In this document: positions 1 through 50,744 of the stretch, piece after piece | Numbering within the stretch: position 1 is the first letter of the stretch | Layout of the letters: each line of letters opens with the position of its first letter | NCBI RefSeq assembly: GCF_041956535.1 | Contig: NW_027192200.1 | Coordinates: forward strand, 766,737-817,480 | Reading direction: 5' to 3' | Source: Calcarisporiella thermophila CBS 279.70 | Taxonomy: Eukaryota; Fungi; Calcarisporiellomycota | DNA: 50,744 bases | Translations under genes and position numbers: made by a program | The notes under the pieces: model-generated | Told to the model about the DNA's origin: nothing | The model's database searches: none | Seen by the model: only the letters and a program-made list of their open reading frames with translations

Positions 1-335
1 GGGAGAAGGCGCTGGGACCTGAGCACCCCAACACGTCCTTGTCGGTTAATAATCTGGCCAACCTCTACTCTAGTCAGGGCAAGTACGAGCAGGCGGAGCA
101 GCTGTACCAGCGAGCCCTTGCCATCCGGGAGAAGGCGCTGGGACCCGTTCACCCCTACACGGCCACATCAGTAAATGATTTGGCCAAACTCTACGGGATT
201 CAAGGCAAATATAAACAAGCTAAACCATTGTTTCAACGAGCATTGGAGATCCGGGAGAAAGTGCTGGGACCTGAACATTCAGATACAATTGAATCTAGAA
301 ATGCTCTTAACCATTCGTTATGTATTATATCCTAG
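1..335 (+). CDS. 3' end of a TPR-repeat protein (42-aa kinesin-light-chain-type TPRs, typical C-terminus of fungal NLR-like NB-ARC/NACHT-TPR proteins); truncated by the window edge
   Basis: Translation NNLANLYSSQGKYEQAEQLYQRALAIREKALGPVHP, repeated. The DNA unit gggagaaggcgctgggacc recurs at 1 and 127, and in diverged form at 253 (126-nt period). Stop TAG at 333-335. Confidence 0.85.
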   Translation, partial: EKALGPEHPNTSLSVNNLANLYSSQGKYEQAEQLYQRALAIREKALGPVHPYTATSVNDLAKLYGIQGKYKQAKPLFQRALEIREKVLGPEHSDTIESRNALNHSLCIIS

Positions 336-1132
336 CTCAGCCCTACAATCCTTTCACTTCCTTTTATGGTTCTTAATTCATTATCCCCAAGAATATTTTC
401 CTCCTTGAACCCTTTTATAAACCAAATGCAATATAATGTAAATTATAGGGTTTATAAAAATAAAACCCGTTCTAAGGACTGTAATTGTTTTAAAATTTAT
501 ATGCTCTTAGCTGGGCGCTGTGCATCCCACATTCGTCGAAAATAATAGTAGTTTGCTTCTCAACTACAGATTAATTTCGGCCAAAGCCAAGTTATCTTAT
601 AAAATGGATGTAGTGAGCCATTGTGATCGCATATTCTCACAGAGGACATTATTCTAATGCCCTCCCCTCTCTCTCACGCTAATATTATTCACAAAGCACA
701 CGGGAGTAAATTGATTCTGAGAGGGAGTCCATATATCAGCACTATCTTCCTCTATCTCTTCATCATACAATATTGGAGCTTGCCTTTGACATTGTCAATA
801 TTGATAGTAATTCTTACTGAAAATAATTTTTCTTTATATAATTCTTCTATCACAATTGATTAGAATAATGAATTCAAATGAGGTGCAAGATAACTTTCTT
901 TAGCCGCAACACATCACGAATCTCCATGCTTCTTCTGGTAGTTGCCATCCGTGTTGGGATGTCTTCTGCCGGCTCTCTCTGTTTGTATCTGCGTTTTGTT
1001 TGCCTGGGTGCTATTCCGCTGTTATCTGATTGTTGTGTCTTGAGCAGATTTCCAATATCTCCGTGGCTATTTCTAGTAAAGGTAAACTCACCGTGCCCAG
1101 GGTATAAACGAATACTGCTTTGTTATGAACAT

Positions 1133-1452
1133 GTTACCATAATTGCGAGTGATTATACTGGCCTTTCACGATAGACATATTTTTTGAAGCTCACTATCTA
1201 AACAAACTACCATAAAATACAGCTCTAGCATGAGTTCATCCCCAGATGAGATATAATATTTTCGAATCGAACAGATTTCAGGTCCAAGATTCACGCTTTT
1301 TTAGATGAGAAACAGAACATAGAGTTGGGTAAGTGCCCAGCACACGCTTGGACTTTTCCATGCTGAACCAAGTCTCATATGATTTAATTGGTGGGGGTTA
1401 TTATGTGAGTGAAAAAACAAAAGCAAACATATCAACTAATGAACCGACTGAT
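1133..1452 (+). repeat. Diverged direct repeat, copy 1 (partner at about 4578-4920)
   Basis: Shared collinear blocks: ctatcta(a/c)acaaactacc, tagcatga, gatgaga, aagtgcccagcacacgctt, ttccatgctgaa, tgatttaa. Confidence 0.75.
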
Positions 1453-2068
1453 AACTTCGCATAATCTTCGTCTGCTGTTTCCTTACTCATATTGATTCTG
1501 AGTTTATTACCAGCTACAACAACAATCGGTGATTTTAAATTAGTTGCTATATTCTCCATCATTGCAAAATTGTGAAGCACAATCTCTTCGTTAGGATCCA
1601 TACCAAAGGACCTAATAATAACCTTTTTTTATTATTGAACATAACATTGGCATCTATTCAGTTGATTTGATGATATAATATGTATATGGCTTATCAATCT
1701 TATCTTTATATTTTACTGCTAGTATATTTGCGCTTATTAGAACGAGTGCTTATATATATTACTTGTTGTCCAACTGTTTACGAATGAATCAACTGAAGCC
1801 TAGTGTAGAGGCAGAGCACTAGACAACTGGGAGATCCACGTCTCTTTCTTAACCATGCTCTTCATTGCACTTAATTTTAATAAATATAAAAATTACTAAT
1901 TCGAAATAAATTCCAAGTTCGGATCACTCTACAATATTATCATACAAAGGAGATTGTTATAAGTAGATGGGTCGTCGCCCTATTGGCTGAATAATCAGAG
2001 TGAAGTATTCGAAAGAGGATTGATAGGAAAGGAGCTGGGGAAGCGCATGCTTCTAGAGTGGGGAGATT

Positions 2069-2779
2069 CTAACCGGAGGCCCCGCACACGGGAAAGGGAT
2101 ACTTCTTGTAGTTCTCCGAGAAGGACACATTAGTGGGATCGTTCTTCCACTCGTATTCATTCATTTCGGCAACGCGGCGTGCAAAGTCTTCGCCATAGAT
2201 TTGCGACAGTAGGTAAAATGTCCCATCCAGCCCGGCCGCACCCCCGCTGGTAGTGATGAACTTTCCGTCATGCACATAGCGTGCATCACAGACCCATTCG
2301 ACCTTTGGATGAGCTTGCGTATGTATAGGCCAGAGAGCCTTGAGACCCGTTGCCTTATGCCCATCTAGAACCCCCGACGCGGCCAGAGTTAAGGACCCGG
2401 CACAGATAGTAAAGACGTACTTTTTCACATTCGGGACAACTCGCTGGAGCCACGAGTTCAAGGTGGGGCCCGACTTGACGCCCGCAGCAATGCATAGGAC
2501 ATCGATGTCGTCAGGGACGTCGTCGAAAGAGTAATCGGGGGTGAGGACCATGCCTTCAGTGGAGCGGATAGGGGCTCGGGTCTCCCCAATGGTTTTCACC
2601 ACGGAATTTGGAATGAAGTCGGCCATGGTAATAAAGCTAGTGAGGTCAAACATATCGATGCCGTCGGTGATCACCGCATAGGATTTCAGGGGAGGGAGAT
2701 CCGAAGGGACGCCCATCCACTTGGACATCAACATGTCCTTTTTTTGCTTCTCGGGAGACAAGTTTTGTGCAGATGGCAT
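2069..2779 (-). CDS. DJ-1/PfpI (class I glutamine amidotransferase-like) protein, isocyanide hydratase/ThiJ-like subfamily; intronless
   Basis: 236-aa ORF with DGIDMFDL, PDYSFDDVPDDIDVLCIAAG, nucleophile elbow TICAGSLTLAASGVLDGHKAT, RYVHDGKFITTSGGAAGLD and AEMNEY. TATA-like tatataaa on the minus strand near 2890. Confidence 0.9.
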   Translation of the reverse strand: MPSAQNLSPEKQKKDMLMSKWMGVPSDLPPLKSYAVITDGIDMFDLTSFITMADFIPNSVVKTIGETRAPIRSTEGMVLTPDYSFDDVPDDIDVLCIAAGVKSGPTLNSWLQRVVPNVKKYVFTICAGSLTLAASGVLDGHKATGLKALWPIHTQAHPKVEWVCDARYVHDGKFITTSGGAAGLDGTFYLLSQIYGEDFARRVAEMNEYEWKNDPTNVSFSENYKKYPFPVCGASG

Positions 2780-3859
2780 GAGGAAATGTAAGATACAGAG
2801 TTTTGCGAAGAGTCGGAGTTTGAAAGTTCCAAATCAAGCAAATGGAGGAGAGATCAATTCCATGATTCTTTACAAAAAACATGGGCTATTTATATAAACC
2901 CAAAATCCATTCTTTCCATTACACAAGTTGGCGTTGAATGTCTGATCTAAAACTGGCGCATATAGTAGTCTATAAATGTGTAACATCCCTTCACGACTTG
3001 AACCAAATATCACGCTTTATCGTGTCCAAGGGTACTCCTGCTGTATAAAATGTCCTCGTTTAGAGCCGATGTCTGTATTTGTTTTATTTACTTGTTCTAG
3101 TGCAATAAATGAAATATTAAAAACAGATAGTTATCATGAAAGAGGCAATTTCCCATTTGCTTGCAGAGGAAATGAGCTGATGCAAGGGCGAGTTCCTCCG
3201 CGCGCGCATCACTGGGCCAATTTATTCCGGTGATTGAATAAGTCGAAATCTCGGTGAATTTGTATTTTTTCATACATATGAATTCACGACACCTCTAATA
3301 TTTGAGCACGGACTAATCGTGTGAACCGTGCATGGCTTTTCATATAAATAAAATGTAACCCATGACACAAGTTCACCCTAATCGGTATCGAAAATATAAC
3401 CATAAGGTTTCTCCGTTAAGCTTCGTAACGTTGATATATTTACTTCATCATAAATTTTTTCTTTACAAACAACACCCGTATCATATCATTTAAATGTTTG
3501 TGAAACCCACTTACGCCGTCGCTATTCTATATATGGCAGAATAACCGCTACTCACTTACTCCCCAAGTGGAATGTTTATTTAGGAAGGTCTCTTGAGATT
3601 AGAAATAGAAATTTTACATGGTGTTAAACTTTTAATCTTTTCTTTGCAGGGGCACTACTATAAATACTCGAAGATTTGCATAAATAGAGTGTTCTCGGAC
3701 TCCCACTTATTATATCCTCCTCCTGCCCTGATGTTATCTTGGGTCCGTTCTGCCGTCGTGCTAATTAATTTACTATAAAATTATCCAGTGTGAGTGAGTC
3801 CCAGACCATGTTCACCTTTTCCCACGGATCATCTTGGCTCACTATCTTCGGCACCTTGC

Positions 3860-4400
3860 CCCGCGGGCATTTCTTTAGCTTACCCCATGGAAGATCTATG
3901 AGGGTAAACCTGGTGACGGTGAAGGCCAATCAAGAACTTGAAACTGGAACCACCGATCAATGCGTTTGGCTCTGTGTTTTGGGTTGTGTTGGAATATTAA
4001 CTCTTGCTTGATGAGATTACAACGCTAGAACACAGCCACCAACTTATCTTCGAGGATTCGTGGAATAACTCAGCGGTTAGATTTTCCAAAATACGACATG
4101 CCAGTTCAATGTAGTAGAAGGTCATGCAATTCCATACCATAATACTTACTCCTCCGTGTTCGCCCCTGGGCTGTATACGGCTCACTTGCAGCGGTTCTTT
4201 ACGCCTCTTCCAATACCACTCCCGCCTTTTATTTTCAAAGATACGGATATGACACTCATTTGAAAATATGACACGATTACAATTTTCAAGGTCCAATGCT
4301 TGTATTTCCCCGCCAATGCCAGTCTCGTTAGACGAAGCCTTTTCCATAGAAAATGCTATTCTCTCTCAAATCTTGCGGCAAATTTACCCAAAATTAAGGT
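3860..4400 (-). mobile_element. Degenerate Tc1/mariner DDE transposase relic
   Basis: RVIFSNECHIRIF...WKRRKEPL...RGEHGGVSIMVWNCMT matches the Tc1 VIFSDESKF/HGGGSVMVWGC motifs. A frameshifted continuation QHNPKHRAKRIDRWFQFQVLDWPSPSPGL matches DNxPKH...LDWPSQSPDL. The first catalytic Asp reads as Asn. Confidence 0.85.
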
Positions 4401-4577
4401 GCCCCGAAACTTTCCGGAGATACCTTATGCGGAGGTTGACTAGAGATGTTATTCTTGGAATTAAACGCGATATTTATAATTTAATAAACCTTGATCTAAT
4501 TTTTATTTGAATATATTCTAGCTTCTGTATATGACAAGCACGAAGTATTACTCATATTTCTCCATTGGTATTGGTTA

Positions 4578-4920
4578 TTGACCATTATTACGAGAGATAA
4601 TACGGGCTCTTCATGTCAGTCGCACTTTTCAAAACTCTCTATCTACACAAACTACCTTAAACCGTTGTAGCATGAACCCAGCCATCGATGAGACAGAATA
4701 CCTTCGACTCGAATGAACTCCAAATCGTTAAATTCACACTTTATTTAGAAGAAAAAAAGGACATAGGGTGGGGGAAGTGCCCAGCACACGCTTCATTCTC
4801 TTCCATGCTGAAACTAAGCCCCATACAGAATGATTTAACTTTGTGGGTGATATTAGAACGTAAGTAAAAAAGCAAAAAAGAAAAAAAAGAAACGATTTAC
4901 TTCCACTAAGAATAACTGAT
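4578..4920 (+). repeat. Diverged direct repeat, copy 2 (partner at about 1133-1452)
   Basis: Same ordered blocks as copy 1, e.g. aagtgcccagcacacgctt at about 4775 vs about 1331. Confidence 0.75.
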
Positions 4921-5124
4921 GTGTCAGGATGGGGAAACAGAGGGAGGAGGAGGGAAAGGGAGGGGAGGGGAGGGGGATAAGTGTGTAATTAAAGAATACC
5001 TAACTTAAAAAACAGAAATTTCAAACCACCCTACATCCTTCGGCATAAAGAATAGATGAATATATATATTTATATAATAGTGGGAGAATCAGAGGAGTTG
5101 GGATCAGGGGGAATGGATTGGGGA

Positions 5125-8100
5125 TCAATAGGGTGAGTTGACAATGCTCGATCGGGACTTGAGTTGCTACAGGCAAAAAGGGGTAGGAAGATGTGCATGA
5201 GTGTTGCGAATAAAAAAAGGAATACGGGATAGGCTCATACCTTGACGGGTGTTAAGATTTGCTTGGTAGGGGCTTTCAGGTTCTTCTTTGATACCATAGT
5301 CACTAGAACGAAGAAAACGAGAGAGGTTAATAAAACGATCGGAAAGAGAAGAACGCGCTGCTTAAACTGACCATCATTAGGCAATGCGACCACGATCGAT
5401 CGATCCTGACCAAATTTGAAATTATCAGCAACGACATCATCGGCATAGCGCTTGATCTGGTAATCATAGAGGCGACCTTGGCGCACACGACGGAAGTTCC
5501 AGGTGATGACGTAGGGACCAGTTGAGGTGACGATGGTCTTTTCCTCGTCTGCTCCTGTGTCAAAGTGAGCCGTGGTGAAAGAAATCTGGATTAAGAGAGC
5601 AGAGGGCGTTAGGAAAAAAAAATACAAGCACTGCAGGGATGAATATTCATGATGGATGTGACTTACAGGCTGACCCATGTAAGCAACGTGTTCAGGACGC
5701 AATTGTAAACGTTTGGGAATGGGCTACGGGAAAAAAAAAGAAGAGGCAAAGACAGAGTCAATGGATCAAGTGCAAGATAAAAATAAGAATGGAAGTGGTA
5801 CTTTGTCGTCCTTGGCGAAGGATTTCTGGAACCCAAGCCTATTCTGCGGATCTCCATGGATCTTGGTATCTATCAACAGCAAATAGTTGGTGCATGTCGC
5901 AATGACCCACCGGCCATTCGCCGTCACGTCGATGCCAATGATCGGGTCTCCCAAAGCAGGCAGTACAGTCTTGGCATTCTTCGACAGTTGGTCATAAAGG
6001 CGGATGTCACCCTTATTGCTTGCCACGGCAACTTCACCACGCTCAGTTGTAGCCGCACAGCTGAAGTCATTTTTAGTGACATACTGCTTGAATTGGGAAT
6101 CCACCAGCTTGTTCCCAGATAGTCGTGGATCGATCCGAAATAGTGCGTTGTGGGAAAGTCCAATGAAGGTTTTTTCAGCCGTCATTTGGGCGTACTTTTT
6201 GTCGGGGGCAATCTCGCTGACAGGGACGATGTCGTGCACATTCCACTCCTCGACCACCTTGCCATACTCCAAGTCCATTTTGTATAGCGTGTGCTCATCA
6301 CCAGGATTCTTGAGGACCATAGCCGAATCCTCCTCGTGAAGCATGACCTATGAAAGGGAGAAGAAAATACGCATTAGATTTGGCATTCAGAAACCAGTGT
6401 TCCAATAACTCAGCAGTACTTTGGTAGGCGAGAAGGTTTTTCCTTTGAGGGTCGACACATCATTGATGGTTGCCGCAAACTCGAGCTGATCATCGTCAGT
6501 ATGCTTGAAAACGCCAATTTTTGAGCCTCGCACCACAAAGGACCGATCGTGCTTGTAACCGACGGCAAGTTGACTATTAGCAGTGCCACCATTGTCCCTC
6601 GCATATTCCTCCTCTTCCTCCTCTTCCTCCTCTTCTTCCTCCTCCTCCTCTTCCTCTTCGTCATAATATTCTTCCTCTTCTCTTTCGTCGTCGGGGTATG
6701 CTTCCGCTGCCGTATCTAGCATTTCCACGTCTTCTTGGTATGCGTTTTCAATGTATTCCTTATCCTTATCCTAAACAGAGTAGAGTAAGTGATTAAAGGT
6801 TGAAATTGCTTACAAAATAGGAAAGAGCAGCAAGTACCTTTGTCTTTGTAAAGCTTTCCATGTTCAGCGTCTCGTACATGCATTGGACGAAAGATTCTCT
6901 GAAATTGACTTCGCTTTCCTCACTACCGAAACGAAGCAGCCAAGAATAAGCAGAGCCGTCATCGTGGTAATAATTCCATATAAAGGATTTGTGCTCCTAG
7001 AGAAAAAAAAAGGGTGTTAATCCACAGAGGATACACAATATAAAGGAAACATTTGGTACTTTACATGGTTGAAAACGGGGTTCATCATGGGCTCAATAGG
7101 CTGGGCAAGGAATGCCTTTTCTTGGGAATCAATCTTCAGCCAATCTATTGAGGGAATGCATATTTGCGGGTTAGAAGACACTGCCTAAGAAGGGAATACA
7201 AGACTGTGCTTACATTTGTAGGTATCCACTTTGACAAACGAGGCCGTTACATTCTGATCCTGCAGCATAAACATGCCCGAATTCGGGTCAAACAGGTGCA
7301 GCTCCGCTTCAGTAGCGGAGATGGTCTCTACGCTGGAAGGCGCAGTTTTAGCCTCAGGGGCAGTGAATGGACTTGGCTCTTCTTGTTTTAATTGTTTCAC
7401 GGGTGTCTTCGGCTCCTCCTTGCTTTGTGTTCTGTGTGTCTTGGCTTGCGGCTTGCGTGCGGAGGCAGATTCCTTCAGAGTTTTAGGGCTATTATAGAAG
7501 ATAGCCGTAAGCCATTGCTCCAAAAATTGGGTGAGCAATTCAACAAGATTTACCTGCGAGAGAACTGTTGAATATCCTCATCGGTAGCATCCTCATAGGG
7601 CCTGTTATATTTACGTTCGTACATACATTGATACATGGTCAACTCAAAGAGATCAATAGTGTGAGAGTTGATGCTTGAATCGCACAAAAACGCAAATGTG
7701 TTGGTTGGATTCTACAATAGCCAAAAAAATAAGGTATATTAAAGAGGGAGGATGGGCGGCTCAGTTAGCTTTTGCGTGTCGAAAATATAAGAAAAGGGGG
7801 GAACTTACTCCTTGAAGATCGCACCAGGAAAACTTTATGCTATTGCCCTCTACATTCTTGCAAAAATTCAACCCTTCGTCAATTAGGAAGGCTTTCTCAT
7901 CGTCCACTATACGCGAAATGCAATAGTAGAGTCAATCCATCATCCACGATATAAATTCACCTATATCCATCTTACAAACTTACGTTCATCCTCGTCTTCC
8001 TCGCCTTCTTCGTAGACTCGTGTTACGATCAGTTGATACTGGAATGGGATGCTGGTGCGTCGAATCGTGAGCTGCGCATCTTTGTAGCTATAGAGAAAAG

Positions 8101-8288
8101 GATCCGATTTGACATAATCAACGATGGATTTGGACATCGATATATATATAAAAAAGCAAATCTTACAGGCACTGTTCACGAATACCCTGTGCGCTCTTTG
8201 GGCGCACTGAGTAAAACTCGCCAGACGTGATCTGAACCAGCTCAGGGCGACTATCGCCAAATATTAGCTTGCTTATCATGTTAAGCAT
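5125..8288 (-). CDS. VID27: Vacuolar import and degradation protein 27-like (N-terminal PH-like domains, acidic poly-Glu linker, C-terminal beta-propeller); multi-exon
   Basis: Exons read MLNMISKLIFGDSRPELVQITSGEFYSVRP, YKDAQLTIRRTSIPFQYQLIVTRVYEEGE, NSQLAVGYKHDRSFVVRGSKIGVFKH, LYKMDLEYGKVVEEW, KNAKTVLPALGDPIIGIDVTANGRWVIATC, FTTAHFDTG..EKTIVTSTGPYVITWNF and terminal SRSSIVNSPY*. Joined by GT-AG introns. Confidence 0.92.
6607..6682 (-). repeat. Coding (GAG/GAA)n low-complexity tract encoding poly-Glu inside VID27
   Basis: tcc/tct run on the + strand; translation EEEEYYDEEEEEEEEEEEEEEEEEEY. Confidence 0.9.
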
Positions 8289-8443
8289 CTTGAGGTATGT
8301 TTTCGATTGCTTTTTTTCCTCGAAAATTGGCTAGGAAAAAAAAAGGTAGCCTAATGCCCAACACAACGCTTTCAACAAAATCAAGTCGATCTCGCGCTTT
8401 CTTGCGCGTAACTTTTTTTTTAATGCATATAAAAAACTTGGCG

Positions 8444-8459
8444 TTTGTGACGTCACAAA
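8444..8459. promoter_or_regulatory. Perfect 16-bp palindrome containing a CRE/ATF (bZIP) site upstream of VID27
   Basis: tttgTGACGTCAcaaa, about 155 bp upstream of the VID27 ATG at 8288. Confidence 0.5.
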
Positions 8460-8576
8460 GAACATTGGATTTTGGATGTCAGATATCAAACAAAGGAGGA
8501 AATTGATTGGATGATTCGATAGTGTCAAGAGAGAAAATTGGGAGAAAATAAAGAATGCATTGATGAATTGAAAAGG

Positions 8577-11233
8577 TTAAAATTTGGAGACATCCCGCCC
8601 AAATAGAATCTATCCAAAAAGACACCCAAAGATTAGCCTTTCTTGCAAGCTTTCAAACACTCGGAGCACCCGTTACCTTTTTCAGCCAGTCTAAGCTTAG
8701 CAGGGTCATATTCCGCAGCGAGGCCTGTTGGCCCCAATAGCTGGCTCGCCATGCATACATGGCCGCCATCCCTCCCGTCACTTGCCAGCTCCCAAAATCT
8801 CCTACCGCGGCTCTCCCAATGTATGCAAGTGAGCCCAAATGGGAATACGCGAAGGCTTCGTCCTTGTAATCCGGAAGCTTGTCGTTGTATCTTGCTAGAA
8901 GATTCAATCGTTTACCAACATATTCTCCTTGTTGGTGAGCCACCTGGGCAGTCTGTTATCCAAATTGAAAAAGAGAGTCATTGAGGTTATCATACTAACT
9001 TAACGCTGAAATCATGGGGAAGGAAAAGGAGGAGTCAGTCTAGCCGCAAGGAGAGGGAAGCTTACCGCTGGAAATGCAGTGATCTTTTTGTCAAGTTTCT
9101 CCAACAGGACACGAAGTTCCTCCAAGCTAATAGTTCCTAAGATAAAAAGAAAAACAGAATAAGTCGCCTGGCCCCTGGTAGACGTTTCTAAAGCGGAATG
9201 ATGCGCTACTTGACTTATCATAATCCGCCTCCTCAAATATTCGATCCACAGACAAAAGATGGCTGCGCGCTCGCGGATAGCGTTTCGACAATGTTTCGCA
9301 GAGGTGAGCAAATTCTTGGTAGTCAAGGGATCCGCTATTATCGACATCGGCCTCTTTGAGGTATTCCATGAGATGGTCGACGAAATGGGGTTCGGCGACG
9401 GTGGCGCAATCGCCGATGGCGTAGACCGAGTCGACCTCCACGCCCAAGAGGCGGAGATACTGATCGACTTCGATGGCGCGGCTATTACGTTGGCCATGGA
9501 ATTTCGTGGTGAGATCGTTGGTGAAATCGGTTTTTGCTACAGGGATAGAAGGGGGAGGGGAGGGGGAACCAAGAGGCGTTAAAAGGGTCGCACGAGGACA
9601 CGCTAGAGAGACATCGACTCACTTATGCCTGTAGACCACAAACACAGCCCAAAAGGGACCTCCTTGATCTCCGTCTCGTGGCTGCCGGGAATTTTCTTCT
9701 CATAGAAGATCTTTCCCTCCTCCACACGATTCACCCGCGCATTCGTGACCACGTTGATGTGATCTCTCTGAAACTTTTTCTCGGCATACTCGCTAATTTT
9801 TTGGTCGTAGGTGTTTAGGATGTGATCGCGCGATTGAATGATGGAGATGGAGATGTGCTGACTTAACAATTTAGGGACTAGTCAAGGTGCAATCAAGGTG
9901 GGAGTATAGAGTTAACACGGATGGCTGTATCACCCCCGTTCATACAGGTGATCGGGCTACTTACAGTAATGAATAAGATCTTCGCTGATCATATCGTACA
10001 ACTCGGCAGCGAATTCAACGCCTAAAGCAAGGATCGCATTAAGCTCGGTCTCATCAGAACTTGTGGATGGGCTGATGCTAGAGAAACTTACCAGTTGGTC
10101 CTCCTCCGCAAATAACGAAGCTCAGCAGGCGTTTGCGTTCGTCCGGGGTAGTGGTAGGCAGTGAGGCCATCTCCAAGTTGCTCATGATCTTAGAGCGTAT
10201 CTTCCTGGCATCCTGAACCGTCTTCAAAAAATGGCAATGCTCCAAGCCGGATACTCCGTGGGTGATGGACTGCGAGCCAACGGCAATGACCAGCTACCAT
10301 AAATGCCAGTTCAGGAAAAAAAAAATAGCGTGAAGAGAGACGAGGGTTGATTTAGCTGTAGAGTTGGAGAAATCGGCATAGCATAGCCCAAGAGGATTTT
10401 ATCTATTACCTTATCATATGGGATGTAAAAACTCGTCCCATTGGAACCCTCCACCTCAACCAGCTTCTCATTAAAATCAACGTCTCTAGCCTTGCCCTCG
10501 ATGAAATGCGCGTTTTTCCACATGGTAATACGGCGTATCGGCTCCAAAATGGACCTAGGGTAGCCGTTGGATTATCCGGTGACATAACTGCGCAATGAGA
10601 ATACCATTTACCTGATCTCCACCGTTCCAACGGTCACGCTAGGAAGTAACGGTGTAAAACAGAAATAGTTAGTGGGAGAAACAAGCACTACATTGTACGC
10701 GTCCTTGTCGAGGGTTTTAAGCACGGAGACTGCCTGAAATGGGATCGGGAGAGCCATCATTGCGGAAGAAAGAGAGATGAACAAAAGGAGTTAGCCATCC
10801 ATTTTAGCACGATTACTAATGCGTCGCCAGCTCAACATCCATGTTTTCAACTCACCCCCCAACCAGATCCCAATATCACTAGCGTTTTCTTTTTACGATC
10901 CTTCTCGACGACAACCTCGTGATCGTCTAGCTTGTATTTGAAAAATTCGGCCACTGGCAGCTTCTTTTCCCCGCGCGGCTCAAACACCGCGGGAGTAAGA
11001 CAAAGAACATGCGGGTATCCACCGACCTCTCGCAGTGCAGCAGAGAAGGGGTGCTTCTCTCCAGCCACGAGTGCCGACACTGTGGCGATGCTAGCGGTGG
11101 TTATGATGATGCCGTTGCGGTGGCGCCAGAGGAATTGGATCAGCCTGCGCGTGCGAGAGGGGGTGGGAGGAGCGGTGGAGTAGAGACGTGAATGGGAGTG
11201 GAGGAGATGAGGCTTCAAAGCGTGTCTTAGCAT
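8577..11233 (-). CDS. Mitochondrial external alternative (type II) NAD(P)H:ubiquinone oxidoreductase with EF-hand insertion (Neurospora NDE1/p64, plant NDB type); multi-exon
   Basis: Presequence [20 protein letters not shown]; LVILGSGWG; [20 protein letters not shown]; [19 protein letters not shown]; [12 protein letters not shown]; VYAIGDCAT; EF-hand [15 protein letters not shown]; [10 protein letters not shown]; [13 protein letters not shown]; last exon [10 protein letters not shown] (stop 8577-8579). Start codon uncertain. Confidence 0.92.
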
Positions 11234-11406
11234 TATGGATGGATGGGATGGAAGCAAATGAAAAACTCGCATGGATAGATTGGCTGTTAGTAGAGGACAT
11301 GCCATTTTGGCGCGGCTTCGTCTTACAAGGTCGCCAGGGCCAAAGAAACCCACTAACCTAAATGGGCCACGGGAGTATATTAAAACGTTGCTCTCAAAGG
11401 CACCCG

Positions 11407-11414
11407 TGACGTCA
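11407..11414. promoter_or_regulatory. CRE/ATF octamer upstream of the NADH dehydrogenase gene
   Basis: TGACGTCA, about 175 bp upstream of the likely ATG at 11233. Confidence 0.4.
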
Positions 11415-12696
11415 TCGTCTACCCTGAGGCGGCACCAAAATCTGGGCACAACTTGGCATCACTTATCGCGTAAAATTAGGAAGGAGGTTAAGAGATTCGA
11501 GCGGGATTGGGTTACACGCCCTTATTCGCGCTCGCCTTGTGCCCTCTGAACCGGCTGGTTTATCTAATATACCGTGGGACAGGATGTGGTTGGACCAGGC
11601 TGAACAAGGGCGGGGCCATGCGTCCTCCCACGATACATGGCCAGCACGCGCCATGTACTAACTTGCGAGGAACCTTTTCTCGTCTGTGCTATTGCGGACG
11701 GATGTCTCTTTGCTGCCTTGGGGCGAGGCCGAGCCAGCATCCCTGCTCGAGAAAGGGGAGAAGCTCCACTCCAGAGGAGAAGGCATGGTAGCCGAAGGCA
11801 CGCGCCGCACGAGAGATCAAGGCGTTGGTAGCGTCGAGGGGAGCGTGGAAGAGCATTGAACCCTCCAAATAGAACAAACCCAGGAAATGGCTCAATCCAA
11901 TCTGGCTCAACCTAATTTTGGCGCGACCAATGGGGCGCGCTCCCCTGAGCAACAGCGGATAAAAATCATGCGATAAACAACAAGCGTTTTAGCTCAATTC
12001 GGAGACGTCGCCGCTTGCGCCGAGCTCCCTATTACGCCAAGGAGGACCGCCGCGCCCCCTCAGGCGCGGAAGGGAGTCCCACATGGCCGAGCAGGTACCA
12101 CGGTTACATCCGTGCGATCCAGTATCCAAGAGACTTTGTTTGCAGTCCCGCGACTCCCGCACATGGGAACTCTGTAGGGCGGCGGGGCACGAGGGCTGGC
12201 CCGAAGGTTGCGGTCGCCCGCTTCTCCTTGGCCTCTCCCGGCCCGAGCCTGTTCTCACCCCCTGCCGCATCCTTATCTTAACCCTCGGGACTCGAATTCA
12301 AAGTTACTCGATCTCGCTTTTGTCCTGCAAGGGTGGGAACCGACACTAAGGCTGTGCCATCCGATGGAAGAGTTCAATGGAAACAAATTGGCATTGTGTA
12401 TTTGGTACTCCAGTCCACAATTTGGGCGGGACGAAAAGCCCCCTCAATACTACAGACGGGGAGAGTGTGATAATATTACAGAGAACTAGAAAAACAAGCA
12501 ACGGATAGAGGGGGAGAAACAGAAGCACAGGCAACGAGGAAGGGGACAATATATCGAGTTAGGGAGGGGGAATACTTGAGATATATGTAAATAAATAACG
12601 ATGTCGCCACCAGGGAGATATACTAAAGCGAAACAGAGTAATCTAAAGCAAGGCACAAAAGAGACTATTAAAACAGGCGAGAGAAACAATGGCATG

Positions 12697-13544
12697 TCAA
12701 CCAAGTGCGGTTGCAAGCTCTGCAAAGCTGGAGAGCTTAGGGCATGGCTGGCGAAGCTTGGGCTCGCCTTCTAGCCCCCTGCTTCCGCTATCAGAGTGGG
12801 ACGGGGAGAAGGGAGAAGATCGAGGCGACACGAACACGGTGGAGGGCAGGGCAAGGGGAGGGGGAGCCATTCGCGGCCCTGGCCGGTATTCAGAGGACGA
12901 GAGCGGGAAGTGGAGCGGTCGCTCTGCTGGGGGCGAAGGCAGCGACATCGGCTGAGGATGGCGCAAGGGAGGGGTGCTTGGCTCTGAGTGAGAAGCGGGC
13001 GAATATGCTGCACGCAGTGGCGGGGTGTGCATGCTAGGCTGGTGGTGGTGGAAGCGCTGGTACATGGCGGCGGGGGGGTAGGGGGAAGGGTGCTGCTGCG
13101 GGTGCCTCCATTGGTTTGGCCCGTATGAAAAGAGCTGGCTATTGGGCTGGTGGTAGGGGTAGTGGATGGTTCGTGAGCGGCCGCGCCGCTTAACGGTAAG
13201 GTGTGTGCGCATATGCTGCAGCATGTTGTCTTGGCGGCTGAAGCGGGAAGTGCATCCAGGGACCAGGCACGGAAAGTTCTTTTCTCCGGTATGGATGCGG
13301 TTGTGTCGGGCAAGATGGCCACTATAGGGAGTAGGGACATTGATTAGCAGGCCGTTCTATGTAGGATAGGCAGCGGGCCTTATTACCTAGTGGTGAAGCT
13401 CTTTCCACACCCCGGGTAGTTGCAAGCATACTTTCGCTTCGCAGAGGGAGTGGGAGTGGATGGGCTAGAGGAAGAGGCTTGGTCTTCGTTGAGTAAACTC
13501 ACTCTGGCGCCCTCTGCGTTCTTAATCGATAGACTTGGAGACAT
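12697..13544 (-). CDS. Nrg1-like two-finger C2H2 transcriptional repressor; one intron (about 13322-13387)
   Basis: Exon 1 MSPSLSIKNAEGARVSLLNED...KRKYACNYPGCGKSFTT splices to SGHLARHNRIHTGEKNFPCLVPGCTSRFSRQDNMLQHMRTH, nearly the Nrg1/Nrg2 finger signature FTTSGHLARHNRIHTGEK. Pro/Ser/His-rich tail. Confidence 0.88.
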
Positions 13545-15793
13545 TATCGGGGGAGAGGGGAGGAGGAGAGAGACAAGAGGGTATATGAGACAGATACAGA
13601 AGAGCAGGGTTATTCAGAAGAGAGGCTAGAAAGGCTCGGATATAGGTATGCACAAGGCGAGGTATCGAAGGGGAGAGGGGGAAGGGGGAAGAACCACAAA
13701 ATCCGGTGTGTTTGGAAAGCGAAGGAAAAAAAAAAGGAAACAAAAGCGAGGGAAAAACGTGAGTGGTGTTATAAAGGGTCCTACAGGGCACATCGAATAT
13801 TTAGTATTCAGAGCCACGCGAGATTGAAGGTTGCACGACGGCTTAAGCGGCGTTGAGTTCAATCAGAGTTAGCTATTTTTTTCCGGAATATTGTCCGCGG
13901 TTCTTTTGCTTACTAAAAACAGCTACATGGCTTTATAGTTAGCGAGAGATTGTGCAAGTAAGCTCGCGATGCTTTTCCCGGCCTCGACACGCCCGTCGAG
14001 GCAAGGATACAAGCTTTTAGACTAATGTCACGCTTAAGCTCCTTATCTTGAGATACAGCCCTCTCGAGGCGCCCCCCTCCCCTCGCCGCTCCCCCGAGCC
14101 CCCTTTTTAGGATACCAACTATAGCAAGGATTGGCATGATGGCCGCAATCTGCGGAGGGGCCGGAGGAGCCAAGGGAGAGGGAGAGAGCGGCTACAGGGC
14201 TAGATAGTGCCTGTGTACGTGAGAAAACACCAGCCGGCCCAAACCTCAAATCCCTGCTCCAAGGCATCCGAGTTAAAAGTCATGCTCTAAGCGCATGACC
14301 AGCGGGGTCATTGGAAGTGGATACAATAGAGTAGGGCCGTTGTATGAATCCTCTGGAAAATACAACCTAAATTCCTTTCATCCCAGGTCGTACAAGCCAC
14401 AACCTCCGTGGAAAACCTTGTATCCTTTGTAAACTTACCTGTGCCATCAAATCTCCTGAAACTACCCACCACGCGCCATAGTTTATTCCTGCCCGCACCT
14501 CCTCACAGTGTACAGCCGACACTTAAATTGTTGAGGTTAGTCGAGCTAAAGGGCGGGCCCCTGTATTGGGGGAGGAGGGGGCAAGGGGGAAGCTGCTTCA
14601 CATGGTGCTTGGCTTCTGCACTTGAAATCCTCGCGGGGGGCTTGATGCCACTGAGGCCGCCTCCAAATTACTCATCCTCAGCCCGGCTCGGAAGCCCGAG
14701 ACTTTTTGACACTTGGCTGCTCCGAGCGGAGAAGCGAGCGAGAGTGGGTGAGGGAGGGAGGGGGGCGAGCGAGGAGGGCGGAGGGGGAGGGAGGCGCGAA
14801 TAATTGGAAAAGTTAACGTTAACCTCGGAGGGTAATTTCCCTGGAACTCAAACCTTCAGCTTGCCTGCTTTTGCCATTTGTGCTTGTGTAATTGCACAAA
14901 ACGTGGGTAGAGAAAGCTTGTAACCATGAGCTGCTTGTACCCAAAATCGCCCGAATCTGATTTCCCGCGTATGGTAAATGGTTTCGTTCTGGGGCACAAT
15001 CGGAATTCTCGGTTTCCCCATTGGTGCCGGGCGAGGCTGATCTTGACGTGGCCAAGAGCAGCAAAAGCATTCATCCTCTCCTCCCCTCCCTTCCTATTCA
15101 CCGACGGCGAGTAGCAGGGCTGGACACCGTGGGCTTCACCGAAGGCTTGTTCGCCCCCCGACTTTCCTAAACGGGGCCGTCAAAGCCGAATTCTGGGTGA
15201 ATACAAGATAGGGTTGGGGAGGATTCGGGGGCGAGCGATGGTTTAGTGCAGGCGGACTCCATAGTATATCCACGGAGGTGATGAGCCAATCCACGCGCTA
15301 CGGCTGAGTAGGTCATCCCATTGCGCTACGTAGACGAGTTTAGGCTGACAGTAGATCCACAATAGGAGCTCCGGGGTGTCCGAAGAAACCGAAATGGAAG
15401 ACTCGGCGTATTTAGAATTGATTTTAACTTGTTTTAATAAATCCTGGGAATCCGCAGCTTGGGCTCGCACTCCCCCCCTCTCCCCCCCAAAAAACAATAA
15501 TAAGGCGGCGATTGGAATCCAGCTTTGCTCCTCCTGGCATACCCAAAGCAACTCTGATTGGTTTTGCTACAAGTTGGTAGGACTGTTTGTCGCTTAATCT
15601 CGAGGAATGATAGGATGAAGCCTTGGGGTCGAAGGGGAGAAACTAAAGCCAAGAGGCCCTTACAGGAAAAGTAAACTTAAGCTGGATTAGACTTTCTCCC
15701 TTCCCGCCCTACTCCACCTGGGAACCAGCTGCAATTATGCACATAAGTTGGGCAGTTTATTATTAATGTTGTCATTGCCGCCGTTGTTGTCGA

Positions 15794-15813
15794 TGGTGGT
15801 GGTGGTGGTGGTG
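15794..15813 (+). repeat. (GGT)n microsatellite
   Basis: tggtggtggtggtggtggtgg. Confidence 0.7.
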
Positions 15814-17955
15814 GAGCTGTGGGTGGATAAGGTGGCTCTGTGTACTCCATACTAAATTTAAAACGTAGTCAGCCATGACTATTTTCTAAATTTCGATTGA
15901 GTAAGGCCAATGGAAGCAGCGCTCCTAATATTTCTGCCATGGTTGGGTCCGCTTGAAAACATTTCTTTAAACCGGATTGAGTGATCACGGGCGATCCCAT
16001 ACAAGATCTTCGGCTGTGAATTGCAATCGACCAAGGGCGGGGTGACTTTGAAAACCCTGCATGGTTTTTCCCAAGAGAAGGACATAGCATCATACCTGTC
16101 ATAAAAAGCTTATTTTCCTTAGCATGTTGCCGTATTCGGCACCGTACTGTCCGCTTTCCAAAAATTGGCTAAGCCCGGGGAAAGTGGCGGTGGGGCTGAG
16201 CGAGTACTCTGGTTAGTCATCCCAAATGTTGTAGAGGGAGCTCATTGGACTAGGGGAGCCAAAAGATAATCTGAGCGGGCTGAATGAATTGGAAAAATGG
16301 GTCCATAGTATATAGATGTACTGGATATACTATTGCTTATGGCGTGCTCATGGCTAACTTTTATTGCCACTGATAGCGCAAATGACGAGAAGTCACTCAA
16401 CCCATCCGCCAAATTTATTGGTTCAGCCTTTTTTGCATGGAGCTACGGATGATGCTCCATAAGGCAATTAGTCTTTCTCTGGTTGGGAAAATGCATTCGG
16501 GGTTGGTTTTGGGTATTCAGCGTTTTAAAAATAGAATAACTCTATCTGTTAGAGATTATGCTGTCGCAGAGACGAGAGAAAATCTCCTATCTTGACTAGT
16601 TGCCCCGTGTCTGGCTATCTTTCAGCAATTGTCGAGCTTGGGGAGTTGATAATATGTAGTTTTTTTGCCTCTCATTTACCCATTATTTCTAACAGTTCTT
16701 TTATCCTAGTTTGCATGCGTGAAGTTGGATTCATACTTTCGAACTGTTTAATCTCTTTTTCAGGATTACACTAACAGAGTTACCGTTTACTGGAAATTTT
16801 CGACGTTTATCAAGTTTCAGCTACTATATGCTATTATATGGCTCAATAGTGCCACTTCGAAGAAATTCTCCCATACAAGTGAGTGCAATGTCTCGCCAGC
16901 AGGTAAGCTTGAAGAAGAATAAACCAATTTATCGACTTCCTCGGCCTTGACCTACATTAGGCTACTTGAAGTAAGTGAAAAGGGTCGTTTCGTCAGATCT
17001 TGATACTGGACAAGAGCTAGAGTGATGTGAAAGCAACAGGTTGAATAAAATCAACTACTCTAGGTACAAAACCAACTAAACCCTCAACATTAACTCTATT
17101 TTGGGCTTAGAATAAAGGGTGTATTCTTTATAAATGCTTCATAAATGATCAGGGTTCCTATGGGGGCATCGAATTAAATCCTTTTGTCCTTTGGATTAAC
17201 GGCTTTAGAATAATAAGCTAGAGTTAGTGATTGTGTATGGCACTACCCTTGAAGCAATATTGCAAATCTTCAGCCCTATTTTAACTTAATGAATTATGTT
17301 TGCGACAAAATCGTTAACTACTTTATTACCATAGGAAAAGTGAGTAAAATTGGATGATAGAGTAGGCAGAATACCATGTAACTTACGAATATGAATAGAA
17401 GAATTGTAGTAAATTCCACATGCCAGTTCCCAAGGGTTAACAAGCTACGCACCCTACGCACCTAGGAAAGAGGTGTTCTAATGGTGGCTGAAACCATGTA
17501 AAAGAGCTTAGCTTATCTCAACACTCTGGATATATCTTGAATGTGCATCGGTACTAAGGAGCAGGATATAGGAGTGGAATGGAGCTGTAACTCAATTGGC
17601 GCTCTGAATTAAATGGTCAAGTGCAATATGGGCTGTTTGGGTCGACTATATTGATCAATAAATTTTCGACCTCACTACCCTGAAATCATCTGGTGTTGCG
17701 AGATATCACAAAGTTGGCCCCTTATTTTGTCTTTAGGATAATAGGTTGGGTTAGAGTTTATTGTAGAAGAGCGAAAAAACATAAAAGTCTATAAAGGTAG
17801 CGCCTTCTATTTGCGATGTCTGATTCCGAAGAAACGATGGCATTCCTCTAATCCACTATTATAAATAGGGCCTTCTAATCCCCTCGTATTTAGCATCCTT
17901 TCTATTCCTACGCTCTTCCAATTCTTAAACAGTTTTCTGACAACCACGCTAAGCC

Positions 17956-18330
17956 ATGGTATATAATTTGTACCTTCTTGTCTCATCGCTACTGGCGATT
18001 GTGCAGCTGGCTTCACTTGCGGCTGCTAAATGCACAGGCGCTTGCTATGCTCCTCCATTGGCATGGGGTCCGAGATGTGAGGGATAAGGGGGCGTGCTAG
18101 GTCGCCTTGGCTATTATCATACGTACAAAGTAGAGGCAGTGAACAGCGGAGGCACCATGGTGTGTTGTTTGGGGAGGGCCTTTAGCCCAACCAACGGTGC
18201 TGAGAACTGGTACGACTTGGGATGCGGCACCAGCTACAGTAGGTCAGTGCCGTGGGGGAAAAATGCAGCTAAGCCCACGATTCAGTGTAGAGGAAACACC
18301 ACCGGGAGTTCAGTTAAATTCACATGTTGA
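17956..18330 (+). pseudogene. Small secreted Cys/Gly-rich protein (124 codons) interrupted by a single in-frame TAA at 18085-18087
   Basis: ATG 17956 gives signal peptide MVYNLYLLVSSLLAIVQLASLAAA, then KCTGACYAPPLAWGPRCEG*GGVLGRLGYYHTYKV..., continuing in frame into ORF 18094-18330 (8 Cys in total). TATA box tataaata near 17860. Confidence 0.75.
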
Positions 18331-18646
18331 AATGAGGTGCGACTTGGTTGAATTTAGTTTCACTTTAAATGCCATCCACCCGATGCGAGGAGCCGTTTTA
18401 TTGTGAAGCTGAGTAAGGATCTGTAATCCGAATAAAATGGTTTGTTTTCCTGTGATAATGACTTAAGAAATCGCTAAAAATTAGCAACCGGAGAGTGAGT
18501 GAAACTTTATTAGAGAAATACTGTGCATGGAGTAAAAGAAAACAATAAGTCTCCAATGTATAAGAAGGAAATCGGTGTCTCTTTGTACAGTGCTGTTAAG
18601 GTGAATATAATCAACCAGGATTATATTACTTGAAATTATCCACTTG

Positions 18647-19464
18647 CTATGAGCTGAAGCAATTTTGAGATTCAAGCAGTCTAATATGCCGTTGAATAAG
18701 CTGGGAACTGCAGGATGACCAGGCGCCAGCTCCGTTTCCTCTGCCAGCGCCAGCACCGGTGTTCAATACCGGGCTCATGATGTTGCCGACCTGTGAGCAA
18801 CTGGCCGCGGCTCCTTGGCCATCATGAGGGGCTATTGGAGATGACAGATGAATGAGACTCTATTATTTAGAATAATTACTTTTTCCTTACCTCCGAAATA
18901 ATGGCCTAACTCATGAGTCGCGGTGTCTCCGATTAGATTGTTTCCCCGGCCAGGATTGATCACCACAGTGTCCCGCAATCCTAACCCGGCACATTTTCGA
19001 AGCTGACCAGGTACTGGACTCAATCCGGCAACCTCGCCGCCACCCCCAATGGGCTCTCTGAATCTGGCTACAATCATGGCCATATCATTGCGGCCCAAGT
19101 CAACAGCCCTTGAACGAATCAATTCTCCAAACGATCTGAGAATTTGGTTGGAACCCGCTCCTCGGACAGGAAACTGAGATTCGGTGATGAACTCTACCTC
19201 TGGGGTGAAGGACAATCTCCTGGCACCAAGAGAGGGATCACGAGTGAATGCCTGGTTGATCACGCTATCAAATTCAGACGCTATGATGTTCTTGATTTGG
19301 TTGGGATTCTGACCACTAAGTGCATTCTCGTGCACAAAAACTTTGGTAAATATTGTGTGTGCATTGCCTGTAGGCGCCCCTCTTTGAGGTGTTTGCCGCT
19401 TGATGGGCGTAGCCAAACTAATGGAGGCAGAAGCTAAAAAGGCGAGGATGAAGAGGACTCGCAT
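18647..19464 (-). CDS. Secreted reprolysin/ADAM-type (M12B-like) zinc metalloprotease, catalytic domain only; one intron (about 18832-18890)
   Basis: Signal peptide MRVLFILAFLASASISLA followed by a KR site. Splicing (ggag|gtaagg...caatag|cccct) completes HELGHYFGAPHD, followed by Met-turn NIMSP and WSSCS; ends QNCFSS*. Confidence 0.88.
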
Positions 19465-21754
19465 GTTCGCGTGGAATTAGATACAAGAGCAGGCCTTCGA
19501 GAGTAAATGATAGTTTGCATTGCAACTTCAAGCGTATTTATATTGTTCATTCTCCACGCTTTCTCGAAATTCCCTAACCCAAGGAAGCGGACCAATGGGG
19601 TGCAAAACTTGAAATTGTTTTATGTCCCCCTAATTATCGATGATTTCATCTTTTTTCCTTCAGCTCGTCTACCACAAAAGGCATTTCCTTCTGAATATGA
19701 TGAAGAATATAGTCCCTTGGTAGGTTGATCCTTTTCTGGTGTTACTAACGGTTTGAAGCAGCATAATCAACACCCTTGTCACAATTATTAGAAATTTTCT
19801 TATGGTAGTACTGTCCCAAGGAATTTTCGAAGTACAACTACATAAAGGATCCCAACCTTAACCTTGAAGCAGGCTTCATGAACTTTGGCTAGCACAAGAG
19901 ATCCCACTCCATTAAAGCCACCTCATATACAGTCAATGTGATCTTACATAATCGTCCTTCGTAGAATCTGGATATAAAAAAATCATGCGAGTACCTTTTG
20001 TCAACCCAGGCATATAAGGGCCATGAGTTTTCTATGGAAGTTATAGGGAAATAGGCGGTGAGGGACGGTGGAAAGAATTCTTAAAGGATTGGAATCGAAA
20101 GCGTGGGGAACGCGAAAGCGGCTAAGCGAACCAAACGCAACAATTATCGAGCAAGCTTTATTATTCGTGTTTTTCCGCGAAACCCGCAGTTCATTGAATC
20201 GGGCGCACGGGTGAAAATTGATCATGGGACAAGATCACAAATCACATATACTTCCATGAGGAAAGCTAAAGTCCACGCACATCATTTCCAAGAAACCTCC
20301 AGCAGAATAGAATGTGCTCCTCCGGAGCTTAAATCAGGATTTATTTGTTTGAGTCGTGAAATTGAAATATTTAATAGTGAGTGTTAAAATGGAAGAGGCA
20401 ATATCATGTTTGCTTATAGAATAACACTATTTGCCCTGCAATCTCATTTGAGTTCCTAGATTTTTTCACTCTTCAGGTAGTTTCATACGGATTTTTTATT
20501 CATTGTAAGATGCCTATATCCTCATGGTTTGACGAGAAAGGCAAGAAAGGCACGGTACGGAAAAACGGCAGGATTGCAATGGTAAGATTGAACTCCGATC
20601 CCATGAAAAAGCTAAAACTTTGGTCCTCCCAGCTGGAAAATGAAATTAGTAAAGTTTTCTTCCTTTGGATTCTTTAGTGGGCATATACACATACATAGTC
20701 TTGTTGACTATATGCTAGTGTGCTACCCTCTAGGGAAGATGTACGCACGACCCCTCGAATGCGGAGGAAACGAGACTGGTGATGATCTAGTGAACATGGC
20801 GCTGTGTCGCGCACAGGGGAGCTTTCCTTGATCCGACCCATTTCGCGGTAGTCATCCAATCAGACAACTCAGCAGTAGTAGCTTAGATTGCTTGCCAAGT
20901 GGAATCCGGTCACAAATGAAAAGGGCAACGATACCCATCTGGGCTGAACTGATTCTTTGGAAAGTTATAACGATTGCGAAGCGCATTGCGGGAGAGAAAA
21001 AAATCTAGCAGGCGTAGAACATTGAAGAAGCGGGTGCTCTAAAAGTGAAGGAACAACAGGAATATTAGCGAAGCGAGAAATTCTTGTACCACAAGATATA
21101 GATCTGTTTTCGAACAGGGTGATCAATGATAGAAGGAGGTATATATCTTGAAGTTAGGGACCCGAAAGAAAAAGACTAAGCTGCACTATTGATATCAGCA
21201 GGGCTGTTCGAAGTTCCATGGACCGATCCTCCTTGAATCCTGATATCCCAAATGCCTCGGAGGAACAAGGTAGGGAAAATACCGAGAACGACAATCATAA
21301 TCCTGTGGTAGACATCGGCGTCGTGGATCCCAATGATGAAGCAAAAAGTAACCAGAACTGTGGTCATGCTATTCAGAGAGCTAAACCTGAATACGTTTAG
21401 CGTTCATCCGCCCACTGATAAACAAGCGATATCAAATAACAGCATGATACATCTCCAAAGAGCTCTCAGGGCGTAGGGAACAGAAGAAGTAACTATCAAA
21501 ATGATAGGTGGAGTAGCCTGTCAATCAGTGAAGCTTCCTTATGGCAGCCCACAAATCTTGGGAGGAGTTAGTAGAGCTTTTAGCGCATAAAAACTGGGAT
21601 GGTGCTAAAACCTATTGAGCACCTTACCCAATCTATCAAGTTTTCTCAGTATTTCATTCTAAGATATTAATAACTAAGTTCAACCTTCTTGCGTTTAAAT
21701 TATTGAGACTGTGCTGTCCATATTTATTCCATTTCCCCTTATTGAAACAATTTT

Positions 21755-23584
21755 TCAATAAGCATCATTTAGAATATCGTCGGCAGCTTTCAAAGACATC
21801 ATATGAATAAATAACGAAGGAAAGAAGGCGGGAACTTCAGGGAAGACCGAGGCCGATACGACTCGAAGGTTTTTAACCCCCCTCACTTGAAATTTTCCAT
21901 TTAGTACTGCCATCGGGTCATTATCTTTTCCAATCTTGGTAGTGCAGCAGGCATGGACTCCAACCAAACCATCCCTACGTAGGAAATCCTCGAACTCCTC
22001 ATCACTCTTAATATTTGGTCCCGGCAATTGTTCTGTATAGTTAAATCTCAATCTCTCAGCAGATTCTTTACGCAATCTTCGGATGTGATTCGTAGCAATG
22101 CGTATATCCTTCTCGCCGTTGACATTAAAGCGATTAAAATTGATATAAGGCATGTCGTATGGATCAGAAGACCTTAGCCGAACGACTCCAACGCTTGAAG
22201 AAAACCCAAGGAATGTCTGGCGAGTTATACTGTCGTAGACTATCTCATTTTCATTGGCGACATCTGATGTGGTGAAAGTAGTTCTGAAGTTGGGAAAGGT
22301 GAATGTTGCTAGGTTAGGTTCATTCAATTCGGGTCTAGATTTGACGAGCTCAATGGAGATAAGACCATTCGAAGTGTAGGGACCGGTGCGTCTTTCAATA
22401 TATTTGCGATAGCAGGTATCCTTCATATTGTCTTGGAGATCGCAACCTTGATATGTCGTAAGCGGCCTCGGAAGCTTAATTGTGTAGGGAATGGAGTAGT
22501 GATCCTGTAGATTCTGCCCAACTCCAGGTAAATGCACAAGAGGTGTAATGTTATTTGCACGCAATTGATCTCGGTCTCCGATGCCACTTAACATAAGCAA
22601 CTGCGGAGCATTGAAAGCTCCTCCAGCTACAATGATCTCGCGAAGCGCCATTGCTCTTCCTCTGCTAGCCCGAGCTCGGTTTTGTTCGGTAGACTTTGGG
22701 CTGGCTTTGTATAGGTATTTTCCTCTCCGAAATTCTATCCCCTTGGCCACACGATTCTTGTCTAAAATAATGCGGGTGACAAGTGTGTCCGTCCAAACAT
22801 CGAAATATGGGAGAGTTCTAACGGCATCCATAATATACCTAGCATGGTTGAAGCGCTGAGCAGTCCCACGATCAACGTCCATAGGTGCAAAAAATCGTGC
22901 TTCCTGGTCGGTCCCGAGTTTGGAATTAACGTAGCCATTACTATCATACAAAAGATCTCCACCAAACGCATTGAACATGCCTCGATTCTGAACATCCATT
23001 AACTGCGTTCGATTTACGTTAGGCCATCCAAATATGCGAAGTGGGTCAGAATAGCTGATTGGAAACCATCCAGCATATCCATGATCGCGCGGCGAAGCAG
23101 TCCCATGCGGATATTGATTTCTCTCCATTTTTTTAAAATATTTTTCTCGCATTCGTTTCTCGTCAAAGTTTTGATCATTCGTAAGTCGAACTAGTAAATC
23201 AAAATCGCGCTTGTTTGGGTAGACGGTAATCATTGTGTTATGAAGAGCACAGCCTCCTAGCACGCCTGCTCGCAAATAGTCAGGTTCTTGTTGATATTTG
23301 GTCTCGTTCTCTGAATATAATTTCGGTTTGAACGTAAAAGCCATTTCTGGATCATTCAAAGTTCTAAACCAAAGGCCTGGAGTCCTGGAGTAGTTACTGA
23401 AGTAGTTGGGGCCGGCCTCCACCAAGAGAGTAGAATGTCCTGCCTTTGCAAGTTCAACTGCCAAAACACCTCCTCCTATTCCTCCGCCTACTACGATATA
23501 ATCATACTCCAAATCACTCGGGCCTGCTGCAATACGAGCTGTCAACAAAAAACCAAGTGTGCTTACTAGAAAACCGTAGCGCAT
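21755..23584 (-). CDS. Secreted GMC (glucose-methanol-choline) family FAD oxidoreductase; intronless
   Basis: 609 aa: signal peptide, YDYIVVGGGIGGG, LLVEAG, RAGVLGGCALHNTM, EIIVAGGAFNAPQLLMLSGIG, LPGVGQNLQDH, HACCTTKIG, VRGVKNLRVVSASVFP. Confidence 0.95.
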   Translation of the reverse strand: MRYGFLVSTLGFLLTARIAAGPSDLEYDYIVVGGGIGGGVLAVELAKAGHSTLLVEAGPNYFSNYSRTPGLWFRTLNDPEMAFTFKPKLYSENETKYQQEPDYLRAGVLGGCALHNTMITVYPNKRDFDLLVRLTNDQNFDEKRMREKYFKKMERNQYPHGTASPRDHGYAGWFPISYSDPLRIFGWPNVNRTQLMDVQNRGMFNAFGGDLLYDSNGYVNSKLGTDQEARFFAPMDVDRGTAQRFNHARYIMDAVRTLPYFDVWTDTLVTRIILDKNRVAKGIEFRRGKYLYKASPKSTEQNRARASRGRAMALREIIVAGGAFNAPQLLMLSGIGDRDQLRANNITPLVHLPGVGQNLQDHYSIPYTIKLPRPLTTYQGCDLQDNMKDTCYRKYIERRTGPYTSNGLISIELVKSRPELNEPNLATFTFPNFRTTFTTSDVANENEIVYDSITRQTFLGFSSSVGVVRLRSSDPYDMPYINFNRFNVNGEKDIRIATNHIRRLRKESAERLRFNYTEQLPGPNIKSDEEFEDFLRRDGLVGVHACCTTKIGKDNDPMAVLNGKFQVRGVKNLRVVSASVFPEVPAFFPSLFIHMMSLKAADDILNDAY

Positions 23585-23792
23585 TGATAATAATTTGGAT
23601 ATACCTAGTTATCGATTTTGCAATATAAGCTAACTTGCGTAAATCGAAGCTTAAAAGATATGAACAAGGCCGTTTAGGTGTAAGCCCATGAAATTGTATT
23701 CAAACTGAAACAAAGCACATTTGGCAAATGTCATTATACCAAGATCATAGCACTTATTATGGATTATTTGACAAGAATTCAAATTGCATCCA

Positions 23793-23822
23793 AATGCGAT
23801 ATTTAGTGCTAAATATCGCATT
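23793..23822. repeat. Perfect inverted repeat (14-bp arms, 2-nt loop) upstream of the GMC gene
   Basis: aatgcgatatttag-tg-ctaaatatcgcatt. Confidence 0.9.
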
Positions 23823-24765
23823 CAGTGCTAAATTCACATCAGCTGGGCTTCACCATGTCATCGCACCAATTCCTATCTTGGACTTTAATGGTAATATATT
23901 TTCTAATTTTTATAGAAAATAACATCGGAATGTCTTTCGAAACCCTAGTAATCCGTAGCTTCTCCGAAGGAAAATATGGTTTAGAGAATCCCTTGCAGAA
24001 AGTTATTACTGATTTGGAAGTTTCATTATAATCAAATAAAACTAGCCATATAATAGGTAGAACGTGGAAGCGTGTATTAACATTCCTATGATTACTCATA
24101 TATAGAAAATATTGGCGTTCAAAAAAATAAATGATATGATGTTCAAGCAGTTTATATAGAAAAAGGAGACAAAGCTACACTAAATGTTACAATTCTGCTA
24201 GTACCTGGGGAACGAACACAGGCTTTTGTCGCTCGTACTTTGCTTCTCCCCTCCTCCTCCCATGAAAAAAATTGAAAATCAACTAATATTTTTGATCTCA
24301 CTATTTCGCGTTCCTCTGATAAATGTTTACTATTTAATATCTACATTCTAAGTAATATGTAGCAGTTTTGTTTAATTTTATTTAGAAAACATGCTTGTTT
24401 ATATTTTAAAATATTTGTTTCCATTTTTTGTGATGATGAAAAAGTCATTTCCTAAACATATTTATAGGATTCCATCAACCAATTTTACCAGTTTACAAAG
24501 TACTCTATCCAAAGAGTCCTATTATAATATGACTAACTCATTTGTAACTCGTTGAATGTGTGGCTCAGCCACCCACTCCCAATCACTCTTCAAAATCCTT
24601 ATTATTAGTGCCTAATACCCTTGAAACTGACTAATATTTGCTGGATTATTCATCTTATAATCTCGAGCGGCTTCTCAATCTGCTATATAAACTCGCATCA
24701 CCTCTTCATTCGTAAAATGATTATGCCTTAGTTGCCTTATAATATCCAAAAAATTGCGCAAAAAT

Positions 24766-26607
24766 ATGAAATCAAAAATTGAACAATTGAAAGCTACGAA
24801 TGATGATATTCAAGCTCGTCTGGAGGTAAAAGATGCCTAATCCACTTTTCACTGTGACTGTTGGAGCATTTCATCACAAATGTACTTTTCAATAATGGTA
24901 GAAAATATTTTGCCCTCCCTTAGACTCTTCCCTTATTGCTGCTATCTGGAACGACACGCATGACTTTGAAGCAAGTGTCTCCACTCTCAACCAGCTTGTG
25001 GCCGAGGCAAATGCCGGTTTAGACGCGGAACAGTCCTTACATTTTTCAGAGTGCTCCTCCCCATATATTACCGCTTCTACGGCATCAACTTCTGATTGCG
25101 CCGATCCGCCAGGGACTCTTTCCCTTACGGAGAGTGTAGAATTCCTAAAAAGCTGCTTCGTAACCAACGAGAATTTGGAAAAAGTACTACGAGAGCAAGA
25201 TGGAGATGTCGCGATGGCTGTGGATGTTCTATTGAATGAGGTTTTTTTGGACTCTGAATTCGTGGAGTCAAACCCTATTACCACGTCGTCAAGCGGGTCT
25301 TCCGTCGAATCGATCGAAGATAAATATCGCGATTTGGTATTGGAGTATGGGATAGAAAAGGGTAAGAAGCGAAGAAATCGACGAGTAAAAAAGCAAATTA
25401 TGGCGATGAACTACACAGCGAGTGATTTCGTGGACGAGATCAGTTACGACCCTGGAGAGGACAACCGGTGGGTTCGAGGGCAAGAAGACGTCTTACAACT
25501 TGCAAATCGTTTTTCTCACGTCCCACACCGCACCATTGCCTCTACCTACCACGCGAATCAGGGTGATTTCACTAAAACCTTCGAGGCACTTTGGGTGAAG
25601 TACGGCCAGCCTCGTGGGACAAATGCAAATACTGGGGTGGATGACAAGGAGCTAAGTACTTTGATGGAAATGTTCCCAGAGTGGCCAGTAGAGAAGTTGA
25701 AGATGATATTGGATTCCTGTGATGGCAATTTGGATAAGGCTGTAGATCGGGTCATTAAAGCTTTGTCTGGGCCAAGTGCATCTCAATCGTATACTGCACA
25801 TTTGAATGGATTGGAGCCTAGCCTGAAATTAACAAATATTGGATACTCTCCTCATATGGAGCAATTATCTGATCAGCGTGGCTTGGATAAGACAGACGAG
25901 ACACGCGTCTCTAATTTCTATCTCTTTCCAGCAACGCTTGACGAAGAGGTCACAGATGACCCTATTCAGTGTCGCTTGAAAGCCTTTGAATTCATTGAGA
26001 AAAGGAACGATGCCTTTAGGAAGGCTGCAAGAGCGTATCAAAAAGCTAAAGGGAAAGGCGCGGGGCAAGGAGGAGTCGCGCTGTACTATTCTGGAGAGGT
26101 AACTTCTCCTCTTTCCTATGAAATACCAAATTCTATAGAAAATCTCGCGGTGCTAATGCGTTTTGATCTGATCGCAATTAGGGCCGAGAGTATGATGCTC
26201 AAGTAAAGGAGTGGAATAGACGTGCTGCGCGAGCCATCATTAAAAAACATCGGTAAATCCGAAAAATACTCATACCGAAGTATATGGGTTTTATGTTAAC
26301 TTTTCATTACCGCGTGTTTAGGCAAGAGGCTCAAGATAACAACCTTCTTGACCTCCATGGGCTCACTGTGAGCGAAGCTGTCGCGGTGGTGCGAGATGGT
26401 GTGAATCAGTGGTATACAAACAGCATCACTCGTCTAGCTCGCGAACCGATGCGCGATTTGAGAATAGTAAGTGGGGTAGGAAATCACTCTCCCGATAGGG
26501 TTGCGAGGATATACCCCGCCGTGGTGCGCATGCTCTTGCGAGAAAAATGGCGGATCGACATTTCGAATCAAGGTGTAATACTTGTGAAGGGAGCGGCAAG
26601 GCCTTGA
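24766..26607 (+). CDS. Cue2/N4BP2-like protein: CUE ubiquitin-binding domains, DUF1771 and C-terminal Smr endonuclease domain; multi-exon
   Basis: Exon 1 MKSKIEQLKATNDDIQARLE spliced to KIFCPPLDSSLIAAI; CUE motifs FLKSCF...VAMAVDVLL and LMEMFP...GNLDKAVD; RNDAFRKAARAYQK..GGVALYY; Smr motif LDLHGLTVSEAV...LRIVSGVGNHS. Confidence 0.88.
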
Positions 26608-27288
26608 AACTTCCTTTGAGGGGATATGAATCAACAATTAGAGCATTTTTCAATCTATTATTTATGGTTATTATTTATTATTGTACCCTTTTATCCCACT
26701 TACACTACTGCTATTGTAATTTTTTAATCTCTATTGCTTTTTTTTCTTCCTTTTTTCCCCTTTAAATTAATCAACCTTTAACCTGACATATATCCTTTTG
26801 GTGGTGAGTACTGTAGATATTTGCAAGTGTTAAGTTTCATTCGGATTAATTTAATAAGATTCTTTTTCGACTTTGCTTCTCCTATTAATTTATGGTAATA
26901 TGGGCTATCTCCGTCGAAAATGATAGGCAAAGAATGCATTTATGAGGAAGAGAGGAGAAAGAAGACCAATCCAAAAGAATTGTGTGATGTAGGCTAATAA
27001 AATAACAGGCATCAAGGTACAATTAGCCATAGGGGAGGGGGGACATCTTTGTATATATAGATGGGAGTTTGATATGAGATAGATGTGAATATAATTAAAG
27101 GCATTAATTGTGAAAATGTGTAGGCAGAGAAAAAAAAAAGACAATAATAGCTTGATGATTCTTTCTAGAACAATAGAACCCAAGAACGATATCTTTTGTT
27201 TAATTATGGCAGCAGAATTACACTGGCTAGCTTATAGAGTTTTGGCGATAGTTTTGATCCCGCATTATATGTGGCCAACTGTATCGTA

Positions 27289-30200
27289 TTATGCGCAACG
27301 TGGGAGGATCCGGAAGGGTCTTACTGGCCTCGTCGACTCCAAGTCAAGCGCATACCATAGGGAAGTTTTGCTCTGTTCCCACCGATCAGTAAGCTGGTAA
27401 GTCTTTGCAAGATGGACCCACGCCTCTGAATTATTCCACCCAGCTCCTTGCGTCACACTTTCTAAGAGCCCCTCAGCTAAATCCAACTCGCCCCCGATAT
27501 CTTCCTTGCCCGCCAAATACCCCTTAGCCACGGCCACTTTCGCTTCCACGTGGTGAGGGTCAACTGCGAGGGCCCTATGGAACATGGAACGCGCAAGCTC
27601 CGTTTTGCTCTCCTGGAGAAGAAGGGCCCCAGTCTGGTACCACAAATCGGCACTGTCCGAGCCTATGGCTTCCGCTTCCTCAAGTGCTTTTCGGGCCTCT
27701 TCTAGCTTGCCGGCACGGCGAAAAGCAGACGCAGAAAGTAGCCACAATGAAAGAAGTACCTTTTGGGCCCTCTCGCGACGAAGGCGGGCTCGTTTGGTAT
27801 CACGACGAACTCCGGTTGAATTAGTGAACGTAGGAGAATCAACTCCTCCGTTCAAGGTCTTCAGCGATCGAGTAGCGTAGACGCTAGGGGTGACGGAGAG
27901 CCTGGAGCGACTCGATGGTTGCGAGGAGATCAAAGATGGTGCATATTCCTCGTTCTTTAGAGCCTCCAAGTTGTCGGTCGAAATGCTCATATCGATATCA
28001 TGCCCGGTGGACGCCATGGCGCCAGACGATTTCTTGTTTTTCTTTTCTTTTCCGCCGAGGATATTTCCGAGGAAACTCTTCGACCGCCTCGAGCGTGACG
28101 TCTGTATGGTTTGTGCGTCACCATCTCTTCCTTCTGTCAAGTGCCCATTTTGGTCCCTACCGTATTTCCTCTCCTGTTCATGACCATTCACACTGGCACC
28201 GCTGGCACTTCCGACGAAGCTTCTCGATCGGTTCATTCGTGTAGCTGGCCGCACACTCAGATTCGAGGCTGAGCCACCAATGGGCAAGTGGCCGTTGGTG
28301 GCGACAGCACCCGGTTCCGATCCTTGCTCGGGAACCCAATCCATTGGATCGTGAGGATATACACGGCTGAATAACTTGAACAAGTTTTCATGGGTTCGAA
28401 TCGCCAGGGAGGGTCCGTTCATTTTGTCCTGTAAGTAGGCCTCGGTCATTTTCAGCGCTAATATTTCCTCACTGCGCTCGACAGCATCTAATGTCGGGGT
28501 CGCGACAAATTCGCTCGCTATCATTGGCGTAGGATTTGTTGTGGGAGGAAGTACATATTCGCCACTCACGAGAGGATTGGCAAACACCTCCGCCGGCCAC
28601 TCTACCTCTGCGAGACCGAGCTCTGTCCATCGCGCCGCACCTTCAAGGTCATTTTGACATGGACACGAAAAAAGCAGAGCAAGAAGGTGCCACGAAGGTG
28701 TATGAAGAGGGTTGAAAGAGAGTGACTGGCGCACTGTCAAAATGGCCTTTGGAATGTCCCGCATCTCTGCATACTGAAGAGCGAGCTGGTAGTGTGTCGC
28801 ATAAGATTTCGGTGCAAGGGTGAGAGAATGATTCAGAGCGCTTAGAGCCTCCTCCTGGTGTTTTCGGCGTGTATCCGGATCGAAAGCTAATAATATTGCG
28901 TTACTTTTGTATCAACCAAAAAAAAAATCAACCCACATACCTTCACAAGAAAGCATACTATTGCCCACTCCCAGGTACCTGAATGCCTCTGCTTCTCGCT
29001 CAGTGCCACACTCTGACTTTCGACACAAGGTGCATGCCTTTTGTGCCAGTTCCACGCATCTCTGGGGCTGCCATGTAACATCAAAAGTACATCAATAAGG
29101 ATCGAATTAAACGCTGAAATAAAATAAAAAGTACTTTTTCGAGATCTTTTGCCATCAATTGGCATCCAATTAACATGACATCGACGATATCGCCATCTTC
29201 TTCTTTCTCAAGTTTAATATCCTCTCTTGCATTGGCAGAAGGCTGATCCTCTTCTTTCATCATCCCAACTTGCTCAAGATAAACGTTGAGGGCATGTTCG
29301 GCCTCGTCATAATCACCGAGCTGTGAAAGGCATTTCACAAGGTGTCTCAAAATTCTTGGAGAGTTAAATGCCATTTCCATAGAGCGATATAATAGCTAGA
29401 GTGAGAGCAGGATGAATACATAAGTTCCACGATTGTATGTAACAGTTGTTTTATATGATTGACCAATATGCATACATCGACAACGTTTCTCAGCTCTCCA
29501 AGCGTGCCCCCAAGCATGTCCCAGCACGAAACTACTTGATCCACCAATTCCAAGACCTGGACGTTAAGCTCACCAGATTTAGGACAGGGGGTTATTAAAC
29601 GGACACACTGTTCGTAAGATGAGTGAATTTGAGCTAGCTCTTGACGGATTGATTGAATGCTAAATTGAGAGATGAAAATCATTAGTACTCCGTAGTGCAT
29701 TTCTAAATAGTATATAGTCACCCTTGCAAAATGCCGCTGGGGTTCACCGGAGGGGTATATTTATTCATGCGATAGATTTCAGAGAGCACTCGGGAAAAGT
29801 TTTGGAGCACCACTATTCTCTTTTGCACACGAAAATTCAAAGGCCATGTGTAGCTTTGTTCGTAGTATACCCTAAAGGATTCAACCGCATTCTCTGGGAG
29901 TCTATGTAACATAAAGTTGGTATGTTCAATCAATCTTTGGACGTAAATGAAAGGTTGCCTGTGAACAAAGTGCATACCCCAAACGCATCTTTAGAAGTGG
30001 GGCTCTGTACAATGCCTCTTCGGCCCAAGCATTTAATTGATCACAACGCTCTGAAGTTTGCTGAAGCAAAGAGGCGACGCGGTCGTAGGCCTCAATAGCA
30101 GCCTCAATGCTACCCAGCATTTCTAGACAAACTCCTATTAGAAGCACAAGCAAGAATATGGGTTAGAAACTTCTTATTGTGATATTGATGTATAAAAGGT

Positions 30201-30819
30201 TATCCTTCACCTTTCATAGTGAATACTTGAATCATTTGCACAAGGAGATATCCACTATGAGCTGTATTATCTGAAAGGGTGACATCCGATAATAGTTGTA
30301 ATGCCTTTTCCCAATCTCCGGATGAATAATGTGCTCGAGTTATGATAATTTTTGCCTCCTAATTAGACGAAATCCGAATATTAAACCTTGGATCCATGGG
30401 TGAGATTGAGTTGAACTTACATTTTTCAAATCATCCTTGCAACGCTCCTCAATTTGCAGCAAATTCATAACTACATCAGCAATACTCTCACTTGGCACAC
30501 GAGGTGATAGGGAGAGGTGTTGTGGGTTGTCACACATGAAACTTGTATAGTTGAATTTCTGTTCTAGCACCAGATGATTTACTTGTTTAACGATTTCGCA
30601 TTCGGCAGTAATTAGATCGGCGAATGCTATACATCAGAAACAAAATAAGAGGTGTGCTTGAGTTTTTATAACAAAAGCAATCTCAGATTCTGTTGTCATA
30701 CCTGTGTCTTCAGGCGAGTACTTGCGATACCGGCGAGCCAGCTCGGGAATGTTGTTCCATTTAGCATTACATCGCGAAGCTTCGATATCTTTCGTAATCT
30801 GTACGAGTTTGGCTGCCAT
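27289..30819 (-). CDS. YPP1: Ypp1/TTC7-like TPR scaffold of the PI4-kinase (Stt4/PI4KA) complex; multi-exon
   Basis: N-terminus DIEASRCNAKWNNIPELARRYRKY; WAEEALYR; SPRILRHLVKCLSQLGDYDEAEHALNVY; SWHLLALLFS; LWLLSASAFRR; C-terminal SLWYALDLESTRPVRPF. Confidence 0.8.
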
Positions 30820-31557
30820 TATGGCTCAAGATTTGATGTGGAAAGGAAGACGAGTTGACGCGTACAAAAAATTATTGCTACGAAGAGAAGTGAGGTATCT
30901 CTATTAATCTATATATCCTCAGCTTGTCAGAAGGGGAAAGAGAGTAAAATTCGCAAGATGACGAGCAGCAGCTGCGAATCAAGAGGATATATGTAGCTCC
31001 AACCGGCCGAGATTGCTATGGAGAAATTAAATGGCAAGAGGAGGACAGCTGGGTGTAAGTGTGCCAGAAGAGCGTGAAATTATGATTTGATAAAAAAAAT
31101 GAAGCGCGGACCTTGAATCGCGCAGATTTGGAAAGACGTTCCCCAAAAGTTTACTGAGCTATCTGGGAAATGGGGATATGCTGGAGAGGATGACCGCAAA
31201 GTGGCCGAGTCTCTCAGATGCATAACAAAAGGACTCATTCTCTAATGCCCCGGCCTCTGAAGCCGCCTTGCTGCCAGCCCGTTGCAATAAATCTTCTCTA
31301 AATATTGGGGAAATTGGGCTATGGTCATAAATAATGGTTTATTTTCAGTATGAATAAAGAATTGTTACCAAAATGAATGCCTATATAACAAATAACAAAA
31401 GCGGAGTGGAACAAATATCATTGGTATAAATCATAGCAACACAAAAAATTCTTCAATAACAAGTAACGACAAACTATTATCTTTTTACAAAATTAAAAAG
31501 ATATACACTCATGGCACGCATTGTTGCAGTAGAGAGGATAATACACTGACTTGGGCA

Positions 31558-32713
31558 TTAATTCCCTTTCCCAATGCCCAGTTTTAACTTGTTTAACACG
31601 CCTGCTATGTTGTTCAATGGAAGCTGGCCGTCCTTTAAAGGACAATCAAAGTCTGCGCTGTTGCTGATCACTGGAGCTATATTAAGAGCAGGGGTTAGGT
31701 GGCTATACAATTTGAATCGTAAAAACATTATTTCTTACAGATATCAAAAAAGAGGATTCTCAGCGTTAATGTCAAATCATAGTTGACTTTGAGCTTCTGT
31801 TTTGGTGAACCTGTAAATCCACACTTGTTGGCAATATCGGCAATAACTGCTTGTCCATCCTAAGCAAAGCATAATATTAGAATCCAAGGACACAAAGGAG
31901 GTCTCAAGCAAACACTACCTTCATTGTGGGATCATATTTAAGCGATAGAGGGAATGTAAGGTTATTCTGCGAGTGAGCTCCAATATTCACGTTGGTCAAG
32001 TTGCCGCCACCAAATGGAACCCCTCTGCTGTTGGGATCGTTGGGGTTAGGGTAGTAGGCCTAAGCGAACGCATTAATTCAGACACAGAAACAAAACACAA
32101 AGCTGCAGATACTCACATCAGCTTTTATGGTTGAGAAAGTTGCCCCAAGGATGTTTGGGTTGGACACATTCACAAGAAGTCCAATGTTAATGGCAAAAGA
32201 GTTGCCAGTGCCCTGTTCATAGGTTGCCAACCCTTGGGGATGCGGCCCAACCCCTTTGAAATTTATTTCTGGCTTTTTGAATGTAGCAGCGATAACTCCC
32301 GCAGCAATACCAAGGCCAACAATGATTATAAGGAACCCACAGCATACAAACCGGAGCCACACAGGGCAGTACCAACAGCAAGGACCCATGAAACCTCTGC
32401 GTTTAGGCTTCTCGTCAAAATCATCGTCAAAACGAGAATATCCCTCTTTAGTGCTGGCAAATGTCCCTAAATTTCCCGGAGTAACGGAGTTGGATTCTGG
32501 ATTGGATGCGAGATTGGCCGTGGAATTAAGTGCCAGATTATCTCTAGACCCACGCAGGTGAAACTCGCTTTCGCTTGGAGATACAGAATATCTGTTGGTT
32601 TGATAAGGAACATATGGAGACTCTGGGTTTCTGGAAAGATTATGCGTGGTTAGCTTGTCGCTGATATTCCGGGCCATTCTGATATTGGTCGTCATAGTGT
32701 TTGCGATAGGCAT
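31558..32713 (-). CDS. Single-pass membrane protein with LEA_2-like (Tag1/NDR1-HIN1-like) extracytoplasmic domain; multi-exon; start uncertain
   Basis: Cys-rich juxtamembrane PCCWYCP, TM helix FVCCGFLIIIVGLGIAAGVIAATF, KPEINF, VNVSNPNILGATFSTIKA, FGGGNLTNVNI, KCGF, terminal ADFDCP...GKGN*. Confidence 0.75.
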
Positions 32714-33286
32714 TTTCTTGATAATTATATGACATGATGAGTAATGCAAGAGTGCTTGCGAAAAGACAAAAAGTGGATTATATGGTAAAAATCGTTTGGA
32801 AACTCATTGACTGGTGCCATTTAAACAGGTACCAAAAATAATTTGCGGATTGCATTGGTCGGGGCACCTTGTGCACAGCCATCGATCGGTCTTCACGGGG
32901 CTGATGTTATAAGAAGTTTAAGAATCGTATGTATGACGTCGACATTCTCTCCTTGGTAATAGAGACTATCGCGTCGCTTTTGACATTGCATTGAGTGTTC
33001 TTAAGAGTAAATACCTTCGCCGTCTTAGCGTGTAAATTAAAAAAAGGTATGTCTACTTTCTTCTTAGTCTAGATAGTTTGCTGTCTTATGAAATGATTTT
33101 ATATTTACTTTCTGTTTTTACATCATTATAAGATTATATAAGAGTGGGAAATTGGAATCTCTCATTTTAATCGCTCTCTTTCTTTTATTCAAACATCAAA
33201 TCATCTTAATATTATAGGTATAAATTTTCACGAGAAAAATAGTACCCAATTAAGAAATAAGCAGTGGCTAGAGTCCGGTGGCAAAG

Positions 33287-36200
33287 ATGGATGTAATGTT
33301 TATGTTGCAGTTTATTACGTCCAGAAATTATAATATGCTCATGGTTGGGTTTTCTTATAGGCTATACTTGATTTTAGTCGAGAACTCGATGTTGTCGTAC
33401 TGGATCGAGTGGTTAATACATTTTACCAGGGAGTAGGAGCAGAGGTACTTCGAAAATGGCATTTATATTAGCAATCAACAATATTGCCTAATACTTTTTC
33501 ACATTGAACATAGCAACAAATGGCACAGCAAGTTCTAACACAATTTCAAGAGCACCCTGATGCCTGGCAGCGTGTGGATCGAATCCTTGAGAGCTCAACG
33601 GTCCCACAGACAAAATTCATTGCCCTTCAGATCCTCGAGAAGTTTGTACAAACGCGTTGGAAAACCCTACCGAATGAACAGCGAACAGGTAGCTTGCTTG
33701 AATGAGGAAATATTTTCACTATGTGATATTAATATCTCTTGCTATAGGCATTCGGAACTATATTGTCTCGGTTATTCTTAAAGTGTCTAGTGACGAAGCA
33801 ACCCTTCATAGCCAGAAGACCTACATCACCAAATTGAACATGGTGCTTGTACAGGTAAGCTCACGTATTTTTCAAAGTGCAAATGATTATACCTCACATT
33901 TACTTTCAATTTCAGATTTTGAAGCAGGAATGGCCTCATAACTGGCCAAGCTTTATTTCCGAGATCGTGAGCTCAAGTCGAAGCAGTCTGTCGGTATGCG
34001 AGAATAACATGTCCATTCTGAAGCTGCTTAGGTAAGTGTACACTTTATCTTTCTTCTTTTTAACAGGATATTAATTGAAATATTATTAGTGAGGAGATTT
34101 TTGATTTCTCAACCGAGCAAATGACTCAAGCCAAAGCAAAAAATTTAAAGACCACACTATGTGGCGAATTCTCAGAGATTTTCCAGCTCTGCATTGAAGT
34201 GCTGGAGAAGGCACAAAATCCATCCTTGATTGTCTCCACACTAGAAACGCTATTGCGATTCCTGAACTGGATTCCGCTGGGCTATATCTTCGAAACAAAT
34301 ATTATCGAAAACCTTCGCAATCGGGTAAGCCACTCTTGTCTCTCTGGCAATGCTGAATGTCTAACCTATGATATATCTCTAGTTCCTTGAGATTCCTCAA
34401 TTCCGCAACGTTACCCTGAAGTGTCTGACGGAAATTGGTGGATTATATGCTCCAGAATACGATGAAAAATTTGTGAATATGTTCGGATTGGTAATGGTAT
34501 CGATTCAGTCGATTATACCCATGAATGTTGGTGAGTATCTTGTTTTATATTATGTCTGATTGTCCTATTGTTTATAAAATTTAATCTTCCGCTCCCTACA
34601 GATTTGGTGAAAATATACGAAAATAGCTCAAATGAAGACCAAGAGTTCGTTCAGAACCTTGCACTTTTTTTGACTAGCTTTTTAAGCTCCCACTTAAAGG
34701 TTCGCCAGCACTATATTCAATTTGGACTTAGTTTGACTGATACCAATACTTACCAACTCAAATAGTTACTAGAGTCCCGACCCCAAATGCATGAAATCAT
34801 TGCTGTAGCGCATCGCTACCTTATTAATATATCCAAAGTGGAAGAACGTGAAATATTCAAAGTCTGTCTGGAGTATTGGAGTGGATTGGTATGGACTCTT
34901 TTAGCCACTCTCGCGTTGGATACTTATCTTTACCGCGGCTTTTCTCTTAGGTCCAACAACTTTATGAAGAATTACGTCAAGAAGAATCTCCGTTATTAAA
35001 CCTGGGCCCTATGGCAAATGTCTCCCCACATCAACCGAGACGAATTATGTATTCGGATATTCTCTCCACTCTTCGGGTGGTCATGATCGAGCGTATGGTG
35101 AAACCTGAAGAGGTATACAATCTAATTTTGTATAGGAGTGGACACATTTTGATTTTTTATCCCTGCATATTCGTAGGTGTTGGTCGTAGAAAACGATGAG
35201 GGCGAAATCGTGCGGGAATTTGTCAAAGAAAGTGACACCATTGTGCTATATAAATCTATGCGCGAATGCTTGGTCTATCTTACCCATTTAGATGTCATCA
35301 ATACTGAGGTGATTATGACAAATAAGCTTGCAAGACAGGTAAATTTGCTCGGTAATTCCATCTTATATTTTTGAAAATTTATACGAGGGTTCTCCTTGTG
35401 TAGATGGATGGCTCTGAGTGGTCTTGGGCGAATCTCAATAAGCTTTGCTGGGCAATCGGCTCCATTTCGGGCGCTATGGCCGAGGAAACGGAAAAGCGCT
35501 TCCTTGTTACCGTGATCAAGGATCTACTTTCATTATGTGAGATGAAACGTGGCAAAGATAACAAAGCCGTTGTCGCGTCCAACATCATGTATATTGTTGG
35601 CCAATATCCAAGATTTTTGCGTGCCCATTGGAAATTTCTCAAAACGGTGGTTAACAAGTTGTTTGAATTCATGCATGAGCTACACGAGGGTAAAGTTCCT
35701 ATTACCGAATACACTTCTTTCAGCGGAATTGCGTCTAAATCTTCATTTATATATAGGCGTACAGGACATGGCATGTGATACATTCATAAAAATTGCGCAA
35801 CGATGTAAACGACACTTTGTTGTCCATCAAGTTGGCGAAACCCAGCCCTTCATTGATGAAATCTTGGACCACATGGATAGGATCACCTCTGATTTATCTC
35901 CACAACAGGTAATAATAACTGTGCTTACCATTTTTTTATTTGCAATACCATTCTAACTCAATGTTCAACATATCAGGTGCACACGTTCTACGATGCAGTT
36001 GGGTGCATGATCTCCGCTCAGACTAACAAGGCAATGCAGGAGCGCTTGATTAGTAAATGCATGGCTATGCCAAACTCGGCAGTAAGTGTTAATTTATCTT
36101 GAAAACTCAATAGCATTTTCTCAATTACCTCTTCTCCAAGTGGGACCATTTAATGTCTCAAGCAGCCCAGAATGTCGATGTGCTAAATAACCCAGATAAT

Positions 36201-37551
36201 GTAAAGCTCCTTGGCAATATCCTTAAAACAAATGTGGCCGCGTGTAGCTCTATTGGAAGCGGATTTTACGTCCAGATTGGGCGTATTTACATGGACATGT
36301 TGGGGCTCTATAAAGCAGTAAGTGGAATCATCTCTGATACGATTTCCGAGCAGGGCCCAATAGCTGCACGGCATAGCCGAGTGCGTGCACTCCGAACAAT
36401 TAAGAAAGAAGTGCTTAAGCTTGTGGACACCTATATCACACGGGCCGAGGATCTTGCTGCTGTGACAAATGATATGATTCCTCCGTTACTTGAGGCAGTG
36501 CTGAGTGATTATAACCGCAATGTTGAACAGGCCCGTGATTCGGAAGTTCTAGGGCTGATGGCAACTGTAATCTCTAAGCTGGGATCCTACATGACCGACA
36601 AAGTGCCAGCCATCTTAGAGGCCGTATTTGAATGTACCCTTGGCATGATCAACAAAGACTTTTCCGAATATCCCGAACATCGTGTAGCTTTCTTCAAATT
36701 CATTCAAGCCATTAACAAGCACTGCTTCCCAGGTACACCATCTTTCCTGCTCAAACACTTCGTTTATATTATTTATATAAATATGTATGTATATATTGTT
36801 GGCTAAATACTTTTATATTTTAATAGCCCTCCTAAGTCTCTCGCCTCCGCAATTCAAATTGGTCATGGATAGTGTGGTTTGGGCTTTCAAGCATACTATG
36901 CGCGATATTGCCGAAACAGGCCTAGTTATCTGCCTTGAGCTTATTAATAATTTTGCCAACTCCGAACAATCTATCTCCAATGCCTTTTTCCAAACCTATT
37001 TCCTCAGTATCCTGCAAGACGTGTTTTATGTGCTCAGCGATACGGACCATAAGAGCGGTTAGAATACCAAACAAACTAGCATGGTTGTTTCTGTATATTC
37101 TCGTTGACTCATGTCCTCTTTAACAATTCTAGGTTTCAAATTCCAAACGCAAGTGTTGGCTCGCATGTTCCAGCTGGTAGAATCCGGAGCCGTGCAAGCA
37201 CCGCTGTTCAACCCCTCACAAGTATCAAATCCGAATATGTCCAATAAGGAATTCTTGCACGAGTATGTCGTAAATCTACTTCAAACTGCATTTCCCCATC
37301 TGCAGCCAGTGCAGGTCCAGCGCTTCGCCACTGGTCTCTTCGAGCTCAATGGCGATCTCGTCAAGTTTAAGCTCCATGTGCGCGACTTTTTGATCCAGTT
37401 AAAAGAATTTGCGAGTACAGACAACGCGGATCTCTTCCTCGAAGAGCGGGAGGCGGAGTTGGAGGAAAAGCGAAAGTTAGAGAGAGAGAATGCGCTTAAG
37501 GTTCCAGGAATGGTAAAACCGGCTGATTTACCCATGGACGCGGAAGACTAA
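33287..37551 (+). CDS. CRM1: Exportin-1 nuclear export receptor; many introns
   Basis: MD|[11 protein letters not shown]..., [137 protein letters not shown]. Confidence 0.97.
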
Positions 37552-38672
37552 GGCTCCATATCGCTTATTACATGGTTGTTTTGCAATTTCCCATAGTGTT
37601 TTTATTAATAAAAATACAATGCTATTCTTTTTTTTATCGCTCTCATTTCACACTCAAATGCGGACGAAGCGATGGGAGAACAACGTCGCCTCACCACAAG
37701 AAGAGTTGCTTTGAAAATTAATTTTGATCTTTCATCCACATAGATGCCTACGTCTCAATTGAACGCATTATGCCTGGCAAAAAAATAGTAGGGCAGTTAG
37801 AGCTCAAAAGACCAGCGGACTTCCAGGATACTTGGTATATACAGATTCATGTGGCTTATCGCTGTGGCGAACCCACCTTGGTGTTTCGTTGTACAAGATC
37901 ATCCTATCGATGCTTGCCCACACTCTGGCAACAGTATGAAGTCCACAATGGGTTAGTATATTGGTGAAAGAACAAGGAGAATGAGAGATGATATTAGCAC
38001 CAAGATTGAATTGGTTTAATTTTATGGCTAAACAATGAAAATCAAGTAATAATCATTTTATTAATCTCTCTTTTTCCAAGCTTTGTTAGTGGATACTCCG
38101 TTCCTACGACATCAAATCCTTTGTATACATCACTAAATTGATGCTTGGTCACTGAATAAAGCCTAATAAAAGTACTCATTTGAGAGTAATTGCAAGAGAT
38201 ATAAAAAGTCCAGCCACCTACACGATGAATAGGACCAGTTTTCTCGTATACCTTTAGGAGACACCCAATATTATAGCTCACCTCTCAAGTATATATTTGC
38301 TTGTAAGTCTCCCAACAATCCCATGGGCGTGACGTTAGAAATGACAACATAATGCCTTTTTTTACGATATATATTTAATATCGCAATCCACAAATGTATA
38401 TCAAAACACTGAGAGATTATTACATATGCTGAATTGACTTGAGCTAAATCGAAATTCTATCGAAAAAGTTTTGCGAGCGTATCAGTTTATAACATATGAT
38501 CTATAACTGGGTAAAAATACACTTTAAAATTATAAAAAAGCAAAAATATTACAATACACACTTTTCAAATACAATACCCCGATAATCCACCTTTACTTAA
38601 TAAGTCAAGGTAGCATATATTCCTGAAAATATTATAGAGGTAGTAGTTTTTTATCGACATACTCTCATCCCA

Positions 38673-38729
38673 TTTTCAAATGATTTTACTGAATTATTAA
38701 AACAATTAATTCAGTAAAATCTTTGAAAA
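38673..38729. repeat. AT-rich hairpin (15-bp perfect arms, about 23 bp with one bulge) upstream of Uma2 gene 1
   Basis: ttttcaaa-t-gattttactgaatta ... taattcagtaaaatc-tttgaaaa. Confidence 0.85.
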
Positions 38730-38835
38730 CCTAATATCAATTTGTGACTGGTAAGCGGCCACTTTGTATGCACCATTAGATTAAATAGCAGAAACTGAAG
38801 ACGCATATATTGAATAAAGACCGAATTTTTTAGAG

Positions 38836-39798
38836 ATGTCTTGTCCAGCTTCTTCACGGCATAAAATCACTCAATTACCAACTGTATCAGTGACAGAAGT
38901 ACAAAATGATGTGATGCCCTCAATAAACGGTGAGATATCGGACTTGATTGACAATTACAGCCCGGATCGCGTTTACACCATTGAGCAATTTGAGAAAATC
39001 AACGATTGGCTTAAAACTCACGATATAGTGATTGATGGAATTCCAATTAGCCACTTCGAACGCGACTTGAAGGGTAGGCTTATCCCGATGCCTCAATCGC
39101 CAATAAGTAAAGAAGCCGTAGTTGCAGAGATTCTTGGTCAATTGAGACGTTGGAATATCTGTACTCAACAAAATGGTATCGTCACCAGCTCCCAAGGAGG
39201 TTTCAACTTTGCTGTATTAGGGGGGAGAGAGATCAAGGCCCCGGATATTGCCTTTACTCCAAAAGAAACATTTCGTGCTTTAGACCAGCAACAGCTTAGA
39301 ACTTTTCAAGGCCAACCTTTTCATCCCACATTCGTGGTTGAAGTGGAAGACGTTTCAAGACCCTCTAAACTGGCTGAACTCACTGAGAAGTTCAAAGGAA
39401 GCTATTTTCCTGCTGGCGTTGAGTTGGGTTGGTTGATTGATCCAGATAACAAGAAAATATACGTGTTCAAGAAAACTCGAAACGGAAGTGTGCGACGATA
39501 TTCCCATGAGTGGAAAAACGTTAGTGGAGGTAACGTGTTGCCCAGATTTGTGTTAAAAATTCGATTAGTGGAAGATGTTATATCTCAGGTTTGTTGTTAT
39601 TTTATTTTTATTTTTTTACTCTGCAATACAAGTCTGATATTACATATTGTTATGATGTAGGAACCATCGGAATCTGGTTCATCGTCTCAAGGAAACCTTG
39701 AGATCCACTGCCCCGAATGTACTGAGATTTTTTCTGATCGATTTAGTTTCGTTAGTCATTATGAAGATGAACATGCGCGAAAGTGGCATAATAGTTAA
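38836..39798 (+). CDS. Uma2/DUF820 family PD-(D/E)XK putative endonuclease with C-terminal C2H2 zinc finger, copy 1 (exons 38836-39588, 39661-39798; 296 aa)
   Basis: YTIEQF, FERDLKGRLIPMP, SSQGGFNF, IKAPDIAF, PTFVVEV, YFPAGVELGWLIDP..KKIYVF, GGNVLPRFVL. Phase-0 intron cag|gt...tag|gaa leads to LEIHCPECTEIFSDRFSFVSHYEDEH (C-x2-C-x12-H-x4-H). Confidence 0.9.
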
Positions 39799-40794
39799 AA
39801 GAATCAGATATATCTGTAATTTATGCTATTTTCATCCGCGTATCTCGGAAGTCAGTCAAGGCAACCTGAGTATCCTGGATTTACTACAACACCATCTAAA
39901 GAGAAAATGGTACAATTCGCTACCTGGAAGAACTTATATGCTTTATACATATAAATTTATACCTTTTTTGCATTTGCTTGCTACGATGTTATAATATTTT
40001 CCTTTACATCATATGTATCTTAGTTACAGTAGCAATGCTGCATTCCATTTATCTACACAATGCCAATACTCCTTGATATATATCTTGCTTCATCCATACT
40101 CTGTACATATTCACTTAATAATAATGTTTTTACTCTCCTTTCTGGCAGCTATTCTTGGCTGATACCTTTGTCTCTTTTCCATATTGATCCCTCTTCTACT
40201 GCCACTTCTCGTTAAATAGGTAATGTTTACACCTCCCCTCCTGTCCTGCTCTGATGATGAATGAACTAATTACCAGTTATTTTACGCACTTCGCTTCTGA
40301 TAAACTCTCGTAGTTTAGTAGTAGAGCCTCTGAGATTCTCATTACTATGGTAATCTAAAGATGTGAATAGAGCCAAAAATGTCGATATTTTATTTACAGC
40401 TTTCAGGTTCCAACTTATGCTATTCAAAGTTTAGTACCTTCATCTGACATCTCAGGCTCGTCAAAGTCTTCTCCCGGGATATCCCTCTCTATAGCACAGT
40501 GGACAGCATTTGAGGCCTGACTCTCTGTTCCGTCGGAGTTTCTGCTCGATTGTGTTGCAATCTCTTTTGATTTTACTAATTGATATGCACCTAAATCGTA
40601 GAATTTGAGTATAAAATAAGTGTGATTATGGGTGCCATTAATAATGGTAAATTAACTGATTACATACGTTCATTATATATCAGCTGTTTTATCCATTCGT
40701 ATATAACCCAGTCGCCCTGAGTGGGAGGGAAATATTTCGCCTCACTTTTAAACTGAATTAAAATTGCTAAAAAAATGAATTCTATTTGCTTACA

Positions 40795-40950
40795 AAGATC
40801 TTATTACCCCGCCCATATTAGATTCCCTCTAATTTTGGAAAGCCACCCTGCGATATCTACAAGTTAAACGAAGGATTCAAAGCCGAGGAATGGAAGAACT
40901 GGGTTGCCTAGCATTGGCTTGATTTTCTTGAAGAATACATGCCTCCGAGG
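40795..40950 (+). mobile_element. Fragment of a CACTA/En-Spm-like (Tnp2-type) transposase, degenerate
   Basis: Reads IPSNFGKPPCDIYKLNEGFKAEEWKNWVA*HWLDFLEEYMPP, matching the IPxxFGRxPR...FKAEEWxNW...LP motif recalled from fungal CACTA-like transposases. Contains in-frame stops. Confidence 0.65.
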
Positions 40951-41042
40951 TAAATGATTTCGCTTGTTTTTTTTTAATTTTACAGAATTTCAAGAGTGAT
41001 ATACGCTTAATGTTATTTTTTTAAACGGAGAATTATAGGGAG

Positions 41043-43430
41043 GATGGCTTAGCATATTGGTGAGAAAATAAGGACGATGAGAGATGATATTAAAACCAAG
41101 ATTGAATCAACTTGATTAAATTTTATGGTTAAACAATGAAAATCTAGTAATAATCTTTAAATTAATTCCTCTTTTTACTAAACTTGTTAGTAGATATTAT
41201 GTCCCAACCACATCAAATCTTCACTATTCATCGCTAAATTGATACGTGATCTCTGAATAAAGCCTAATAAAATAGTTCATTTGAGAATAATTGCAAGGTG
41301 TAAAAAAGCCCGGTCGACACAATGAATAAATCCAGTTTCCGCGTATAGCTTCAGGAGACTCCTAGTTCTATAGAGTACCTCCCAACATCAATGGTATTTG
41401 TTAGTAAATGAACTCAGCATTTCTATGGACAAGTCGTCATCAATGACGCCTTAGTGCCTTTTTTATGAGATATATATCTAATTGCGCAATCCACGAATGT
41501 ATATCGGAGCACTAAGTGATCTGTGCATATACTGAATTGACTTGAGCTAAGCCGATATTCTATCGAGAAAGTTTGGCGACCGTGTAAGTTTATAATATCC
41601 TATTTGAAACCAATTTATTTGCATTCGCACTCTTAAATTCAATAGTACCCATAGATAAAGGAGTTCATGTGAATTATGGCACGATTTGGTGTGTGTACGA
41701 TTGAGTGCGCAAAATTGTAGAATATAAAGGTTACGAGCAACTTGAAATTAATAAATTTTAATTGATACAATAGTAAGAATGTAAAATATGCCTTGTGTTA
41801 AAGTTGAATAATTAACTAGCTTAGCAGCAAATAGCCAACTAAACGATAATTTATAGTTATAACTGTGTAAAATGAGAGTTACTCTTTACAATAATAATAA
41901 AAAAAGCAAAATGTTACAATACACACTTTTCAAATTCAATATCCTGATAATCCTGCTTTTCTTTATAAGTCATAGTAGCATATATTCCTGGGAATATTGT
42001 AGAAACAGTAGTTTTATTATCAACATATTCTCACCGCAATTTTGAAAGATGTTTTTTTAAGCTGAAATAATAGAGGTCAATTGTGGCTGGCGGCCAGTTT
42101 GTATGCGCCATAAGATTTAATGGCAAAAACTAAAAAAGCATATATTGAACTGAACATAAAATTTTCAGAGATGTCTTGTCCAGCTTCTTCACGGTATAAA
42201 ATCACTCAATTACCAACTGCATCGGGGACAGAACCACGAAAGGATGCCATGTCTAAAGTAAACGGTGAGATATCGGACTTGATTGACAACTACAGCTCGG
42301 ATCGCGTTTACACCATTGAGCAATTTGAGAAAATCAACGATTGGCTTGAAACTCACGATATAGTGATTGATGGAATTCCAATTAGCCACTTCGAACTCGA
42401 TTCAAAGGGTAGGCTTATCCCGATGTCTCAATCTCCAATAAGTAAAGAAGCCGTAGTTGCAGAGATCATTCGTCAATTGACACGTTGGAATATCTATTCT
42501 CAGCAAAATGGTATCGTCACCGGTTCCCAAGGAGGTTTCAACTTTGCTGTATTAGAGGGAAGAGAGATCAGGGCCCCGGATGTTGCCTTTACACCAAAAG
42601 AAATATATCGTGCTTTAGACGAGCAACAGCTTGACACTTTTCGAGGCCAACCTTTTCATCCCACATTCGTGGTTGAAGTGGAAGACGTTTCAAGTTCCTC
42701 TAAACTAGCTGAACTCACCGAAAAATTCAAAGAAATCTATTTTAATGCCGGCGTTGATTTGGGTTGGCTGATTAATCCGGCTAACAAGAAAATCTACATA
42801 TTCGAGAAAACTCTAAACGGAAGTGTGCGACGATATTCTCATGAGTGGAAAAACGTCAGCGGAGGTAATGTGTTGCCTAGATTCGTGTTGAAAATTCGAT
42901 TAGTTGAAGATGTCATATCTCAGGTTCGTTCTTTTTTTTTTTGTCTTCGCTACGCAAATCCGATATTACATATTATTATGGTATAGGAATCGTCCGAACC
43001 AGGCTCCTCGTCTCAAGAAAACCTTGAGATCCACTGCCCCGAATGTACTGAAATTTTTTCTGATCGATTAGATTTCATTGATCATTATGAAGAAGAGCAT
43101 GCACGAAAATGGCACAAAGGTTAATAATGTCAGATACACCTCCATTCCATGCTATTTTCATTTGCGTATACTAGTAGTCAACCAAAACAGCCTGAGAATT
43201 CTGGATTTACTACAACGCTTGTGAAAGAAAAAATGGTATAATTCGCCAGCTGGATACGTTTTATAACTAACCTATATTTGCTTGCTACGAGGTTGTAAGA
43301 TTTTCTTTATACCAATTGCATACCTTTATTTAGGTAGTAATGATGCATTCCCTTTTTCTACACATACCCAATAATCCTTAATATATAGCTTGCGCCCATC
43401 TATGCTCCATATATATTCATTTAATATTAC
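41043..43430 (+). repeat. Tandem segmental duplication, unit 2 (carries Uma2-ZnF gene 2; extra about 270 bp near 41595-41860)
   Basis: Collinear with 37945-40110; similarity breaks after gtttataa (about 41595) and resumes at tataactg.gtaaaa (about 41860). Confidence 0.9.
42171..43124 (+). CDS. Uma2/DUF820 family putative endonuclease with C-terminal C2H2 zinc finger, copy 2 (exons 42171-42923, 42987-43124; possible upstream in-frame ATG at 42120)
   Basis: Paralogue of copy 1 with the same intron position: IRAPDVAF, PTFVVEV, GVDLGWLINP; exon 2 LEIHCPECTEIFSDRLDFIDHYEEEHARKWHKG*. Confidence 0.9.
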
Positions 43431-44801
43431 ATAACACAATGCAGCCTAGTCAAATGTTAAAATATTAAGCCCAATCCATCAGAATATACTGTATAATGTC
43501 ACAGTTTGATTTCACATAGAGAACTAGGAGATTTATGATGGCTATAATGTGTACGAAAAGTGGTTTTAGGGGTCTTTCTTGATTCCAGCTTGGTGATATC
43601 CAGATCGAAAAATAAATTTTGAAAATACCGTGCTCGTACATATTGTCAAACATTTTATCATTTTACAATACATTACTAGAGAGTCACACACTTTAAATAT
43701 AGCAGCTTCATTACAGAATTTTAATTTATTTCAAAGATTTACTGTGACTCCCCCTAATCTCCTCAAATGTAGCTTGTCTCTTCAATTGAATTTTCATTTA
43801 AAAAAATATGTGGAGTAACATTGTTCAGACATACGAGGTTAACTACACACGACTATTTCCATAATCCTCACGACACTATTCAAGAGTTTATAGCAAGATC
43901 ATAGCAGCGATCCAGGTCCTGGTATCTATATTCGTCGTTACAATGTTGATTTACATAACACTGAATAACCTGAAAATAAAAAATTTTTCGAATTATTCGA
44001 GATACTCTTTGTTTCTCATCGATATATACTAGCACTATATTATTTGAGAGCCTCGTCTGTATTCTTTCAGTATATTCTTTTTTAATTTTTGTAATGAGTA
44101 AGGCAATATCATTGTTAGAGTGAATGCTTTTGGCTCCATCAATTCTATTCATACATAGAGCGCAATCTTCTACTGGAGAATAGATCAGTGACGACCACTT
44201 ATATTCTGAGATTATCACTCCTTCGATGGTGAAATTTCACTTAAAGAAGATCTGTTCCACCAGAATGAACAATTTTCTGCATTTTAGAGGCATAAAATGT
44301 TCTTTCGATAATTCTTTTCGACAATGCTAATTTCTTAATTTGAAATTTGGGTGACGTTTCATCTTGCGCCTTTTTTCTTGGTTCTTTCAATAAAGTCGGA
44401 GAGCTTGGAAAGAAAGAAAAGCGAGGGAGGTCCTGTATCGAAAGAGAAAAGTAAAAGTGGGGAACTTCTTTTTTGACCCGTATATCTTTGCTTAGAGTTA
44501 GTCAATCAGATGTAAGTCCTTACTGTATAATACCGGAGAGATGAAGGGCTGGATGTCGTAGAAAGAGTTTCTAGGGCTTGGCAATCTTCACTGTTTAATC
44601 AGATGGTTGTCTTTAAGCTTGTCACTAACTTTCAATCTCATCCATTTTGACCAGGCTAGAAACGAATATCGCCTTTTTATTCCTCCCTTTCGAGTAGCCT
44701 TTTATAATCCTCTGTTGCGCTCTTTTATTTTTGCCTGATCCCTGGACAATTTCCTTTACACATCTGTTGAGCTTTTATTTTTTTTTCGTTAATTTTGGAG
44801 G

Positions 44802-47879
<3,078 letters not shown>

Positions 47880-48355
47880 ATACTCCTGCACTAGAAATTT
47901 TTCCTTTGTTTGATTTCCCATCCTCGTTTCTGCACTTGTGACTAAGTGGCTTACTCTAAAGGAAAGCCCTCGATTTTATATATTTTTTTTCCTCCTATTT
48001 CCCATTGTTGATTTGTGAATTGATCTTCCACTGGAAAAGACCTCCGGAGAAAGGTGGGAGAAAAAAGAATCGGTTTGCCTTTTTCCTTAGTTTTAATAGC
48101 CTTCCTTTATTCTATTTTTTTTTTCTTTATAAATTATATTTATGCATTTTTATATTAAGCTTGATCCTTTTTTTTTCTACTAATAAATTCTTTTGCGACA
48201 TCCATAGATTTCACCTTTCAGTTCCTTAGTATTTTGAAATTGAATAATCAAAAAGAACTCCTAAGCCTCAAAATGACTATATGGAAAAACAAGAGTGAAC
48301 GATATTCAGGCCATAACATCACCTATTCTAATTCTAGGGCCGTCTGTCGATACCA

Positions 48356-49782
48356 ATGCTGGGACTCACTGTCCGTTGTTTGTCAAGCGCGCGTTCCTCT
48401 CCTCTGATTACAAGAGTTCCTCATCCGGTTTTTTCCCGCTCTCATGCTCCATCTCCTCCTCCCCTTCTCTTTGCTCGAGCTTTTCGCTCTCTCCCTCGGC
48501 CAAGACCCTTAGCTGTATTCCAGTACTCCTCGCGACATGCTCCACGTGCCCTGGCAAGCTATTCGCAACCTCAGGCCTTGTCCAAAGCCAACGGGAACAT
48601 CCCAAATGAAGAAACTAAATCCGAGAAACCCGAATACAAAACCTGGCTCGATCGTTTACCCCCCTCCGTAGCCCCTTATCTCTACCTGACTCGCCTAGAT
48701 AAGCCTATTGGCACTTGGCTGCTTTACTGGCCCTGCGCTTGGTCCATTTCTATGGCTGCCTACCACGCTCATTCCCCGCTCACACAAACTGCTTACATGT
48801 TAGCACTTTTTGGCACCGGGGCCATTGTAATGCGTGGGGCTGGATGTACAATTAACGACATGTGGGATAAAGATCTCGATAATAAGGTGGAGCGGACAAA
48901 GGTGAGACCATTGGCATCGGGGGCCGTGACGCGGTTTCAGGCATTAGTATTTCTGGGAGGTCAACTCTCTGTGGGACTTGCCGTGCTTACACAGCTGAAT
49001 TGGTATAGGTAAATAGATACTTGCATCTATGGATATATATTTGTTTTTCTAAGAACGCTATTTCTGTTCGAAATGGTTCTATGCTAGCATTTGCTTGGGG
49101 GCCTCCTCTCTGTCACTTGTGACGATATATCCCTTCATGAAGCGGGTGACCTACTGGCCCCAATCCGTCCTTGGTGGGCATCACGGAATCTAATGGTGAA
49201 ATGTGCATGGACTAATGCGCACTCTTTCTTTTTTTTTCAAAGGCCTTGCATTCAATTGGGGCGCGCTTCTCGGTTGGTCGGCTATGCTCGGGTCATGCGA
49301 CTGGAAGACAGTGCTGCCTCTTTATGCTGGTGGAGTATGCTGGACGCTTGTCTACGACACAATATACGCCCATCAGGTAAGCGAGCGCGTTTGCTTTTCA
49401 TAATAAGGTTTCAGCTAGTGAGCCTGACCCTGCCTTGCATCAACGCTTTTAGGATAAGCGCGATGATGTCAAAGTTGGCATCAAGTCTACCGCCCTCCTT
49501 TTTGGCAACAAAACTACCCAATATCTTACCGGATTCGGCACATCATTCGTTAGCTTGCTTGCGCTGGCAGGATTCATGAACGGGCAGGGAATCCCCTTCT
49601 ACCTGGTCTCCGTGGGAGGCTCGGCCGCACACCTTGCATGGCAGCTTCGCACCGTACGATACGAAGATCCGAAAGACTGCTGGAAGAAGTTTGTTAGTAA
49701 CAAATGGCTGGGGGCACTAGTTTGGAGCGGAATCGTGGCGGATGGAGCATGGAGACATCTTATTGAGATGAATGTCGTGTAA
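48356..49782 (+). CDS. COQ2: 4-hydroxybenzoate polyprenyltransferase, mitochondrial (UbiA family); multi-exon
   Basis: Presequence; [18 protein letters not shown]; [31 protein letters not shown]; [12 protein letters not shown]; [12 protein letters not shown]; [26 protein letters not shown]; [12 protein letters not shown]. Confidence 0.97.
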
Positions 49783-49944
49783 ATAAATAGAATAGTAACA
49801 AGGAAGGCCGGTTTATACTCAAAAATAGTGGCTGCAAAATGTAATTATAATTTATGTAATATGCTTATTGATTTATTTCAATGATTCTTCGTTGAAGACT
49901 GGTGAGATTATTATTGTCAACGACTGGATCTACCCCATTATCTA

Positions 49945-50150
49945 GGGATTGCTATAGTCCACATGTATAGATCAAACAGTACCTCACACAAGCACAATAA
50001 CAAAGCTGAGCTTCTATACCAACGAGCACTGGTCGTCAGAGAAGGAGTTTTAGGAGATGACCATCGTGACACTGGAGTGTCCACAATTTGGCAGATATCC
50101 TCGGAATTAGGACGAGTATGGACCAACTCTACCTACGTACTCTAGAGAGC
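49945..50150 (+). pseudogene. Isolated degenerate 42-aa-type TPR fragment, related to the gene end at 1-335
   Basis: KHNNKAELLYQRALVVREGVLGDDHRDTGVST resembles KYEQAEQLYQRALAIREKALGPVHPYTATS; no intact gene around it. Confidence 0.6.
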
Positions 50151-50744
50151 AGGAAAGAACTATAAAGCCTCGATCATCAGATTTTGCAGCCTCATTTAAT
50201 AATCAAGCTATTCTATATTATAACTAAAGCAAGTACGAGCAAGCAGAGTGCCTACAAACGTGCGATAACGATCATGGATCTCGAGAAAGAGTGGAATACA
50301 GTACATACTGATATTGCTACCCCCCGGTATGCAAATTGATAATGCATGGCAGAGCCTTACATTAATGATCACAAACTCTATAAATATGTTTTCTTTACAA
50401 AGTTTTTTGCAGGTCTTGTATTGATCATTGTTATGCATTGATAGCTTATTGCATAGATCACGATGAAAATGTTTTTAGAATTACAAAATTGCTACCTCAT
50501 AAATTATTAAAGGATGGTTTCACAGTAAATTTTTCCGCCGATTCGACTAATAATATTTCTCTTTGAAAATAAACCGTCATATGGATACATAAATTTTTCG
50601 TATCTCCTTTAATTGCGACAGTCGCAGTTTACATTTGGGATGATGCACTGAAGTACAGAAGCGAAACGGACGCTGTTACTTCCAGTATTAGAAAAATGTC
50701 TGTAGTTTATCTGGGAGTTTCCACAAAAAATCAAACAGAATCAG

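What the first reader, a model, noticed from the sequence alone, without database searches (positions are those of the whole stretch)
38836..43124. Candidate natural 'zinc-finger nuclease' pair: Uma2 PD-(D/E)XK domain spliced to a C2H2 finger exon, tandemly duplicated in a fungus
Seen in sequence: two intact paralogous genes, each a Uma2/DUF820 domain (APDxAF...VVEV...GVxLGWLIxP) joined through a conserved phase-0 intron to a separate 46-codon exon. That exon encodes a Ser-rich linker and a canonical C-x2-C-x3-F-x5-hydrophobic-x2-H-x4-H finger, which the ORF track misses because it needs splicing. Established: Uma2 is a restriction-endonuclease-fold family that is mainly bacterial (greatly expanded in cyanobacteria), with little functional characterisation; C2H2 fingers are eukaryotic nucleic-acid/protein binding modules. 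Inference: a bacterially derived nuclease fold acquired a eukaryotic targeting module by exon gain and was amplified. It could act in defence, as a toxin/effector, as a selfish element, or in RNA processing.
Basis: partly seen in the sequence, partly recalled or inferred. Interest (0 to 1): 0.8.

Follow-up and report, generated by a model that had tools for sequence, protein, structure and literature searches.

The report
Uma2 nuclease–zinc finger gene pair
Two neighbouring genes in the fungus Calcarisporiella thermophila each encode a bacterial-type Uma2 nuclease domain joined to one classical zinc finger; they belong to an old, unstudied family shared by early-diverging fungi and oomycetes, not a recent invention of this fungus.

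Summary
Both genes are intact. Each has a 251-codon Uma2 exon (Pfam E 7e-18 and 4.5e-20), a GT..AG phase-0 intron (72 and 63 nt) and a 45-codon exon. That exon encodes an acidic Ser-rich linker, one C-x2-C-x12-H-x4-H finger and a short basic tail.

- NCBI already holds exactly these spliced 296-aa models, as uncharacterised proteins.
- The same architecture occurs across Mucoromycota, and in Rozella, a chytrid and many oomycetes (Phytophthora, Plasmopara, Peronospora).
- The Rozella and Thraustotheca genes have no intron and are contiguous, so the fusion is ancient. The intron is no evidence of exon capture.
- Only the A/B/C2 amplification is specific to this lineage. The genome has 7 loci with both parts, two with stop codons in the Uma2 part.
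- The scan also flagged other copies in this genome.

The catalytic residues E98, D137, E169 and K185 are conserved. The fold matches solved Uma2 structures. A homodimer model passes its controls. Both exons show purifying selection.

No RNA run was listed, so splicing rests on comparative evidence. No paper on the family was found.

Best reading: a dimeric nuclear nuclease tethered to nucleic acid by a finger and a basic tail. Its biological role is unknown. Moderately interesting.

The parts
38836..39588 (+). Copy A exon 1: disordered N-terminus (codons 1-43) and Uma2 nuclease domain (44-251)
   Evidence: Pfam Uma2 E 7.1e-18. Equals P0001 residues 1-251. 1wdj E 5e-8.
39589..39660 (+). Copy A intron, 72 nt, GT..AG, phase 0. 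Its only in-frame stop is its terminal TAG.
   Evidence: The site after ..SQ is the same in Diversispora and Entomortierella.
39661..39798 (+). Copy A exon 2: acidic Ser-rich linker, one C2H2 finger (C268, C271, H284, H289), basic tail, TAA stop
   Evidence: zf-C2H2 E 0.0013. Equals P0001 residues 252-296. Beta-beta-alpha fold in the model.
42171..42923 (+). Copy B exon 1: N-terminus and Uma2 domain
   Evidence: Pfam Uma2 E 4.5e-20. Equals P0002 residues 1-251.
42924..42986 (+). Copy B intron, 63 nt, GT..AG, phase 0
42987..43124 (+). Copy B exon 2: linker, C2H2 finger, basic tail, TAA stop
   Evidence: zf-C2H2 E 0.0021. Equals P0002 residues 252-296.
37948..40100 (+). Duplicated unit A: about 0.9 kb upstream, the gene, and about 0.3 kb downstream
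   Evidence: Direct-repeat families D1-D8; alignment.
41044..43420 (+). Duplicated unit B
   Evidence: The downstream similarity to the copy on contig C2 runs to about 43795.

Best explanation
Shown: the two genes are tandem paralogues of a conserved eukaryotic family. Each encodes about 296 aa in four parts: an unconstrained N-terminus; a Uma2-type PD-(D/E)XK nuclease domain with a complete, conserved catalytic set (E98, D137, E169, K185); a flexible acidic Ser-rich linker; and one classical C2H2 finger followed by a short basic tail. In Mucoromycota a conserved phase-0 intron lies between the domain and the linker. The fusion is old and is shared with Rozella, a chytrid and oomycetes. Only the A/B/C2 amplification is specific to Calcarisporiella.

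Inferred mechanism: the Uma2 domains pair through their N-terminal helix and strands into a symmetric dimer that cuts nucleic acid, most likely DNA, with a divalent metal. The two fingers and their basic tails tether the dimer to the substrate. The tail reads RKKRK, like a nuclear-localisation signal, in most members. Each finger would add at most a short (3-4 bp) sequence preference. The acidic Ser linker begins right after a near-invariant SQ. It may be a site of phospho-regulation or may mask the basic module. The biological role (genome maintenance or defence against foreign DNA) is not determined.
For: Gene model:
- The exon translations equal the annotated proteins P0001 and P0002.
- dN/dS between copies A and B is 0.40 for exon 1 (0.32 in the core) and 0.23 for exon 2.
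- All 7 loci in this genome where the Uma2 part survives are followed by a finger exon.
- The intron site is conserved in Diversispora and Entomortierella.
- The intronless Rozella and Thraustotheca genes encode the same linker and finger contiguously.

Nuclease:
- Pfam Uma2 at 65 and 72 bits.
- Foldseek's top hits are all solved Uma2 structures: 1wdj, 6okh, 9y1l, 3ot2. The model has mean pLDDT 81.8.
- D137 is invariant and E98 and E169 are at least 90% conserved in 22 Mucoromycota proteins. The Lys that aligns with K185 is invariant in the chytrid, oomycete and Rozella set.

Dimer:
- ipSAE 0.41 against a best control of 0.00. This mark was reached by 21 of 30 proteins solved as pairs of one chain and by 0 of 23 solved as single chains. 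The three runs agree in at least 61% of their contacts, and the partner's pLDDT is at least 77.

Finger:
- C, C, H, H are invariant in 46 distinct fingers.
- 26 of 37 family fingers hit zf-C2H2 at E <= 0.01.
- A family profile best matches DNA-binding fingers such as Aart, PRDM9 and CTCF.

Distribution. Tree.
Against: - No activity, substrate, localisation or expression data exist for any member. No Uma2 protein has been characterised biochemically in the papers searched.
- No RNA run was listed, so splicing in this fungus is inferred, not observed.
- One finger alone rarely gives useful DNA specificity, and single C2H2 fingers can also bind RNA or protein.
- Copies A and B end in RKWH.., not the RKKRK tail of most members.
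- The dimer pass may reflect the model's memory of solved Uma2 crystals.
- Both fingers score below Pfam's gathering score.
Confidence: 0.6

Rival explanations
1. The nuclease is real, but the finger and tail are not a DNA-targeting device. They would serve as a nuclear-import, protein-interaction or RNA-binding tail. The enzyme would then act on DNA structures or on RNA without sequence preference, for example in repair or RNA processing.
For: There is only one finger per chain. Helix position +2 is mostly Y or H and +6 mostly K across the family, a shared rather than diversified surface. The tail looks like an import signal in most members. 23 of 37 fingers also hit zf-Di19 and 2 hit the dsRNA-binding jaz type. 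A cyanobacterial DUF820 protein was listed among candidate nucleic-acid binders in Grad-seq (PMC8136920).
Against: The family profile best matches classical DNA-binding fingers. Two fingers in a dimer could read a short site. 4 of the 10 differences between A and B in exon 2 fall in helix positions -1 to +6 (P 0.034, one post-hoc test).
Confidence: 0.25
2. The genes are the nuclease of a selfish or mobile element, and spread as a cassette.
For: This genome has 7 loci with both parts, two of them with stop codons in the Uma2 part, plus a degenerate fragment. One copy lies 3 kb from a contig end. The copy on contig C2 shares promoter and 3' flank with A and B. The pair sits in an AT-rich gap between CRM1 and an RSP5-like gene. 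Glomeromycotina carry many copies.
Against: No terminal inverted repeats flank the units. There is no transposase, intein or intron-homing context. Both exons show purifying selection. The Mucoromycota sequences form one supported clade in the tree. The Rozella gene sits among ordinary genes, and the Thraustotheca gene next to a P450 gene.
Confidence: 0.07
3. One reading: a recent bacterial transfer into this fungus captured a zinc-finger exon and was then amplified.
For: Uma2 was listed as bacterial only in the 2012 survey. The nearest prokaryotic hits are roughly 190-210-aa proteins without a finger; those that carry names come from Bacteroidota. The finger lies on its own exon.
Against: The same fusion occurs in at least four distant eukaryotic groups and is intronless in two of them. 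All eukaryotic sequences fall on one side of the tree against the bacterial outgroup (100/100). Calcarisporiella also has a second lineage, on contig C6, that groups with other Mucoromycota.
Confidence: 0.03
4. The Uma2 domain is catalytically dead and the protein is a DNA-binding regulator.
For: No activity has been shown for any Uma2 protein. Copy B has N in place of the D in the W-x-x-D-P motif.
Against: E98, D137, E169 and K185 are conserved across groups that diverged long ago. The D-to-N change is also seen in Diversispora and is outside the catalytic set.
Confidence: 0.05

Closest known systems
Bacterial Uma2 / DUF820 / TT1808 family (PF05685; PDB 1wdj, 3ot2, 6okh, 9y1l)
   Same: Same domain by HMM and by fold. 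The acidic catalytic residues align and the Lys lies one residue off, beside an alignment gap. The predicted dimer passes its controls.
   Different: The bacterial proteins are about 190 aa with no finger, linker or basic tail. The eukaryotic clade adds these, and in Mucoromycota an intron as well. Function is unknown on both sides.
Engineered zinc-finger nucleases (FokI cleavage domain plus C2H2 arrays)
   Same: A PD-(D/E)XK-fold nuclease and a C2H2 finger lie in one chain, joined by a flexible linker. Dimerisation is likely needed. These points are from established knowledge of ZFNs.
   Different: There is one finger, not 3-6. The finger is C-terminal. The linker is acidic. The catalytic domain is Uma2, not FokI. 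No sequence-specific cutting has been shown.
R2-type non-LTR retrotransposon proteins (N-terminal C2H2/Myb plus a restriction-like endonuclease)
   Same: They are a natural combination of C2H2 fingers with a PD-(D/E)XK endonuclease. An R2 structure appears as a weak fold hit (9dou, E 0.09).
   Different: There is no reverse transcriptase, the domain order differs, the endonuclease is not Uma2, and no mobile-element context is seen here.
PADLOC candidate defence system PDC-S03
   Same: Weak HMM matches at 33.6 and 37 bits. This shows that bacterial Uma2-like proteins have been proposed as single-gene phage-defence candidates.
   Different: It is only a candidate and only prokaryotic. The eukaryotic family has extra modules and a different cellular setting.

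Membership tests
Uma2 (PF05685) | HMM score above the curated cut-off | tested here: met
   65.1 and 72.3 bits against 27. The genome-wide scan gives the same loci.
Uma2 (PF05685) | Restriction-endonuclease-like fold matching solved Uma2 structures | tested here: met
   Foldseek hits: 1wdj at E 4.7e-13, 6okh, 9y1l, 3ot2. Model mean pLDDT 81.8.
Uma2 (PF05685) | Conserved catalytic residues (helix Glu, PD Asp, strand Glu, helix Lys) | tested here: met
   E98, D137, E169 and K185 are conserved.
Uma2 (PF05685) | Nuclease activity | not testable with these tools
Classical C2H2 zinc finger (PF00096) | C-x2-4-C-x12-H-x3-5-H spacing with the two conserved hydrophobic residues | tested here: met
   C, C, H, H are invariant. 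F8 is present in 40 of 46 and F/M/L14 in 44 of 46 fingers.
Classical C2H2 zinc finger (PF00096) | HMM score above the gathering cut-off | tested here: not met
   19.5 and 18.8 bits against 25.2. However, 26 of 37 family fingers hit at E <= 0.01 and the family profile hits Aart, PRDM9 and CTCF fingers.
Classical C2H2 zinc finger (PF00096) | Beta-beta-alpha fold | tested here: met
   In the model, short strands lie around 266-274 and a helix at 278-290. Mean pLDDT per 10-residue block is 76-89 across residues 261-290.
Classical C2H2 zinc finger (PF00096) | Zinc and nucleic-acid binding | not testable with these tools
   Needs biochemistry.
Zinc-finger nuclease (functional class) | A finger array long enough to specify a unique site | tested here: not met
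   Each protein in which a finger was found has a single C-terminal one.
Zinc-finger nuclease (functional class) | Dimerisation of the cleavage domain | tested here: inconclusive
   The homodimer model scores 0.41 against a best control of 0.00 and passes the mark, but the pass may come from memory of solved Uma2 crystals.
Mobile element or homing nuclease | Terminal repeats, target-site duplication, or an intron or intein host | tested here: not met
   No inverted repeats flank the units. The copies share ordinary flanks only.

The most novel reading that the evidence does not exclude
The family could be a natural, dimeric 'finger-guided restriction enzyme' of eukaryotic nuclei. It would be a bacterial nuclease domesticated once and kept only in groups that are mostly coenocytic (oomycetes, chytrids, Rozella, Mucoromycota). 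Finger-helix residues specific to each paralogue would set different short cleavage sites. The expanded copies in Calcarisporiella and Glomeromycotina would then act as a diversifying defence against foreign or selfish DNA.
Probability: 0.12. Interest if true: 0.8.

Novelty: new variant of a known kind. Interest (0 to 1): 0.5.

Why it matters
Uma2 is a large nuclease family with no function assigned, and the 2012 survey treated it as bacterial. Here it forms a conserved eukaryotic branch that has gained a classical zinc finger, an acidic linker and a basic tail. The branch is found in plant-pathogenic oomycetes and in mycorrhizal and other early-diverging fungi. No named hit came from Dikarya, animals or plants. 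That gives a tractable entry point to Uma2 biochemistry. It is also a clear case of a prokaryotic nuclease being fitted with a eukaryotic nucleic-acid-binding module. If the finger sets the cleavage site, it would be a natural counterpart of engineered nucleases. The patchy distribution also raises a question of transfer between fungi and oomycetes.

Tried and rejected
- RNA evidence: the look-up of sequencing runs listed no RNA run, so read laying was not used and splice junctions were not observed.
- A scan of bacterial genome contigs with family motifs found no confirmed relative. The donor lineage is therefore unresolved beyond 'the named nearest profile hits are Bacteroidota'.
- NCBIfam gave nothing.
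- Literature searches for Uma2, DUF820, the P. infestans locus tag, and combinations with zinc finger or horizontal transfer found no study of the eukaryotic family.
- Transposon reading: no terminal inverted repeats.
- Secreted toxin or effector reading: by eye, the N-termini of copy A and of the chytrid and oomycete proteins show no hydrophobic leader.
Only 4 of 10 exon-2 differences lie there.
Whole-protein steps used the database proteins P0001 and P0002, which equal the exon translations piece by piece.
Full report
**Observation.** The region reads as described.
- Copy A has exon 1 at 38836-39588, an intron at 39589-39660 with GT..AG ends in phase 0, and exon 2 at 39661-39798.
- Copy B has exon 1 at 42171-42923, an intron at 42924-42986, and exon 2 at 42987-43124.
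- Copy B's longest ORF starts at 42120, but that upstream ATG is not shared with copy A.
- Pfam gives Uma2 at 7.1e-18 and 4.5e-20 for the two first exons.
- The second exons hit zf-C2H2 at about 1e-3, below the gathering score. That shortfall for these two single fingers is offset by the family-wide evidence below.
The database already holds 296-aa proteins (P0001, P0002; Calcarisporiella thermophila VTP21DRAFT_1075 and _1076). These equal the exon translations piece by piece, and I used them by id for whole-protein steps.

**Is exon 2 really part of the protein?** No RNA run was listed, so the evidence is comparative. It is strong.
- dN/dS between A and B is 0.23 in exon 2 and 0.40 in exon 1. 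It is 0.32 in the domain core and 0.95 in the first 44 codons.
- The seven loci in this genome where the Uma2 part survives are each followed by a finger exon. One of them is the copy on contig C2, whose NCBI model stops short of it.
- The intron site, right after ..SQ in phase 0, is the same in Diversispora (77 nt) and Entomortierella (69 nt).
- Many metagenome gene calls read through '..SQV', which is the same GT.
- The Rozella allomycis and Thraustotheca clavata genes encode the domain, acidic Ser linker, finger and basic tail in one uninterrupted frame.

**What it is.**
- The word search found 73 relatives. All named ones come from Mucoromycota: ten genera of Glomeromycotina, Mortierella and Entomortierella, Jimgerdemannia, and Calcarisporiella. 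About half of the relatives carry the C-terminal finger.
- A profile of the Uma2 domain, run against 1.84 billion representatives, gave 1444 hits at E <= 1e-3, 290 at <= 1e-10 and 70 at <= 1e-30.
- Cluster look-ups and a second word search put further finger-bearing members in Rozella, in the chytrid Boothiomyces, and in oomycetes. The oomycetes are Phytophthora infestans, nicotianae, rubi, citrophthora and lilii, Peronospora, Plasmopara and Thraustotheca, plus a Lagenidium model that lacks the finger. One Plasmopara record is named 'restriction endonuclease type II, Zinc finger C2H2-type'.
- No named hit came from Dikarya, animals or plants. Only the best hits are listed, so absence is not shown.
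- The first prokaryote-like hits score 77-85 bits. They are roughly 190-210 aa and have no finger. Those with names are from Bacteroidota.
- In a maximum-likelihood tree all eukaryotic sequences fall on one side of the Bacteroidota outgroup (100/100). They form three groups: Rozella; chytrid plus oomycete; and Mucoromycota (96/87).
- Copies A, B and C2 are a lineage-specific clade. The copy on contig C6 groups with Entomortierella, Paraglomus and Jimgerdemannia.
- With so few bacterial rows the tree does not identify a donor.

**Anatomy and likely mechanism.**
- The AlphaFold model has mean pLDDT 81.8. Residues 1-29 and 254-261 are disordered. The core is confident, and the end of the chain is a confident beta-beta-alpha unit.
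- Foldseek's first seven hits are all Uma2 structures, and phmmer finds 1wdj at 5e-8.
- D137 is invariant and E98 and E169 are at least 90% conserved among 22 Mucoromycota proteins. The Lys aligned with K185 is invariant in the chytrid, oomycete and Rozella alignment. I therefore expect an active metal-dependent nuclease.
- A homodimer model of residues 44-251 scored 0.41 against a best control of 0.00. This mark was reached by 21 of 30 proteins solved as pairs of one chain and by 0 of 23 solved as single chains. The runs agree in at least 61% of their contacts and the partner's pLDDT is at least 77. The interface is symmetric, through residues 44-62, 72-80 and 90-114. The pass may come from memory of solved Uma2 crystals.
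- The finger is classical. C, C, H, H are invariant in 46 distinct sequences. Helix position +2 is mostly Y or H and +6 mostly K.
- 26 of 37 fingers hit zf-C2H2, and a family profile best matches DNA-binding fingers.
- The linker is acidic and Ser-rich in every lineage. It follows a near-invariant SQ, and most tails read ARKKRK. Reading these as phospho-regulation and nuclear import is inference only.
- 4 of the 10 A/B differences in exon 2 lie in helix positions -1 to +6 (P 0.034, post hoc). This is a hint, not proof, of divergent recognition.

**Context.**
- The pair sits in an AT-rich 8.5-kb gap (34-37% GC) between the 3' end of CRM1 and an RSP5-like WW-HECT gene.
- The duplicated units are about 37948-40100 and 41044-43420.
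- The copy on contig C2 shares about 240 nt upstream and 0.3-0.7 kb downstream with them.
- No terminal inverted repeats flank the units.
- The genome also holds two loci with stop codons in the Uma2 part (contigs C17 and C3) and a degenerate fragment on C5.

**Comparison with what is known.**
- By HMM, fold and catalytic residues the domain is a member of Uma2.
- Uma2 has no assigned function in the papers searched. The 2012 PD-(D/E)XK survey lists it as bacterial (PMC3424549). A 2014 domain census noted one fungal Uma2 protein (PMC4102429).
- PADLOC lists Uma2-like proteins only as a candidate defence system, PDC-S03.
- No paper on the eukaryotic finger-bearing branch was found.
- The resemblance to engineered zinc-finger nucleases is architectural: a PD-(D/E)XK domain, a C2H2 finger and a likely dimer. 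It fails on the defining multi-finger array.

**Verdict.** The fusion is neither recent nor local, the intron is not evidence of exon capture, and the spliced models were already in the databases. What remains is a real, widespread, unstudied variant of a known nuclease family with an unusual distribution. The scan also flagged other copies in this genome.

Noticed in passing
L003 (G000:C2:1468-5220, minus strand): The copy on contig C2 has an intact 60-nt GT..AG intron and a finger exon, yet its NCBI model (P0003, 253 aa) ends at '..ISQAL' without the finger. This looks like a mis-annotated 3' end. The copy lies 3 kb from a contig end.
   Followed up: partly
window 39589-39660 and 42924-42986: Both introns are multiples of 3 (72 and 63 nt; the C2 copy's is 60), and their only in-frame stop is the terminal TAG. 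Intron retention would therefore give a product without the finger and with a hydrophobic tail of about 20 aa. A block C(T/C)GATATTAC is conserved in all three introns and may be the branch site.
   Followed up: no
G000:C17:376698-377319, C3:1369164-1369812, C5:24430-24732: These are further family loci with stop codons in the Uma2 part (2 TGA on C17, 1 TAG on C3) or heavy decay (C5). The C17 and C3 loci still show a readable finger exon.
   Followed up: partly
L017 744-765 (Boothiomyces macroporosus): The chytrid gene model has a 22-nt GTAAGT..TAG 'intron' at the same domain/linker boundary. That is too short to be credible, so it may hide a frameshift or a mis-called junction.
   Followed up: no
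P0005 (Paraglomus occultum) and P0046 (Jimgerdemannia flammicorona): These two are near neighbours in the tree (branches 0.15 and 0.14) although they come from different subphyla. Contamination or transfer is possible.
   Followed up: no
L016 4747-6394 (Entomortierella lignicola): The gene downstream of the Uma2-finger gene encodes a Crinkler-domain protein (PF20147).
   Followed up: no
window 38674-38729: A 23-nt inverted repeat (87% complementary, 10-nt loop) lies about 110 nt upstream of copy A's ATG. Most of it falls where the promoter alignment with copy B breaks down, partly in a 31-nt gap.
   Followed up: no
window 40780-40960: The spacer between the units has a short stretch that reads like a transposase relic (..KAEEWKNW..). 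No stop-free piece of 30 aa or more covering that stretch turned up to test against a profile.
   Followed up: no
window 42760-42785: Copy B has N for D in the W-L-I-D-P motif. The same change occurs in the Diversispora orthologue, so it is tolerated in the family.
   Followed up: partly
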